A stretch of 64,000 nucleotides of DNA from an uncultured Armatimonadia bacterium (GTDB lineage Bacteria; Armatimonadota; Zipacnadia; CAVVLO01), in the NCBI GenBank assembly GCA_963749155.1, contig CAVVLO010000002.1, forward strand, positions 1,184,001 through 1,248,000, given 5' to 3'. Made by a program: the position numbers and the translations under genes. The notes below the pieces were generated by a model. It did not search any database and had not been told where the DNA came from. It saw only the letters and a program-made list of their open reading frames with translations. Below are positions 1 through 64,000 of this stretch, one piece after another. The number at the start of each line of letters is the position of its first letter. The first letter of the stretch is position 1.

Positions 1-2
1 GC

Positions 3-1250
3 GCTCCAGCAAATCCAGTCACACCGATTAGTCTGGCTGTATGCCTGGAAGAAGCCCTCAGCCGTAATCCGAGCCTTGCGTCCGCTGCCTATTCGGTCGA
101 TATCGCTAGAGAGACTTTACGAGGGACCAAGGCTGCCTATCGTGCAAGCGTTGGACTTACTCTTGGAACAACCAAGATAGGAGGCCCTGGTGTATTGGGG
201 CCAGATCCTTCTACTTACCAACTGGCCGCGTCTGCTACTTATCCCCTATATACGAACGGGCAACGAGAAGCCAAGCTCGATGGAGCAAAGCTAGGAATTC
301 AATCATCAGAATATTCACTGGAATATGCGCGTCATCAGCTTGCGCTTTCCGTTACAAGCGCTTATTTCGATTTATTGAAGGCGGATGCGGATGTCGCCTC
401 TGCAGAGCAGCGCATCAGAAGGACCGAGGCGCACCTGTCTCTAGTTGAAGCTCGTATTATTGCTGAGACTGCTCCTCGTTCGGAGAGAGCAAGAGCCCTG
501 TCAGATGTCGAATCAGCCAGGGCTAGTCAGGCGCAGGCCCTGGGTGCCCAACTGAGCGCGCGCGCAAGTCTAAACCAGCTGCTTGCAAGACCCGTTTTCG
601 ATGAGCTTGCGGTGGTCCAGTTGCTCACTCCTGTTTATGAACTCCTTTCTTTCGATGGATACCGGACGCAGGCCTGGTCCAATCGCCCAGGCTTGCTTGA
701 GGCACAGATCCAACTTGATGCGTATGAAACAAATATCCTGGCAGTGAAAAGGCAGAAAGGAGTTACGTTGAGCCTGGGTGCAAGCCATAGCCTTGCTGAT
801 TCAAGCTTCCCGATGGATACAGATAACAGGCAGTGGTCCATGAGTCTCACTGCGAGCTATCCCTTGTTTGACGGGGACAGGATTGACTCTGCCTTGCGTA
901 GTGCCAAAGCGACTTATAACTTGCAAGAAGAAAATCTGCGCTCCCTGCAGATGCAAGTTGACCTCGATGTACAGCTTGCCCTGACTGCCTTGCAGACTGC
1001 GCAGGCCCAGCTTTCGGCCGCTGAAGCTTTTTGGGCAGCAGCCGAGGAAGCCTTGGGAGCGGCTACTGGACGCTATGAGGCAGGATTTGGCAATCTGGTC
1101 GAACTGATTGACGCTGAGACCGCTTATTATGAAGCAGAATTGCAGCGTAACCAGACACGTTATGCACTCTTTCAGGCGCTTGCAACGCTAGACTGGTCTA
1201 TTGGGAATCCACTAGCGATCCTTGACCAGGTCCGTATGGAGGGGAACTAG
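3..1250 (+). CDS. TolC-family outer membrane efflux protein (5' end lies outside the window)
   Basis: Frame is open from base 3 (APANPVTPISLAVCLEEALSRNPSL...). Two OEP-like repeats (YPLYTNG / YPLFDG...RYEAG...ELIDAE). Adjacent to adaptor and ABC genes. Confidence 0.9.
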   Translation, partial: APANPVTPISLAVCLEEALSRNPSLASAAYSVDIARETLRGTKAAYRASVGLTLGTTKIGGPGVLGPDPSTYQLAASATYPLYTNGQREAKLDGAKLGIQSSEYSLEYARHQLALSVTSAYFDLLKADADVASAEQRIRRTEAHLSLVEARIIAETAPRSERARALSDVESARASQAQALGAQLSARASLNQLLARPVFDELAVVQLLTPVYELLSFDGYRTQAWSNRPGLLEAQIQLDAYETNILAVKRQKGVTLSLGASHSLADSSFPMDTDNRQWSMSLTASYPLFDGDRIDSALRSAKATYNLQEENLRSLQMQVDLDVQLALTALQTAQAQLSAAEAFWAAAEEALGAATGRYEAGFGNLVELIDAETAYYEAELQRNQTRYALFQALATLDWSIGNPLAILDQVRMEGN

Positions 1251-1253
1251 CCA

Positions 1254-2948
1254 GTGCGTAAACTCGTCATAGCGCTCCTAGTGCTTGTGGTGCTTGGAGT
1301 ACCTGGAGGTTGGTATTATATGCGCCTCCGGTCTCCCCAACCTGCAAAAGTGATGGTAGAAAAAACCAAGGTGGGCGACCTTGAACTGTCGGTGCCTGGG
1401 GCACAAGCAGCCCAGGTCAAGGCAAGCCAGGAAGTCATGGTTATCCCTCAGATTGGCGGGAAGCTAACCAAGCTTCATGTTGAAGAAGGCGACTATGTCA
1501 GCAAGGGTGAATTGCTGGCCGTGCTCGACCCCACTGAATATGAGATTGCCGTGCGCGATGCGCTCTCTTCATTAAAACAGAGCCAGGCTCATTATGATCA
1601 GTTGAAACAACATACCGTGCGCCAGCCTGCCTTGACAGAGAGTGATGTAAAGCAGTCTCAGGCTGGCCTTGAAGGCGCTCGCCGGCGGCTCAATGAAGCG
1701 CAGATAGCTTATGACACCCAGCCACAAAGAGACCAGATGACAATCCAGCAGGCGAAAGCCAGCCTGGATCGCGCCCTTGCGAATCTCTCAGAACTGCAGA
1801 GAGGTGCTCGCAGCCAGGAGATTGCTCAGGGGCAGACAGAAGTTGCGCGCGCCCAGGCGAATCTCGAGAGTGCCAGGGCCGATTATGATCGGTATAAGCA
1901 GCTTTATGAAAAGGGCTACATCTCGGGTATGGACCTTGATCATGCAGAAACCCAGGTACGAGTAAATCAAAGTCAGCTTGATGCGGCCAAGCACAGGCTT
2001 GATCTATTGAGTAATCAAACATCACCTCAGGCACTTGCTGCAGGACAAGCCGACGTCAATCGCGCTCAGCAAGCACTGGAAGACGCCAGGCTGGCTGCTG
2101 ACCAGAGTAAAGCTCGTTTGCTTGAGTCACTTCAGTCTGCAAAATCTGATGTTGCCAGGGCAGAGGCCGTATTACAGGCTTCCAAGGCGCGCACGAATGA
2201 TGTGGTGATTAGCCAAAAGGAACTGGATGCAGCCAGGGCAACTGTTGACGGCGCGCGAACTCGGGTTGAGAGTGCCCGCAACCGTCTGAATTATATGTAT
2301 ATCCGCGCGCCCATCAGTGGCGCGGTCGCAAGGGTACTAGTCAAAGAAGGCGAGTATGTGACAGGAGGGGCTGTTGGTCTGGCTGCACAACAGATGCAGA
2401 TGCTGACCATCATCGACAAGACAGGCCTTTATGTGGAGCCGCAGATAGACGAAGTCGACATCCCGAAAGTTATGCTTGGACAGCAAGTACGCATCAAATC
2501 GGACGCCTTTCCTGAGCAGAATTTCGATGGAGAGGTTGTCGAGATTGCGCCTGCTGCCTCTCTTGGCCAACAGGGAGGCGTGGCTACCTTTACTGTCAAG
2601 GTGGCCTTGTTGTCTGGTAAAGGCAAGTTGCTGCCAGGGATGTCAGCAAATGTAGAGATAATTACCAAACAGCTAAAGGACGTCTTGCTTATCCCGACTG
2701 TCGGGGTCAAGTGGACGGGTGAACAGGCTACCGCCTTCACCATCGCAAACGGTATCGCCACAGAAGCCAAGTTGAAAACAGGCGAGTCCAACTGGCAATG
2801 GACCGAAGTAAAGGAAGGGCTCAAAGAAGGCGACGAGGTCGTCACCAATCTGGATGCGCGCTTCTTGCGGGACAAGGGCCCGGCTCAGGTGGTGACGGCA
2901 GAGCAGCTTGCCACCGAGGCCGCCGTTAAGGGGGCCAAACCTCAATGA
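1254..2948 (+). CDS. Efflux periplasmic adaptor subunit (MacA/HlyD-like) with long coiled coil
   Basis: N-terminal TM anchor, lipoyl-like VEEGDYVSKGELL and IRAPISG motifs, long helical hairpin, LLPGMSA beta-barrel motif. Confidence 0.92.
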   Translation: MRKLVIALLVLVVLGVPGGWYYMRLRSPQPAKVMVEKTKVGDLELSVPGAQAAQVKASQEVMVIPQIGGKLTKLHVEEGDYVSKGELLAVLDPTEYEIAVRDALSSLKQSQAHYDQLKQHTVRQPALTESDVKQSQAGLEGARRRLNEAQIAYDTQPQRDQMTIQQAKASLDRALANLSELQRGARSQEIAQGQTEVARAQANLESARADYDRYKQLYEKGYISGMDLDHAETQVRVNQSQLDAAKHRLDLLSNQTSPQALAAGQADVNRAQQALEDARLAADQSKARLLESLQSAKSDVARAEAVLQASKARTNDVVISQKELDAARATVDGARTRVESARNRLNYMYIRAPISGAVARVLVKEGEYVTGGAVGLAAQQMQMLTIIDKTGLYVEPQIDEVDIPKVMLGQQVRIKSDAFPEQNFDGEVVEIAPAASLGQQGGVATFTVKVALLSGKGKLLPGMSANVEIITKQLKDVLLIPTVGVKWTGEQATAFTIANGIATEAKLKTGESNWQWTEVKEGLKEGDEVVTNLDARFLRDKGPAQVVTAEQLATEAAVKGAKPQ

Positions 2949-3667
2949 CGAACGGCAATCCCGTCGTCGAGATGGTGGGCATTACGAAAATCTACGGCAA
3001 GGGCGAAGCTGCCGTTGTGGCGTTGCACGCGCTTGATCTTCGTATCTCGGAGGGCGAATATATCGCAATTATGGGGCCCTCTGGCTCCGGCAAGTCCACG
3101 TTGATGAATATAATCGGTTGCCTGGACCGTCCTACAGAAGGCGAATATTTACTTGATGGAGTGGAAGTTGACAAGGCGCCAGATTCTGCTCTGGCGCGCA
3201 TACGCAACCAAAAGGTTGGCTTCATCTTTCAGCAATTCAACCTGCTGTCCAGGCTCAACGCCCAACGTAATGTTGAACTCCCCCTTATCTATTCGGGAGT
3301 ATCCTCTCGAGAGCGGAAGACGCGTTCTACCGAGATACTGGAACGTGTCGGCCTTCGAGATCGTATGCACCATCGTCCAAATGAACTCTCTGGCGGCCAG
3401 CAGCAACGAGTGGCAATCGCGCGCGCGCTGGTAACCCAGCCCGCAATCATCCTGGCCGATGAGCCTACGGGTAATCTGGATACCAAATCAGGCGCAGAGA
3501 TACTCAAATTGTTCAGGGAGTTGGCCGATCTGGGAAAGACCTTGATCCTGGTAACCCATGACCCCAATGTGGCAAAGCATGCCCGACGCGTGGTTGGCCT
3601 GCTTGACGGTCAGCGCGTTACAGATGAAGCTGTCTCGCAGGAGGAAACCAGCGATGCAGCTATTTGA
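2945..3667 (+). CDS. ABC transporter ATP-binding protein (MacB/LolD-type)
   Basis: Walker A GPSGSGKST, LSGGQQQR signature, ILADEPTGNLD. Confidence 0.95.
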   Translation: MTNGNPVVEMVGITKIYGKGEAAVVALHALDLRISEGEYIAIMGPSGSGKSTLMNIIGCLDRPTEGEYLLDGVEVDKAPDSALARIRNQKVGFIFQQFNLLSRLNAQRNVELPLIYSGVSSRERKTRSTEILERVGLRDRMHHRPNELSGGQQQRVAIARALVTQPAIILADEPTGNLDTKSGAEILKLFRELADLGKTLILVTHDPNVAKHARRVVGLLDGQRVTDEAVSQEETSDAAI

Positions 3668-4880
3668 AAACGCAAGAATAGCTATGGCGGCTATCTGGGC
3701 CAACAAGATGCGTTCTTTCCTCACCACGCTGGGCATTGTGATAGGCGTTTTTTCCGTAATCTTGCTGGTTGGGATCGGACAGGGAGTTACCGAGCGGGTT
3801 TCTGGTCAGATAAAAGGACTTGGTTCCAACCTGATGATTGTTATACCGGGCGTGCATGACCTGCAACCCTTTAGCGACGACAGGCGCCGGCGAATCGATC
3901 CACGCCAACAACAGAATAATCTCGTTCCTGCGGATGCCAAGCATCTTGAAGAATACTGCCAGGCGATAGATCTTGCCACTCCGGTTGTTGAGACCCAGTT
4001 TCCAGTCAAATATGAAGACATTCTGATAAACCCAACTGTGCTTGGTATTGAGCCGCCTTTCTTCGAGGTCCGCAACATCGAACAGGGTGCTGGGTCTCTA
4101 CTGGACTGGAACCAGGTGTTGGCGAAACACCGAGTTTGCGTGTTAGGCCCGGGCGTTGTGGAGAGTGTCTTCCCGCCAGGCGCGGTTCCCCTCGGTAAAC
4201 AAATTTCGGTTGGTTCGATCCCCTTTACTATCATCGGGGTATGTGGCAAGAAAGGCCAGGCGTCGATGGATGACGAAGACTTCCGCGTCTATATACCACT
4301 TGGTGTCGCAATGAATATGTTCAACACCAATGGGCGCGTATCCCATATCGACTGCACGGCAATTGCGCCCAATCTGGTTGAAGCAGCCAAGAGTCAGGCA
4401 GAACGCCTGTTGGATCTGAAACACGGTGAGCGCGACTTTACCATTTTTACCCAAAGCCAGTTGCTTGAGACCGCCGCCTCCATACTGGGCATCCTTACGG
4501 CAATGCTTGGCGGCATAGCAGGCATCTCGCTGCTTGTTGGCGGCATCGGGATCATGAATATTATGCTTGTCTCGGTCACTGAGCGCACGCGCGAGATAGG
4601 CTTAAGGAAGGCCTTGGGTGCCCGTTCAATCGACATCCTGGCCCAGTTTTTGGTCGAGTCGGCGGTACTTAGTGCTCTGGGAGGCGCAATCGGCACGGGG
4701 CTTGGGGCTGGGGCAGCGATTTTGATAGAGAAATTTGTCGAGCAGTTACCTACTCAGATAACTCTATGGTCAGTTGTGATGGCGGTGGTGTTCTCCGGTT
4801 TTATTGGTGTGGTTTTTGGCGTATTGCCTGCACGTAAAGCGGCACGTATGGATCCGATAGTAGCGCTTCGATACGAATAA
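3654..4880 (+). CDS. ABC transporter permease (MacB/FtsX-type)
   Basis: RSFLTTLGIVIG and GIMNIMLVSVTERTREIG motifs, DPIVALRYE end. Start placed at ATG 3654 behind AGGAGG. Confidence 0.93.
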   Translation: MQLFENARIAMAAIWANKMRSFLTTLGIVIGVFSVILLVGIGQGVTERVSGQIKGLGSNLMIVIPGVHDLQPFSDDRRRRIDPRQQQNNLVPADAKHLEEYCQAIDLATPVVETQFPVKYEDILINPTVLGIEPPFFEVRNIEQGAGSLLDWNQVLAKHRVCVLGPGVVESVFPPGAVPLGKQISVGSIPFTIIGVCGKKGQASMDDEDFRVYIPLGVAMNMFNTNGRVSHIDCTAIAPNLVEAAKSQAERLLDLKHGERDFTIFTQSQLLETAASILGILTAMLGGIAGISLLVGGIGIMNIMLVSVTERTREIGLRKALGARSIDILAQFLVESAVLSALGGAIGTGLGAGAAILIEKFVEQLPTQITLWSVVMAVVFSGFIGVVFGVLPARKAARMDPIVALRYE

Positions 4881-4961
4881 GAAATCCTGTATAGGCGCCA
4901 GCAACTCGCGTGGACCTTGCCACTGGTTTGCTTGCAGTTCAGGGTAAGCTTGGAAGAACCA

Positions 4962-4991
4962 CATAAAGCTTACAAGCTTGTAAGCTTTATG
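4962..4991. repeat. Perfect 30-bp palindrome between convergent genes (possible bidirectional terminator)
   Basis: CATAAAGCTTACAAGCTTGTAAGCTTTATG is its own reverse complement. Confidence 0.85.
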
Positions 4992-5694
4992 GTGCCCCGC
5001 CTTCAGCAAATAGCTGCCAAACCGCATCCGCAATGAGCTTCATACCTGCATCATTGGGATGCGCTGCATCCGCAAAGAGTGCTGCGAAATCGCCTGTGGC
5101 TTGCACCCCCGCCGCCGTTGCCGCATAGGCATCTATTAGAGGCAGTCCCTTGCATTCGGCAACTCCGCGCAAGGCGTCGAGATAGTCTTCATAAGTGGCC
5201 TTGCCTTCTACTTGCTGGACTCGGCCGATGGTCCCTTTTAGAGGCCAGTTGGAATAGTCGGTTAGCAGGATGTTCTGCCTCATCAGTATCGGAAGCGCCT
5301 TCAATCCTTCGAGTTGCTCGAGGATGCGATCCAGATAGAAGAGATAGTCTTCTATCGGCACCTGGTTGCCACCGTGCCAGTCGTTGATGCCATAGGCAAT
5401 TATGACGCCCTGGGGCTTATGAACGGCAACTTCGGTTTCAAAATCCGCCCAGGCACCTTTCATAGTGCGCCCTCCAATACCGCTATTTACGACTCGGGCG
5501 TTCGGGTAGTGGAGATTGAGCAGTTCACGAAAAAGATTTACCCAGCTTCGCGCCAGCTTGTCTCCACGCGCATAGAGGCCAGATGCTGCCCCTCCAAAAG
5601 TAACGCTGTCACCAAAACAGACGATAGTGCCTCCCTCGGGAGAGGCAAGTTGGGCTTTCAATTCAGTCAGCGTATGCATCAAAAGGGCCTCCAA
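4987..5694 (-). CDS. SGNH/GDSL hydrolase family protein
   Basis: Blocks FGDS, NSGIGG, GIND, DAAHP. Confidence 0.9.
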   Translation of the reverse strand: MEALLMHTLTELKAQLASPEGGTIVCFGDSVTFGGAASGLYARGDKLARSWVNLFRELLNLHYPNARVVNSGIGGRTMKGAWADFETEVAVHKPQGVIIAYGINDWHGGNQVPIEDYLFYLDRILEQLEGLKALPILMRQNILLTDYSNWPLKGTIGRVQQVEGKATYEDYLDALRGVAECKGLPLIDAYAATAAGVQATGDFAALFADAAHPNDAGMKLIADAVWQLFAEGGAP

Positions 5695-5707
5695 GCTTAC
5701 ATATATG

Positions 5708-6355
5708 TCAACTTCTGGCGGCGCAATACTGCAGGAAGTTCGTTACTACCCGGGCGCCATCTGGCATCTCGTCAGTGAAGTGCTCTGGGTGGAACTGCGT
5801 GCCAAAAAGAGGCAAGCGCTTATGACACATCGCCTGGATTGCCGCGCGCGAGTTCCAGGCTGTCACAATAAAGCCTGGGGGGATGGCCTTCAATTCTTCG
5901 AAGTGGTTCTGCCTGACCATCACCACAGGCCCAAGGCCACTGAACAAGGGATTATCAAGCCTGATTTTGACGGGGCAGTAACCATGCTCGCCAATACAGT
6001 CATCATGAGTGTACGCTTCGCCTTCAGGTTTGTTGCATTGCATCGGCGCGCAGCGAGTACCCAGTACCACACCGATAAGCTGATGACCGCCACAGATCCC
6101 AAGTACTGGGCAAGGGGGTTGCTGTACCAACCGGCGTGTGGGAGCAACCAATTCTTCGGTATATTCTTCCCATAGTGCACCAGAGCCGCTGTATATGATG
6201 CCTGTGGCCCTTTGTTCTCGCAGCCAGTCAGGTTCAGCCTGGGACAGATGGATGCCTCTGAAGCCTCTCCTGCCCAGACGTCCTAGCCCTTTCACCAGAT
6301 TATCGAAGCTTCCAGTCTTGGCAGGATCAGGTTCTGTGTTTACAGCAAACAGCAC
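5708..6355 (-). CDS. Class I glutamine amidotransferase (stand-alone, GuaA-N-like)
   Basis: LGICGGHQ nucleophile Cys and TQFHPE His-Glu. Confidence 0.88.
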   Translation of the reverse strand: MLFAVNTEPDPAKTGSFDNLVKGLGRLGRRGFRGIHLSQAEPDWLREQRATGIIYSGSGALWEEYTEELVAPTRRLVQQPPCPVLGICGGHQLIGVVLGTRCAPMQCNKPEGEAYTHDDCIGEHGYCPVKIRLDNPLFSGLGPVVMVRQNHFEELKAIPPGFIVTAWNSRAAIQAMCHKRLPLFGTQFHPEHFTDEMPDGARVVTNFLQYCAARS

Positions 6356-6356
6356 T

Positions 6357-7748
6357 TCAGCGCGCCTCCATAATCTTTCGATGGGCTATCCGACGTCCAA
6401 ATAGTATTGCAACCAGACCTGTCAAAGTTGGTATCAGGTGCCACCAGTAATTATCCACCCAGGCCAGTTGGGCCAAAGCCGATGAGGCGCTTAGCGAAGC
6501 CGGCAATTCGTCAAAGGCCGCTCGTAGAGGCTCCAGCGCCCACCAATAAAGCGGGGGGAAGAAAGCCAGTATGATTGCGCCAAACAAGACACATAAGAGT
6601 GTACGAGTGGGGACAGTCCGACCAGACTGGGTATCGATAGAGGTTGCTTGCCAAAGTATCATTGTGACTACAACGAGAATCATCCCGGCCAGCCAGGCAG
6701 CAAGTTTAGCCGCTGGCTCATGCCCCAGAGCGGTATTTGAAAGGGAGGCTATTGCCCACCAGGAAAAAGCTGTCCCAGGCCCAGTGAGCAAGAGAAGCAG
6801 CCATACACTACCAGCTGACCATCTCGAAAGAGATCCAGGCCATCTGGCTTCAACTCCAAGTAATAAAGTCCCCCCAAGCAACAGGCAAGCTGCGGCTCCC
6901 ACCGGACAATAACCTGGCACTGCCAGGGCGGCTGAGCCAATCAGCAGCAGTGCAGCTCCTGTCCCATCAAGTCTGCCTTTTGTATCCAGTGCCAAAACAA
7001 CTGCCACCAGGCCTAGCCCAAGGCCCCAGACCCAGGCTACCTCAAGAGGGGCTGCTCGCCGGGTGAACAGCGTCCAGGCTAGAACGAGAACGGGGATTGC
7101 CAGCGTTGCCAGCACGACTGGACGTTCGTCCGACGTCCATATCAAGGTGAGCCGAATGACCAGCCAAAACAGAAACAATCCCACAAAAAGAAACTGCATA
7201 CCAGGGAGGAGAGCTGACAGAGAAAACAGGGGTGCTCTTGCACCTAGCAGTATCAAAGGCAATCCAGCCACGAGCGCAAAGGTAACCGCCAGAAAATAAT
7301 GCCAGCCCTTGCTTGCTCGCCTGCGCTGCCAGGAGCCTGCCCAAAGAGCCACTTCTATCCAGAAAAGCTGCCAAAGGACGCTGGTGGATAACACCGCTGT
7401 AAGGGCAGCAGCAGCAGCCAGTGAAGGCAGAGCAAGAGCTTCTGGCTTGCGCACAAATAAAGGTATGAATGCCAGAATCAGCCAGGTTATCAGCCCTAGT
7501 GCTACTCGGAAACGCGAAAGCTCAAAACAGAAAGGTCCAAGCGCGGAGCCAATCCAGGCGAAGCCGGGAGCTTCTGCTCGTGTCAGCAGCAGCCCCCCTG
7601 CAAGCAAGATAAGACTAGCCATTACAAGTACTCTGGCCAGTGGTCGGTCTAACTCGACGTGGAAATCTTCTCTGAAGCATAAAAAACCTGCAGTCAGCCA
7701 GGCGCAGAAAAGGGCGCCAAGCGCCAGGGCGGTTCCAAAGGCAAGCAT
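6357..7748 (-). CDS. Hypothetical polytopic membrane protein
   Basis: 463-aa ORF with many hydrophobic segments; AGGAGG RBS; tightly coupled to the downstream genes. Confidence 0.7.
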   Translation of the reverse strand: MLAFGTALALGALFCAWLTAGFLCFREDFHVELDRPLARVLVMASLILLAGGLLLTRAEAPGFAWIGSALGPFCFELSRFRVALGLITWLILAFIPLFVRKPEALALPSLAAAAALTAVLSTSVLWQLFWIEVALWAGSWQRRRASKGWHYFLAVTFALVAGLPLILLGARAPLFSLSALLPGMQFLFVGLFLFWLVIRLTLIWTSDERPVVLATLAIPVLVLAWTLFTRRAAPLEVAWVWGLGLGLVAVVLALDTKGRLDGTGAALLLIGSAALAVPGYCPVGAAACLLLGGTLLLGVEARWPGSLSRWSAGSVWLLLLLTGPGTAFSWWAIASLSNTALGHEPAAKLAAWLAGMILVVVTMILWQATSIDTQSGRTVPTRTLLCVLFGAIILAFFPPLYWWALEPLRAAFDELPASLSASSALAQLAWVDNYWWHLIPTLTGLVAILFGRRIAHRKIMEAR

Positions 7749-7824
7749 GTATCTCCTCCTGTCCCCCTATTGTACCCTTTCCGCAAGCCTCCTGGCCCGT
7801 ATCTCCTGCCCTCGAGAGCACTCT

Positions 7825-7840
7825 TGGCACGCTACTTGCA
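7825..7840 (+). promoter_or_regulatory. Sigma54 (-24/-12) promoter upstream of ahcY
   Basis: TGGCAC-GCTAC-TTGCA matches the TGGCAC-N5-TTGCW consensus exactly. Confidence 0.7.
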
Positions 7841-7871
7841 TAGCTTGCCCCTGGTGAAGCAAGCCATAACC

Positions 7872-7901
7872 TTGACCCGGCTTGCTAGCCCTTCTTATAA
7901 T
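7872..7901 (+). promoter_or_regulatory. Sigma70-type promoter upstream of ahcY
   Basis: TTGACC-N18-TATAAT. Confidence 0.6.
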
Positions 7902-7933
7902 CCGCGTATCAGAGCGCCTCAGGGGGCAAAAGT

Positions 7934-9190
7934 ATGAAGTACGATGTGAAGAATCTGGGATTGGCAAGTCAGGGCAAGTTAAAAATCGAATGGGCTGCAA
8001 AGAATATGCAGGTGCTTGAACAATTGCGCGATGAGTTCGAAAAGGCGCAACCGCTTGCTGGCCAGCGTCTGGCGGCCTGCCTTCACGTTACTAGCGAGAC
8101 CGCTAACCTGATGCGCACCCTCAAAGCAGGTGGAGCCGAAGTTGCCCTTTGCGCTTCCAACCCACTTAGTACCCAGGATGATGTCGCGGCTTCTCTGGTT
8201 GCTGATTATGAGATTCCAACCTTTGCTATCAAAGGCGAAGACAATGCCACATACTATGAACACATACACGCCGCTCTCGAACTGGAGCCGACCCTCACAA
8301 TGGACGATGGCGCAGACCTCGTGACAATGCTCCATTCCGAGCGCAGAGAACTGCTGCCAGGCGTGCTTGGCGGCACTGAAGAGACCACTACAGGAGTTAT
8401 CCGCCTGCGCGCGATGGCAGCCGGCGAGGTACTGCAGTATCCCATCATCGCCGTCAACGACGCGATGACCAAGCATCTTTTTGACAACCGGTATGGCACT
8501 GGCCAGAGCACCATTGATGGCCTGCTGCGCGCTACCAATATGCTGATGGCTGGTAAAACTTTTGTCGTCTTCGGCTATGGGATGTGCGGGCGAGGTGTTG
8601 CGATGCGGGCCAGTGGTATGGGCGCCAAGGTCATCGTCTGCGAGGTTTCTCCTTTGATGGCGCTCGAAGCTGCGATGGATGGCTTCCGCGTGATGCCTTC
8701 CGAGGAGGCTGCGACAATTGGCGAGGTATTCGTTACCGTCACTGGAGACAAGCACGTGCTTGGGGGCAAGCATTTCGACAAGATGAAGGATGGCGCGATT
8801 CTAGGCAACTCGGGTCATTTCAATGTCGAGATAGACATACCTGCCCTCGAAGAACGCGCCCGCGCCAGGCGCAACATACGCCCCTTTGTGGACGAGTTTG
8901 AGATGCAGGATGGCAGGCGACTTTATCTGATCGCCGAGGGCCGACTGCTCAATCTGGCTGCGGCGGAAGGCCACCCCGCGGCTGTAATGGATATGAGCTT
9001 CGCCAATCAGGCGCTCAGCGCAGCCTATATGGCCGCGAAGGCAGGTCAGCTCGCACCTAAAGTCTATCCCGTGCCGACAGAGCTTGATGAGCGTATTGCC
9101 AGCCTCAAGCTTGAGACGATGGGCCTCCAAATCGATACGCTTACTCCTGAGCAAGTCAGTTATCTTGGTGAATGGCAAGAGGGGACTTGA
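7934..9190 (+). CDS. ahcY: Adenosylhomocysteinase
   Basis: [47 protein letters not shown] motifs. Confidence 0.98.
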
Positions 9191-9987
9191 TGGAGTCATC
9201 CAGTCCAGCTGGCACGCCTGCGTTCGAGACAGCCGAGTTGTTTGGGCTGCCGCTTGCGCGCGTGACTTTTCGCGAAGCTCTGGGGCTTTGTAAAAGCTGG
9301 CTGAAGGAGTCTACTCCCCACCATATCATCACTGCAGATGCCACGATGGTGCTTGAAGCGCTTGATGATGCTCGTTTGAAGGAGCTCCTCGCGCGCGCTG
9401 CGCTCATAGTGCCTGATGGCTTTGGGGTGGTGTGGGCTGCTCGCCGGCTTGGGATGCAACTGCCCGAAAGAGTGCCTGGCTGCGAACTGGCAGAACGCCT
9501 TTGCATCGAGACTGCCGATCTTGGTACCCGATTCTACTTTTTAGGGGGAGCGCCCGGCGTTGCCGCAGAAGCAGCCGAACGCTTGAAAGAGAAGTATCCA
9601 ACCCTTCAGATCGTTGGCACCAGGCATGGTTATTTCACCGAGCAGGAAGAATCCGAGATCGTCACCGAGATCGTTGCTCTCAGGCCAGATGTCCTGTATT
9701 GCGCCCTGGGCATTCCCAAACAAGAGTTTTTTATCGCCAAATATGCCAATCAGCTTGGGGCAAAGTTGCTGATGGGAGTTGGCGGTACGCTGGATGTTCT
9801 TAGCGGCCGAGTAAAGCGCGCGCCCAGACTTTTACAGAATCTTCACCTTGAGTGGCTGTATCGCACGCTTGGCCAACCGCGCAAGCGCCTTCCGCGTGCC
9901 CTAAAACTTGCGCGACTTGTCTGGCTTACCGCCCAGGAGCGCAGGCGTATAGGCCAGACGCAGAAGGAGCAACCTGCTGATGGCTGA
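9190..9987 (+). CDS. WecB/TagA/CpsF family glycosyltransferase (GT26)
   Basis: PDGFGV, HGYF, LGIPKQE, GVGGTLD, LEWLYR motifs; TGATG coupling to ahcY. Confidence 0.92.
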   Translation: MESSSPAGTPAFETAELFGLPLARVTFREALGLCKSWLKESTPHHIITADATMVLEALDDARLKELLARAALIVPDGFGVVWAARRLGMQLPERVPGCELAERLCIETADLGTRFYFLGGAPGVAAEAAERLKEKYPTLQIVGTRHGYFTEQEESEIVTEIVALRPDVLYCALGIPKQEFFIAKYANQLGAKLLMGVGGTLDVLSGRVKRAPRLLQNLHLEWLYRTLGQPRKRLPRALKLARLVWLTAQERRRIGQTQKEQPADG

Positions 9988-10906
9988 ACTGCTCGTGGTA
10001 GGCTCTGTTGGACTCGACACCGTCATCACGCCCTCGGGTGAGGCGCGCGGAGTACTCGGAGGCGCAGCTGTCTATGCCAGTCTGGCTGCGGCTATTTACA
10101 CCCGCCCCTATCTTGTAGGCCCTCTTGGCAATGATTTCCCACGGGCTGACGAGGCGTTGCTTGCTGCCCACGGAGTCGACCTCTCCCACGCCCAGCGCGT
10201 TGAAGCCCCAACCTTCCGCTGGACAGGCAGCTACGAGGGAGACTTGAATGAAGCCATCACTCACGTTACCGAGCTCAATGCCCTGGCTACTTTCAATCCA
10301 GTATTACCTGAGGAATTGCGTCGCAGCCGGTATGTCTTCCTGGCAAATCTTGATCCCGACCTGCAAATTGCCGTGCTTGAGCAACTCGAGGCGCCCGAGC
10401 TAGTTGCTGCGGACACGATGAATTTCTGGATCACCAGCAAACCTGAAGCAGTGCGGCAGGTGCTTTCCAAAGTTGATATGGTCTTGATGAATGATGCTGA
10501 AACCCGGATGTGGACCGGCGCCGAGAACCTCGTCGAGGCCTCTCGCCTGTTGATGCAGCAAGGGCCCCGCTATGTCTTTATCAAGAAAGGCGCTAACGGC
10601 CTGGCAGCGTATGGCCCTTGGGGTACTTTTGCTGCGCCCGCTTATCCCTTGCTGGAAGTCTATGATCCAACGGGTGCAGGAGACAGTTTCGCTGGCGCTT
10701 TGATGGGTTATCTGGCCGCCCGTGAAGACCTCAGTGATGTGACGATGCGCCAGGGAGCCATTGTAGGTAGCGCTGTCGCCAGCTTTACCGTCGAAGATTT
10801 CAGTGTGAACCGCCTGGCCCACGTGACAAAAGACCAGGTCCTTGCTCGTGCTCGCGATTTCCAACAGATGACTGCCTTCACTCTGCCGGAAGAGGAGGTC
10901 CACTGA
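9980..10906 (+). CDS. PfkB-family carbohydrate/nucleoside kinase
   Basis: VVGSVGLD, LGGAA, DPTGAGDSFAG. Nucleoside specificity is inferred only from the ahcY context. Confidence 0.9.
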   Translation: MAELLVVGSVGLDTVITPSGEARGVLGGAAVYASLAAAIYTRPYLVGPLGNDFPRADEALLAAHGVDLSHAQRVEAPTFRWTGSYEGDLNEAITHVTELNALATFNPVLPEELRRSRYVFLANLDPDLQIAVLEQLEAPELVAADTMNFWITSKPEAVRQVLSKVDMVLMNDAETRMWTGAENLVEASRLLMQQGPRYVFIKKGANGLAAYGPWGTFAAPAYPLLEVYDPTGAGDSFAGALMGYLAAREDLSDVTMRQGAIVGSAVASFTVEDFSVNRLAHVTKDQVLARARDFQQMTAFTLPEEEVH

Positions 10907-11883
10907 TGCTTGAAGCCATAAGTATGGGAGAAGCTTTGATTGACTTCGTTGCGCTGGAATCAGGCATAAAGCTGAGTGAGGCGGCCGCCTTTAAACGGGC
11001 CCCTGGTGGCGCTCCTGCCAATGTGGCGGCGGCTCTGGCGAAACTTGGTTTTTCTGCTGCTTTCCTGGGCCAGGTTGGCGAGGATCCCTTTGGGCGTTTC
11101 CTTGAACAGACTTTGGCTGATGCCGGCGTAGACACCTCTCTGATGGCTTTCTCTGCTGAAGCACGAACCGGGCTAGCCTTTGTCTCCCTGACTGCCGAGG
11201 GAGTGCCAGACTTCGTCTTCTTCCGCAATCCTAGTGCCGACATCACTTTCCGGCCCGAGCAACTCGACCTGGAGGTGCTCTCGGCCTGTCAGGTCTTCCA
11301 TTTCGGTTCTATCACTTTGATAGAAGAACCTGTGCGCGCAACGACGCTTACCGCCCTGCAGCACGCAGTTAAGTGCGGAGCGCTAATCTCATATGATCCT
11401 AACCTGCGTCCTGCTTTATGGAGTGACCTGGACAGGGCGCGCGAGGTTATGCAGAGTGTCCTGCCCGACGTCGATATTCTAAAAGTCTCGGAAGAAGAAC
11501 TCTTTTTCCTGACTGGCGAAAAAGACTTGCCCCAGGGCGCCCAACTGCTCCTCGACCAGGGGCCAGCCGTGGTGCTTGTCACGCAGGGGGCCGCTGGCTC
11601 GCATGCCTATGCGCTTGGCGACCGTCAGGCTTTTGCCCCGGCCTATAAAGTAGAAGTCGTAGATACTACTGGCTGTGGTGATGCTTTCGTGGCCGGTACG
11701 CTACGTTTCCTGATGAAGGAGCGTGGCTGTCTGGATAGAGATGCTCTGTTTGCTTTGCGCACTGCGGATTGGGAGCAGTGCCTGCTCTTCGCCAACGCCG
11801 TTGCGGGGCTGACCGCTCGTGAACGCGGAGCCATAAATGCCTTGCCTGGATTAGCCGATGTTCGAGCTTTTCTCCAAGGCTGA
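10906..11883 (+). CDS. PfkB-family kinase, fructokinase-like
   Basis: GEALIDF, PGGAPANVA, YDPNLR, DTTGCGDAF. Confidence 0.9.
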   Translation: MLEAISMGEALIDFVALESGIKLSEAAAFKRAPGGAPANVAAALAKLGFSAAFLGQVGEDPFGRFLEQTLADAGVDTSLMAFSAEARTGLAFVSLTAEGVPDFVFFRNPSADITFRPEQLDLEVLSACQVFHFGSITLIEEPVRATTLTALQHAVKCGALISYDPNLRPALWSDLDRAREVMQSVLPDVDILKVSEEELFFLTGEKDLPQGAQLLLDQGPAVVLVTQGAAGSHAYALGDRQAFAPAYKVEVVDTTGCGDAFVAGTLRFLMKERGCLDRDALFALRTADWEQCLLFANAVAGLTARERGAINALPGLADVRAFLQG

Positions 11884-11942
11884 AACAACTTGCCCTCGTC
11901 TGCTAAGATAGGGGTTCCACACAAATCCGGGAGGAAATAACG

Positions 11943-12881
11943 ATGCTTGTTCCAATGAAAGTCCTGCTCGAAGCCGCCGAAGCTGGCAACTACGCCATCG
12001 GCGCCTTCAATGTAATGAACATGGAGATCGTCGAAGCCGCGCTAATGGCCGCCGAGGCCGAACAGGCTCCAATTATTCTTCAGGTTACCCAGACTAGCAC
12101 TGACTACACCAACATCCGCACCGTACATGCCATCATCGAGGAAATCGCGAGCCGTACCTGGCTGCCCATCGCCACCAACCTCGATCACGGCAAAAGCTTT
12201 GACTGGGCCGTCCGGTTCATCCGGGCTGGTTTTACCTCAGTTATGATTGATGGTTCGAAATTCAGTTTCGACGAGAACGTCGCCCTCACCCAGAAAGTCA
12301 TCGAAGCTGCCCATGCTTGCGGGGTCAGTGTCGAAGCTGAGCTTGGTGTACTTGGCGCGCTGGCGGATATGACCGAAGAAGAAAAGGCTGCCGCTCTCAC
12401 CAAGCCTGAGGATGCCGCCCGATTTGTAGAACTTACCGGTGTAGACGCGCTCGCGGTCTCAATCGGCACCAAACACGGCCCTTACAAGGGCAAGCCTGAA
12501 CTGGCTTTCGACCGCCTGGCTGAAATCAACGCGGCTACTGATTGCCCCCTGGTTATGCATGGCGGGACTGGCGTGCCGGACGAGCATGTCCAGCAGGGCA
12601 TCTCGCTTGGTATCCGCAAAATCAACATCGATACTCAGATCCGCCAGGGCTTCCGGGCTGGCATCGACAAGGCTTTGGCCGAAGACGCAAAGGTCTACGA
12701 TCCGCGTAAGCTCCTCATCCCTGCTCGCGACGCGATGGTCGAGGCCATCCGAGACCGTATCCAGTGCTTCGGCACCAGTGGCAAGGGCAAGCATGCTCTC
12801 GATGTCGCAACCAGGTCGCATGTAGCTTTCCCCGAGCTCGTTGAAAAAGTATCTGATCCTAGCGATCCAGGCCAGGAGTGA
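11943..12881 (+). CDS. fba: Class II fructose-bisphosphate aldolase
   Basis: LDHG, FTSVMIDGS, VEAELG, LVMHGG, KINIDT. Confidence 0.93.
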   Translation: MLVPMKVLLEAAEAGNYAIGAFNVMNMEIVEAALMAAEAEQAPIILQVTQTSTDYTNIRTVHAIIEEIASRTWLPIATNLDHGKSFDWAVRFIRAGFTSVMIDGSKFSFDENVALTQKVIEAAHACGVSVEAELGVLGALADMTEEEKAAALTKPEDAARFVELTGVDALAVSIGTKHGPYKGKPELAFDRLAEINAATDCPLVMHGGTGVPDEHVQQGISLGIRKINIDTQIRQGFRAGIDKALAEDAKVYDPRKLLIPARDAMVEAIRDRIQCFGTSGKGKHALDVATRSHVAFPELVEKVSDPSDPGQE

Positions 12882-12886
12882 GTAAT

Positions 12887-13927
12887 ATGGCAGACATCAA
12901 ACGTATCGGTGTACTGACCGGTGGCGGAGACTGCCCCGGCCTCAATCCTGCTATCCGGGGCGTCGTAATGCGCGCCTTCGATTATGGTTGGGAAGTCCAG
13001 GGTTTCAGGCGTGGCTGGGCTGGTCTGACCGAAGATATTCCCACTCCACTCAGCATCGACATCGTCGATGAGATCATCGACAAGGGTGGCACTATCCTGG
13101 GTTCGAGTCGGACCAATCCTTACAAGATGGAAGGAGGCCCAGAGCTCTGTCTGGCCACCCTCAAGCGTCATAACATCGATGCCCTCGTGGCGATTGGCGG
13201 CGACGATACACTGAGCGTCGCGGCCAAGCTCTGGAATGTCGAGCACTTCCCAACCGTGGGCGTTCCAAAGACGATGGACAACGATCTGTCAGGCACCGAT
13301 TATACTTTCGGTTATGACACCGCTGTCCAGATTGCCGTCGAAGCTGTCGGGCGCCTGCGCGATACCGCCAAGTCTCACGAGCGCGTACTGGTCCTCGAAG
13401 TAATGGGGCGCCACGCGGGCTGGGTGGCCTGGGCAACAGGCCTTGCCGGGGCCGCTGACTGGACCTTGGTCCCTGAGGAGAAGCCCGACTGGGAAGCTAT
13501 GGCTGCCCATATGCGGAAGCTGAAGGCTCGTGGCCAGAATTACGCCATCATCGTTGCTTCTGAGGGTATCGAGTTGCCTTGCGATGATAACGAAGATTGT
13601 GAACTTGACGCTTTTGGGCACAAGCGCCTCATCAAACGGGGCGTGGGCGAATATGTCGCCACTTACCTCGAAGAGCAGACAGGCATGGAAAGCCGGTTCG
13701 CAGTCATCGGTCATATGCAGCGTGGTGGCCCGCCCACTGCGTTTGACAGGATCCTCGGCACCCGAGTTGGAGTTGCTGCTGCCGACTTCCTGAGCCAGGG
13801 CAAGTTTGGCTCGATGGCTGCCTTGCAAGGCACCGAGATTGTCGCTGTAGATATCAGCCACGCCTCGGGCGTTACCAAAACGGTCCCTCAGGACTGTCTC
13901 GAGCTCATGAGAGTCTTCTTCAAATAA
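12887..13927 (+). CDS. 6-phosphofructokinase with PPi-type motifs
   Basis: TGGGDCPG, GGDDT and PKTMDND (Asp and Lys at the phosphoryl-donor specificity positions), EVMGR. Confidence 0.88.
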   Translation: MADIKRIGVLTGGGDCPGLNPAIRGVVMRAFDYGWEVQGFRRGWAGLTEDIPTPLSIDIVDEIIDKGGTILGSSRTNPYKMEGGPELCLATLKRHNIDALVAIGGDDTLSVAAKLWNVEHFPTVGVPKTMDNDLSGTDYTFGYDTAVQIAVEAVGRLRDTAKSHERVLVLEVMGRHAGWVAWATGLAGAADWTLVPEEKPDWEAMAAHMRKLKARGQNYAIIVASEGIELPCDDNEDCELDAFGHKRLIKRGVGEYVATYLEEQTGMESRFAVIGHMQRGGPPTAFDRILGTRVGVAAADFLSQGKFGSMAALQGTEIVAVDISHASGVTKTVPQDCLELMRVFFK

Positions 13928-13942
13928 ACAAACCGCAGCACT

Positions 13943-13984
13943 AGCGCCGTCGTGGTGAGTTACCGCGGCGGCGCTTATTTCTTC
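13943..13984 (+). terminator. Terminator-like hairpin between the two pfk genes
   Basis: AGCGCCGTCGTGGT-GAGTT-ACCGCGGCGGCGCT (two G:U pairs) followed by TATTTCTTC. Confidence 0.55.
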
Positions 13985-14002
13985 TCGGGAAGTGAGCTAG
14001 CT

Positions 14003-14971
14003 ATGACCCTCTCGCGTCTGGGGCTCCTTACCAGTGGGGGCGATGCTCCTGGCATGAATTGTGCAATCCGCGCCGTTGTGAGGACTGCCAATACTCGAGG
14101 CCTGGAAGTTGTGGGAATCCGACGCGGTTACCAGGGACTGGTGGATGACGACTTGTTCCCAATGGATCGCTCCTCTGTCTCGGGCATCATTATGCGCGGA
14201 GGGACAGTACTCAAGACCGCCCGCTGCAAAGAATTCCATACCCCGGAAGGCCGGGAGCGCGCTTACACTACAATGCGGAAACACGACCTTGGGGGACTTA
14301 TTGTCATCGGTGGAGATGGCTCTTTCCGAGGCGGCCTCGATATCGTAAGAGAAACCGACTTCCAGGTTATTGGTATCCCCGGCAGTATCGACAACGATAT
14401 CGCTGGCAGTGACTATTCTATCGGCTTCGATACCGCGGTTATGAATGCCTTGATGGATATCGACAAGGTGCGCGATACCGCTGAATCTCATGGGCGCATC
14501 TTTGTTGTCGAGGTTATGGGCCGCGAATGTGGCTTCCTTGCTGCCCATGTTGCCGTGGCAGCAGGCGCCGAGGATGTCCTCATCCCAGAGATCAAACTGG
14601 ACCTTGACCAGGTGGTTGAAAGGCTCAAGCGAGGGATAGAGCGCGGTAAACACTCCTATATCATCGTCGTGGCAGAGGGTGCGGCTCGCAGTTATGATGT
14701 CGCTAGTTTTATTACTGAACAGACTGGTCGCGAAACGCGCGTAGTCGTGCTCGGTCATGTGCAACGTGGAGGCTCGCCAACCGCCACCGACCGACTGAAG
14801 GCCTCCCGTATGGGCGAACTGGCAGTTGAAGCCCTTCTCGCCGGTCAATCGGGCAAGATGATCGCCTCAGATGGCGACCGCCTCGTATTGAAACCGCTTT
14901 CTGGCAATGCGGAAACCGATCTGGCTCTCTTCCAGGAACTTGTCAAATTGGTCGAAACTCTGGGTAGTTAG
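14003..14971 (+). CDS. pfkA: ATP-dependent 6-phosphofructokinase
   Basis: TSGGDAPGMN, GGDGS, PGSIDND, EVMGR, LGHVQRGG. Confidence 0.93.
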   Translation: MTLSRLGLLTSGGDAPGMNCAIRAVVRTANTRGLEVVGIRRGYQGLVDDDLFPMDRSSVSGIIMRGGTVLKTARCKEFHTPEGRERAYTTMRKHDLGGLIVIGGDGSFRGGLDIVRETDFQVIGIPGSIDNDIAGSDYSIGFDTAVMNALMDIDKVRDTAESHGRIFVVEVMGRECGFLAAHVAVAAGAEDVLIPEIKLDLDQVVERLKRGIERGKHSYIIVVAEGAARSYDVASFITEQTGRETRVVVLGHVQRGGSPTATDRLKASRMGELAVEALLAGQSGKMIASDGDRLVLKPLSGNAETDLALFQELVKLVETLGS

Positions 14972-14982
14972 GAGAATATCGT

Positions 14983-15720
14983 TTGAACCTGTCGGCCTTG
15001 CCAAAGCAACTTGGCCGTCTTCTTGCTCCGACAATCTGCGTGGCCTGTGGCGATGTGACTCCAGGTACGCAGCTCTGTTCCGACTGCGACAGTCAACTCA
15101 GGCGGATCCAGGCTCCTTTTTGCCAGTGTTGTGGCTTGCCTCTGCCTGATGCTCCTGACCCCCAGGCTTTATGCTCCACTTGTCGTAAACGACTTCCAAA
15201 GCTCGAACGTGCCCGGAGTGTCGTCTTCTATACCGATTTTGCTTCTCGACTAATCCATGAACTTAAGTTTGGAAGGAAAGCCTATGTCGCCCGGGCACTA
15301 GCTGAGGGTAGCAGAGCTTTATTCGAAGCCGAACTTGCGGAGCTCGAAGCCTTGCCCGAACCTGTTCTTGTGGTGCCTTTACCGTTGCATTGGCGACGTT
15401 TCTGGCATAGAGGTTTCAATCAGGCGGGATTACTTGCGCGTTATGCCTTACCCAAACACAAGCAGCTTCTTCAGTGTCGGGCTCTGGTTCGATTCCGGCC
15501 TACCACAGCGCTTGCGCAATTGCCCGCTTCAGAGCGTCCCAAGGCGATATCTGGCGCCTTCCGCGCCAGGCCTCAGTTGGTAAAAGGCGCCTCCGTTCTG
15601 CTGATAGATGATCTTATGACGACAGGTTCTACTTTGAACGAAGCTGCCAAGGCCTTACTCAAGGCCGGCGCGGTGCGCGTGCGCGCTTGCACTTTTGCGC
15701 GCACTCCACTCCACTACTAA
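14983..15720 (+). CDS. ComF family protein (double zinc ribbon + PRTase)
   Basis: Four CxxC pairs, RGFNQA, LLIDDLMTTGST. Confidence 0.92.
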   Translation: MNLSALPKQLGRLLAPTICVACGDVTPGTQLCSDCDSQLRRIQAPFCQCCGLPLPDAPDPQALCSTCRKRLPKLERARSVVFYTDFASRLIHELKFGRKAYVARALAEGSRALFEAELAELEALPEPVLVVPLPLHWRRFWHRGFNQAGLLARYALPKHKQLLQCRALVRFRPTTALAQLPASERPKAISGAFRARPQLVKGASVLLIDDLMTTGSTLNEAAKALLKAGAVRVRACTFARTPLHY

Positions 15721-17165
15721 TCCATATCCCAGGTCAGTCGCAGATTGCGCGCAGCGCCAAGCTCATCCAGGGCGCTTACCACCATATTGTGAGGGGCGCT
15801 CTTTATAACTTCCGGACTGTGTTCTGCTTCATCAAGCAATTCGCCTACTAGCTTGGCAAAGAAGTCCAGCAATTCGAGTCGCTCGGTCTCAGTTGGCTCA
15901 AACATCAACGCCTCATGCACCAGTGTTGGAAAATACACTGTCGGCGCATGAAATCCATAATCAAGCAACCGCTTTCCGAACTCCTTGGCTCCGACACCAC
16001 TTTGATGCTTAAGCTCTTCAGCACTGGCAACAAATTCATGCATACAGAGTGGGCCGTAAGGCACTGGTAGTCTTGGCTCGAGTAGCTTCTTCAGATAGTT
16101 GGCATTGAGCACAGCCTGCTCACTTGCCGCCTTCAATCCTGAACCGCCTACTGCCCTGATATAGGCCAGGGCCCTTACCAGCACCAGGAAGTTTCCCCAG
16201 AAGGCTTGCACCTTGCCAACAGAGCAGCCATCACCCCAGTCAAGTGAATACGTTCCCTCTCGCACTGCTAGCCTGGGGGTGGGCAAGAATCGTTCCAAAG
16301 CTTCGGTTACCCCGACAGGTCCGCTGCCGGGCCCCCCGCCCCCGTGAGGGGTGGCGAAGGTCTTGTGCAAATTGACGTGGCAGATATCGAAACCCATATC
16401 TCCCGGGCGCGCATATCCCATCACCGCATTCAGGTTGGCGCCATCATAATAAGCCAGCCCTCCAGCTTCATGCACCAACTTTGTTATCTGTAAAATATCA
16501 GGCTCAAACAATCCCAGCGTGTTGGGATTTGTCAGCATGATACCTGCGGTCTGTGATCCCAAAGCTGCTTCAAGCGCCGCCAAGTCTACTCGCCCATCCG
16601 GCGCCGACTTTATTGCTTTGATAGTGAAACCTGCCAGCGTGGAACTGGCCGGATTTGTACCATGGGCGGTGTCCGGAACCAGTATCTCAGTCCTTTCTTT
16701 TGCTCCCTGGTCCTGATGAAAGGCGCGCATAATCCAAAGCCCAGTGGCCTCTCCATGCGCTCCCGCACAAGGCTGCAGGCTGAAAGCGCCAAGCCCGGTA
16801 ACCTCGGCCAGTGCCTCCTGCAATTCGACCATCAGTGCCAGTGCGCCTTGTGCAGAGGCCTCGGGCGTTAAGGGATGCAAGTTGGTAAATCCTGGCAACC
16901 GTCCAAGCCGCTCGCAACTCTTCGGGTTATACTTCATCGTGCAAGAACCAAGCGGGTAGAAACCACTATCCAGGCCAAAGTTGCGATGCGACAGGGCAGT
17001 ATAATGCCGTGTCAAAGTAGGTTCTGAGACATCAGGCAGGGGGAGGCTTTCTCTAACCAGTTCCTCTGGAAGGTCCATCTCACTGACGTCTCTGCTCGCA
17101 CTGCCATCTTCGCCTTCAGCAAGTTCGAACAGCGACCGCGCAAAGTATTCCTCGCCTTTAAGCAT
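15717..17165 (-). CDS. gcvPB: Glycine dehydrogenase subunit 2
   Basis: YPLGSCTMKYNP, AHGTNPAS, NLHKTFATPHGGGGPG. Confidence 0.97.
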   Translation of the reverse strand: MLKGEEYFARSLFELAEGEDGSASRDVSEMDLPEELVRESLPLPDVSEPTLTRHYTALSHRNFGLDSGFYPLGSCTMKYNPKSCERLGRLPGFTNLHPLTPEASAQGALALMVELQEALAEVTGLGAFSLQPCAGAHGEATGLWIMRAFHQDQGAKERTEILVPDTAHGTNPASSTLAGFTIKAIKSAPDGRVDLAALEAALGSQTAGIMLTNPNTLGLFEPDILQITKLVHEAGGLAYYDGANLNAVMGYARPGDMGFDICHVNLHKTFATPHGGGGPGSGPVGVTEALERFLPTPRLAVREGTYSLDWGDGCSVGKVQAFWGNFLVLVRALAYIRAVGGSGLKAASEQAVLNANYLKKLLEPRLPVPYGPLCMHEFVASAEELKHQSGVGAKEFGKRLLDYGFHAPTVYFPTLVHEALMFEPTETERLELLDFFAKLVGELLDEAEHSPEVIKSAPHNMVVSALDELGAARNLRLTWDMD

Positions 17166-18504
17166 CAGCCAACACCTCCCGCGCGGACTGGATATAGTGC
17201 TCCAGGTCTATTGCCCCTCGTTTCTCGGTCACCGCAACCAGCAACCAGTCTTCAGGATAAGCACCTACAGCCGAAGGCGCCACTCCTGCCAGTATCCCTC
17301 GTTCAGTCATCCTGTCGATGAAAGTAGCAGCTTTTATTGGCAAAGACACAAGAAATTCTGCAAAGAAAGGCCCCGATAAAACCTTCTTGATACCTGGTAT
17401 CGTCTCGAGTTGTGTCTCCAGTTGATGAGCGCGTTCATAACTCTCTCTGGCAACTTGCCTAAGTCCTGTGCTTCCAACGGCTGCCAGGTAAAGCCCGGCC
17501 TGCAAAGCGCACAAGGCCTGGTTGGTGCAGATGTTACTTGTAGCTTTCTCCCGGCGGATATGCTGTTCACGAGTCTGCAGTGTCAGACAATATGCAGTTC
17601 GACCTTCTGCATCGACTGTGCGCCCCACCACTCGTCCTGGCATCTGGCGGACATGCTCTTTCCTGCAAGTGAACAGCCCCAGGTAAGGTCCTCCAAAACC
17701 GAGTGGTAAACCAAGTGACTGCCCCTCGCCTACTGCAATGTCGAAACCAAAATCGCCAGGTGGCTTGAGCCTGGCCAGGCTTACAGGCTCGAAAACACAG
17801 ATGGCGAGTGCGCCTGTCTTATGGGCCGCCTCCACCAGCGCAGTTGGATCTTCAATCACGCCAAAAAAGTTTGGAGACTGGACCACTACTGCCGCTGCGC
17901 CTTCAAGCAGTTGTTCTTCAGGGGCTACCAGTCGGCCCCTCTCATCCCAGGGGAGGCTTACCAGTTCAGCGTCCAATCCAGCCAGATAGGTCCCAGCAAC
18001 TTGTCGCCAGAGAGGATGGAGCGAGGCTGGCAGGACGAACTTTCGTCTTCCAGTGACACTGTGAGCCATTAAGAGCGCCTCGGCGAGGGCACTTGCGCCA
18101 TCGTAAAGTGAGGAATTGGCAATCTCCATACCAGTGAGCCGTGCGAGCAGGCTCTGATATTCAAACAAGGCCTGAAGAAAACCTTGCGAAGCCTCAGCCT
18201 GGTACTGAGTGTAGGAGGTGTAGAACTCACTGCGCGAAGCCAGTTCGCTGACAACGCTAGGTATAAAGCGGTCATAGGCGCCTGCGCCAGCAAAGCAACT
18301 AAGCTCTGAGCCCTTGTTTCTAGCGGCTAACTGTTCAAATTGAAGTACAAGCTCCTGCTCAGAGAGGGGTGAGGGCAAATTGAGAGAGCGATCCAGACGG
18401 GCTTCTGTTGGTATCTGACGTTCGAATAGTTCTTCCACCGAAGCTAGCCCGAGCGCCTCGAGTTGCGCCTTGGCCGCCCGCGGCCCCACCGGCCTAAAGT
18501 CCAT
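17158..18504 (-). CDS. gcvPA: Glycine dehydrogenase subunit 1
   Basis: YTQYQAEASQG, TREQHIRREKATSNICTNQ. Confidence 0.97.
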   Translation of the reverse strand: MDFRPVGPRAAKAQLEALGLASVEELFERQIPTEARLDRSLNLPSPLSEQELVLQFEQLAARNKGSELSCFAGAGAYDRFIPSVVSELASRSEFYTSYTQYQAEASQGFLQALFEYQSLLARLTGMEIANSSLYDGASALAEALLMAHSVTGRRKFVLPASLHPLWRQVAGTYLAGLDAELVSLPWDERGRLVAPEEQLLEGAAAVVVQSPNFFGVIEDPTALVEAAHKTGALAICVFEPVSLARLKPPGDFGFDIAVGEGQSLGLPLGFGGPYLGLFTCRKEHVRQMPGRVVGRTVDAEGRTAYCLTLQTREQHIRREKATSNICTNQALCALQAGLYLAAVGSTGLRQVARESYERAHQLETQLETIPGIKKVLSGPFFAEFLVSLPIKAATFIDRMTERGILAGVAPSAVGAYPEDWLLVAVTEKRGAIDLEHYIQSAREVLADA

Positions 18505-18507
18505 CTG

Positions 18508-18897
18508 CTAACTCCCCTCTTGGGCGAGTAACTCCCGATAATCAGCTGGGCTGAGCAGGTCTTCCAGTTCAAGCTCATCAGCCAGTTCGATCTGGATCAT
18601 CCAGCCTTCTCCAAATGGTTCCTGATTCACCAGGTCAGGGCTATTGTCGAGTGCGCCATTGACTGCGATGACGATACCTGACAAAGGAGAGTTGATATCT
18701 TCGACTGACTTGACCGATTCAATCTCGCCAAAAGGCTCGCCAGCAGTTATGGATTGTCCAACTTTAGGCAAGGACACTAGCACAATGTCAGCCAATTGGT
18801 CAGCCGCAAAAGCAGTTATCCCAATTCTTGCCTGGCTTCCTTCAACAGCCACCCACTCATGGGTTGAAGTAAATAGCAGCTGCTCGGGGATTTTCAT
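18508..18897 (-). CDS. gcvH: Glycine cleavage system H protein
   Basis: HEWV, IESVKSV with lipoyl Lys, VNQEPFGEGW. Confidence 0.96.
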   Translation of the reverse strand: MKIPEQLLFTSTHEWVAVEGSQARIGITAFAADQLADIVLVSLPKVGQSITAGEPFGEIESVKSVEDINSPLSGIVIAVNGALDNSPDLVNQEPFGEGWMIQIELADELELEDLLSPADYRELLAQEGS

Positions 18898-18912
18898 TTT
18901 GTCCCTCCTGAA

Positions 18913-19998
18913 CTAGTCCGGTGGTTTATGAAGTGGGAAGCCAGTTACCAACGCGGCTTCCGGATTATCTTTCACCCAGAACTCAATCTTCATTCCAACA
19001 GCAGCAGCCTCAGGCCGCAGATACCCTTGAGCAATCGGCCGCTCCATTATTGGTGAGAAAGCCCCGCTTGTGACATAGCCTACTGGAAGCCCCCCCAGCG
19101 ATAACTCAGCTCCTTGCCTTGGTACTCGCCGGCCTAGGCCAATCAAGCCTCTGCGCAGATATCGAGGGCCTTCTTCAAGTCGCTTGGCGATGGCTTCTCC
19201 ACCAATCACGCCGCCTGGCTTGTCGAGTTTTACAAACCGCATCAGGTCGGCCTCTACTGGTGTCAGCTCGGTCGTCAGTTCATGCCCATACAAGGGCAGC
19301 CCAGCTTCAAGTCGAAGCGAATCACGTGCTCCTAGTCCGCACAGCGCAAGGCCCTGCTGTTCTCCTGCCGCTAGGAGCAAGTCAAACAACTCGCCAATCA
19401 GGTCGGTTGGCACAAGGAGTTCGAATCCATCCTCTCCCGTGTAGCCTGACCGCGAGATGAGCGTGGCTATACCCCCCAGTTGCCCAAGTCCGAAATGGAA
19501 ACGATTCAATGTTGTCAGGTCTCGATCGCATAACGGCGCCAGAATCGCCTCTGCTGCTGGCCCCTGCAGAGCAAGCATCGCCAGCTCTTCGCTCATATCG
19601 CGCACTGTCACTCCTGCTGGTGCGTGGTCGGTTAGCCACTCGAGGTCGCCCTTGGCGTTTATTGCGTTTACAACTAGCAGGAAATGGTCCGGCCGAAAAT
19701 GATACGACAGCAGGTCTTCGATGATACCGCCTTGTTCGTTGCACATCAGACTGTATCGGACAACTGGCTTATCGGGACTGATATTATTGGTTAACAGCCT
19801 TTGCAGCATCTCGGCTGCGCCCTCACCAGTGACTTCATACCGGCCCATATGGGTAACATCAAAAAGTCCAGCCCGTTCGCGTACCGCTTTGTGTTCAGCC
19901 AGCACCCCTTCATAGAAAATGGGCATCCGGTATCCGGCAAATGGCTGGAGTTTCGCGCCAAGCGCTTCGTGTTCGGCTTCAAGCGGCAGACTTTTCAT
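18913..19998 (-). CDS. gcvT: Glycine cleavage system aminomethyltransferase T
   Basis: LFDVTHMG, SRSGYTGEDGFE, GLGARDSLRLEAG. Confidence 0.97.
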   Translation of the reverse strand: MKSLPLEAEHEALGAKLQPFAGYRMPIFYEGVLAEHKAVRERAGLFDVTHMGRYEVTGEGAAEMLQRLLTNNISPDKPVVRYSLMCNEQGGIIEDLLSYHFRPDHFLLVVNAINAKGDLEWLTDHAPAGVTVRDMSEELAMLALQGPAAEAILAPLCDRDLTTLNRFHFGLGQLGGIATLISRSGYTGEDGFELLVPTDLIGELFDLLLAAGEQQGLALCGLGARDSLRLEAGLPLYGHELTTELTPVEADLMRFVKLDKPGGVIGGEAIAKRLEEGPRYLRRGLIGLGRRVPRQGAELSLGGLPVGYVTSGAFSPIMERPIAQGYLRPEAAAVGMKIEFWVKDNPEAALVTGFPLHKPPD

Positions 19999-20146
19999 TG
20001 GCCACCCTGGTTCTTGCGAAGTATTATAGGGGACTAACCTGAGTCAGTACCTCTTACTTCGTGGTCAGCCAGGTTCCTCCTTCCCAGGCAGGTATCTGTC
20101 ATCTTTCAGCCAAACTGAGTGCAGTCTTTTACCGGAAGGTGCCTCT

Positions 20147-22046
20147 ATGAAATTACTACTGATAACTACCTTCATGTCGCTGGCTTGGCTTGCCGGTGCC
20201 GATATTGAGAAGACTTCCTTCGGATTGTGCAATCCCTGGACAGGCGTCGACCAGCTTGGTGTTGGTTTCATCCGGTGTGGCGCTGGCAGCGACGACTTTG
20301 GGCTGGCCTGAACTCCAGCCTGAGCCTGGCGCGTACCTGTTTGAGAAAGGCCAGCGCGAACTCGAATGGATTCAGTCTCTTGGTGCTGAACCACTGGTGA
20401 TTCTGGGCTACACTCCTGCCTGGCAAGCGAGCGATCCAGCCTTGCCCCCTCGCGACCTGATGAGTTTGGCTACCTTCACTCGCGATCTGGTAGCCCACTT
20501 CAAAAACGACATCCACTGGTGGGAAGTCTGGAACGAACCCAACATTGAGTTCTTCCAAGGCAGCAAGTTGGATTATATAGAGTTGTACAAAGTGGCTGCT
20601 AGCGCCGCAAAAACTGGCGATCCTGAAGCCAAAGTTGTGCTCGGTGGTCTGGCAGGGCCCGATGTGCCCTTTCTCAACTTCTGCTACCAATATGGCCTTG
20701 CCGCCTGGTGTGATGCCGTAAACTTCCACCCCTATCAATGGGATCCAACCCTCAATGATGGTTGGATGCTGGATATGGTCACGAGTATGCGGCGCTGTAT
20801 GCTCGAACAGGATCACGAGGTTCCCCTTTGGGTAACCGAGTTCGGCTGGAGCACGGGAGATACTCGTATCACCGAGCAGCTCCAGGCGCGCCTTCTCGTT
20901 CAGACCTATGTTACTTTGCTTGCTCACACCAAGCCTTACAACCTGGGCCCGCTCTTCTGGTTTACCTCGCGAGACTGGGGTGGTCCAAATTACGGCCTGA
21001 TTGCAACCGACGATCGCCAGAAACCCGCTTTTCACGCGTACGCTCAGCTAACCAGTAGGCTAGCAGGCGCCCAATATGTAGGGAAACTGACACTTACCGA
21101 GCCTGTCCGAGGCTATCTCTTCAAATCCGATGATGTTTACACTGTAGTACTCTGGACTGCCGATGGCTCTGAACAGCAAGTCTCTCTGGAAGTGACTCCC
21201 TCTACTCTTACACCGCTGCTTGGCGAGGCTGCACCCAACACAGCAGCAACTATTACAGTGATCGGAGACCCTCTTTACGCCACTCTCACTAGCCCGGTGC
21301 CAGCAGTCTTGCCAGAGCCACTGGCGATACAACCAGTTAGGAAGCAAACCAAAGGCTTGACAAGTGTATGGGCCCATCCTCTGGCCGAGTCAGGCAGCGA
21401 GACTTTCTGGTTCCGCCCAGGCGTTACAAAACCACTGCGCCTGCGTGTCTATAACTTCGAGTCCACATCACAACAGGTTGCTCTTCAATTGGACATACCA
21501 GGGGCAAAACCAGTCAGTTGTGACACCTTGGTGCCTTCCTGGCAGGTGACAGAAGTCTCCTTGCCTGTTCTTTTGCCTGCTGACACCCCACCTGGTTCTA
21601 TGGAACTGAGGTTAACCGGAGACTGCCAGGCAGGTGAATTACTCCCCCTCGTAATACCCTGTTTCGTAAACGAAGGGCAGGTTATTGCTTTTACGAATAA
21701 TAGTTATATAGAACGAGGCTATCTTGATTCCGATGGCAACGACAGTGGTTGTGCTGCGTCAGTCAGGTTCGGTAGTGGCTGGCAATATGAGTTCGATCTA
21801 TCAAAAGCTGTCACTGCCCGCGCCGTTCTGGATGTAGGTGCACATATGGCTAATCACTGGGAAGTGCAGGCCTCGGCGGATGGCGCCGAGTGGACGAAAC
21901 TAATGGAGGGCGATTCCTGGCGTTCCAGGCATGAAGTGGATCTCTCCCGCTGGGCAGGCGGTCCACTTGTTCTGCGCATCCAGGGCCAGAACTGCCAACT
22001 TGGCTCTCTGGAGCTCTGGCTTACAAGTACTGCTGGCTTGGATTAG
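20147..22046 (+). CDS. Secreted clan GH-A glycoside hydrolase (GH39/GH5-like), +1 frameshift near 20288
   Basis: Signal peptide MKLLLITTFMSLAWLAGA starts at ATG 20147 and joins the 20190 ORF by removing one base. Catalytic WEVWNEPN and WVTEFGW. About 632 aa when joined. Confidence 0.8.
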
Positions 22047-23047
22047 GTCATACGAGCCAGCATCTCGCGTGTGACCAGTCCAATCGGCGTCTCGCCTCGC
22101 ACGAGGAAACGTTCGATATCTCGCGCAAGGAATAGTCCCATTCTTTTCACCATATCACGATCAGCGCCGCCAGCTCGATGGGGAGTAAGTACCACATTCG
22201 GCAGCTTGCGCCAGGGTGAATCGTCTGGAAGAGGCTCCTGCCAATAAACGTCCAGCGCAACCCGAATACGCCCCGTCGTCGCCGCTTCTAGCAGGGGGGC
22301 TTCTTCGATGACATGCGCCCGGGCTGTGTTCACAAGCGTTGCATTGTCCTTCATCCGCCCAATCTGTTCTGCGCTGATAAGACCACGCGTCTCCTCTGTT
22401 AACCCGCTGTGAACTGACACCACATCCGCCCGTTCAAACAACTCGTTCAAGCTAACGCGCTCCGCCTTGAACCTGGCGAGTTTTTCGTCCGATACATAGG
22501 GATCGAAAACGATATACTTCGCCCCGAAAGGTCTCAGCAACTCGGCGACTCGTGCTCCAATAAACCCGAATCCAACAAAACCTAGTGTCTTCCCGAACAG
22601 GTCGAAGCCTTCCGGTATTGTCCGGGTGGCACTTGCTCCCTGCTGCTTCATCGCCGTGTCGAGTTGCGGGATGAAGCGCAGCGCGGAGAAAAGCAATCCG
22701 ACACACAGTTCTGCGACCGAAATGGCAAGCTCGGGCGAGGCATTGGAATACAATATGCCCCTGTCCATTCCATACTCGGGTGCGATATTCTTGAGCGATT
22801 GGCCATACAGAGTGACCAGCTTCAGATTTGGCGCTGCATCATAGTTGGCAGGGGTTATCTTGCTGTCGCTCCAGCCTGTAATCACTACTGCAGCCTCTGC
22901 CATCACTTCGGACTTGGCCACTTCGTCAAGCCCTTTTTCCTGCTCATTGAAAACTACCTCGCCTGCGGATTGAAGCACTCCCAGTGCTTCTTCGGTGAAC
23001 AGGTTTGCGACCGCAGCCCGAGGCTGCCCTACGAATATCTTGGCCAT
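22043..23047 (-). CDS. D-isomer-specific 2-hydroxyacid dehydrogenase family protein
   Basis: GFVGFGFIG, VNTAR, ALDVYWQEP, LTPHRAG. Confidence 0.92.
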   Translation of the reverse strand: MAKIFVGQPRAAVANLFTEEALGVLQSAGEVVFNEQEKGLDEVAKSEVMAEAAVVITGWSDSKITPANYDAAPNLKLVTLYGQSLKNIAPEYGMDRGILYSNASPELAISVAELCVGLLFSALRFIPQLDTAMKQQGASATRTIPEGFDLFGKTLGFVGFGFIGARVAELLRPFGAKYIVFDPYVSDEKLARFKAERVSLNELFERADVVSVHSGLTEETRGLISAEQIGRMKDNATLVNTARAHVIEEAPLLEAATTGRIRVALDVYWQEPLPDDSPWRKLPNVVLTPHRAGGADRDMVKRMGLFLARDIERFLVRGETPIGLVTREMLARMT

Positions 23048-23098
23048 CTTGTGCTTCCCCCCTGGAACCTGCGCTAACATTATTGTATAACACAATAC

Positions 23099-24961
23099 TT
23101 ATAAGAGTCCCTGGGCTCGAATATATTCTAGCCACCACTCCAGCCGGGGCTTGATGAAGGTCTTGCTTCGTGTAGGTTTCCATACCTGGTCGAAAGTGTA
23201 AGCCTGGAAAAACTTCCTGTCCGCCATCACAGGCCAGAGGATATCCGCTAGCAGGTCGGTATCCGAAGTCTTCTGCGCCGCCGCAATCAGTTGCGAAAAA
23301 ACCTCGGTGCTCTCCTGCAGAGCCTGAATAAATCCTGTGGGGAACGGCCCTTTGAGCCCGCCAAATTGGCGCGACGCTGAGTGGATGGCAGCAGCCTTGT
23401 GTTTATGCGCCCCTTCTTCGAGGTGCCATAAGCCAGTGAGTAGTCGATCTCGATCTGCAACAAATCTGGCGCCCGGCAACACCTGTTGAGCATATTGGCG
23501 TAGTATGGAGTTCAGGTCAGGGCGCGCGCTCATCATTGACTTGATAAAGACGAAATCGGCCGCCGATTGCGTGTATGGTGTCAGACGATACCCAAGCATC
23601 CCTGCTCCGCCCTGCTCTCGTGCTTCCCCAGCAGCTTTGGTGCTTTCACGGAATTGGGTCTTGGGAAGCACATTCCACCCCTCTCGACCGTCTTCTGGGT
23701 CCAGGAAGAATCCAAAATGCAGTGGCTTCAATCCTCGCTCGAGCGCTTTATGCCAGGTAGTGGAGCCGACTGCTGGTACACTTATCAGACTGCCAGGCGC
23801 GCATTCATCCAGCATCACATCGACTACTTTTGGACTGGCCGCAAAACCTTGGTCTCCGTGAGATTGCTCCTCGACCTGCCACATTGATAGCAGCAATTCC
23901 TGCCCGGGACGTAGCAACTGCCGATACCGGCTTATGACTTTTGGCGCCGTCCGCTCGAAGGGATTACACGAGGAGCACCTGCAAAAACCTGGGTCGTGGA
24001 ACCAAAGCATATAGCCGTCTACGGCATCTGCGAAGTATTCAAAGTTGTGCTCTGCATACCGCATAAGCAGCGACTCGGCCTTGTCCCAGCAAAAGGTGAT
24101 ACCTGGATATTGGGGCCCTGGCGCTCTCCATTCGGCATGGGTATACCACAGAGGTGGAGGCGCCAGATTATAGGAATAGCCAAGTAGCACCTTCAATCCC
24201 ATCAGTCGGGCATAAGAGAGGGCATCTTTTAGTATCTCGTATCTGATGCGGTTGGTGTGGGTATCTTGTTGCCAGGGCACATAGTATTGCTGAGGCCAGA
24301 GATAGACTTTGAGCACATTGGCCCCTGCCGCTTGAAGTAGCCTTATGCACTCTTTCCACTCGTCCGGTGTGAAGGTATCTGCTGTGAGATGCCTCAGTCC
24401 ATAGGGGATAGGGTGGATATACATCCCGCGATACTCAAGCGCCTCTCGTGTATCGAAATCGAGTTGCATTTTCCACTGCTGGCCATCGTCTGTCTCACCC
24501 GAGAAACGATAACCCAGTGTTGCATAGAGATGAGTCGCCCGCAGATTGTCTTTGTAAACGCTAAGTCCAAGTCCAGGATATCCCGCGCGCTCTGCGTAAA
24601 CGCCAAGCAGCCTCATCAGCTCGCGACCAAGTTTTTGATTCTGCATCGAATCTGCAACCGCTATCCCAACGGTTGGATAGGATGGCTCTGTATCTCGATA
24701 CCTGAAAGACGCCTGCCCTACAAGAATCTCATCGGCGCCAGAGCCTTCCAGGGCGATAATTCTGAGGCTACGCGCGTGTTCATCGCGCACCATCGAACGC
24801 ACGTGGTCCAAATCAAAAGGATGAGGTGAAAACCAGGCGCTGGACTGGATTCCAAGCCCATTCAGGAAGGTATACAACTGAGGCGCGTCTGCAGGGCAAG
24901 CCTTGCGCACGCGCACCTCATGGCCTCCAGCAGTCACGAACGTCCTTGGCTCGAAATCCAA
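23099..24961 (-). CDS. GNAT N-acetyltransferase fused to an uncharacterised GH-like domain
   Basis: N-terminal GNAT (VGIAVADSMQNQKLG, N-x-RA-x-LY-x-LGY). C-terminal ~440 aa with RGMYIH and DPGFCRCSSC. TTG start placed behind GGGGAGG. Confidence 0.75.
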   Translation of the reverse strand: MDFEPRTFVTAGGHEVRVRKACPADAPQLYTFLNGLGIQSSAWFSPHPFDLDHVRSMVRDEHARSLRIIALEGSGADEILVGQASFRYRDTEPSYPTVGIAVADSMQNQKLGRELMRLLGVYAERAGYPGLGLSVYKDNLRATHLYATLGYRFSGETDDGQQWKMQLDFDTREALEYRGMYIHPIPYGLRHLTADTFTPDEWKECIRLLQAAGANVLKVYLWPQQYYVPWQQDTHTNRIRYEILKDALSYARLMGLKVLLGYSYNLAPPPLWYTHAEWRAPGPQYPGITFCWDKAESLLMRYAEHNFEYFADAVDGYMLWFHDPGFCRCSSCNPFERTAPKVISRYRQLLRPGQELLLSMWQVEEQSHGDQGFAASPKVVDVMLDECAPGSLISVPAVGSTTWHKALERGLKPLHFGFFLDPEDGREGWNVLPKTQFRESTKAAGEAREQGGAGMLGYRLTPYTQSAADFVFIKSMMSARPDLNSILRQYAQQVLPGARFVADRDRLLTGLWHLEEGAHKHKAAAIHSASRQFGGLKGPFPTGFIQALQESTEVFSQLIAAAQKTSDTDLLADILWPVMADRKFFQAYTFDQVWKPTRSKTFIKPRLEWWLEYIRAQGLL

Positions 24962-24979
24962 CCGGCAGGCCCTCCCCCT

Positions 24980-25020
24980 AAAAAACAACTGGCCAGACTG
25001 AGATTCAGCCTGACCAGTAG
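24980..25020 (-). terminator. Rho-independent terminator after pheA-paaK-ACT
   Basis: Minus strand ACTGGTCAGGCTGA-ATC-TCAGTCTGGCCAGT followed by TGTTTTTT. Confidence 0.75.
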
Positions 25021-25041
25021 CTTTCCTGCCCGGATTATCTT

Positions 25042-25467
25042 CTAGAGGCTGTAAAGCTCCTCATCACTCAGCATCCTGACGCCCTCGGGCAATCCTATGC
25101 TCGAGACTTCCACCCCTGGAGGTACTTCGAAAATCATCAGACTCTCGTCATCTTTATTCAAAGAAATCCCCAGGGCTTCATCAACATTCACTCCATGCTC
25201 ACCTACCGAAGCGGCAAGTGGCGCCAGACCGCAGTCCTGTTTGCACGCAAGCGCCATAACCTGTTTCTTCTGCACCGTCAGATGGGCCGCGCGCAGCAGG
25301 TCGAAACTTATGTCAGGGTCTGAAGTAATCAGCTTGATAACGCCAAACTCACCCAGGCTCGAAACCCGGAAAGCCTTGATACGTATGTTCCCCTCATCCA
25401 GCAGTGACGTTACTTTCTGGATGCGTCCTGGCTTGTTCTCCACGAACACCGAGATTTCGTAAGCCAT
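25042..25467 (-). CDS. ACT domain protein (paaK-associated)
   Basis: ISVFVENKPGR motif; this family commonly neighbours phenylacetate-CoA ligases. Confidence 0.88.
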   Translation of the reverse strand: MAYEISVFVENKPGRIQKVTSLLDEGNIRIKAFRVSSLGEFGVIKLITSDPDISFDLLRAAHLTVQKKQVMALACKQDCGLAPLAASVGEHGVNVDEALGISLNKDDESLMIFEVPPGVEVSSIGLPEGVRMLSDEELYSL

Positions 25468-25477
25468 ATGTCCCCCC

Positions 25478-26798
25478 TCACTTCTCTCTGCGATCGATAA
25501 GCCGCTTTGCTTTACCCTCGGTCACTGGCAAGCTGTCTGGTTCAACAAGCTGCACTACGGGTGTCACAAGCAAGTCAGACCTTAAGCTCTCTATAAGCTC
25601 GCTGCGCAACCGTTCCAAATCCGCCAGATCGCCGGTGAAAAATTCTTCCTGTACCTCTACCTGCACAACAAGCTCATCCATATAATCCTTGGTCTCCAGG
25701 ATTATCAGGTAGTTGCTTCCAACGCCAGGCGTATCCATCAGCACCCGCTCTATCTGCATCGGGAACAGATTGACACCTTTTACTATTACCATATCATCCG
25801 TCCGCCCGGTGATCCGGTCAAGCCTGCGCGTTGTCCGGCCACAAGGGCAGTCTCCAGGAAGTATCCTGGTAATGTCGCCAATCCGGTACCTGATTAGGGG
25901 CATCGCCTCGCGAGTTAGTGTGGTCATCACCAACTCGCCTGGTTCTCCATCAGGCACAGGTTCGTCTGTGTCTGGATCGACCAGTTCCATCAGGTAAGCA
26001 TCTTCCCATAGGTGCATCCCGGCCTTCTCGGGACACTCGAAAGCTACACCCGGCCCGCACATCTCGGACATCCCATACGAGTTGTAAGCATCCAGGTCGA
26101 GGGCTTCCTCGATTTTCCTTCGCGTTGCTTCAGTATGAGGCTCGGCACCAATAAAGGCGCGAGTGAGTTGCAAGTCCTTGTGGACATCGATGCCTTCTTC
26201 GGCTGCCACCCGTGCAAGCCTCAGGGCATAACTGGGCAATATGTGAACCGCTGTCGTGCCGAAGGTCTGCATCAGATAGAGTTGGCGTTCTGTGTTGCCC
26301 GAGCTTGCCGGGATAACCAGCGCGCCCAGCTTCTCAGCCCCATAATGCAGTCCCAGGCCGCCGGTAAACAGCCCATACCCCATCATATTCTGGAAGACAT
26401 CAGTTGGGCGCATCCCTGTCATCCAGCAAGCGCGCGCCACCAGGTCAGTCCAGTTGTCTAAGATCCTTCTGGGTATGGAACACAGCTATTGCCTTGCCAG
26501 TACTGCCCGAAGAATGATGCAGACGTACGACTTCTTCCTGGGGCACTGCCAAAAATCCATATGGGAAATAATCGCGCAAGTCCTGCTTCGTAGTGAAAGG
26601 CAATTTGCGCACATCGGCCAGGCTCTTGATGTCATCAGGTTCAAGGCCAATCTGCTTGAATCTCTGGGCATACGCGGGCGCCTTGAGGGCGCGTGCCAGA
26701 GTCTCTCTTAGCCTTGCTAGCTGCAACTGCTCGAGCCGTTCGCGAGGCATCGTCTCGATTGCTTCATCCCAATACACAGACACTGACTTCAACTCCAT
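25478..26798 (-). CDS. paaK: Phenylacetate-CoA ligase family protein, frameshift near 26460
   Basis: LPFTTKQDLR and HSSGSTG in the first ORF; YGLFTGGLG, YGMSE, GRTDDM in the second. Removing one base gives HTQKDLDNWTDLVAR, 439 aa. Confidence 0.88.
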
Positions 26799-26805
26799 TA
26801 CAGGC

Positions 26806-27828
26806 TTAACTCTCTGATGCAGGATAGGTGCCTAGCTGCTTCAGGAAGAAGCATTCCGGTTGCATCGCCTCGAGCGCCTTGCTTACCTTCTCGTCATCAG
26901 GCGCTCCTTCAATATCTACAAAGAAGACATAGGTCCACGCCATGTTGCGCGTCGGTCTTGACTCAATCATCGTCATATTGACGCCATAATCGTGAAACGG
27001 CTTCAAGCTGTCAAACAAGGCGCCAGGTTTATGCTGGGTGGCGAACACCAGGGAGGTCTTCAGTTCCTCAGAGGACTGCTGCGCCGCCACCCGGGCCTCT
27101 GGCTTGGCCAACACCAAAAAACGTGTCGCATTACCAGGAATATCCTCTATTGAGCGCGCAAGCACTTCCAGCCCATACTCGGCCGCCGCTAATTCATTGC
27201 CAATTGCTGCCCCGTCGCTCTCGCTGGCCGCCAGTTCGGCGCCCTTGGCCGTGCTGGCAACAGGCACCAGCTCCGCTTGCGGCAGGTGGGTAGCCAGCCA
27301 CTTGCGCGCCTGGGCAAAAGCCTGGGGATGAGAATATACCCGCTTCACAGCTTCAAGATCGCCCTGTCCCAGAAGATTCTGGTGGACTTCTAGCCGTTGT
27401 TCCCCAACGATTGCCACTTCATGGGACAGAAACGAGTCCAGTGTCCAGGTCTCGACCCCCTGGATTGCATTTTCTACCGGCACCAATCCCCGCTCGAGGT
27501 TACCCTTCTCAACTTCAGCGAAGACTTCTTCAATGGTGGGCAGAGGTTTTAGAACAACGGTTGGCCCGGCATAGGCCAGGGTGGCCTGGTGAGAGAAAGA
27601 AGCAAGTGGCCCGAGAAATCCATACCGCATGGGAGCGCGCCTGGCTTCACTTGCTTGCGAAAGCAACCTTAGCAACGCCTCGGCGAGGGGTAATGGAATC
27701 GTTGCCCCGCTCTGTGGTAAAATGGCCCTAGCGTCGCGGGAGATGGAACTGCCAGTTTTTTGACACTCTTCCAGCAGTTCTCCTGCGAGTTTCAGTATCG
27801 CTTGCTCAAGTTGGCCTGGATCTGCCAT
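26806..27828 (-). CDS. pheA: Prephenate dehydratase with degenerate N-terminal region
   Basis: FLGP, VPVENA, SHPQAFAQ, NATRF, ACT motif IESRP. Confidence 0.92.
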   Translation of the reverse strand: MADPGQLEQAILKLAGELLEECQKTGSSISRDARAILPQSGATIPLPLAEALLRLLSQASEARRAPMRYGFLGPLASFSHQATLAYAGPTVVLKPLPTIEEVFAEVEKGNLERGLVPVENAIQGVETWTLDSFLSHEVAIVGEQRLEVHQNLLGQGDLEAVKRVYSHPQAFAQARKWLATHLPQAELVPVASTAKGAELAASESDGAAIGNELAAAEYGLEVLARSIEDIPGNATRFLVLAKPEARVAAQQSSEELKTSLVFATQHKPGALFDSLKPFHDYGVNMTMIESRPTRNMAWTYVFFVDIEGAPDDEKVSKALEAMQPECFFLKQLGTYPASES

Positions 27829-27856
27829 TTGTCAGCCTCACACGAGGTATTACGGC

Positions 27857-27886
27857 ATAATAGGCAGTGCCCCTTCAGGCTGTCAA
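27857..27886 (-). promoter_or_regulatory. Sigma70-type promoter for pheA-paaK-ACT
   Basis: Minus strand TTGACA-N18-TATTAT. Confidence 0.6.
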
Positions 27887-27904
27887 GCAAGTCGGGGGGA
27901 CAGA

Positions 27905-28762
27905 ATGACCCTGTTCAAGAAACGCAAGGCCAGACAGACCGATGCAGGGCTTGCTTATCAGATGCCAGGTGACTTGTGGCAGAAATGCCCCAAGTGCGGC
28001 GAACTCATATACAACAAAGATCTCGAACGCAACCTCAAAGTCTGCACCAAGTGCAACGCTCATCTGCGCCTGACTGCGCGCGAGCGTATTGCTTTGTTGC
28101 TTGATGAAGGCAGTTTCGATGAGTTCGAGACTGGTCTCAAGACTCAGAACCCACTCAAATTCCCTGGTTACGCCGAGAAACTCAAGAGCGACCAGGCTAA
28201 AACTGGTGAGAGTGAGACCTGCCTTGTTGGTAAAGCGCGTCTTGCGCGCATCCCTTGTGTCTTTGCTGTCACTGACTTCCATTTTATGGCTGGCAGTATG
28301 GCTTCCGTTGTCGGTGAAAAAATCGCCCGGTCCTTCGAGCATGCCATTAAGCTAGGCCTTCCCCTCATCGCGGTATCCGGCTCCGGTGGCGGCGCTCGTA
28401 TGCAGGAAGGCATTCTCTCTCTGATGCAGATGGCCAAAACCGCCAGTGCTGTCGGCAAGTTCAATGAAGCTGGCCTGCTCTATATTTGCGTGCTCACTGA
28501 CCCTACTATGGCGGGGGTCTACGCTTCCTGGGCCTCTCTTGGTGACATTACTATCGCCGAGCCTGGCACTATGGTTGGCTTCACTGGCCCGCGCCTTATC
28601 CAGCAAAACCTCAATATCAAGCTCCCCAAAGAGCTCCATACTGCCGAATATCAGATGCAGCGCGGGATGATTGACCTCGTCCTGCCCAGGCGCGACCTCA
28701 AGGACACGCTTGCCCGCTTGCTGTCTTGTGCTGGCTATACTGCCGCCGCGGAGGAAGCCTGA
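27905..28762 (+). CDS. accD: Acetyl-CoA carboxylase carboxyltransferase beta
   Basis: LWQKCPKC...CTKC zinc finger, GSMASVVGEK, GGARMQEG. Confidence 0.97.
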   Translation: MTLFKKRKARQTDAGLAYQMPGDLWQKCPKCGELIYNKDLERNLKVCTKCNAHLRLTARERIALLLDEGSFDEFETGLKTQNPLKFPGYAEKLKSDQAKTGESETCLVGKARLARIPCVFAVTDFHFMAGSMASVVGEKIARSFEHAIKLGLPLIAVSGSGGGARMQEGILSLMQMAKTASAVGKFNEAGLLYICVLTDPTMAGVYASWASLGDITIAEPGTMVGFTGPRLIQQNLNIKLPKELHTAEYQMQRGMIDLVLPRRDLKDTLARLLSCAGYTAAAEEA

Positions 28763-29718
28763 TGAAAAAATCCTGGGAAGAGCTGGAGCGTCCCCTCGAG
28801 CAGCTCGAACTGCAGATTGCGGATTTGCGCGCCTTGATGGCCTCCTCCAAGGCTGACCATACTGCCGACATCGAGCGGCTTGAAGCAGCTCGCGATGAAG
28901 TCCTGGTTCGGATCTTCAAAGACCTCGATGCTTATGACCGCGTATTGCTCGCGCGTCATCCGCGCCGCCCCTATACTCTTGATTATGTAAACGCCCTTTT
29001 CGACGACTTCATCGAATTGCATGGCGACCGCCGTTATGGCGATGACGGAGCCGTCATCGGTGGCCTGGCCAAATTTGAGGGGCAGGGCTGCGTCGTAATC
29101 GGTCACCAAAAAGGCCGCACCACTAAAGAGCGCCAGTTCCGCAACTTTGGAAGTGCCAAGCCCGAGGGCTACCGCAAGGCTATCCGCCTGGTTAATCTGG
29201 CCGAAAAGTTGAAACTACCTGTTTTCTCTTTTGTTGATACTCCTGCCGCCGACTGCTTGCAGGAAGCCGAAGAACGCGGCATCTCCCAAGCTATCGCCGA
29301 GTGTCAGATGATTATGGCCAGAGCCAGGATCCCCATCATCGTGACCGTAATTGGCGAAGGGGGAAGCGGTGGGGCCATCGGTATCGCCGTCGGCAACACC
29401 ATTATGATGCAGGAATTTGCCGTTTACTCGGTTATCCCGCCGGAGAGCTGCGCATCCATCATTTTCCGCGATAATGCCCGCGCTGGCGAGGCGGCCGAAC
29501 TCCTCAAGCTCACCGCGAACGATGCCCTCAGTTTCAGCGTGGTTGACGAGATAATCAAAGAGCCTCTCGGCGGTGCCCATCGTGATTTCCTGGGCGCCTC
29601 GAAGCTACTCAAACCACACCTGACAAGCGCCCTCAAGGCTCTCATCAAGCAAGATGGCGAAGCTCTTGTAGAGCACCGGTATCAGCGTTTCCTCAAACTC
29701 GGTGAATGGACCGAGTAG
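28762..29718 (+). CDS. accA: Acetyl-CoA carboxylase carboxyltransferase alpha
   Basis: ARHPRRP, ELHGDR, PEGYRKA, GEGGSGGA. Confidence 0.97.
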   Translation: MKKSWEELERPLEQLELQIADLRALMASSKADHTADIERLEAARDEVLVRIFKDLDAYDRVLLARHPRRPYTLDYVNALFDDFIELHGDRRYGDDGAVIGGLAKFEGQGCVVIGHQKGRTTKERQFRNFGSAKPEGYRKAIRLVNLAEKLKLPVFSFVDTPAADCLQEAEERGISQAIAECQMIMARARIPIIVTVIGEGGSGGAIGIAVGNTIMMQEFAVYSVIPPESCASIIFRDNARAGEAAELLKLTANDALSFSVVDEIIKEPLGGAHRDFLGASKLLKPHLTSALKALIKQDGEALVEHRYQRFLKLGEWTE

Positions 29719-29720
29719 AC

Positions 29721-32696
29721 CTAATCTACATAGCTCAGATGGACGATCCCTCGTGAATCTGTCCCTCCATCTGGACGCATCAGCAGGCGCAGTTCGTATT
29801 TTGCGCCCTCTTTCCTTTCTGGCAGTTCAAGGCTGTATGAATTGGCGTCTCGACTTCCGCCGCTCCAACCGCGATGGGCATCTCTGGCCACAACCTGGCC
29901 GTCCTCCAGCAGCTCTACCAGGGTGCTCTCCAGTCCGGCGGCGCCTTGCCGGTAGTCGAAAGTCACAGTCCAGCGACCTGGTTTGGTCAGGTAAGCCGTC
30001 ACGTCTACAAGCTGTTCATTCTGTTCCTTGTCACTCATCGTATTCGGCTGCCACTCATAAACCTGATAGGTCTCTGTGGGCGGGATTCCCGCCTCTTCGG
30101 CAAGTGGAAGCTCCTCTGGACGCTCTCTCGCCAACCTCGCCAGGTTGTCTGCAAGCTCTACTGTCTCTGCCTGCCTTGCCTCCAGTGCCGCAATATCTCC
30201 TGCGTAGTGTCCCAGGTTATCAATCGCCCAGCGATATTCCGAGATAAGAGGAGTGTATTTGCTTGCGAGCGCCGCTGCAGCGAGTTCTGCCTTTGCAAGC
30301 GCTTCCCAGCGCGCCTCGCCCTCGGCTTTTCGGGCTACCGCATACAACTGTGAGATTTCGCTTAACAAAAGCAACCTGTCGGACACCAGTCTGTGCAGCC
30401 TCAGGCTTGCCCTGGCGCATCTTATGGTCACATGATTCCGTGTGGCTTCTCTGTCCAGCTCCATCAGGCACTGAAGCGCGATGTCCAGACTGCGTTGTGC
30501 CTGTTTTGCCGCTGTAATATCGTTGCCTGCTCTTTCGATAAAGGCCTGATTTGGCAGCCAACACAACTTGCTAACTTCCGAGCTGCTGCCCCAGGGCGCT
30601 GGCGCGCCTAATATCCCTGCCTCATAAAGCCCCTTCCTGACAAGCTCTGCGGCGTCTGCGCCTTCTACCCCAAACCAGTCCTTTGCAAATTTGCGGTCAT
30701 ACCAGAGCCCCGGCGGGGTAGCGGTGTTCCAGGCGGCCTCTGCCGAATATATCATCCCATACCAACTGTTCTCATACAGCGCTCCGTACATAAGCTCCCA
30801 GGTCGTGCAGCAGACTCCACGTACCCCTTCAGCTCGCGCCGCGTTGTAGAAAGTCTGGATGCTCCGGAAAGTGGTCGGATGGTCCGGCCAGATGCGCGAA
30901 TAATCCACCACCGAAGGGCAGGCATATAGATTCTGAAATCCAGCCTCCTTGTACTTGGCGAGGGTTGGATACGCCGATGGTCCGTGGTAAATCCACTCAA
31001 AGGGTATGCTGTCCATCGGCATCAGGTCGGCATACTCGAGCGAGATCTCCTCCTCCCCTGGGCCAAACCGGTCCTTCGCAGTCCAGAAGAGCATCTGCTT
31101 GCCGCGCTTCTTTACCAACTCATTCAGCCGACTCATATGCAGCGCATACAAGGCGCCCTTGCCCTGCTTCTCAACATAAGCCTTACACTGGGGACACTTG
31201 CCAAAGCTCCACTCGAACTCATCTCCGCCTATATGGATGAAGGGGCTATACGGAAAAGCCTGGGCCAGTTCTCCCATCACCGTATCGAGAAACTCCCAGG
31301 TCTTCGGCTCGCTCGTGCAGAACACCCAGGCATCGCCTGCCTCGCGCAGTTGCTCGAGCTCTGGATGAGATAGCACCGCGCCAGCATGGCCAAGCGACTC
31401 ATACTGGGGAATCAGTTGCATCTGGTGCTTATGGGCATACTCGCCGAGCTCTAGCGCTTTGGCAGCGTCCATCGTGCCAGGCCTGCCCAGGAAGGGGTAC
31501 GCTTTGAACTGGAAATCATCCTCCATATAGATCATCAGCTGGTTAATCTTCCGCGCTGCCAGTTGGGAGATAAACCTTTTCATATATTCCAGGTCGATTG
31601 TCTGCCCGCGCGCCAGGTCATACTGCACCATCCGCCAGGGGAAGTCCGGCCAGTCTTTGATGACCACCCCGGCAAGCCGGGCTCCCTTCTCAGGCACTAG
31701 CTGCCGCAGTGTCTGGGCTGCATAGAACAGCCCCGCCGCTCCCCGACCGACAGCCAGCGCGCCGGTTGCCGAACTCGCCAGCCAATAACCCTCGGGCGAA
31801 TCCGGCACCTCGGCCTTCACGCCTCCCACCAGCCTGCGAGCTGTGCTAATCAGGGCGTCATCCCGGCCAGGCTGAGCCAGCACGATTGCCCTGTCAGGCA
31901 GCGGCTCACCAGGCCTCCAACGCGCCACCCGCGAGGGGAAGCCTCTCTCCTGCAGTCGCCAGGCCACCAGTTGGGCCGCGAAGTGGTCCTCCTTTGGCGC
32001 GTTGACCGCTATGACCACCACCGAGCCCTTCTCCAGCTCCAAATCGCTGTCGACAAAAGTTAGTTCTTTCGGTTCAGGGATAAGAAGGACGCCTTTCGTT
32101 GCCTGCTGCTTGCGCGCAGCCAGCAACCTGGGCCAGCTCGAATCCGGCGTCGTCGCGCTGGCATACATATCGCGACCAGCGTTGTCGTCGAGGTAATAAG
32201 TGCCTCTGTCGCCCTCAACTTCCATCGAGACGAACAAATCAAGATACCCGCGCTCCAGGTCCTCTTCTCTCACGAACTCCGTCACATCGAGGGCCGAATA
32301 GTCCAGCGCGTTGAAGGCCTCTCCCCCTGCTGTGCAGTTGGCCTCCTCGACTAGTGGCCCGTCCACCGAATGGGCTCTGATAAGGATTGCGTATCGTGTG
32401 CCCTTGCCTGACAGCGCCACGAAGTTGTCCAGGTTTACGGTCAGCAGCAGTGGCCGCTCTTTGGGAAGCTCGAATCGCAGCTGCACCGGGACGCCGTTTT
32501 CCATACCCGGTAGCAGATAACTCTCTCCCTGCGGAGTAGGAGGCAGCGTCTCGAGCTTGGTCGAGGCGGTCGAAAGGTCTATCCCATATTGCTGCAATTC
32601 TGCCAGTTGCGGGGCTAGCCCCTGCCCTGTGCAGGTTGTCGCAAGCAGGGAAACCACCAGCCAGAGCAAAGAAGACCAGGTACGAGTGGGGCTCAT
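29721..32696 (-). CDS. Secreted GH20 beta-N-acetylhexosaminidase-like multidomain protein
   Basis: Signal peptide, GH20b domain (LIPEPK...GLFYAAQTLRQL), DWPDFPWR, catalytic HIGGDE. Confidence 0.85.
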   Translation of the reverse strand: MSPTRTWSSLLWLVVSLLATTCTGQGLAPQLAELQQYGIDLSTASTKLETLPPTPQGESYLLPGMENGVPVQLRFELPKERPLLLTVNLDNFVALSGKGTRYAILIRAHSVDGPLVEEANCTAGGEAFNALDYSALDVTEFVREEDLERGYLDLFVSMEVEGDRGTYYLDDNAGRDMYASATTPDSSWPRLLAARKQQATKGVLLIPEPKELTFVDSDLELEKGSVVVIAVNAPKEDHFAAQLVAWRLQERGFPSRVARWRPGEPLPDRAIVLAQPGRDDALISTARRLVGGVKAEVPDSPEGYWLASSATGALAVGRGAAGLFYAAQTLRQLVPEKGARLAGVVIKDWPDFPWRMVQYDLARGQTIDLEYMKRFISQLAARKINQLMIYMEDDFQFKAYPFLGRPGTMDAAKALELGEYAHKHQMQLIPQYESLGHAGAVLSHPELEQLREAGDAWVFCTSEPKTWEFLDTVMGELAQAFPYSPFIHIGGDEFEWSFGKCPQCKAYVEKQGKGALYALHMSRLNELVKKRGKQMLFWTAKDRFGPGEEEISLEYADLMPMDSIPFEWIYHGPSAYPTLAKYKEAGFQNLYACPSVVDYSRIWPDHPTTFRSIQTFYNAARAEGVRGVCCTTWELMYGALYENSWYGMIYSAEAAWNTATPPGLWYDRKFAKDWFGVEGADAAELVRKGLYEAGILGAPAPWGSSSEVSKLCWLPNQAFIERAGNDITAAKQAQRSLDIALQCLMELDREATRNHVTIRCARASLRLHRLVSDRLLLLSEISQLYAVARKAEGEARWEALAKAELAAAALASKYTPLISEYRWAIDNLGHYAGDIAALEARQAETVELADNLARLARERPEELPLAEEAGIPPTETYQVYEWQPNTMSDKEQNEQLVDVTAYLTKPGRWTVTFDYRQGAAGLESTLVELLEDGQVVARDAHRGWSGGSRDANSYSLELPERKEGAKYELRLLMRPDGGTDSRGIVHLSYVD

Positions 32697-32769
32697 GTGG
32701 GCCCACCTCCTGCATCAGAATACTGCAAGCCGGCACTTCTCCCTGCCGGCTTTCTAAGGGAGCCTTATA

Positions 32770-35700
32770 ATGGCACGCCTTGTCGCTCTAGTGATTCTGC
32801 TCTTCCTGCTTGCGCCCTTCGCCTGGACTGCCCCTGCTGCACCGGGCTTTATCACCGACTGGCAGCTCCTTGGCGCCTTCGATAATCCTGAGGGTAGCCA
32901 GCCCAATGCTTCTGGCTTCCGGCAGGATTTCCTTGGGGGCGAAGCAACCGCCAGCCCAGCTCAAAGGTCTCTGGCAGGTAAACAGTGGAAGCCAGCGACT
33001 ACCGACCCTGACGGCTGGCTCAACCTGGTTGGCCAGTTTGACCGCAACGAGAACGCCGTCGCTTATGCTGCCACGACACTGGATAGCCCCTCTCTGCTCA
33101 TCGCCGCTGCTGTATTCAACAGCGATGATGGGGCGAAGCTCTGGCTCAATGGAGAACTGGTTTATGAGCGCGACGGACCCCATGGCAAACCCGAACCCGG
33201 CTCCCTTGTCAACCTGAGGCTGAAGCCTGGCTCCAATCAGTTGTTGGTGAAGATCGTCCAGGGCGTTGGCGACTGGGGTTGTTCACTGCGCCTGCTCAAC
33301 CTGGTAGATATGTCCACCGCTACCAGCCCCTTGCCCTTCGCCCTTACCCGGATAGGCGAATCCTCCGATGGCCACAACCTGCTCGAGGTGCTGCTCGCTA
33401 ATCCGCTTGCCCAGGAATTGGCAGGCGAAGTCGTCCTCAGTGCGCCAGGCAGCAGTGCTGCTCCGCGCATCCAGGTCAGCCTTGCCCCGCAGGCTATCAC
33501 CGCTGTCCGGATGCCTCTTGCCACCCGTTTGGCCCTGGCCGAAACTGTCTCGGTAGAAGTACGTCTGGTCACCCAGGCCGGCATCAGTAAAGCTACCTTT
33601 GACCTGCTGCTCTCGCCCCAATCGAAGCCTGGCGCCGCCTATATTGTTAACCACTGGCATTATGACCCAGTCTGGTGGGCTACTCAGGAATACTACACCC
33701 CAATAGGCCTGACCAACTGCCGCCTCTTCTTCGAATATGCCCAGGCTGATCCCGATTTCGGTGGTATTTTTGCCGAACTTGACTATCTCAAGCCCTGGCT
33801 CATCGTGGGACGCGGGGGAAGGGACGACCTTTTCACCTACCAGAAGACAGGCCAGCTCGAAATCGCCGGAGGGGGCTACTGCGAACCTGCAGAACCCAAC
33901 TGCGGCGCCGAAGCCCTCGCTCGCAACTTTATATATGGGGTTCTGTACAAGCGCGCTTTATTCGATGCGACCTCGCCCGCGGGGATGCAGAACGACGTCT
34001 TTGGCCACACTCCCCAGTTACCCCAGTTGCTCCAGGGCACAGGCCACAAGTATTCTTTTTGGAGCCGAGGCAATCCCGAATCCTGCCCCCCCAACTATTC
34101 CTGGCTCGCTCCAGACGGCAGCACTGTGCTCCACAAGCGCGAGGGCTATGGCAACGGTTATTTCCTGTCAGGTTTCACGCCTGATGTGACCGATCTCCCA
34201 ACTCTGGAATCCCCTTATCGCGCTCTGCAAAGCAACTATCAAGGCCAGCGCGCCGCCTCGGGCTGCCCTCTGACCTTGTTTATGGCTGGCACTGATTTCA
34301 CCGCGCCTATTCCTTATCTGGGCGCCCTCGAGCGCTATGGCAACGCCCAGGGAGAGATTCCCCAGGTGAAGGTAGGCCCTGTGACCGACTTCTTCACCGC
34401 GCTCGAAGACTGGTACGCTGCCCGTCCGCTCGAGCTGCGCGAGATAAGCCGTGACCAGAATCCCTATATGCCCGGTTGTTATACCTCTTATGTGGATACC
34501 AAACTCGCCAACCGCCTGGCAGAACGCCAACTGACCGAAGCCGAGAGCTTCGCCACCATCGCCTCCCTCCTCGGCGCCACTTATCCCGAAGCTGCCCTCG
34601 ACAAGGCCTGGCGGCAGATTCTCTTCTGCCAGCACCACGATGCCATCACTGGCAGCGAAGGCTCTATGACTTATCTCGATTTGCTCAAAGCCTGGCGAGA
34701 AGCCAACCAGCTCGCTGGTGAGGTCCTCGACAACTCGCTGGGTTATCTGGCCGGCGCTGTAGAGACCACCGCTGCCGGCGAAGCAACCGTGCCGCTTGTC
34801 GTTTTCAACCCCTCCTTTACTGATCGCAGTGACTTTGTGGAGCTGGTGCTTGAGCGCGCTCCCTTCGCTGATGGTGGAGTCAGGCTTGCAACCGGCGACG
34901 GGAGGGCGGTGCCCTGCGACCTGCTGGCCCGTGATGAAGCAAGTCTCAAACTGCGTTTCTGGGCGCGCGACCTCCCAGCCTTCGGTTACCGCGTCTATTA
35001 CGCCTCATCCACTTCGCAGACGCCCCTTGCGCCTGTGCCTACCCTGGCGCCCATTACTCTAGAAAACGACTTTTGGCGTTTTGTGGTAGATCCCGCCAAA
35101 GGGGGCTGCATCACCAGTCTGCGTGACCGCAAGACGCTGACCGAGTGCCTTGATGTAAAGGGCGGCCACTACGGCAATGAAGTGATTTCTCTGGTCGAAG
35201 ACGGCACCCAGGCCGAAGCTCCCTGGTCTATCTATACCACCGGTCAGCACTGGTCCTCGGCCAACTGGCCTGCCCAGGTCTCGGTGGAATATGGCCGCAC
35301 CTGCACCCGGGTGCTCATCACCTCGCCCGAGCGGCGCGGTTCTTACTGGGAATGGGCTGGCAACAAGCCTGCGCGCCAGATTGAGGATGGCCAGGTACTT
35401 TGCGCTCTCAGGCAGGAATTGCTCCTCTACCCCCACTCGCCGATTATCCACTGCAAGACGACACTGCTCAACTACAGTGAGACCAACTTTATGTACAAGG
35501 TTGCCGTCCCAGCGTTATTGGCCGGCCGAGTTCCTCTCTTCGAAGAGCGCTTCTACACGATGGGCCGCGACTTCAATACCGAGCCTTTCAACTACACCTT
35601 GCATGCAAATCCTGCTGAACCAGGCCGCGAATACCCCACCACCGATTTCGCCGGGATTGGAACACCTGCAAGCCTGACGGTTGCTGGCAAGCCAGTCTTT

Positions 35701-37913
35701 GCACTTTCAACAGCCGAAGTCATCACCGAGGACACCGAATTGCTCGCCCAGTGCGCCGAGCCTCTCCAGCGCGCTCTGGTCCAGGCTGGAATCACCTGCA
35801 CACCGACTCTCGAGGCCGAAGACCACTCTCCTCGTTATTATCGAGTTCGCTTTGTGCTCTCTACGGGCGCCAGTCCCTTGGCAACCAGTCTCCTGAAAGC
35901 TGCAGGAACCAGGGCTACAGCTGCTGCTGATCGCCAGTTGCATACAACTGGTCAGGCCCGGCTGGTCGTGCCCGGCCTGGCAAACAGTCCGACCGTCCCC
36001 TGCATACTGCTGCTTGCCTCTGATCAGACCAGCTTGCGCGCATTGGTAGCTCAGATTGCTGCCGAACTCGCCTCGGGAAGCCTTGTTATCCCTCCCAGTG
36101 CGGTTTACGCAGAGCTTGGAGAAGCCCCCAAGCCCGGCGGCCTGGTGCTGCTCAACCGTTGGAATGCAGGTGCCGCTATCGAACAAGATGGCCTGGTTAC
36201 CCTCACCCTGCTGCGCTCCTCAACCGGTTGGCCTTCGACGACTGGCTACAACCACAATTTCGAAGCCTCCAACTGGACCGAGCGATTCGAGTATGGCTTG
36301 CTTCCCTTCACCACTGATTGGCGCGAGGCCGACGTGGTCCAACTGGCGGACGACTACAACCGGCCGCTGCTTGCTCAGCCCACAGAAGTCCACACGGGGC
36401 CGCTACCGACCGAGCAGAGCTTTGCCCGGCTTGACGCGCCTGGCGCGCTCGTGGCCTCTCTCAAGCCGAGCCGGCTACCAGACCTGCGTCTTCAGTGACT
36501 CACCGGCTGATCCAACACGACTGGCTCTGCGCGCCTGGGACACCACCGGTCGAGGCGTTTCCGGCCAGTTCCAGCTCTTCTTGCCCCTAAAGCAAGCCTC
36601 CAGCGCGAACCTGCTTGAGGAACCACAGACTAGAGCTTCGCTCGATAAAGGAAAACTTCTGATTGACCTGGCCCCTTGCCAGATCGGCACCTGGCTTGCC
36701 GAGTGTGATAGACCAAAACAGCTTGCTACCGGCACTCGGCACCTTGGTGCTACTCAGGATCCCATCCAGCCTGTTTGGGCTCGCTATTGGCAATACTCGA
36801 GTGGCACTTGGGCACTTGGTGGCCAACCAGTCTCGGTTGCGCTGTTTGAGGAGGACGACAACGTTATCGCCTGCCTTACCAATGATCTGCCTGACAAGGC
36901 AGCCGAGGTCGAGCTTGTGTTGCTTACTGGTGATCCAGTCCTGTCAAAGGCGCCTTCTGCTACCTCGCATACGATTCCCGCGCGAGGCCGCCAGGAGATT
37001 CCAGTCGAAGCGCCTGCTGATGTGAAAGTCGTACGCGCCACAATCGAATATGAAGGGCAACAGTATTCCGATACCCTTGTGCGGGGCTCTTTTGACACGC
37101 CGGCTGTCCGTTTTGCACTGTCGGATACCGAAGCCCAGTATGAGGAACTGCTTCTGACCGGCGAGTGGGCCTTCAACCTCACCGACTCACTCGCTGCGGT
37201 GAAGCCTGACTCGCCCCTCAAAGCCGATGCCCAACTGGTACTTGAGTCGTTATTGGGAGGCTCAGGGCTTTGCCGGCAAAGATGGCCGGGCCGTCTATCG
37301 TAGAGAAGTACTTATCCCGCAGACTTTCGCCACGGGCCAGCTTGCTCTGCTGTGTGAGGGGGGAGTTGACGACAAACTTGAGGTCTATCTCAACGGCCAG
37401 CTCGCCGGTCGGTACGATGGCCAGGCCAACCAGCGCTGCTTCATCACGCTCGATACAGCAACTGTGAAGTTCGGTCAGCCCAACCTTATCGCTCTGCGCG
37501 TACTCGACACTGGTGGTGATGGGGGTTTCGCTGGGCCAGTCTTCCTGATGGCAGGTGAACTCGACAGTCTGCTGACCGAAGCCGCTGGCGAGTTGGTGCT
37601 TCACCCCGGCCAGACAGCCCAGTTGCCAATCCAACTGAGCAACACCAATGCCTTCCTGGTAACCGGCGAGCTTCAACTGCTTAGCCCTGTCCAGACCTGG
37701 CCCGGCGCTGCATCCCGAGAGCTTGGCGACCTGGCAATCACCCCTGATGTGCAGCCGATTGTCCTTGCGGCAGGAGAGAGCAAGACCTTCACCTGCCAGG
37801 TGCAAGTGCCCAGTTGGGCCGAACCGGGTACTTACTGGTGCCTTGCCCGTCTGGGCACGATGGGCAGGCTCAGCTATTCAAAGCTACTCCAACTGGTAGT
37901 CGAAGCGAACTAG
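32770..37913 (+). CDS. Large secreted GH38 alpha-mannosidase-like protein, two +1 frameshifts (near 36469 and 37221)
   Basis: HWHYDPVW zinc motif, NDVFGH nucleophile, QHHDAITG. Three consecutive ORFs join by removing one A each; about 1713 aa. C-terminal beta-sandwich (GGVDD..VYLNG). Confidence 0.82.
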
Positions 37914-37934
37914 ACGGTTGCCGACCTGCAAAGC

Positions 37935-37972
37935 AAGAAGGGCCCCGGCGCTTGCCGGAGCCCTTCCTCTTC
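37935..37972. terminator. Probable bidirectional terminator
   Basis: GAAGGGCCCCGGC-GCTT-GCCGGAGCCCTTC between convergent genes. Confidence 0.65.
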
Positions 37973-37994
37973 TACTTTATCGAGTGGGGACAAC

Positions 37995-38645
37995 CTAGAA
38001 ATTCATGTTGTAGCTGACGCCCCAGCCATTTTCATCCGCTTCGAACCAGCCAATTGTAAGGGTCAGTGCGGGCAGGTCGGGATGGGTATAGCGCACGCCC
38101 CAGTTCCAGTCTTCCGAGTCCCACTCGGCGATTGCCTGCAGGCCGAAGTCCCAGATGACCTCGCCGCCAGCGAACAAGGCGTCATACATGCCACCGCCGA
38201 TGCCAGCGCTGAGATTGATTGCTGGTGCCAGTCCACCTTCACTAGGTTGATAGCTGTAGGTGCCGGCCACATACATACTGCGGTCTTCTTCATCCGAGAT
38301 GTCCATTACTCCGACAGCCAGCTTGAGTGGGAGCAAATCTTCGCCAGCAGCATCCTGGATTGGCAACAGGGCTTTGGCAGATAGCACATTGCGTCCATCG
38401 CCACCATTGTAATCGAAGCGAGTATAGGTGACTTCAAATTTGCCATCCAGCCCGAAGGTAGCCCCATACAGGTCAACATCTTCATAAGGTGCCCTGTAAT
38501 AGTTGACCAATAGAGCCCCGTCAGGTGCAACCAGAGCCGTCGGCACAAACAACAAGCCGGTCTGGCCCAGGAAATTCTGTCCGGCAAAGCTAACAGCTGT
38601 CAATCCGAGTACCAGGGCTACTGCAAGTAATAACGAACGCTTCAT
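37995..38645 (-). CDS. YjbH-like outer membrane beta-barrel protein (copy 4)
   Basis: Signal peptide, GQTGLLFVPTA, AVGVMDI, DWNWGVRY, C-terminal Phe. Confidence 0.75.
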   Translation of the reverse strand: MKRSLLLAVALVLGLTAVSFAGQNFLGQTGLLFVPTALVAPDGALLVNYYRAPYEDVDLYGATFGLDGKFEVTYTRFDYNGGDGRNVLSAKALLPIQDAAGEDLLPLKLAVGVMDISDEEDRSMYVAGTYSYQPSEGGLAPAINLSAGIGGGMYDALFAGGEVIWDFGLQAIAEWDSEDWNWGVRYTHPDLPALTLTIGWFEADENGWGVSYNMNF

Positions 38646-38684
38646 CTCGGTTCACTCTCCATCTGGTCGAAATGGTATTGCTCA

Positions 38685-38713
38685 ACTATACCACACACTA
38701 GTCACCTTACCAA
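38685..38713 (-). promoter_or_regulatory. Extended -10 promoter for barrel copy 4
   Basis: Minus strand TTGGTA-N17-TATAGT with TGTGG directly upstream of the -10. Confidence 0.6.
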
Positions 38714-38715
38714 AA

Positions 38716-38750
38716 CAAAAACGCGGACCCCCGTAAGGGTCCGCGTTTTG
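38716..38750 (-). terminator. Rho-independent terminator after barrel copy 3
   Basis: AAAACGCGGACCC-CCGTAA-GGGTCCGCGTTTT. Confidence 0.85.
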
Positions 38751-38770
38751 ACTACAGGTTGCTGAACTGG

Positions 38771-39448
38771 CTAGAAAGCCTGGTTGTAAGTGATAGAGAA
38801 AACGTCAGTTTCCCAGACATCGCTATAACCGATGGTCAGCTCGGGCATTGTATTCGGATTATACTCCAGGCCCCAGTTCCAATCTCGGTCGCTTTCGCCA
38901 GTGTCCAGCTTCTCGTACCAGGCGGCGAAGTCGCCCAGATCAGCCTTTATCGCATAAAAGACATCGTCGAACATCTCGTTACCAGTTCCCAGTGAGAACT
39001 CCAGGGTCGAGATAGCATCGCCAATAACTGGCTCACTCAGTTCGTAAGTGTAGGTGCCTACTACGAACCAACTACGAGCCCAGAAGTCATCAAACAGGTC
39101 GCCTACGCCCACCGCCAACTTAAAGGGCAAGTCGAACTCGGGGTCGTATTTAGTTAGGTCGAGTTGGTATTTGGCCGTGAAAACATCGTCATCGCCCCAT
39201 ACACCATCGAACTTGCTGTACCCTAGCTCTAAGTTGTTCCAGCCAATCCCCAGGTTCCAGATATTGAAGCTGTCTCCTGTATCAACATAACTGTATTGCC
39301 CGGTCACGCTCATACTTGGGATGACATTGGCACTTGGCACAGTGCTATAGCCAGTCGTTCCGTACCAGGTTATGGGCACTGCGCCGGCAGTTAGCATAAC
39401 TCCGACGAGTGCAACCACTACTACAAGGAAAACCAGCTTGCCTTTCAT
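38771..39448 (-). CDS. YjbH-like outer membrane beta-barrel protein (copy 3)
   Basis: MKGKLV signal peptide, GTTGYSTVPSA, AVGVGDL, DWNWGLEY, terminal YNQAF. Confidence 0.75.
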   Translation of the reverse strand: MKGKLVFLVVVVALVGVMLTAGAVPITWYGTTGYSTVPSANVIPSMSVTGQYSYVDTGDSFNIWNLGIGWNNLELGYSKFDGVWGDDDVFTAKYQLDLTKYDPEFDLPFKLAVGVGDLFDDFWARSWFVVGTYTYELSEPVIGDAISTLEFSLGTGNEMFDDVFYAIKADLGDFAAWYEKLDTGESDRDWNWGLEYNPNTMPELTIGYSDVWETDVFSITYNQAF

Positions 39449-39526
39449 ACTGCCTCCCGCGTTTTGAGGACGCCTCCTGTTGTATTGAGCCAGCCGTCGA
39501 GCCCACAAGCTCCGGCTTCAACTCCT
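39449..39526 (-). promoter_or_regulatory. Conserved structured 5' leader, copy B
   Basis: Near-identical to 40321-40398; nested hairpin with compensatory changes. Confidence 0.6.
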
Positions 39527-39547
39527 ACGGTACAGGTATCTGAAATC

Positions 39548-39558
39548 ACTATACCACA
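39548..39558 (-). promoter_or_regulatory. Extended -10 promoter for barrel copy 3
   Basis: Minus strand TGTGGTATAGT, identical to 38685-38695. Confidence 0.55.
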
Positions 39559-39580
39559 CGAAGCCTGAGTCCCCTGCCAA

Positions 39581-39612
39581 GAAAAAGCGCGGACCCCCGT
39601 AAGGGCCCGCGC
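39581..39612 (-). terminator. Rho-independent terminator after barrel copy 2
   Basis: GCGCGGACCC-CCGTAA-GGGCCCGCGC with a T-run on the minus strand; same loop as 38716-38750. Confidence 0.8.
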
Positions 39613-39636
39613 TCGGTACTACGCTCGAAATCCTGC

Positions 39637-40320
39637 TCAGAAGGCCAGGTTGTAGGCGGCGCTGAAGATGTCGGTGTCCCAGGTATCACTGTAGCCAACA
39701 GTCAGACCAGGCAGTGAATTGGGATTGTATTCGACACCCCAGTTCCAATCGCGGTCGCTTTCGCCACCTTCAATTTTCTCATACCAGGCGGCAAAATCGC
39801 CCAGGTCGGCCTTGATGCCGTAGAAGACATCGTCATACATCTCGTTGCCGGTACCCAGCGAGAACTCCAGGGTCGGGATTACGTCACCGATGATCGGTGA
39901 GCCAAGCTCGTAGCAATAGGTTCCTACGACATACCAGCTGCACCGAAGCCGCTGTTGTCGAAGATGTCGCCTACGCCAACGGCTACCTTTATGGGCAGAT
40001 CGAACTCGGGGTCGTATTTCGAGATGTCGAGTTGATACTTGGCCGAGAAGTAGTCCTCGTCACCGAAGGCGCCACTCCACTTGCTGTAGGTCGACTTCGA
40101 AGCCGTTCCAGCCGGCGCCGATGCTGTAGCAAGATCGATGCCGCCCTCCGCGTCGATGTAGTTGTACTGTCCGGTCGCGGTCATGCTTGGGATGACGTTG
40201 GCATCCGGCATGGTGCCGCAGGCCAGTCGCGCCACCGAAGGTCAGGGGGCCTGCGCCAGCGATAAATGCAACGCCGACAAGTGCAGCCATTACTGCGAGT
40301 AGAACAAGTTTGCCTTTCAT
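39637..40320 (-). pseudogene. YjbH-like beta-barrel (copy 2), about four single-base indels (pseudogene or sequence errors)
   Basis: Pieces in different frames align colinearly with copy 3 (MKGKLV...PDANVIPSM...KYDPEFDLP...DWNWGVEY...YNLAF). The net 684 nt is a multiple of 3. Confidence 0.7.
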
Positions 40321-40398
40321 AGTGCCTCCCGCGTTTATAGGACGCCTCCTGTTATTGAGGGTTAGCCGTCGAGCCCGCAAGCTCCGGCTTCAACCCCT
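40321..40398 (-). promoter_or_regulatory. Conserved structured 5' leader, copy A
   Basis: GGGTT-GA-AGCCG-GAGC-TTGCGG-GCTC-GA-CGGCT-AACCC, then CAGGAGGCGTCCT...ACGCGGGAGG. Confidence 0.6.
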
Positions 40399-40399
40399 G

Positions 40400-41065
40400 C
40401 TAGAAACCTTTAAGTAGTGAGTACGTAACCCCGATCAGCGTGTTATCGCGCGCGTCGGCAAGCGTGAACCTCAGGCCTTCGACACTCGGTAGGCTGTATT
40501 CGATTCCCCAGTTCCAGTCGTCGCTGTCATATTCGCCGATCAGCCCCAGGCCATTGTTCCAGCCGAGTTCCACGCCGTAGAAGATGCCATCGAAAAAGCC
40601 CCCACCTATGCCCAGGTTGGCATTAAAGGTCGGGATTGAATCACTCAGCTTTGCGCCCAATTTGATCGGCATCGACCCAACTACATAGAAGCTCTGATCG
40701 ATTTCATCGGTCAGGTCGATAACGCCAACGGCTACATCGAAAGGCAGTACGCGCGCGCCCAAACCACTAAGAGGAAGATACTGGTATTTCAGGTCGAGTA
40801 GGGTTTCGGTGCCATCTCCCTCGAGTTTAGCGATGCTCCCCTCAAACGTCATGAATCCGCCAGTCAGCGAATAGGCTTTTGTGTCGCCAGGGTCATCTGT
40901 GAAATAGGCGCTTCCCATAAAGCCCAGCGTGCCAGGGATTTCAGCCGTAGGGGTAAGCAGCAGGCCAGTCGGTCCGAAATAGCTCTGCCGACCCGCCTGA
41001 GCGCCAACTGCAAGCACTACCAGCAGACCGAGCACAGCTAATCCAACCAGCGGGGTTCTTCTCAT
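40400..41065 (-). CDS. YjbH-like outer membrane beta-barrel protein (copy 1)
   Basis: Signal peptide, GPTGLLLTPTA, AVGVIDL, DWNWGIEY, terminal Phe. Confidence 0.75.
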   Translation of the reverse strand: MRRTPLVGLAVLGLLVVLAVGAQAGRQSYFGPTGLLLTPTAEIPGTLGFMGSAYFTDDPGDTKAYSLTGGFMTFEGSIAKLEGDGTETLLDLKYQYLPLSGLGARVLPFDVAVGVIDLTDEIDQSFYVVGSMPIKLGAKLSDSIPTFNANLGIGGGFFDGIFYGVELGWNNGLGLIGEYDSDDWNWGIEYSLPSVEGLRFTLADARDNTLIGVTYSLLKGF

Positions 41066-41074
41066 TTGCTTTGT

Positions 41075-41851
41075 CTAGTCCTCCGTCAGCTCAAGCAGCA
41101 TCTGAGCATTCTTTACTGCCTGGCCCGCATAATGGTTATTGAAGTATACCAGTGTTAGTTGGGTTGTGGCCTCTACCTGCCGTATCTTGGGCAACCATTC
41201 ACGAAGTTCTTCCATATTGTAAAGGTAATCGTAACGTTCCCAGGCTTCGGTGTGATGCCACCATTTCGCGCTGTTGCGCCCGTGAAAGCGTATATACCCA
41301 ACATTGGAAGTGGCTCTGGCTTCAGGTGGCATCAATCCCTTCAATTGGGGTTCATCCACCGAACAAAAACCGACCTTGTGCCTTGTCATCCACTCAAAGA
41401 CGCTTTCGCGCATCCATTCCTGGTTGCGGAACTCAAATACGAGAGGCAGGTCCCCCAGTTCGCCGACAAGCCTCTCGAGAAGCTCTTTCGCAGCTTTCTC
41501 TGGTTTCAGCTTCCAGGGAAACTGACAAAGTACCGCTTGCAGTCCGCCAGCTTCCACCAGTGGCGAAAGCTCCTGTCTATATTTGACCATTAGGTCGCCG
41601 AAAGTTTCAGTTTCGACCTCATGGGTCAGCCCTTTATAAGCCTTGACGCTAAAACCAAATCCATCTGGCGCCTTCGCAAGCAGTCGCTCGAACAGTCTTG
41701 GCCCAGTCAAGGCATAGAAAGTCGAGTTTATCTCCACCGATTTGAACTGCTGGGCATATAGGGAAAACATTTCGCCCTTTTTCGTGCCCTCAGGATAGAC
41801 TTTGCCCACCCAGTCGTCATAACTGAAGCCCGAAGTGCCGACGACCAGCAT
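41075..41851 (-). CDS. DUF72 domain protein
   Basis: GTSGFSY, VEINSTFY, EFRN, YIRFHGRN, YFNNH. Confidence 0.93.
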   Translation of the reverse strand: MLVVGTSGFSYDDWVGKVYPEGTKKGEMFSLYAQQFKSVEINSTFYALTGPRLFERLLAKAPDGFGFSVKAYKGLTHEVETETFGDLMVKYRQELSPLVEAGGLQAVLCQFPWKLKPEKAAKELLERLVGELGDLPLVFEFRNQEWMRESVFEWMTRHKVGFCSVDEPQLKGLMPPEARATSNVGYIRFHGRNSAKWWHHTEAWERYDYLYNMEELREWLPKIRQVEATTQLTLVYFNNHYAGQAVKNAQMLLELTED

Positions 41852-41889
41852 CTTGCGTCCACTCCCTTGCCAGCAACTGCCAGCCAAAT

Positions 41890-41920
41890 AAAAAACCCGG
41901 GCGTTTGCCCGGGTTTTTCT
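41890..41920 (-). terminator. Rho-independent terminator after ugd
   Basis: AAAAACCCGGGC-GTTT-GCCCGGGTTTTT. Confidence 0.85.
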
Positions 41921-41942
41921 TTCGACATAAAGCAGGCGAGGC

Positions 41943-43247
41943 CTATCTGCCTATCGCGTAATACTCCAGTTTGGCGGTTTCCATCGATTCTTCATCATAG
42001 AAATTTCGCCCATCGAAGACGATTGGCTGCCGCATAAGCCCTCTGAGGCGCTCTAAATCCAGGTGCCGGAATACTTCCCACTCAGTAACCAGAGCCACTG
42101 CATCTACGCCCTCGGCAACTTCATAGGGCCCTGTGCAATATTCAATCTGCGGGAAGACTGCCTTCGCGGTTTCCATCGCCTCGGGATCATACGCCTTGAC
42201 TATTGCCCCCTCTGACAGCAGCAGATGGGCTACCTCCAGCGCGCGAGAGAACCGCACATCATCGGTCTTGGGCTTGAAAGCCAGCCCCAGCAAGCCTATC
42301 TTCTTGCCTGCCAGATCGCCCAGCCGGCGCCGGATCTTGTCTACAAAGAGCTGTACCATCCCTTCATTTACTGCGAAGCCCGAGGTTACCATATCCTTGC
42401 TAACCCCGTATTCTTCAAGCGTGTTGATGAAGGCCAGCACATCTTTTGGAAAACACGATCCGCCATATCCAAGCCCTGCCCCGAGGAAGGCCGACCCGAT
42501 GCGCGGATCATAGCCCATCGCCCTGATGACTTCCTGGATGTCGGCCCCTGCCCGCTCGCAAAGCTGAGCCAGCACATTGGCGAAGGAGATCTTGGTTGCG
42601 AGAAAGACGTTGCAGGCGTATTTGCAAAGCTCGGCCGACTCGTTGCTCGTGACGATCATTGGCCGCTCGAAAGGCGCATAAATCTGCACCAACTCCATCG
42701 CAGCTTCCTGGGTCGGCGCGCCGATGACTATCCGGATGGGATTGACCGCGTCTTCTACCGCGGCGCCTTCGCGCAGGAATTCCGGGTTGCTCGCGACCTC
42801 AAACTCGGCATCCGGGCCAACTACCTCGCGGATGGTCCGCCTTACACGCGCGGCTGTACCCACAGGTACTGTGCTCTTGCAGACCACGATGCGATACTCG
42901 TCCATCACCTCGGCGATTTCTCTGGCGACGCCAAATACCGCGCTCAGGTCTGCCCGGTGGGTTTCAGGATCGGTAGGGGTGCCTACCGCGATGAAGATAA
43001 TACGCGCCTGTTTGACCGCGGCTTTCAGGTCGGTGGAAAACTCCAGCCTGCCTCGAGCATACGTGCGCGCGACTATCTCTTCGAGGCCTGGCTCATAGAT
43101 AGGCAATTTGCCCTTTTTCAAGCCCTCGATTTTGCCCGCATCGTTGTCGACGCAGATAACATGATGCTTTCGGTCGGCCAGTACGGCGCCCGTTACGAGG
43201 CCTACATAGCCGGTGCCTACGACTGCAATCTCAGCCAAGCCAGACAC
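41943..43247 (-). CDS. ugd: UDP-glucose/GDP-mannose 6-dehydrogenase
   Basis: GTGYVG, KSTVPVG, NPEFLREG, GYGGSCFPKD, LAFKP. The true start may be TTG at 43238. Confidence 0.95.
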   Translation of the reverse strand: MSGLAEIAVVGTGYVGLVTGAVLADRKHHVICVDNDAGKIEGLKKGKLPIYEPGLEEIVARTYARGRLEFSTDLKAAVKQARIIFIAVGTPTDPETHRADLSAVFGVAREIAEVMDEYRIVVCKSTVPVGTAARVRRTIREVVGPDAEFEVASNPEFLREGAAVEDAVNPIRIVIGAPTQEAAMELVQIYAPFERPMIVTSNESAELCKYACNVFLATKISFANVLAQLCERAGADIQEVIRAMGYDPRIGSAFLGAGLGYGGSCFPKDVLAFINTLEEYGVSKDMVTSGFAVNEGMVQLFVDKIRRRLGDLAGKKIGLLGLAFKPKTDDVRFSRALEVAHLLLSEGAIVKAYDPEAMETAKAVFPQIEYCTGPYEVAEGVDAVALVTEWEVFRHLDLERLRGLMRQPIVFDGRNFYDEESMETAKLEYYAIGR

Positions 43248-43268
43248 CTCTTAGGGGAAGGGGGAGAG

Positions 43269-43344
43269 TGGAGCCGGCGAGGCGAATCGAACGCCTAACC
43301 TGGTGATTACGATTCACCTGCTCTGCCAATTGAGCTACGCCGGC
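43269..43344 (-). tRNA. tRNA-Thr(CGT)
   Basis: 76-nt cloverleaf; anticodon arm GGTGA-ATCGTAA-TCACC; GTTCGA T-loop; encoded CCA. Confidence 0.95.
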
Positions 43345-43354
43345 TCGTCGAAAA

Positions 43355-43430
43355 TGGTGCCGGGGGCCAGAGTTGAACTGGCGACACTCGGATTTTCAGT
43401 CCGATGCTCTACCTCCTGAGCTACCCCGGC
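43355..43430 (-). tRNA. tRNA-Phe(GAA)
   Basis: 76-nt cloverleaf; TCGGA-CTGAAAA-TCCGA; encoded CCA. Confidence 0.96.
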
Positions 43431-43440
43431 ACGCCGCATC

Positions 43441-43540
43441 AGCATAACTAGTAGAGGTATGTCAGTCAAGGCCGAAGGGCTTGACCAAACTCCCTCACGA
43501 CGAGCCGCGTTATTCTAACACCCAGCCTGCGAGGGCGCAA
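43441..43540 (-). promoter_or_regulatory. Tandem sigma70 promoters for the tRNA-Phe/Thr unit
   Basis: TTGCGC-N17-TAGAAT (43540-43512) and TTGACT-N17-TATGCT (43469-43441). Confidence 0.6.
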
Positions 43541-43559
43541 GGTGAAGGAAGACGACCTT

Positions 43560-44744
43560 TCACCTCGCCTGAGGTGCGGGCTGCCAGTAAGCCCACATCG
43601 CTGCGTGGCCAGGCTGGAGCCTGGTGATGGGAAACGCCTCTGTGCCATCTGGCTTTGCCACATAGAGCTGCCTTACGCCGTCTCGCGTAGCCCCGAAAAG
43701 CAGCCACTGGCCGTCTGGCGAAGGCTTTGGGTGGTAGTGCGCTACTCCCGGCGCCGATGAGCTGAGCTGCTCCACTCGCCCATCCAGGAAGACGCGCATC
43801 AGCTCGATGGCTCCGCCCACCTTTGCGGTGTAATAGATCGACGTGCCCTCTTGTGACCAGACGGGGGTGTCGCTGCTACCTCCGTGATAATCCGGCACAT
43901 CCAGGAAGGCCGTAACCCCCTCGTACCCACCCCTGTCAGCGAGCTTGCGCAGTTCAGTGCCATCTCGCCTGATGAGGAAGGGGTGGCAGTTGTAGTGTTC
44001 TCCGGACAGGAAAAGCACCCACTGGCCGTCCGGAGACCAGGTTGGCACGAAGTTGAAGGGATTGCCGGTCTCGATCTTCACTGGGTGCCCGCCATCGGCG
44101 TCTGCCAGATAAACCTGGTAGTCTTTGTGATAGGCGATCCTCTCACCATCGGGCGAGGCGCTGAAGCCGTAAGCGAAGCCGGAGCCCTGAGCCAGGTCAC
44201 GCTTGTCCGTGCCGTCAAGTCTCATGCTGAAGGGATGAGACTCTCCTCCTGACAGGGCTGTGAAACCATAGCTTTCTGGGTCGCCAGGCCAGGAAAACAG
44301 TCCACTGTTGTAGTTGCTGACTCTGTCGACTTCGGTCAAGTTGACGAGTCTGCCGGTGGCCAGGTCTAACACGCAGCAGTCGAGTAGCCACTTGCCGGGA
44401 TCCATCCGGAAGCTCTGGTGTGCCTCCTCCCAGGCTGCATTCTCCGGATCTTCCCAGCCAACGTTGATAAAAGCCTGCTTCCCATCAGCCGACCAACCAC
44501 CGAATTGAGTCCAGCTGTTCGGTGCACTAGCCAGGCTACGCGCCAACTCGCGCCGACCTGTCCCGTCCGCCCTAACGACCATCGCTCGTGTCGTGGAGGT
44601 GTTTGCGAATCGCCCTCCTGGCAGGTTGGTAAGGAGCTCGGAGTATCCTATCAGCGTTTGCGGTCGAGGTGCTGCTTGCCCGCAGCAATTAGCCAGCCCT
44701 GCCAACACAAGGCATAACCCGACAAGCCCACAATAACTCGGCAT
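43560..44744 (-). CDS. TolB-like/PD40-repeat beta-propeller protein, exported
   Basis: Repeated WSADG/SPDG/WSPDG motifs; N-terminal signal-like segment. Confidence 0.85.
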   Translation of the reverse strand: MPSYCGLVGLCLVLAGLANCCGQAAPRPQTLIGYSELLTNLPGGRFANTSTTRAMVVRADGTGRRELARSLASAPNSWTQFGGWSADGKQAFINVGWEDPENAAWEEAHQSFRMDPGKWLLDCCVLDLATGRLVNLTEVDRVSNYNSGLFSWPGDPESYGFTALSGGESHPFSMRLDGTDKRDLAQGSGFAYGFSASPDGERIAYHKDYQVYLADADGGHPVKIETGNPFNFVPTWSPDGQWVLFLSGEHYNCHPFLIRRDGTELRKLADRGGYEGVTAFLDVPDYHGGSSDTPVWSQEGTSIYYTAKVGGAIELMRVFLDGRVEQLSSSAPGVAHYHPKPSPDGQWLLFGATRDGVRQLYVAKPDGTEAFPITRLQPGHAAMWAYWQPAPQAR

Positions 44745-44754
44745 AGCCCTCCCT

Positions 44755-46564
44755 CTACTCCACCAGCTTGCGCATCCCAGCAATCCAGTCTTCGAAATCC
44801 GGTCCGCCCTCTCGGGTATGCGTCATTTTTATGCGCCTGGCTAGCTGTTCGAATCGGTCGAGAGTAGCTCTGAAGGCTAGGTTATTAGCGGGCTTGCCCT
44901 GTGCCGAATCGCGCATCAGCTCTGCGTAGAGCAGTTGCAGCTCGCACTCCCCGACGCGCTGCCTCGTCTCCTCATCCTCGGCCAGTGCGTTGGCGCGCCG
45001 GAAGCAGTCCCTTGCCTCCGTCATAAATCTCTCATCAAACAAGGTCATCGGATACCGTATGCCAACGCCCTTGAGACTGGTATGGCGCTCCCTCTCCCAC
45101 AAGTCCCAAAGCAGTCTCTCATAATCCCAAATCGGGTCTGCGGCCTCGCCGTAATAACCGTAGACGAAAGTCTTTCATCAGTGCCAACGTGTCCAGACTC
45201 GGATCCCAAAGTTGCTTGGCCCATACCCAGGTGCGCATAAAGCCCTCTGCGGTGCCTGGAGTCTGGTAATTGCCCTGCAGCATCACTCCCTTCGCGTTGT
45301 GCTCCACGAAGAACCTGATACTGTCCGTCACCACCTGCCAGTTCGGCATCGGCCCGGCATAGTGACTGAAGTTGCACGTATAGTCCCAGATGCTGAGGTC
45401 TGCGCCCATGGCAGCCCAGGCTTTCATCCTGGTTTGAAAAGTCTCGGTCTCCTCAATTAGCAGGAAGGGCTCCGCCCAGGCATGGCTGTCGGTGCACAGC
45501 CGCACAATCACGTTCTGATGCGGCTTGATAGTCTTCGGCGGCATTGAAGTATCCAGATAGGCGAGGGTCGAGATACGCACCTTGGGAAACTCCTTGCCTA
45601 CTTCGTCGGCGACCGCGTTCACAAACTTCAGAAGCGGGCCGGACATGCTGCCCTCAGCCTCGGCCAGCGCCTTGCAGTCGGCGCATGCGCAGCAAGGTAC
45701 CGAATCGTTCTGCGAGATACTGATGAGCTGGGCATCAGGCCTTCCTCGCAGAAGGCGCTTGGCGCTCTCTGCGGCGATTTTCACTACTTCCGGATTGGAC
45801 ATGCAAAGCTGCCCAGGATCACGCTGGCCGTTATGCTCCGAGAAATACTCCGGATGCTCTGCAAAATACTTGTCAGGGGGCACCAGAGTAGAAAAAGTAT
45901 GCACGAACAGAGCGTAGGCCGCGTGCCCGCCCCATTCCTCAGGCACCTTGGCATCGGGCGCATTGGTGCGGTTGCGCAGTGACCAGGTGCCATCGAAAGC
46001 TTCCCAGTAGAAGGGATCTCGTATTGCCAGCGGGGGTACATAGGTGCGTTTCACTGGGCGCACTTTAAGCGTCGGCCGGTAGGGGATGGTCTCTGAGAAC
46101 CGCGAATACCACCTGCACCCGAGGTCCTCTTCCAGCAGCGCGTAGACCGCGTTGATTGGGCCCCTGGTCGCCCCCCCAATCAGAAAGAGGTTGCCGTCCT
46201 GCTCATCGATGCCATAGCCTTCATCTCCCAGCTTGGCCCATAATAGGCGCGAGCCGGACTGCGCCAGCAGCTTCGTCGGCCCGATACTGATAAATTGTGC
46301 CCCAGTCACCAACTTGGACTCCGTCATCACTGAGAAGCTTGCGCCACTCAGCTCCCCTAGCCACTGGGCGAGGTCAGCCGCCGCCTTCTGCTCCTCCGTG
46401 GTTGGTCTGTCTCGAGTTACAATCTGATATCGCGCCTGCCCGCCCTTGGCCAGAGTAAGCTCAGTGCCCTGCGGCCCTTTGGGACTCAGCGCGTTTTTCC
46501 ACGTCGCCCCCAGCGCAATCCCGCTCAGCAGCATTGCCATCAGCACAAAGAGAATCGGTTTCAT
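44755..46564 (-). CDS. DUF4838-like secreted protein, frameshift near 45168
   Basis: GPINAVYALLEEDLGCRW, HPEYF, QLCMSNP, SQND-CxCxxC, LAY, WDY motifs. Removing one base gives DFVYGYYGEAA...; about 602 aa. Confidence 0.78.
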
Positions 46565-46648
46565 CGGCGTTCCTCCTGGCATACAGGCCCTTCTTTTCAA
46601 TGCCACCAGCCAGCTTTCCTGCCAGTTACCATATCCCGTATCCCAACG

Positions 46649-46681
46649 AAAAAAGCTCCAGGCCTATTGGGCCGGAGCTTT
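46649..46681 (-). terminator. Terminator downstream of tRNA-Val
   Basis: AAAGCTCC(A)GGCC-TATTG-GGCCGGAGCTTT with a T-run on the minus strand. Confidence 0.75.
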
Positions 46682-46713
46682 GCTTCCTTCCAGTATTCAA
46701 TTTACAGGACAGA

Positions 46714-46789
46714 TGGTGGGCGGAACAGGGCTCGAACCTGTGACCTCCTGCTTGTAAGGCAGGCGTTCTCCCAACTGAACTACCCGCCC
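46714..46789 (-). tRNA. tRNA-Val(TAC)
   Basis: 76-nt cloverleaf; CCTGC-CTTACAA-GCAGG; encoded CCA. Confidence 0.96.
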
Positions 46790-46812
46790 ACGCCACCGCG
46801 ACTAGCCGGCCA

Positions 46813-46842
46813 AGTATAGCCGGGGCCTTGAGGGCCTGTCAA
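46813..46842 (-). promoter_or_regulatory. Sigma70 promoter of tRNA-Val
   Basis: TTGACA-N18-TATACT. Confidence 0.7.
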
Positions 46843-46927
46843 CGCCCTCGCCGCCCTCCAGCAGGACTTGCTTGCTCTCTGGCCAAACTTCGACTAGAAC
46901 GCGTCCACCCAAAGGGGAGGGAGCTTT

Positions 46928-48568
46928 ATGCTCCGCAGCCTGCTGCCCCACCTGGCAGCTCTTATACTGGTGATATTTATGACGGCCTCCGCCCGGCCTG
47001 CTGAGACTCCACCCTTCCGCGTTGGCATCGAGTTTCCCACCCAGGTGCCCGTCAGCAACGCCGTCAAGTTAGGTCTGAAGGAAATGGGCCTGAATTTCAT
47101 CAACTACTATGTGACAACCTTTCCCGGTGGGATCGACCTGCCCGAACAGCAGACCAACGAGGCAATGATTGCCCTCTGTGAGGAGCTTGGACTGGACTTT
47201 GCCCTGGCCTGTCATATGTATGACCCGCCCGAAGAAATCGTCAAGGCTTGCGTCGCTCACAACTCGCTGGAAGGCGCCAAATCCGAGTATCTGGGCCTGC
47301 TTTTCGACGAACTCGAACACGCTCGTGTGCTCCATCACTTTGGTCCCAACCAGCTTGCCGACCTCAGCCAGGTCACCGATCTGCCGGGCGCTTACCTGGC
47401 GAATCTGGCCGGTTACCGGAACCTCGCCCAAAAATATGCCGAGCTCGGTAGCCCTGTAATCGCAACTCATGTTTTTCCCGTATTGCTGCATCTGGCAGCC
47501 GAATCAGGCTTCATCCCTTGCCCCAAAGTCTGCAAGGAGTTCTATTCGCCGGTCAGCCTTGCAGTCGGTCTTGGAGCCGCAAAGCAATATGGGACGCCTC
47601 TCTGGGTGGACTGCGACCTCTGGTATATGGATTTGATTCCTGGCCATCCCGCCGAAGAACTGAAAAGCAATCTCCTGCTTGCCTACCTCGCTGGCGCCGA
47701 CCTCGTCTACCTTGAAGGTTCTGGCTTCAACCTGCACCCCGCGGGCAATCAGGGCACCCCTTTTAGTCTCATCAATCAGATCAGCCCCGAGCGCTTCCAG
47801 CTCACGCTCCACGGCGAGGCTCTGCGCTGGTTCTGCCGTGACTGGCTCCCAGCCAACCCGCGCACCTGGACCTTCCGCGACCTCACTCCCGACGTCGCCA
47901 TCGTGCGCTTTGACGATTCGGACTATGGCAAGCGCTACCAAAGCGACACCGATTACTGGGGCAGGCTTTTCGGGGTAAAGTCTCTGTTGCCCGATGCTGA
48001 CACCGAGGCCTGGCTTCATATCTGGGATCTCCTGACTCACGGCAAGACGGGCACTACGGGAATAACCTACTTCAAAACTCTTTTTGGCCCTTCCGGAGTT
48101 GGCTGGTCAGAAAGGACTATGGATGATCACCAGGTGCCAGGTTATGCCAGCAGGCCTGTCCAGTCTGGCTTCCATACCTTCTTCACACCCTTCAATAACA
48201 CCGTGGTCTATGACCATAAGGTCGGTTATGACCTGTTGAAGGAAGTCCCGTTGATTTTCGCCACCGGCAAGCTTCTCTCGGAGGACACCTGGCAGGCGCT
48301 CGAGCGCCGCGTAGAAGAAGGGGGTACTTGCATTATTTGGGCGCCGCTTGCCGCCAAACTGGGACTCAAGACCGACGGCCAGCCAGTCCAGGAAATAAAA
48401 CACGGCACGGGGCGCTTCGTGGTTACAGACGACTTCGAGGCAGGCAGCGTCCATCAATATGTCTGGCCCTGGCTGCCCAGGCCCGACCGTATCCGCTTCC
48501 GCTTCGGCGACCGCGAAGTATTGCTTTGGAAAGTCACCGAGAACGAAATCAGGCCCGAGGTGAAATAA
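46928..48568 (+). CDS. Hypothetical secreted protein (possible GH-like TIM barrel)
   Basis: 546-aa ORF with signal peptide and strong RBS; no family recognised with certainty. Confidence 0.7.
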   Translation: MLRSLLPHLAALILVIFMTASARPAETPPFRVGIEFPTQVPVSNAVKLGLKEMGLNFINYYVTTFPGGIDLPEQQTNEAMIALCEELGLDFALACHMYDPPEEIVKACVAHNSLEGAKSEYLGLLFDELEHARVLHHFGPNQLADLSQVTDLPGAYLANLAGYRNLAQKYAELGSPVIATHVFPVLLHLAAESGFIPCPKVCKEFYSPVSLAVGLGAAKQYGTPLWVDCDLWYMDLIPGHPAEELKSNLLLAYLAGADLVYLEGSGFNLHPAGNQGTPFSLINQISPERFQLTLHGEALRWFCRDWLPANPRTWTFRDLTPDVAIVRFDDSDYGKRYQSDTDYWGRLFGVKSLLPDADTEAWLHIWDLLTHGKTGTTGITYFKTLFGPSGVGWSERTMDDHQVPGYASRPVQSGFHTFFTPFNNTVVYDHKVGYDLLKEVPLIFATGKLLSEDTWQALERRVEEGGTCIIWAPLAAKLGLKTDGQPVQEIKHGTGRFVVTDDFEAGSVHQYVWPWLPRPDRIRFRFGDREVLLWKVTENEIRPEVK

Positions 48569-48574
48569 GCGAGT

Positions 48575-49264
48575 TTACTGGCCAGCCGTTGGCGGTGGGA
48601 AGAAGCTGTCCTGCAGCCCGATATTGAACTTGTATTCTTTGAAGCTCAGGTCAATGACGGTCGGCTCTGGCTCTCCCGCTTTTATGGTCACGAGCACCTT
48701 CTGGGGCAGCCACCATTGGCTCGAATACTTGGCATTGGTAAACCGCGCGACAAGCGACATATACTCCTCTTCAATTTTGAGTTGTTCCAGCGTGAACCGC
48801 TCCTTGTCCAGCCACGCGTAAACAGGCTTTGGCTTGGGTGGCTGAGACGGTCCTCTGCCAGGCCCTGCGGTTGGCGGCGCGCTTGGCACTACTGGTACGA
48901 TTTTCACCACATAACAAGTCCGGCCGCCCAGCACGCGCTCCCCCGTGTAATAGAGCTTGGCGTGCTTGCGCAGTTCTCCCAGTGGATTCCCAAACAACAC
49001 CTGTTTTTCCGGCAGCACCGCGAAGCCACTCACTGGGTCCAGTCTCATCTTGTCCGGCTTCTTGTAGCTCAGCTTCACGACTATGCGCGGCGCCTCAATA
49101 CTGGGGCCTGTAATCGAGAGGTTCAGCAAAACCTGGTAATCCTTGAGCGTCGGATTTAGACTGGCAGCCTTGTTTACCATCTCCTCAACCGACAGGCACC
49201 AGCTGCAGGCTGCCCAGAGGAGCATCAGGCCTGTTACCAAAACTATTTGAGTACGATGTCTCAT
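48575..49264 (-). CDS. LolA-like outer membrane lipoprotein carrier/sorting protein
   Basis: Signal peptide, YKKPDKMRLD, GRTCYVVKIVP, WLDKE, YKFNIGLQDSFF pattern. Confidence 0.7.
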   Translation of the reverse strand: MRHRTQIVLVTGLMLLWAACSWCLSVEEMVNKAASLNPTLKDYQVLLNLSITGPSIEAPRIVVKLSYKKPDKMRLDPVSGFAVLPEKQVLFGNPLGELRKHAKLYYTGERVLGGRTCYVVKIVPVVPSAPPTAGPGRGPSQPPKPKPVYAWLDKERFTLEQLKIEEEYMSLVARFTNAKYSSQWWLPQKVLVTIKAGEPEPTVIDLSFKEYKFNIGLQDSFFPPPTAGQ

Positions 49265-49277
49265 CAGCTTTTTCTCC

Positions 49278-50129
49278 TTACGCCGATATATCTCGAGCCG
49301 TAAAAATCGAGAAAGCAAGTGTTATGCTCAGGGCCGCATAGACAACTGTGTACCAGTAGTCCTGTACCAGCGCGACCCAATCCGGGCTGACGCGAAATCC
49401 CTGTTGCCAGCCAAGATAATAGGAGGTGATGAAATAGGGCTTGAGGGTCTCGAAAAATTCGAAGGGCATCACGCTTAACACCGCCATCGAAACAAGCGTC
49501 CCCAGCACCGTGATAATCGCAACAGGGCCAGATTTCATTACCACCGAGGCAAGCAATGCAAGCCCCATCAAGGCTTCAAGCCACAGAAACTGCATACCAA
49601 GCGCCAGTGTAAACCGGACCAGTGCCATATCCCAGGGCAAGATGATGATCTTTTGACTGCTCTGGCCAGGCCCCATTGGCGGGATAACCAGGTCTCCAAA
49701 TCCAAGCACAGCCCAGCCTGCAAGCAGACTGGCGACCACCAGGAAGACCGTCAGGCTCAGGCTGTAGCAAGAGGCCACAACCCACTTGGCAATTATCAGC
49801 TTCGCTCTGCTTACCGGTCGGCATAGGGTGGTGCGCAAGGTGCCCGAAGCCCATTCACCAGCCACCGTGTTGCCTGCCACATAGACCGAAAAAAGTATCA
49901 CCAGCCAGGAAGCCGCAAACATCGCCCAATACGCGAAGAAAGTCGCCGTTGCCGGAGAGCCCACGGCATCAATACCCTGAGACTGCACCATTCCGCCTGT
50001 CATCTCGCGCTTGAATCTCGCCATTGCCCACAGTATGAGACTCAGGTTGGCCAGCAGGGCCGCATACCCAAAATAGGTGCTCTTGCGCTTGAACAGTTTG
50101 GCAAACTCAACTGCGAGCAAGCTCATCAT
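49278..50129 (-). CDS. ABC-2 type transporter permease
   Basis: AGEWASGTLRTTLCRPVSRAKLIIAK motif; about six TM segments. Confidence 0.88.
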   Translation of the reverse strand: MMSLLAVEFAKLFKRKSTYFGYAALLANLSLILWAMARFKREMTGGMVQSQGIDAVGSPATATFFAYWAMFAASWLVILFSVYVAGNTVAGEWASGTLRTTLCRPVSRAKLIIAKWVVASCYSLSLTVFLVVASLLAGWAVLGFGDLVIPPMGPGQSSQKIIILPWDMALVRFTLALGMQFLWLEALMGLALLASVVMKSGPVAIITVLGTLVSMAVLSVMPFEFFETLKPYFITSYYLGWQQGFRVSPDWVALVQDYWYTVVYAALSITLAFSIFTARDISA

Positions 50130-51042
50130 AATTCTCGGCTCCCACCGCGCGTATAAATACATCCTCCATTGTCTCGGCGACGGGCACTATCCAGTGCACG
50201 GTGACTCCTGCGCCAACGAGCGCTTTGACAGCTTCGGGAATCAACTCCTCTCCGGCCTCGAGTACAAGCTGGCCATCGCCTCCCTCTTGTATGACCAGAC
50301 TGGGGAGGAGTTTGCCTAAGGCTTCTCTTGCCACCTCGGGCTGACCAACTTTCAGCTTCACCTGAGGCTGTCGCATCGCCAGCAAGTCTGGGACTCTTCC
50401 CTCCAGCACTTTCTTGCCCTTGTTGATAACCACGATATGGGTGCAGAGTTGCTGTACCTCATGCAACATATGAGAAGAAATCAGCAAGGTTATGCCCTCT
50501 TCTTCCACCAGGCGCTTCAGAATATGCCGCATCTGCGCCATTCCCTGGGGATCAAGGCCATTGGTAGGCTCATCGAGGATTATCAATTTTGGCTTCGGAA
50601 GCATCGTCGAGGCCAGCGCAAGTCGCTGTTTCATCCCGTGAGAGAAATTCCCGACCCGATCTCCGGCCCTGTCGGCAAGCCCGACCAGCTCCAGAGCCTG
50701 CTCGATTTCCTCTTTCGATGCGCCCCCTGAGAGTCTTGCCAGCAAACGCAGGTTCTCCCAGGCGGAGAGATACTCAAAAAAGGCTGGAGTCTCCACAAGT
50801 GCCCCCACCTGGGCAAGCGCCTCGCAGCGATTTTCCCAGACATCGACTCCCCACAGCTTAACCGTGCCCTCTGTAGGTCTGAGCAAGCCCACTGCTGCGC
50901 GCAAAGTGGTGCTCTTGCCCGCTCCATTTGGCCCGAGGAAGCCGACTATCTGCCCCTCTTCAACCTGCATATCCAGCGCTTCGACAGCCTGTTGCTTGCC
51001 GTAGCTCTTAGAAAGCGCGCTTACCTCAAAAGGGATGCTCAA
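50107..51042 (-). CDS. ABC transporter ATP-binding protein (BcrA-like)
   Basis: GPNGAGKST, FSHGMKQR, LDEPTNGLDP. Confidence 0.95.
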   Translation of the reverse strand: MSIPFEVSALSKSYGKQQAVEALDMQVEEGQIVGFLGPNGAGKSTTLRAAVGLLRPTEGTVKLWGVDVWENRCEALAQVGALVETPAFFEYLSAWENLRLLARLSGGASKEEIEQALELVGLADRAGDRVGNFSHGMKQRLALASTMLPKPKLIILDEPTNGLDPQGMAQMRHILKRLVEEEGITLLISSHMLHEVQQLCTHIVVINKGKKVLEGRVPDLLAMRQPQVKLKVGQPEVAREALGKLLPSLVIQEGGDGQLVLEAGEELIPEAVKALVGAGVTVHWIVPVAETMEDVFIRAVGAENYDELARS

Positions 51043-51056
51043 GGTTCTCCCCCAAG

Positions 51057-51086
51057 AAAAAAGCCGTCACCCAAGTGACGGCCTTT
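51057..51086 (-). terminator. Terminator after the response regulator
   Basis: GCCGTCAC-CCAA-GTGACGGC with a T-run on the minus strand. Confidence 0.8.
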
Positions 51087-51110
51087 CCTGTACAAAGGTT
51101 TCATTTCTGG

Positions 51111-51803
51111 TTATCCAACTGCCAATTTGTACCCGACCCCGGGGATAGTGATGATATAGGTTGGGTGGTTTGGGTCCGGCTCGATTTTCGTGCGCAGACG
51201 CTGGATATGTACGCTCAGAGTCCGGCTCGCTGAATTATCCGAGCCCCACACCTTCCGAAGCAGGCTCTCCCGCGCTACGACGCCCCCTGCATCCTCGGCC
51301 AAAGCGCGCAGCAGCTCGAATTCCTTCGGCGTCAGGTCGACAACTTCGCCCTTGAGCTGCACCTCGTGGCGCGCCGGATCTACAATTACTTCGCCCGCCT
51401 CGATTTTTTGCGTGCTGACAGGTTGCTTGCTGTATTCGTGGACCCGCCTAAGCAGCGACTTGATGCGCGCAATCAACTCGCGCAGGTGGAAGGGCTTGCA
51501 CAGATAATCGTCCGCGCCCAGCTCGAGTCCCAGTATCCTGTCGAACTCGTCTTTTGCCTCGCCCGTCATAATGAGGATGGGGATTGTGCTGTTTGTGCGT
51601 ACCCGTTTACACACTTCCATCCCGTCGATATCGGGCAGTGCAACATCCAGTACCACCAGGTCGGGACGGTACTCCTCGATTTTCTTAAGCGCTTCCAGTC
51701 CATTTTCGGCCGTTATAACGGTGTAATGCTGCTGGTGCAGAATAGTCTCAATGGTCTGCAAGGTGCGCTTCTGATCATCTACAACAAGCACGGTATAAGG
51801 CAT
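51111..51803 (-). CDS. OmpR/PhoB-family response regulator (orphan)
   Basis: VVDD, VVLDVALP, GADDYLCKPF, LTPKEFELL, IPGVGY. Confidence 0.95.
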   Translation of the reverse strand: MPYTVLVVDDQKRTLQTIETILHQQHYTVITAENGLEALKKIEEYRPDLVVLDVALPDIDGMEVCKRVRTNSTIPILIMTGEAKDEFDRILGLELGADDYLCKPFHLRELIARIKSLLRRVHEYSKQPVSTQKIEAGEVIVDPARHEVQLKGEVVDLTPKEFELLRALAEDAGGVVARESLLRKVWGSDNSASRTLSVHIQRLRTKIEPDPNHPTYIITIPGVGYKLAVG

Positions 51804-51881
51804 CCTGGCTTCCTCCTGTAAGGCCGTAGTTGCAACGCAGGCCACGGCCTCATTAAATGATTCTAAGGCCAAGTTTCAGGT

Positions 51882-51939
51882 ATGGTATCACACATGTCGC
51901 TTGGTGTAAACAGCCCAGCCAAACTTAAGAAAAACTTAA
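51882..51939 (-). promoter_or_regulatory. Promoter plus 11-bp-spaced direct repeat upstream of the regulator
   Basis: TTTACA-N17-TACCAT preceded by TTAAGTTT-N3-TTAAGTTT (minus strand). Confidence 0.55.
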
Positions 51940-52140
51940 TATATAAGCCTTTACATCCCTCTCTTGCGTCACCACAAAACACCCAGGTGAATCCGGACGC
52001 AGAAAATGTTAGAATCTCCCCGCTCCTGTGCCGGCCTTTGGCGCAGCGACTTGTTCTTCAGGAGGCTCCACCCTAGTATGAAAAAAGTTACGAAAATTCG
52101 CGCGCGGCGCGCCCAGGCTGGCGTCCTTGATCTTTCCAAA

Positions 52141-52929
52141 ATGCGCAAGCTTGTGAAGCTTACCTTGTTCTTTACTCTTTTGGCGATGGCTTCCACTGCC
52201 GTACTTGCCATCTGGGCAATCTACCAGGGTACTGCCGGTGTGCGCACCGAGAGCACTGCGCTCCTGCCCCTCAAGCATGCGCTAGGTTTATTGCCCTTTC
52301 TCTGTGCCATCCCGGGTGTCATCCTGTCTATCCTTGCGATGCGTCAGGAAGGCGGCGGCGAAAAAGGCAACAAGCTCTGGACTGTCTCTTTCGTCTTGCT
52401 AGCCGTCTGCCTGTCCTATCTTATGTTCTTCCCCGTCGGCTATCTGCACTTCAGGCTCTGGTCAAGTGTTGGCCCTGTCACGGTTTTCGAGCAGATCGCC
52501 TCTCCCAGGGGTGACTCGCGCCTCGTGGTCTATGATGTGCCCAGGTTCAAAGGGCCAGTCCGCGAGCTTTGGTTCGAAAACGACGCGCAATCGGAAAAGC
52601 GTTATCTGGTGGATGTCGCCAACCGCACCCCAATGCCCCAGGAGATAACCTGGGGAGAGGGCGAGAAGACCGTTGTAATCCAGTATCACGGGCGTAAGAA
52701 GTTTGAAGTAGACCTCGTCACAGGTAAAGAGCTTAACGGCAAGACACTCCCCTACGATCCTGATGCCGAAGCCCTGGAACAGTTCCGCAAGAAGGTCCAT
52801 GACGAGCAGCCGGAGGAGGGCAAGGCTCCCGCAGGCAACCAGCCTGCCACTCCACCAGCGCCTGAGCAACCAGCGCAGCCGGTGACGCCGGCTGAGCCTG
52901 CTTCAGAGGCTCCACCCAGTCCAGGCTAG
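52141..52929 (+). CDS. Hypothetical membrane protein with Pro-rich C-terminus
   Basis: Three TM segments, a soluble domain, and a PA/PE-rich tail. Confidence 0.7.
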   Translation: MRKLVKLTLFFTLLAMASTAVLAIWAIYQGTAGVRTESTALLPLKHALGLLPFLCAIPGVILSILAMRQEGGGEKGNKLWTVSFVLLAVCLSYLMFFPVGYLHFRLWSSVGPVTVFEQIASPRGDSRLVVYDVPRFKGPVRELWFENDAQSEKRYLVDVANRTPMPQEITWGEGEKTVVIQYHGRKKFEVDLVTGKELNGKTLPYDPDAEALEQFRKKVHDEQPEEGKAPAGNQPATPPAPEQPAQPVTPAEPASEAPPSPG

Positions 52930-53819
52930 GCCGGCTGAGGAAAGGCCTTGGCAATATACGCGGCCAGTCGCTCTGGGTCGTCTTCCTGTTGCTGGGCCAG
53001 CCAGGCCAGCAGGTCTTCGACCTGAGGTTCGGCTAGCTCGTCCAGCTTGCTGACGCCGAAACGTAGCTCCAGCAGTCTTGCCAGTTCTGGTCCCTTGTAA
53101 CCCTGGCTCGCAAGCAACTCGGCCAGGTCAGCCACCTGTTCCGGTTCAGCCGGGGCCTCGGGTGCTTCTTCAGCCGGAGAGATAAGCTGTTTCAGTGCCA
53201 ACTCGAAATCGCCCGCATAGCGCAGCCGCAATATGTGAAAGGTATACCGGTTGGCCCCTATGCTGGTTTTACGAGGTTCGCGATACAGCTCCAGGGGTAT
53301 CCCTTTCAGCTTGCCGGCGATTTCCTTGATATGGGCCAGGTCTGCCAGCAGTGCTTTGATTGACTGCACCGAGCTGACATCCACTGCATAACATTCGGTG
53401 CTTCGAGTTGCCGGCAGCACCACATGCAGCCGCCCATAGGGCTTGCAAAGCCCCTTCTGATAGTGAGGACATTCTTTGTAGCCGCATTGGGTTTTCTGCC
53501 AGGTTTTATGCTCTGCGTCCCATATTTTGGCTGTCTGCCCATCGCCCCGGCACACAACCCCCGCTGCAGGCTCATACTTGCGCAGATAGTGGGGAAATAT
53601 CGTGTCGAGGTCATCAGCTGGAAGCAGGACCTCAAGTTCCTTTGGCTGCGCGCCGTAGGGCTTGCCATCCTTCAGTCCGAGCGCCCTCTGTACTTCCTCA
53701 GGCACCAGGAAGTAATCCACGCGAAGTGGCCTGCCTGTCTTCTCGTCCTTGCTGCCCAGCTTGATGCGCCCCGCCAGTGGCAGTTGTTGTTTCGCTCCTG
53801 TCAGCCCGATTATCGGCAT
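52926..53819 (-). CDS. Phage Gp3/recombination-directionality-factor-like protein
   Basis: GRIKLG..K...GRP..DYF, VCRGDG, C-x4-C-x7-CKP..RL...LP and GIPL motifs, recalled from the Gp3-like family; not verified by search. Confidence 0.65.
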   Translation of the reverse strand: MPIIGLTGAKQQLPLAGRIKLGSKDEKTGRPLRVDYFLVPEEVQRALGLKDGKPYGAQPKELEVLLPADDLDTIFPHYLRKYEPAAGVVCRGDGQTAKIWDAEHKTWQKTQCGYKECPHYQKGLCKPYGRLHVVLPATRSTECYAVDVSSVQSIKALLADLAHIKEIAGKLKGIPLELYREPRKTSIGANRYTFHILRLRYAGDFELALKQLISPAEEAPEAPAEPEQVADLAELLASQGYKGPELARLLELRFGVSKLDELAEPQVEDLLAWLAQQQEDDPERLAAYIAKAFPQPA

Positions 53820-53855
53820 CCTTGCCCTCCCCTAAAGCTTCTTTGGAAGGGACTA

Positions 53856-53871
53856 TGCAAGAACCGTGCCA
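53856..53871 (-). promoter_or_regulatory. Sigma54 (-24/-12) promoter upstream of the Gp3-like gene
   Basis: Minus strand TGGCAC-GGTTC-TTGCA. Confidence 0.7.
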
Positions 53872-53942
53872 ACTCCGCCGGAAGGAAGCCTTGCAACGAT
53901 GCCGAAGCTTCCACCAAGACCAAGACGTGGAGGAGAAGCGCA

Positions 53943-54335
53943 ATGAGGACCTATCCTGCTCTGCGCACCATCGCCGTTGTCTTCAAAGTCATCGCCTGGA
54001 TCGCCCTGGTGGGTGGCGCTCTGGCCCTGATTGGCGGTATCGTGATGGCCTTCGCTGGCGAGATGCAGGCCTTATCTATGGCCTTCGCCGGGCCACTTAT
54101 CGGCTTGTTGTATTTCGTGATGTTCTATGCCAGCGCAGAGATGATTTATGTGCTGATAGACATTGCGGACAACACCCGCAAGACCGCTGAAGCTGTCGCT
54201 GCGTTGCAGTTCAGGGGAGGAGCCGCCGCCCCACAGGCCCCACCCCAGCCGCCTGTACCACCTCAGCCGCCAGTGCCACCGAGGCCAGATGCCACGCCGC
54301 CAGCCCCGCCAGCTCCGCCAGGCGCTGAGGCCTAG
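53943..54335 (+). CDS. Small membrane protein (DUF4282-like) with Pro-rich tail
   Basis: Two TM helices, EMIYVLIDIADNT motif, PQPPVP repeats; GGAGGAG RBS. Confidence 0.75.
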   Translation: MRTYPALRTIAVVFKVIAWIALVGGALALIGGIVMAFAGEMQALSMAFAGPLIGLLYFVMFYASAEMIYVLIDIADNTRKTAEAVAALQFRGGAAAPQAPPQPPVPPQPPVPPRPDATPPAPPAPPGAEA

Positions 54336-54362
54336 ACAGTTTTTTTATAGGAAGGGATTTTC

Positions 54363-56174
54363 TTGCTGCGTTTGCTGCTAACCGCTGCTGTGATTCTAGT
54401 TGTCTGCATCGTTGCCTTTGCCCAGCCCTCACCTGAGGCCCTCATCACAGCCCTTGAAACCAGGCTGCCAGGCCTTACAGTAATCGAACTCCCTGCCTCT
54501 GGTCAGGTGACCCTTGCTGCTGACCAGAGTCTGACTGTCGATGCTCTGCGCGGCGTGAAGCTCGATGACACCCCGCCCGTCCTCGGCCCGCTGCCCGAGC
54601 CTTACGAAGCCCATCTGACCGATGATTTCTCGCCTGGCCAGGCGCCTTACTGGGCCCAGGGCATCGAGCCCTTCCGCTTCGACCGCTTCACTGTGGAGTT
54701 CTGCTATGGCGGCTGGCACAATCTGCAGATGATAGACTACGCCTCTACCCATGGCTTCAGCGTGGTCTTCCACTACGTGATGCCTGACCAGTCTCACCTG
54801 CCCGAAGGCACGAAGCTCCTCTCCTGGGGCGACTTCGTCCACTGGAACGACTATTTCTCCGAGCATAACCTGCCCTGGGAGCATTGGAACGAGCTTGCCG
54901 ACCGCGATGTGGTTGACGACCTCGTGCCAAAGGCCTGGGGATACGACCCTCGCGCCATCGCGATGATTGACCTGGAGCACGGAGGCGCTCTCTCGCCGGA
55001 CGACTTGCGCGCCCAGTCCTGGTATCCGGCCTCCGGAACGACCGAAGAGCAGGCCGATTTCGAGCAAAAATACTACGAGGGCTACCTCAAGACCTTCACC
55101 GGGCCCCTCGAGGCCCTCAAACAGACAGGCTGGACCAGTGTGGGCATCTACCCGCAGCCTTATGGCTCAGGTTTCTTCAACCTGCTGGGGCGGCACGAGC
55201 GCGGCGAGAGCGGCCTGCCCGATCCTGAAACCTACTGGCCCTGGCAACGCTACGGTAAAGCTTTGGCAGAAGCCGAGGATGTAGCTTATCCCGATGTCTA
55301 TATGTATTACTGGACGCCCCAGAACGTCGCCTACGCCCTCGCGCGCCTCGACTTCGACCAGACACTGCTGAAGAGCCTGCCCGAGCCTACTCCCATCAGG
55401 CCCTATTACTGGCCACTGCTCCACGGAGGCGACGCCGAGCCTCATTGGTGGGCCCAGCAACCTCTCGCCAACGAGGATATGCGCGCGCTGGCTTTCCTGA
55501 CTTTCTTCGCCGGTACGGACGGGCTCGTAATCTGGAACTGGTCCGGCCTGGGCAACCACCAGGCGCCCCCGCCGCTCTGGTCAGAGGGCGCTTCGACCTG
55601 CGGGGGAGACGTTGCCGTAGAAGGCGGTATCGGCGCCAACGCTATGGTGGGCGAGGACTTCGAGCTGCGTCCCGAAGGCGCCGGCGAGGACACTCCGCCC
55701 ACCCGAATCCGCCGCTATGACGTACTGACTATTGCCAGCATGGACGAGGCTACTGGCCAGGCGCGCTTCCAGCATATCAAGACGAACGAGCCCCAGCCTG
55801 ATGTCCGGCTCGATCCCGCCAGGCCCTATTATGTGATGAACAAAGACGAGTTGATATCACATCTCCGCGCGCCTGCCGAAGCTGTTTCGGGCGCTGTCGA
55901 GGGTCTCGCGCTGGCCAAGGCCTTCGAAGAGTTGCTGAGGTTTGGGGAGCCGAAGGTGGATGTCCCTGCCCTTGAACAATTCGCCCGGACGCTGCCAGTA
56001 GTCCGTCGCGTCCAGCTTGGCGACTACAATCTGATCGCCACCTATGATCCCAAGGCTCTCCAGCATGAGGAGCGGCGGACAATCGAACTAACCGATTTCG
56101 CGGGACAGTCCGGCCTTACTCTGGTATTGCCTGCCGATGACCAGGTAAGAGCCTTCCTGGTGAAGACCAACTAG
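54363..56174 (+). CDS. Hypothetical secreted protein (possible GH-like)
   Basis: 603-aa ORF, signal peptide, aromatic-rich, MIDLE motif. Confidence 0.7.
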   Translation: MLRLLLTAAVILVVCIVAFAQPSPEALITALETRLPGLTVIELPASGQVTLAADQSLTVDALRGVKLDDTPPVLGPLPEPYEAHLTDDFSPGQAPYWAQGIEPFRFDRFTVEFCYGGWHNLQMIDYASTHGFSVVFHYVMPDQSHLPEGTKLLSWGDFVHWNDYFSEHNLPWEHWNELADRDVVDDLVPKAWGYDPRAIAMIDLEHGGALSPDDLRAQSWYPASGTTEEQADFEQKYYEGYLKTFTGPLEALKQTGWTSVGIYPQPYGSGFFNLLGRHERGESGLPDPETYWPWQRYGKALAEAEDVAYPDVYMYYWTPQNVAYALARLDFDQTLLKSLPEPTPIRPYYWPLLHGGDAEPHWWAQQPLANEDMRALAFLTFFAGTDGLVIWNWSGLGNHQAPPPLWSEGASTCGGDVAVEGGIGANAMVGEDFELRPEGAGEDTPPTRIRRYDVLTIASMDEATGQARFQHIKTNEPQPDVRLDPARPYYVMNKDELISHLRAPAEAVSGAVEGLALAKAFEELLRFGEPKVDVPALEQFARTLPVVRRVQLGDYNLIATYDPKALQHEERRTIELTDFAGQSGLTLVLPADDQVRAFLVKTN

Positions 56175-56194
56175 AAGAGTCTTTCTGCCAGCAT

Positions 56195-56226
56195 AAAAAA
56201 ACCCGGCCATCGCGGCCGGGTTTTTT
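56195..56226. terminator. Bidirectional rho-independent terminator
   Basis: A7-CCCGGCC-ATCGC-GGCCGGG-T6. Confidence 0.9.
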
Positions 56227-56246
56227 ACTGGGTAAAATTAGCTTTT

Positions 56247-57104
56247 CTAATATTCTGCGGGTAATTTTACGAGCTGCTCCATCGTGAACACAGGCCCATC
56301 GAAACAAACATAGAGATGACCGATATTGCATCGCCCGCATTTGCCCATCCCGCACTTCATGCGCATCTCAAGCGTCGTGACGATCTGGTCGTCTTTGAAT
56401 CCCAGCTCTCTCAGCGCCTGCAGCACGAACTTTATCATTATCGGAGGGCCGCAAGTGAAAGCTACACAATCGCGCGGCGAGGGCGCAAGCTCGGTAACAT
56501 AGGACGGGACGAAGCCGACATGGCCATCCCAGCCTTCCTGCTCCCGATCGATGGTCAGACGCACATCGCACTTCTCAGCCCACTCTTCGAACTCGTACTT
56601 GTAGACCAGGTCGTCCTTGCTGCGCGCCCCGTTGATGACGGTGATCTTGCCGTAATCCTCTTTATGGTCCATCACATACAGCAGCAGCGAACGTAGCGGC
56701 GCCATACCGATACCGCCACCGATAATCAGCAAGTCCTTGCCCTTGATGCCTTCATCCACTGGGAAGTTGTTGCCATAAGGCCCGCGCACGCCAATCTTCT
56801 CGCCCGCCTCGAGCTGATGCAGCGCCGAGGTGTTCTTCCCGGTGCGCTTCACGCTGAACTCGAGATGATCAGTCCGGGTTGGCGAATACGAAACTCCAAA
56901 AGTCGACTCGCCCACGCCCAGCACCGAGACCTCAAGGAACTGGCCCGGCATATAGGTGAATTTCTCCTGCACCTCGGGGTCGTCGAAGACCACGCAGTAA
57001 GTCTTCACGTCAGGAGTCTCGTCCCGAATCTCCTGGATAGTCGCGATAAACGGCACCAGGGGGTGACGCGGCAGCGCGCCCTCTTTCATCGCCTGCTCAG
57101 TCAA
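56247..57104 (-). CDS. flxA: FlxA/AsrB-like FAD/NAD(P)-binding oxidoreductase
   Basis: RGPYGN, GGGIGMAP, CGPPIM, CGMGKCGRC. Confidence 0.85.
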   Translation of the reverse strand: MTEQAMKEGALPRHPLVPFIATIQEIRDETPDVKTYCVVFDDPEVQEKFTYMPGQFLEVSVLGVGESTFGVSYSPTRTDHLEFSVKRTGKNTSALHQLEAGEKIGVRGPYGNNFPVDEGIKGKDLLIIGGGIGMAPLRSLLLYVMDHKEDYGKITVINGARSKDDLVYKYEFEEWAEKCDVRLTIDREQEGWDGHVGFVPSYVTELAPSPRDCVAFTCGPPIMIKFVLQALRELGFKDDQIVTTLEMRMKCGMGKCGRCNIGHLYVCFDGPVFTMEQLVKLPAEY

Positions 57105-58152
57105 CTTGGGCCTCCTCCAGGCTCCGCGCCTTCACTTTGTTTATGATCTCGCGGATGTCGATATTCACCGGGCAATACCGCACGCAGCGCCCGCACCCGA
57201 CACAAGCGGTCACATCGAGCCTGTCAACGAAATATTTGAACTTGTGCATCACCCGCTGCCGCACGCGCTCGGTGCGCGAAGGCCTCGGGTTGTGTCCGCT
57301 GGTCTCCAGCGTGAAATGCGGGAACTGGCAGGTATCCCAGGTGCGATAACGCACTCCCTGCTGCTCGGTCCCATCATCTTCAATATCGAAACAATGACAG
57401 GTGGGACAGAGATAGGTGCAGATGCCGCATCCCAGGCAGCTCTCGGCGATTTCGTCCCAGCAGTCATCATCGAACAGCTTGTCCAGCTTGTCGTGGACTG
57501 CATGCCCTTCGACATCTACGGCCACCTGCTGTTTCTCGATTACGCCTGCCACGTAGGCATCGCGCGCCGCCTTGTCTTCGGCTGAAGCCGCTTCGAACAG
57601 TGCCTTATGCCTGCCGAGGAACTCCTCACCTGGTTCGGTCTTGGCTTCCACGTAGTAGGCATCGCCCAGGTCGGTGAACAGCACGTCCATCCCGCGCGGG
57701 TTGCTCATCACCTGCTGCACCGACTCGCAGAAGCACCCAAGCTGCGGGCAGTTCTCCCACACGGCGATAATCAACGTGTTGTCGCGTCGCGCGGCATAAA
57801 GCGAGTCCTCAAAAGTCTCGCGATATACCGGGTCTATCATCCGATTGGCCGCGACATCGCATGGCCTCGCGCCAAACAGCACCTTGGGCTCTACGGGCAG
57901 CGGAGGCTGCTCGATAGTGTATTCCTTGCCCTCTTTCTTGAACTTGAACAGCAAGTCAGTCTGCGGCAGGAAGACTTCCTTCGGCGGTTTGTTGGTATTG
58001 CCCAGCTCTGTTGCAACCTGAGAGGCCTGCTCAATCTCGCGGAAGCGATACACTCCCTCGTCCAGTTTCACCGGCGCGATGAGCTTCGCCTCGCTCATCA
58101 CCGCTTCGAGCAGTTCTCCCAGCTTCACCTTACTCAGCTTTAGCGCGTCCAT
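57097..58152 (-). CDS. flxB: FlxB/AsrA-like 4Fe-4S dicluster protein
   Basis: RPCD, CLGCGICTYLCPTCHCF, CVGCGRCVRYCP. Confidence 0.85.
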   Translation of the reverse strand: MDALKLSKVKLGELLEAVMSEAKLIAPVKLDEGVYRFREIEQASQVATELGNTNKPPKEVFLPQTDLLFKFKKEGKEYTIEQPPLPVEPKVLFGARPCDVAANRMIDPVYRETFEDSLYAARRDNTLIIAVWENCPQLGCFCESVQQVMSNPRGMDVLFTDLGDAYYVEAKTEPGEEFLGRHKALFEAASAEDKAARDAYVAGVIEKQQVAVDVEGHAVHDKLDKLFDDDCWDEIAESCLGCGICTYLCPTCHCFDIEDDGTEQQGVRYRTWDTCQFPHFTLETSGHNPRPSRTERVRQRVMHKFKYFVDRLDVTACVGCGRCVRYCPVNIDIREIINKVKARSLEEAQVD

Positions 58153-58169
58153 TCATCCAACCTCTTGCC

Positions 58170-59144
58170 CTAATGGCCCTCATGCTCGGCCGGGTCATAA
58201 TCTTCAACACGGAAGGTCGACAGTGGCACTGGCTCTTCAATTGACTTGCCAGCATACCAGTCGTATAGATCGAAAACTTCTTTTTCGAGTTTCTTGTTGA
58301 GCTCGCGCAGCTTTATATTCTGCGGGCAGGCCCGTTCGCATTCGCCGCAGTCAACGCAACGGCCGGCCAGATGGAAGGCCCTGATGAGCAACATCATCTG
58401 GTTTTCAGGCAGCTCATTGCGCAGCGGCACCCAACTCGGGTCGCGCTGGTCGAAGATGCAACTGCGACAGAAACAGGCGGGACAGGCATTGCGGCAGGCA
58501 TAACACCTGATGCACCGGTCGAAATAGCTGTTGAACCGAGAGAGGCGCTCCGCAAGTGTCTGCCCTTCCAGCGCCTCGGTCTCGACAAATTCCGGCTTGC
58601 CATCCGGTACCGGCTCGCCAAATACCTCATCACAGAACTGCGGATTATGCTGATAGCACGCAAGGCACCGATCCGCCAGCACATCGGCCACTTTCACAGT
58701 CTTGGCCTCTCCGCCCACAAGCGTTGCCTTCACATTCTCGCCGGCGAACAGAATCTCGGCAACATCTTCTTCCGCGACGCCCAGCTTCTTCGTCAACTTC
58801 GCGATATCCACGACACCGCCGCAGTTCACGCCGATGATGAAGAGCCTGTCCTTGGGAAGCTGCTCCTGTTGCAGCAGCACAGCCACCGAGCGCGCATCGC
58901 ACCCTTTCACGATGATGCCAATGCGTTCTTTGGTGTCACGATAATAATTCAGGAAGTCGGCCAGATTATGCACCGACAGCGGAGAGACAACGAGTTGCTC
59001 AGCTTCCTCCGGTGTCCGCGCGAAGAAGGGCCGCGAACGCGTCGGCACCGAGCCGGGCGCCCAGCCGATGACAAGGTCTACCTTCTCCTCGGCGAGCAGT
59101 TGCTTCGCCAGTTCTTGTACCTGTTTTTCAATCTCTGCGTTCAT
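58170..59144 (-). CDS. flxC: FlxC-like Fe-S protein (FrhB-like + 4Fe-4S)
   Basis: KGCD, CIRCYACRNACPACFC, HLAGRCVDCGECERACP. Confidence 0.85.
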   Translation of the reverse strand: MNAEIEKQVQELAKQLLAEEKVDLVIGWAPGSVPTRSRPFFARTPEEAEQLVVSPLSVHNLADFLNYYRDTKERIGIIVKGCDARSVAVLLQQEQLPKDRLFIIGVNCGGVVDIAKLTKKLGVAEEDVAEILFAGENVKATLVGGEAKTVKVADVLADRCLACYQHNPQFCDEVFGEPVPDGKPEFVETEALEGQTLAERLSRFNSYFDRCIRCYACRNACPACFCRSCIFDQRDPSWVPLRNELPENQMMLLIRAFHLAGRCVDCGECERACPQNIKLRELNKKLEKEVFDLYDWYAGKSIEEPVPLSTFRVEDYDPAEHEGH

Positions 59145-59146
59145 TA

Positions 59147-59608
59147 TTAGTCCTGGGATTGCGCGGGATTACGGGGCCCGAGCTCCGTCAAATCGGTCAC
59201 AAATTCTTGGGCTACCTGGGCGAACTTGTCACCCTCGGCCGCCGAGATCCACTCGAAGCGGAATCGCTCTGGCGCGACGCCTACAAACTCCAGCAGCTTG
59301 CCAAGCAAGGTCATCCGACGCCGAGTATGGTAGTTACCGCTGCTGTAATGACAGTCGCCAGGATGACAACCTGCCACCATCACGCCATCAGCGCCGCGCT
59401 CAAAGGCTTTGAGTACCATCTCCACGTCCACGCGGGCTGAACAAGGCACTCTCAACAGGCGGATCTCGGGTGGATATTTACGCCTGTTCGAGCCGGCCAA
59501 ATCGGCGCCGGCATAAGTGCACCAGTTGCACGCAAAGCACACCAGCTTCGGCGTCCACTCTTTGCCCTCTTCGGGTTTTTTGGCCAGCGTCTCACTTATC
59601 AGAGGCAC
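59147..59608 (-). CDS. mvhD: MvhD/FlxD iron-sulfur subunit
   Basis: CNWCTYAGADLAG, VPCSAR, GCHPGDCHY, WISAAEG. Confidence 0.92.
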   Translation of the reverse strand: MPLISETLAKKPEEGKEWTPKLVCFACNWCTYAGADLAGSNRRKYPPEIRLLRVPCSARVDVEMVLKAFERGADGVMVAGCHPGDCHYSSGNYHTRRRMTLLGKLLEFVGVAPERFRFEWISAAEGDKFAQVAQEFVTDLTELGPRNPAQSQD

Positions 59609-61572
59609 AGCGCATCAACCTCCGCCAGCAGTTGTTCAGGTTTGAAGCCGCGTAGCTGGATGCTCTTGGACGGGCAGCCTGCCGTGCAGGCGCCACAGCC
59701 CTGGCACAGGCCTTCGTTGACCCGAGCGACCTCGCGATTGCGCCTCAAGGCCCTGTCTTCTATCTCGGTCAGCTCGATAGCCTTGTAAGGGCAGGTATTC
59801 ACGCAGATACTGCAACCAACACAGGTCTGCTCGTTTACCTCGGCCACTGTCGCCTCGGCGAGTATCTGCTTGGCGGCAAGCAGGCCGATGGCTTTGGCGG
59901 CCGCGCCTCCCCCCATCGCTACCGAGTCAGGGATATCGCGTACGAACTGCGCACCACCCGCCATAAACACGCCGCGCGTCATCGCTTCCACAGGCTTCAG
60001 CTTCGGATGAGCCTCGGTAAAGAAGCCCTCCGCATCGCATGACACCTGGAACATCCGCGAGATGGCCTGCGCGTCGGCCTGCGGTTCTGCCGCCGTTGCC
60101 AGCACTACCAGGTCGGCGGAGATATCCATCTTGGAGCCAGTCAGCGAATCGCCGCCGCGCACCATTATCTTGCCGTTCAGCTCATAAAGCTTCGACACGC
60201 GCCCGCGCAGATATACAACTCCGAAATCGTCCTGCGCCCTGCGGACAAATTCTTCATAACCCTTACCCGTCGCCCGAACATCTATATAGAAAACATATAC
60301 CTGCGCATCGGGTATCTTCTCTTTCACCAGCAGCGCGTGTTTGGCTGTATACATACAGCAGATCTTGCTGCAGTAGCCATGCCCCTCGTGCAGGTCGCGC
60401 GAGCCCACGCACTGGACGAAGACGACGGTCTTCGGCTCTTCGTGGTCGCTCGGGCGCACCAGATGGCCTTCGGTCGGGCCTGAAGCGTTCAGGAGCCGCT
60501 CGAACTGCAGGCCCGAGACGACATCCGGATAACGTCCCGAACCGTATTCAGGAAACTGCTCCGGCCCCATAAACGAGAGCCCGGTCGCCAGCACGATGGC
60601 CCCGAACCGCTCTGTCACGACCTCGTCCTGGTCATCATAGCGGATAGCTTTGGCCGGACAGATCTTCTCGCAGATCCCGCATTTGCCCGTCTTGAGTTTG
60701 ATGCAGTGCTCCTTGTCGATTGTGGCGATGTTGGGCACCGCCTGCGGGAAGGGTATGTAGATGGCCGGCCGCTTGGACAGTCCCTCATTCCATTCGCTCT
60801 CGGCCTTTGCCGGGCACTTCTCCAGGCACGCCCCGCACCCGGTGCAGGCGTCCGCATCTACATATCGCGCCTTTTTGCGGATCTTCACATCGAAATTTCC
60901 GACATATCCGGAAACCTCTTCAACTTCCGACCAGGTCCAGATCTCGATATTCGGGTGCCTGGCGACGTCTACCATCTTCGGCGTCAGGATACACGCCGCG
61001 CAGTCCATCGTGGGGAAGGTCTTGTCATACTGCGCCATATGCCCGCCGATAGAGGGGCTGCGCTCCAGCAGCACCACAGGATAGCCCGCATCCGCGATAT
61101 CGAGAGCCGACTGGATGCCTGCGATTCCCCCGCCCACGACCAGCGCGCGCGGGTAGATAGGCACTTCAAGCTGGGTAAGCGGCTCGTTGCGCGCCACCTT
61201 GGCGACTGCGGCTTTTACGAGATCCAGCGCCTTCTCGGTCGCTGCGTCCTTGTCTTTTGTCACCCAGGAGACATGTTCCCGGATGTTGGCTATCTCGACC
61301 ATATAAGGATTCTTGCCAAGCTCGACCATCACGCCGCGGAAGGTCGGCTCGTGGAGCCTCGGCGTGCAAGCTGCCACCACGATCGCATCGAGGTTGTGCT
61401 CGAGTACTGCCTGCTTGATAAGTTCCTGCCCAGGGTTCGAACACATATAGGTATAGTCGGTCGCAAAGGCGACATGCGGCAGCTTCGCGGCTTCTTCGGC
61501 CACGCGCTCCACATCAACTACACTTGCTATGTTCGTACCGCACCGGCAGACGAATACTCCAACTCTTGCCAT
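59599..61572 (-). CDS. hdrA: Heterodisulfide reductase subunit A
   Basis: VFVCRCG, GGGIAG, KTFPTMDCAAC, QCVGSR, CSKICCMY, ferredoxin motifs. Confidence 0.96.
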   Translation of the reverse strand: MARVGVFVCRCGTNIASVVDVERVAEEAAKLPHVAFATDYTYMCSNPGQELIKQAVLEHNLDAIVVAACTPRLHEPTFRGVMVELGKNPYMVEIANIREHVSWVTKDKDAATEKALDLVKAAVAKVARNEPLTQLEVPIYPRALVVGGGIAGIQSALDIADAGYPVVLLERSPSIGGHMAQYDKTFPTMDCAACILTPKMVDVARHPNIEIWTWSEVEEVSGYVGNFDVKIRKKARYVDADACTGCGACLEKCPAKAESEWNEGLSKRPAIYIPFPQAVPNIATIDKEHCIKLKTGKCGICEKICPAKAIRYDDQDEVVTERFGAIVLATGLSFMGPEQFPEYGSGRYPDVVSGLQFERLLNASGPTEGHLVRPSDHEEPKTVVFVQCVGSRDLHEGHGYCSKICCMYTAKHALLVKEKIPDAQVYVFYIDVRATGKGYEEFVRRAQDDFGVVYLRGRVSKLYELNGKIMVRGGDSLTGSKMDISADLVVLATAAEPQADAQAISRMFQVSCDAEGFFTEAHPKLKPVEAMTRGVFMAGGAQFVRDIPDSVAMGGGAAAKAIGLLAAKQILAEATVAEVNEQTCVGCSICVNTCPYKAIELTEIEDRALRRNREVARVNEGLCQGCGACTAGCPSKSIQLRGFKPEQLLAEVDALCL

Positions 61573-61584
61573 AGTTCACACCAC

Positions 61585-62466
61585 TTAGAGCAGGTTCAGA
61601 ACACGCAGCGGCGTCAGCATGTCCTTCACGTGCATAGTCAGACCAAGCTCTTCAGGACTCATCCCGATGGCCACTCCCACCAGCTCCAGGAAGTTGTACA
61701 CCGGTATAGCCAGCTCTCTCCCCTTGGCGCGCGAGGCCTCGGCCTGACGCACCTCCAGGTTCATCTGGCAGAACGGGCACGCCGTCACGATGGCGTTTGC
61801 ACCCGAGTCAATCGCATTTTGCAGGATGCTTCCGCTCAGGTTCGCGATAACCTGGGGGAAGGTCAGCGTGAAGCTTGCCCCGCAACATTCAGTTTTGTAG
61901 GCCCACTCGACAACCTCGGCTCCTGTCGCCCGCAGGATGTCATCCATCGACTGTGGATACTCGGCGCTGTCCCAGCCGCCGGTCACCTCGGGCGTCCGGG
62001 TCAGCAGGCAGCCATAATAACAGGCAACCTTGAGGCCCTCCAGCGGGCGCTGAAGCAGTTCCTTGATCCGGCTCATAGCGTCCGTCTCATGCATCAACTG
62101 CAGGTTGTGCTTCACTTCCAGGGTGCCCTTGTAGCGCACTTCCCACTTCTCGCGCAGCTCGTGCATCGCCGGGATGTCACTCTTGAAAGCCCAGTCCGCC
62201 CGCTTCAGGCGGTTGTAACAGGCAGCGCAAGGAGCCGTTATGACGGGATCGATGCCCTCCATTGTCTCAGCCTGGGCCAGCACCCTGAGGGGCAGCGCCA
62301 GTGACAGCAACTGGTTCACCGAGTGGGCTGAAGTAGCCCCGCAGCAGTTCCAGTCGGGCACTTCCTTCAGAAAAATATCGAATTTGGGCAGCACAGCCTG
62401 GGTCGCCTTCTCCATATCTTTGCCGGAGGCGCTTGCAGTGCAGCCTGGAAAGTAAGCTACCTTCAT
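61585..62466 (-). CDS. hdrB: Heterodisulfide reductase subunit B
   Basis: YFPGC, two CCG motifs, CPFCQMNL. Confidence 0.94.
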   Translation of the reverse strand: MKVAYFPGCTASASGKDMEKATQAVLPKFDIFLKEVPDWNCCGATSAHSVNQLLSLALPLRVLAQAETMEGIDPVITAPCAACYNRLKRADWAFKSDIPAMHELREKWEVRYKGTLEVKHNLQLMHETDAMSRIKELLQRPLEGLKVACYYGCLLTRTPEVTGGWDSAEYPQSMDDILRATGAEVVEWAYKTECCGASFTLTFPQVIANLSGSILQNAIDSGANAIVTACPFCQMNLEVRQAEASRAKGRELAIPVYNFLELVGVAIGMSPEELGLTMHVKDMLTPLRVLNLL

Positions 62467-62469
62467 AAT

Positions 62470-63105
62470 CTAGTCTTCCTCTTCCTTGGCCTCGGCCTCG
62501 GAGTGGCCTTCGACCTTTGCCTCGATATGCTCGAGGTCTGGCGCGAGCTTCTCGAACATCTCGCGGATCTCCTCGCGCGCCTTTACCGAGTGGGGCAGCA
62601 AGCCCATCCGGCCTTTTGCCATCAGCATTGCGCCCAGGTCCATATCGCCAAAAAACTGCATCCGCTTGGTGCGGTAACGCATCAACATTCCCATCTCGTA
62701 TACGCGCCCATACTTCTTGACCGTGTCGAGGAAGTACCTGTGGAAGGTAGTGATGGCTTCTTCGCCAACTACTCCTTCCTCAACAGAAAGCTCGCGCATT
62801 ACATCTATGCACTCGTCTATCTTGATCTCCATCGGGCACCGCGTCGTGCAGGTCATACAACTTACACAGAACCAGATGGCCTTGCTCGAGAGGGCCCGGT
62901 CCTTCATGCCCAGGTTGATAAGCCTGATAAGCTGGTGCGGCCCATAGTCGAAATACTCGTTCATAGGGCAACCCGCAGTGCATTTGGCGCACTGGTAGCA
63001 CTTCTTAACGTCGGTCTCGGCCAGCGCCTCGACCTTGCCGCGAAACTCCGGGTCGACCTGGTCGCCTTCGAAGCGGGCCATTCTTTCGATGATCTCAAGT
63101 CCCAT
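62470..63105 (-). CDS. hdrC: Heterodisulfide reductase subunit C
   Basis: CYQCAKCTAGCP and CVSCMTCTTRCP. Confidence 0.93.
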   Translation of the reverse strand: MGLEIIERMARFEGDQVDPEFRGKVEALAETDVKKCYQCAKCTAGCPMNEYFDYGPHQLIRLINLGMKDRALSSKAIWFCVSCMTCTTRCPMEIKIDECIDVMRELSVEEGVVGEEAITTFHRYFLDTVKKYGRVYEMGMLMRYRTKRMQFFGDMDLGAMLMAKGRMGLLPHSVKAREEIREMFEKLAPDLEHIEAKVEGHSEAEAKEEED

Positions 63106-63172
63106 TGCCTGTTACTCCTTGAGCCTGTGGCTTTCCACAAGCCTTCTAAAAGCCAACGCTTGCCTCGGGGGC

Positions 63173-64000
63173 CTAGTTCCAGCCCGCAAGCTGCGCTGCA
63201 AAGGTCACGGCTCTCAGCAACCCAGCAGGCATAAGCCCTAGCGCCAGGGTCAGCAGCAGCGTGAAAGCAAGCGCCACGTTCAGCGACCAGCCGGCCCGGA
63301 TAGGCGCCTTCTCGAGTTGCTCACTCGGCTTCACGAAGTACATCAGCCTGGTCACGTTGAAATAATAGTACAGCGAGATGACACTATTTAGCACGCCGAT
63401 GATCGCAAGCCACAGATACCCCTGCTGGATGGCCGCCGCGAAGACATACAGCTTGCCCCAGAAGCCAAGCAGCGGCGGGATTCCCGCCAGCGACAGCAAG
63501 AAGAGCACGAGCATAAGCGCAAGGCCAGGCGAGACCTGTGCCAGCCCCGCATAATCGGCTATCTCTTCGGTGCCCAGTGCGTTCTTCACATAGATAACAA
63601 TGGCAAAAGCGCCCAGGTTCATCGCTACATAGGCGGCCGAATACAGCAGCACGCCTTCCAGCGCCAGGTTATCCTGGGCCGCCACGACGATCCCCATAAA
63701 AATGTAGCCCGCCTGCGCGATAGAGCTATAGGCCAGCATACGCTTCATATTGCGCTGGGGTATGGCCACCACGTTGCCGATGGTCATCGTCAGCGCGCAC
63801 AGCAGCCCGAAAACTGGCAGCCAGAGAGGCGCATAATGCTCCATCCCGACGACAAAGACGCGCAGCAGCGCCGCGAATCCCGCCAGCTTTGGCGTCACCG
63901 AGAGGAAGGCCGTAATCGGCGTAGGCGCGCCCTCGTAGACGTCCGGCGACCACATATGGAAAGGCACCAGGGCTATCTTGAAGCCCAGCCCTACCATCAT
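63173..64000 (-). CDS. nuoN: NADH-quinone oxidoreductase subunit N (5' part outside the window)
   Basis: FKIALVPFHMWSPDVYEGAPTP, KRMLAYSSIAQAGY, SLAGIPP. Confidence 0.95.
   Translation of the reverse strand: MMVGLGFKIALVPFHMWSPDVYEGAPTPITAFLSVTPKLAGFAALLRVFVVGMEHYAPLWLPVFGLLCALTMTIGNVVAIPQRNMKRMLAYSSIAQAGYIFMGIVVAAQDNLALEGVLLYSAAYVAMNLGAFAIVIYVKNALGTEEIADYAGLAQVSPGLALMLVLFLLSLAGIPPLLGFWGKLYVFAAAIQQGYLWLAIIGVLNSVISLYYYFNVTRLMYFVKPSEQLEKAPIRAGWSLNVALAFTLLLTLALGLMPAGLLRAVTFAAQLAGWN

Follow-up and report, generated by a model that had tools for sequence, protein, structure and literature searches.

The window examined here is a stretch of 64,000 nucleotides from the genome of an uncultured Armatimonadia bacterium (contig CAVVLO010000002.1), and all coordinates below are counted from its first letter. 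The region of interest contains four paralogous genes, here termed barrel copies 1 to 4, together with the following neighbouring and intervening features.

43247-41943, minus strand: UDP-glucose dehydrogenase gene, with a terminator after it
41851-41075, minus strand: DUF72 gene
40400-41065, minus strand: barrel copy 1 (221 aa)
40358-40397, minus strand: hairpin A, with outer stem GGGGUU:AACCCU and loop UGCG
40321-40357, minus strand: linker and ribosome-binding module A (AGGAGG at 40350-40345, UCCU at 40342-40339, GGGAGG at 40330-40325)
39637-40320, minus strand: barrel copy 2 (ATG at 40320-40318)
39585-39614, minus strand: intrinsic terminator after copy 2, paralogous to that of copy 3
39548-39556, minus strand: extended -10-like box TGGTATAGT upstream of leader B, read by eye
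39482-39528, minus strand: hairpin B, with outer stem GAGUU:GGCUC (39524-39487) and loop UGUG
39449-39481, minus strand: linker and ribosome-binding module B (AGGAGG at 39478-39473, UCCU at 39470-39467, GGGAGG at 39458-39453)
38771-39448, minus strand: barrel copy 3 (225 aa, with a signal peptide and without a Pfam family; ATG at 39448-39446)
38749-38718, minus strand: intrinsic terminator after copy 3
38713-38685, minus strand: copy 4's own promoter, upstream of an unrelated, unstructured leader
37995-38645, minus strand: barrel copy 4 (216 aa, with a weak N-terminal YjbH match)

The four minus-strand paralogues encode small signal-peptide proteins of 216-225 aa, none of which had an above-threshold match in Pfam; the N-terminal YjbH score of copy 4 was 18.9 bits against a cut-off of 24. 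The neighbours of copy 3 in a protein atlas were 'Porin family protein' clusters and a YjbH-containing cluster in which Armatimonadota was the commonest phylum. Because of these neighbours and the weak YjbH match, we regard the four paralogues as likely outer-membrane barrel proteins. Seven close relatives (P0001-P0007), 96-62% identical, were identified in the protein collection, three resembling copy 3 and four an intact copy 2. In the assembly, the reading frame of copy 2 is broken by two shifts, +1 near 40222 and -1 near 39945, and contains an in-frame TGA at 40060-40062; intact counterparts of 225-226 aa are present in other samples. The body of copy 2 in this four-gene array of small barrels is about 17% different, or replaced, between otherwise near-identical strains, and the array itself, with one gene body so variable, may be more interesting biology than the leader described below.

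A sequence-only reading of the region had described two leaders with a common fold in front of copies 2 and 3, and both were found as claimed: leader A (40398-40321) and leader B (39526-39449) lie on the minus strand, each ending at the ATG of a barrel gene, and the element is on the mRNA sense strand ahead of the true ribosome-binding site. When the two leaders were folded separately, the same bulged hairpin was obtained, comprising an outer stem of 5-6 bp, a GA bulge on the 5' side, the helix AGCCG:CGGCU, a GA bulge on the 3' side, the helix GAGCU:GGCUC and a UGYG loop. Leader A is intercistronic, since hairpin A starts only 2 nt past the stop codon of copy 1. Hairpin B may be extended by 3 bp (GUA:UAC). 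The box TGGTATAGT upstream of leader B was unlisted in the consensus promoter scan because there is no -35 element at 16-18 nt; a TTGGCA 21 nt further upstream is too distant to serve as one. Judged from this box, the predicted transcription start site for leader B lies near 39541, approximately 12-16 nt before hairpin B.

The differences between the two hairpins in the outer stem agree with the earlier account: G6-C41 of A is replaced by A6-U41 in B, and U8-A39 and U9-A38 are both replaced by U-G pairs. The GA bulges and the inner stems are the same in both leaders, the core differs only in its loop (UGCG vs UGUG), and the CAGGAGGCGUCCU..AAACGCGGGAGGCA motif is common to both. Aligned without gaps, the leaders differ at 13 of 83 columns, 12 of them among the 78 of the leader proper, and all 13 differences occupy unpaired positions or keep a pair, except for one terminal G-U, the G4-U43 pair of A that is absent in B. 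An alternative, gapped alignment of the 3' strand and linker with two 2-nt indels is equally possible; under it, the 'double change' becomes a register shift in which pairing is restored with the help of the G-to-A change. Under either alignment, the outer stem is retained at the place where the leader has diverged most.

The free energies of the 49-nt hairpins were -21.2 (A) and -20.0 kcal/mol (B), corresponding to shuffle z-scores of -2.63 and -2.57, with 2 and 3 of 200 shuffles folding as well, respectively. Folding of the copy 1 and copy 4 leaders revealed no comparable structure (z -0.11 and 0.06). Across the genome, 69 of 1104 GGAGG-type starts had a minimum free energy of -20 kcal/mol or lower over the corresponding 49 nt, so that such a stable hairpin in this place, taken alone, is unremarkable. 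We rejected an intrinsic terminator or attenuator. The hairpin is followed by CAAUAAC or AAUACAAC rather than a U run, the terminator scan did not contain it, and a 151-nt contig from the RNA library X16 covers 40277-40425 with 0 differences, running from the end of copy 1 through hairpin A into copy 2. This contig is only a weak hint of read-through across hairpin A, because DNA can contaminate RNA libraries. A kink-turn was likewise rejected: such a motif consists of a three-nucleotide bulge flanked by facing tandem sheared G.A pairs, and the two GA bulges here are on opposite strands, 5 bp apart.

Natural variants of the locus were taken from assembled contigs, not reads. The 40 differences listed, from a total of 195, all belong to run X1 and ascend to 39768; we take the X1 list to be complete up to that position because the 40 listed and the 57 remaining add up to the 97 reported. 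The X1 contig (4733 nt) differs from the window at 5 positions in 37900-39529 and at 92 positions in 39530-40067; 150 other letters replace 40068-40221, and 2 differences occur in 40222-41026. This mosaic places breakpoints at the 5' edge of hairpin B and just past the signal peptide of copy 2. Within leader B, X1 carries changes only at 39449, in the spacer, and at 39458, where GCGGGAGG becomes GCAGGAGG; hairpin B is intact. Run X2 has at least two differences here: 14 nt from 39525, directly 5' of hairpin B, are deleted, and one G is missing from the GGGG run of leader A. The leaders lie outside the coverage of the X3 contigs. In the differences available, the hairpin is spared by the strain variants.

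Aligning 40420-39527 with 39540-38640 revealed that the leaders are the first 80 nt of a tandem duplication unit of approximately 870 bp, which comprises leader, barrel gene, terminator and promoter. Homology sets in at the hairpin's 5' edge, continues across the gene, its terminator and the TGGTATAGT box, and stops a few bases past the box. Leaders A and B are paralogous parts of this single unit and represent one lineage, not two independent occurrences; the duplication and the compensatory changes noted earlier are real, but the two copies cannot be counted separately. The boundaries of the unit imply the ancestral order copy 1, hairpin, single barrel gene, terminator and copy 4 promoter, so that the hairpin originated between two cistrons, 2 nt past the copy 1 stop codon, and hairpin B came to lie behind a promoter by an accident of duplication.

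The tandem duplication is old: copies 2 and 3 are identical at only 35 of 66 four-fold degenerate sites; over the whole gene, 449 of 654 nucleotides are identical. The leader is conserved well above this neutral level, with 66 of 78 positions identical, and retention to this degree between two old paralogues exceeds chance. Identity reaches 27 of 28 in the core, and the differences cluster in the 3' strand of the outer stem, the linker, the two loops and the spacer between SD and ATG. The observation that differences spare pairs was supported by column shuffles of the two-sequence alignment, in which the consensus fold yielded a z-score of -3.55 for the hairpin (1/1000) and -3.59 for the whole leader (2/1000). 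In a simulation that placed the observed number and kind of substitutions randomly on leader A, 95 of 3000 trials preserved the energy of the hairpin (305 of 3000 if the sequences were allowed to refold freely) and 41 of 3000 that of the whole leader. The significance of this structure-preserving divergence is modest, since it amounts in effect to one comparison. The leader element is real and probably constrained.

The same facts may also be explained without any RNA function, if gene conversion or recombination homogenised the 5' ends of the units, consisting of the leader and the signal-peptide codons, and the hairpin is merely a duplicated accident. The leaders do belong to a tandem repeat, the locus is a mosaic between strains, with a breakpoint at the edge of hairpin B, hairpins of equal stability are found at the 69 of 1104 comparable positions mentioned above, and four-fold identity declines away from the leader (12 of 18 sites in codons 1-33, 11 of 18 in the middle and 12 of 30 at the 3' end), as a 5' tract predicts. 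Conversion, however, predicts even identity, whereas the leader consists of blocks identical at 27/28, 14/14 and 14/14 positions that are split by patches differing at 8 of 10 and 2 of 2. The differences, moreover, avoid breaking pairs, and identity is 85% in the leader compared with 70 of 99 nt in the adjacent signal-peptide codons. We consider homogenisation, although the main alternative, a rather unlikely origin of the conserved leaders.

Downstream of the hairpin, the upstream AGGAGG lies 24 nt before the ATG and the true SD, GGGAGG, 4 nt before it; between the two, neither leader contains an ATG, GTG or TTG. A second SD-like motif within 40 nt upstream occurred at 76 of the 1114 GGAGG-type starts of the genome, defined as open reading frames of at least 100 aa that follow GGAGG N3-9. 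The earlier proposal that AGGA:UCCU and GCGU:ACGC are mutually exclusive pairings was not robust in folding: in the 83-nt leaders, both had a probability of 0.00 and cost 3.6-5.8 kcal/mol when forced. In the same leaders, UCCU paired with GGGA of the true SD at a probability of 0.91-1.00 in both copies. This pairing is in line with a cis-acting switch, for example a thermometer, that would gate initiation by letting UCCU pair either with the decoy AGGAGG or with the true SD. Such a switch is also consistent with the coexistence of AGGA:UCCU (0.39-0.44) and UCCU:GGGA (0.55-0.56) in leader A extended by 30 nt of coding sequence, and with the X1 change at 39458, which turns the U-G of UCCU:GGGA into U-A and keeps the helix. 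That change, however, also simply strengthens the SD, and the helices are just 4 bp long. In leader B with 30 nt of coding sequence, none of the three candidate helices exceeded a probability of 0.28. Across the folds of both leaders at both lengths, GCGU:ACGC had a probability of 0.00 in three of four. The extended ensembles split among at least three alternatives within approximately 1 kcal/mol, the probability of UCCU:GGGA ranging from 0.12 to 0.56, and the true SD of both copies was predicted to be mostly paired with pyrimidine-rich signal-peptide codons (probability of being unpaired 0.06-0.12). Column-shuffle support for the SD part alone was weak (z -2.06, 35/1000), and the leader contains neither an aptamer-like conserved pocket nor an Rfam match. 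With 4-bp helices in so flat a predicted energy landscape, the switch is thermodynamically ambiguous, and we consider it very unlikely.

Two readings in which the leader is not an untranslated RNA element were also evaluated, and both are hardly credible. Translation from the TTG in the hairpin loop could add an N-terminal extension, and in each copy the frame from this TTG (40380 and 39508) indeed runs into that of the ATG without a stop codon. Six of the seven differing extension codons change the amino acid, however; a strong SD precedes the ATG and none the TTG, and all seven close relative proteins start with MKG. The coding extension was rejected on these grounds. The hairpin is also an imperfect inverted repeat in DNA and might be an operator, but the arms carry 2-nt insertions that are offset from each other, and the G-U pairs of the outer stem, possible solely on the sense RNA strand, fit RNA pairing and not a symmetric operator, which was likewise rejected.

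We then searched for further copies of the element. The view that it belongs to no known Rfam family held when an Rfam 15 scan was run on 37500-42000 (both strands, E <= 10): none of the 22 matches overlapped either leader, and the one lying closest, at 39581-39612 (E 5.6), corresponds to the copy 2 terminator. A search of the organism's own 4.17-Mb genome for the 28-nt core with up to 3 mismatches recovered just the two known copies, and a reversed control recovered none. Covariance models of the leader (R1) and the hairpin (R2) were run on 150 genomes including its own; matches at E <= 1 per genome occurred in 17 of the 150, the highest score outside its own genome was 27.6 bits, and a third match in the organism's own genome had an E value of 0.35. 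Barrel homologues were absent from the 9 loci examined (8 of the 17 foreign ones and the third match of its own). Unfiltered R2 applied to 32 loci, 27 with distant barrel homologues and 5 from metagenomes, gave a best score of 19.3 bits on the wrong strand, and three 12-bit matches proved to be SD and start regions. Among approximately 185,000 species genomes, the pattern AGCCGGAGC N4-8 GCTCGACGGCT was found in 90 stretches; the 80 examined all lay inside open frames of at least 651 nt, and inspection by eye revealed in none of these 80 the combination of outer stem, linker and SD module. Recurrent matches in Acidobacteriaceae were conserved coding sequence, and Rfam models run on 20 of the pattern loci detected only tRNAs elsewhere in the loci.

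Further searches, through the barrel genes and with leader B itself, likewise yielded no new copy. A protein scan of metagenome contigs yielded five loci with matches of only 23-30 residues, a close barrel homologue was present in the organism's own genome only among 79 genomes of the class, and when 401 genomes from the phylum were searched by BLAST with leader B, only partial matches of 22-34 nt were obtained. The organism is the sole member of its family among the genomes searched. The best barrel homologues in 60 relatives were 29-37% identical and encoded by single genes, not arrays, and the regions upstream of distant homologues were not unusually structured (mean z -0.36, with 1 of 12 below -2; 12 of the 27 loci were scored). 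The comparison of covariation is confined to the two paralogous copies because no second locus was found. The leader, which was absent from Rfam and from every genome searched, is probably a lineage-specific leader of a known functional kind, and these results fit a local stability and translation element better than a new RNA family.

The sequence-only reading had named a CsrA-type GGA target among the possible roles of the leader. CsrA is encoded in the genome (80.9 bits), and both leaders carry two GGA motifs 20 nt apart, one of them in the SD. The csrA gene, however, lies in a fliW-csrA-flagellin module, and the established target of such a module in Bacillus is the flagellin mRNA. More generally, a trans-acting factor, whether CsrA, another RNA-binding protein or a small RNA, might bind the hairpin or the GGA pair and control copies 2 and 3. 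The core with both GA bulges is nearly invariant (27/28) and compensated drift is confined to the outer stem, an arrangement typical of protein-binding hairpins; two GGAGG-like motifs, approximately 27 nt apart, are likewise present in the leader of the flagellin gene beside csrA. Against such a factor, the predicted folds place GGA in stems or the open linker but not in any hairpin loop, second SD-like motifs are common in the genome (the 76 of 1114 starts given above), and the genome yielded no additional hairpin copies such as a regulon would have, the third covariance match having an E value of only 0.35. Furthermore, 1 of 8 unpaired hairpin positions differs, which is not significantly fewer than expected under neutrality. 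We regard control by a trans-acting factor as unlikely. A more specific form of this idea is decidedly unlikely: that a dedicated RNA-binding protein or small RNA of this lineage recognises the hairpin through its invariant GA bulges and co-ordinates or chooses between the paralogous barrel genes, whose bodies would then be swapped between strains as cassettes bounded by this leader. If it were true, a little-studied phylum would have a new cis-regulatory RNA with a link to surface-protein diversification.

The explanation that we tentatively favour, although we rate it as somewhat less than probable, is that the leader serves as a constitutive stability and translation (standby) module for an abundant surface barrel protein. 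It is preferred because both ingredients are present, namely a stable stem-loop and an AGGAGG that lacks a start codon. The bulged stem-loop and the start-less AGGAGG would protect the beginning of the mRNA against RNase J or RNase E/G, which degrade it in a 5'-end-dependent manner, and the same pair may keep a 30S subunit near the true SD (GGGAGG). Lying between cistrons, leader A would allow the downstream cistron to be protected and translated after read-through or processing, and in leader B the duplication would have set the module approximately 12-16 nt behind a promoter. We infer the mRNA stabilisation, the 30S standby binding and the transcription start site on which this explanation depends.

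Several observations argue against a stabiliser. The single-stranded tail of 12-16 nt predicted before hairpin B exceeds the usual length for 5'-terminal protectors, and only processing of the transcript would give leader A a 5' end. Such a hairpin is absent before copies 1 and 4, and the upstream regions of distant homologues, as scored at 12 of the 27 loci, are not unusually structured. A true SD that is predicted to be mostly paired would be expected of a message held in check more than of one expressed at the maximum. The core has kept its sequence and not just its pairing, which could point to specific recognition or to gene conversion. The stabiliser reading as a whole is based on two paralogous copies and a few strain variants.

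The proposed stability and standby module resembles known leaders in several respects. A review cites papers on mRNA stabilisation by the aprE stem-loop and by STAB-SD sequences (PMC3997798). As cited there, the leader of Bacillus subtilis aprE combines a 5' stem-loop and a ribosome binding site into an mRNA stabiliser (Hambraeus et al. 2002, via PMC3997798). The barrel leaders have no sequence relation to aprE; the predicted 5' tail of B is 12-16 nt long, A is intercistronic, and stabilisation here would be by analogy. With regard to the 5' end, the hairpin is stable, the start site predicted from TGGTATAGT would lie about 12-16 nt before B, and X2 lacks the 14 nt directly 5' of it. The enzymes against which such a stabiliser would act are encoded in the genome: RNase J scored 480.9 bits against a cut-off of 400 and RNase Y 719.6 bits against 454, and RNase E/G was matched in two frames at 178.6 and 149.3 bits.

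The STAB-SD of Bacillus thuringiensis cryIIIA (Agaisse and Lereclus 1996, via PMC3997798) has a putative counterpart in the polypurine AGGAGG that both barrel leaders carry in the 5' UTR upstream of the true ribosome-binding site. This SD-like sequence, at 40350-40345 and 39478-39473, has no start codon and is not used for initiation in the predicted arrangement. Whereas a STAB-SD lies far from the start codon, the AGGAGG of the barrel leaders is just 24 nt from it and has a complementary UCCU behind it, its function is putative, and the frequency of second SD-like motifs in this genome (76/1114) applies to this likeness as well.

The 5' UTR stem-loops of Escherichia coli ompA (Emory, Bouvet and Belasco 1992; Arnold et al. 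1998; both listed as references in PMC3997798) likewise offer a parallel, in that a leader hairpin precedes the gene of an abundant outer-membrane beta-barrel. The barrel hairpins are unrelated to it in sequence and in bulged architecture, with no relation by Rfam or the covariance models. The ompA protector is located at the extreme 5' end of its transcript. CsrA-regulated leaders with two GGA sites, for example that of Bacillus hag, are similar in that the barrel leaders also have a pair of GGA motifs, separated by about 20 nt and with one at the SD, and in that CsrA is encoded in the genome; they differ in that the GGA motifs are predicted to lie outside hairpin loops and in that CsrA here belongs to a fliW-csrA-flagellin module.

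The practical reach of the element is small, as it concerns one locus in one lineage, with no ligand and no wider family. If functional, it would be one of the earliest descriptions of a leader element of outer-membrane protein genes from a phylum that is largely uncultured, and it would show the Bacillus-style logic of a stabilising stem-loop and decoy SD at work in a diderm that has RNase J, RNase Y and RNase E/G together.

Barrel copy 2, one of the four paralogous outer-membrane-barrel genes, is interrupted in this assembly:

39637-40320, minus strand: barrel copy 2, disrupted by frame breaks in this assembly

The frame shifts by +1 near 40222 and by -1 near 39945, and an in-frame TGA lies at 40060-40062. 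Unbroken counterparts of 225-226 aa are known from elsewhere (the public protein relatives P0004-P0007), and residues 1-33 of P0005 are the same as those of the window copy. Compared with the window, a contig from sequencing run X1 carries one additional base behind 39944 in copy 2 and 150 nt in place of 154 nt in a segment ending at 40222. These two differences and the intact relatives therefore indicate that the breaks represent either a strain-specific pseudogene or a mixed-strain assembly artefact. The trust placed in these frameshifts is also affected by the RNase E/G domain of the same genome (C5:140720-141527), which was matched by two overlapping partial hits in separate open frames (149.3 and 178.6 bits), possibly reflecting a frameshift or an indel error in the assembly.

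Among strains, the segment at 39530-40222, comprising the copy 2 body with its terminator and promoter, is approximately 17% divergent or wholly replaced, and its flanks are near-identical: one differs at 5 positions over 1630 nt, the opposite one at 2 over 805 nt. The pattern resembles diversification of a surface protein by cassettes, with leader-plus-signal-peptide modules as boundaries. Among the genomes searched, the four-gene barrel array is confined to this lineage; the distant homologues in relatives (L004-L031) stand singly, none of them arrayed. Many of these homologues have a GTG start six bases behind GGAGGTG, and the upstream frame therefore reads '..LEVLGV..'.

Sub-threshold Rfam matches to Leu_leader, BSnc120, and MicC, on both strands, are explained by a terminator:

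41886-41925, both strands: terminator hairpin, strong and bidirectional, separating the UDP-glucose dehydrogenase and DUF72 genes

The 9+11-nt core of the leader hairpin recurred identically, inside a conserved stretch, in eight genomes:

L062, L075, L079, L080, L083, L085, L100, L120: loci of Acidobacteriaceae and Acidobacteriota genomes with the hairpin core

These copies have flanks of their own (UCGG:CCGA). At each locus the stretch falls within an open frame (762-1935 nt), and its conservation is therefore most likely that of a coding sequence rather than of an RNA relative.

The genome, probably from Armatimonadota, also carries a flagellin locus:

C2:406487-409639 (L148): fliW-csrA-flagellin gene order

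The flagellin leader at this locus contains two GGAGG-like motifs approximately 27 nt apart, the arrangement expected for the Bacillus-type CsrA-FliW partner switch.
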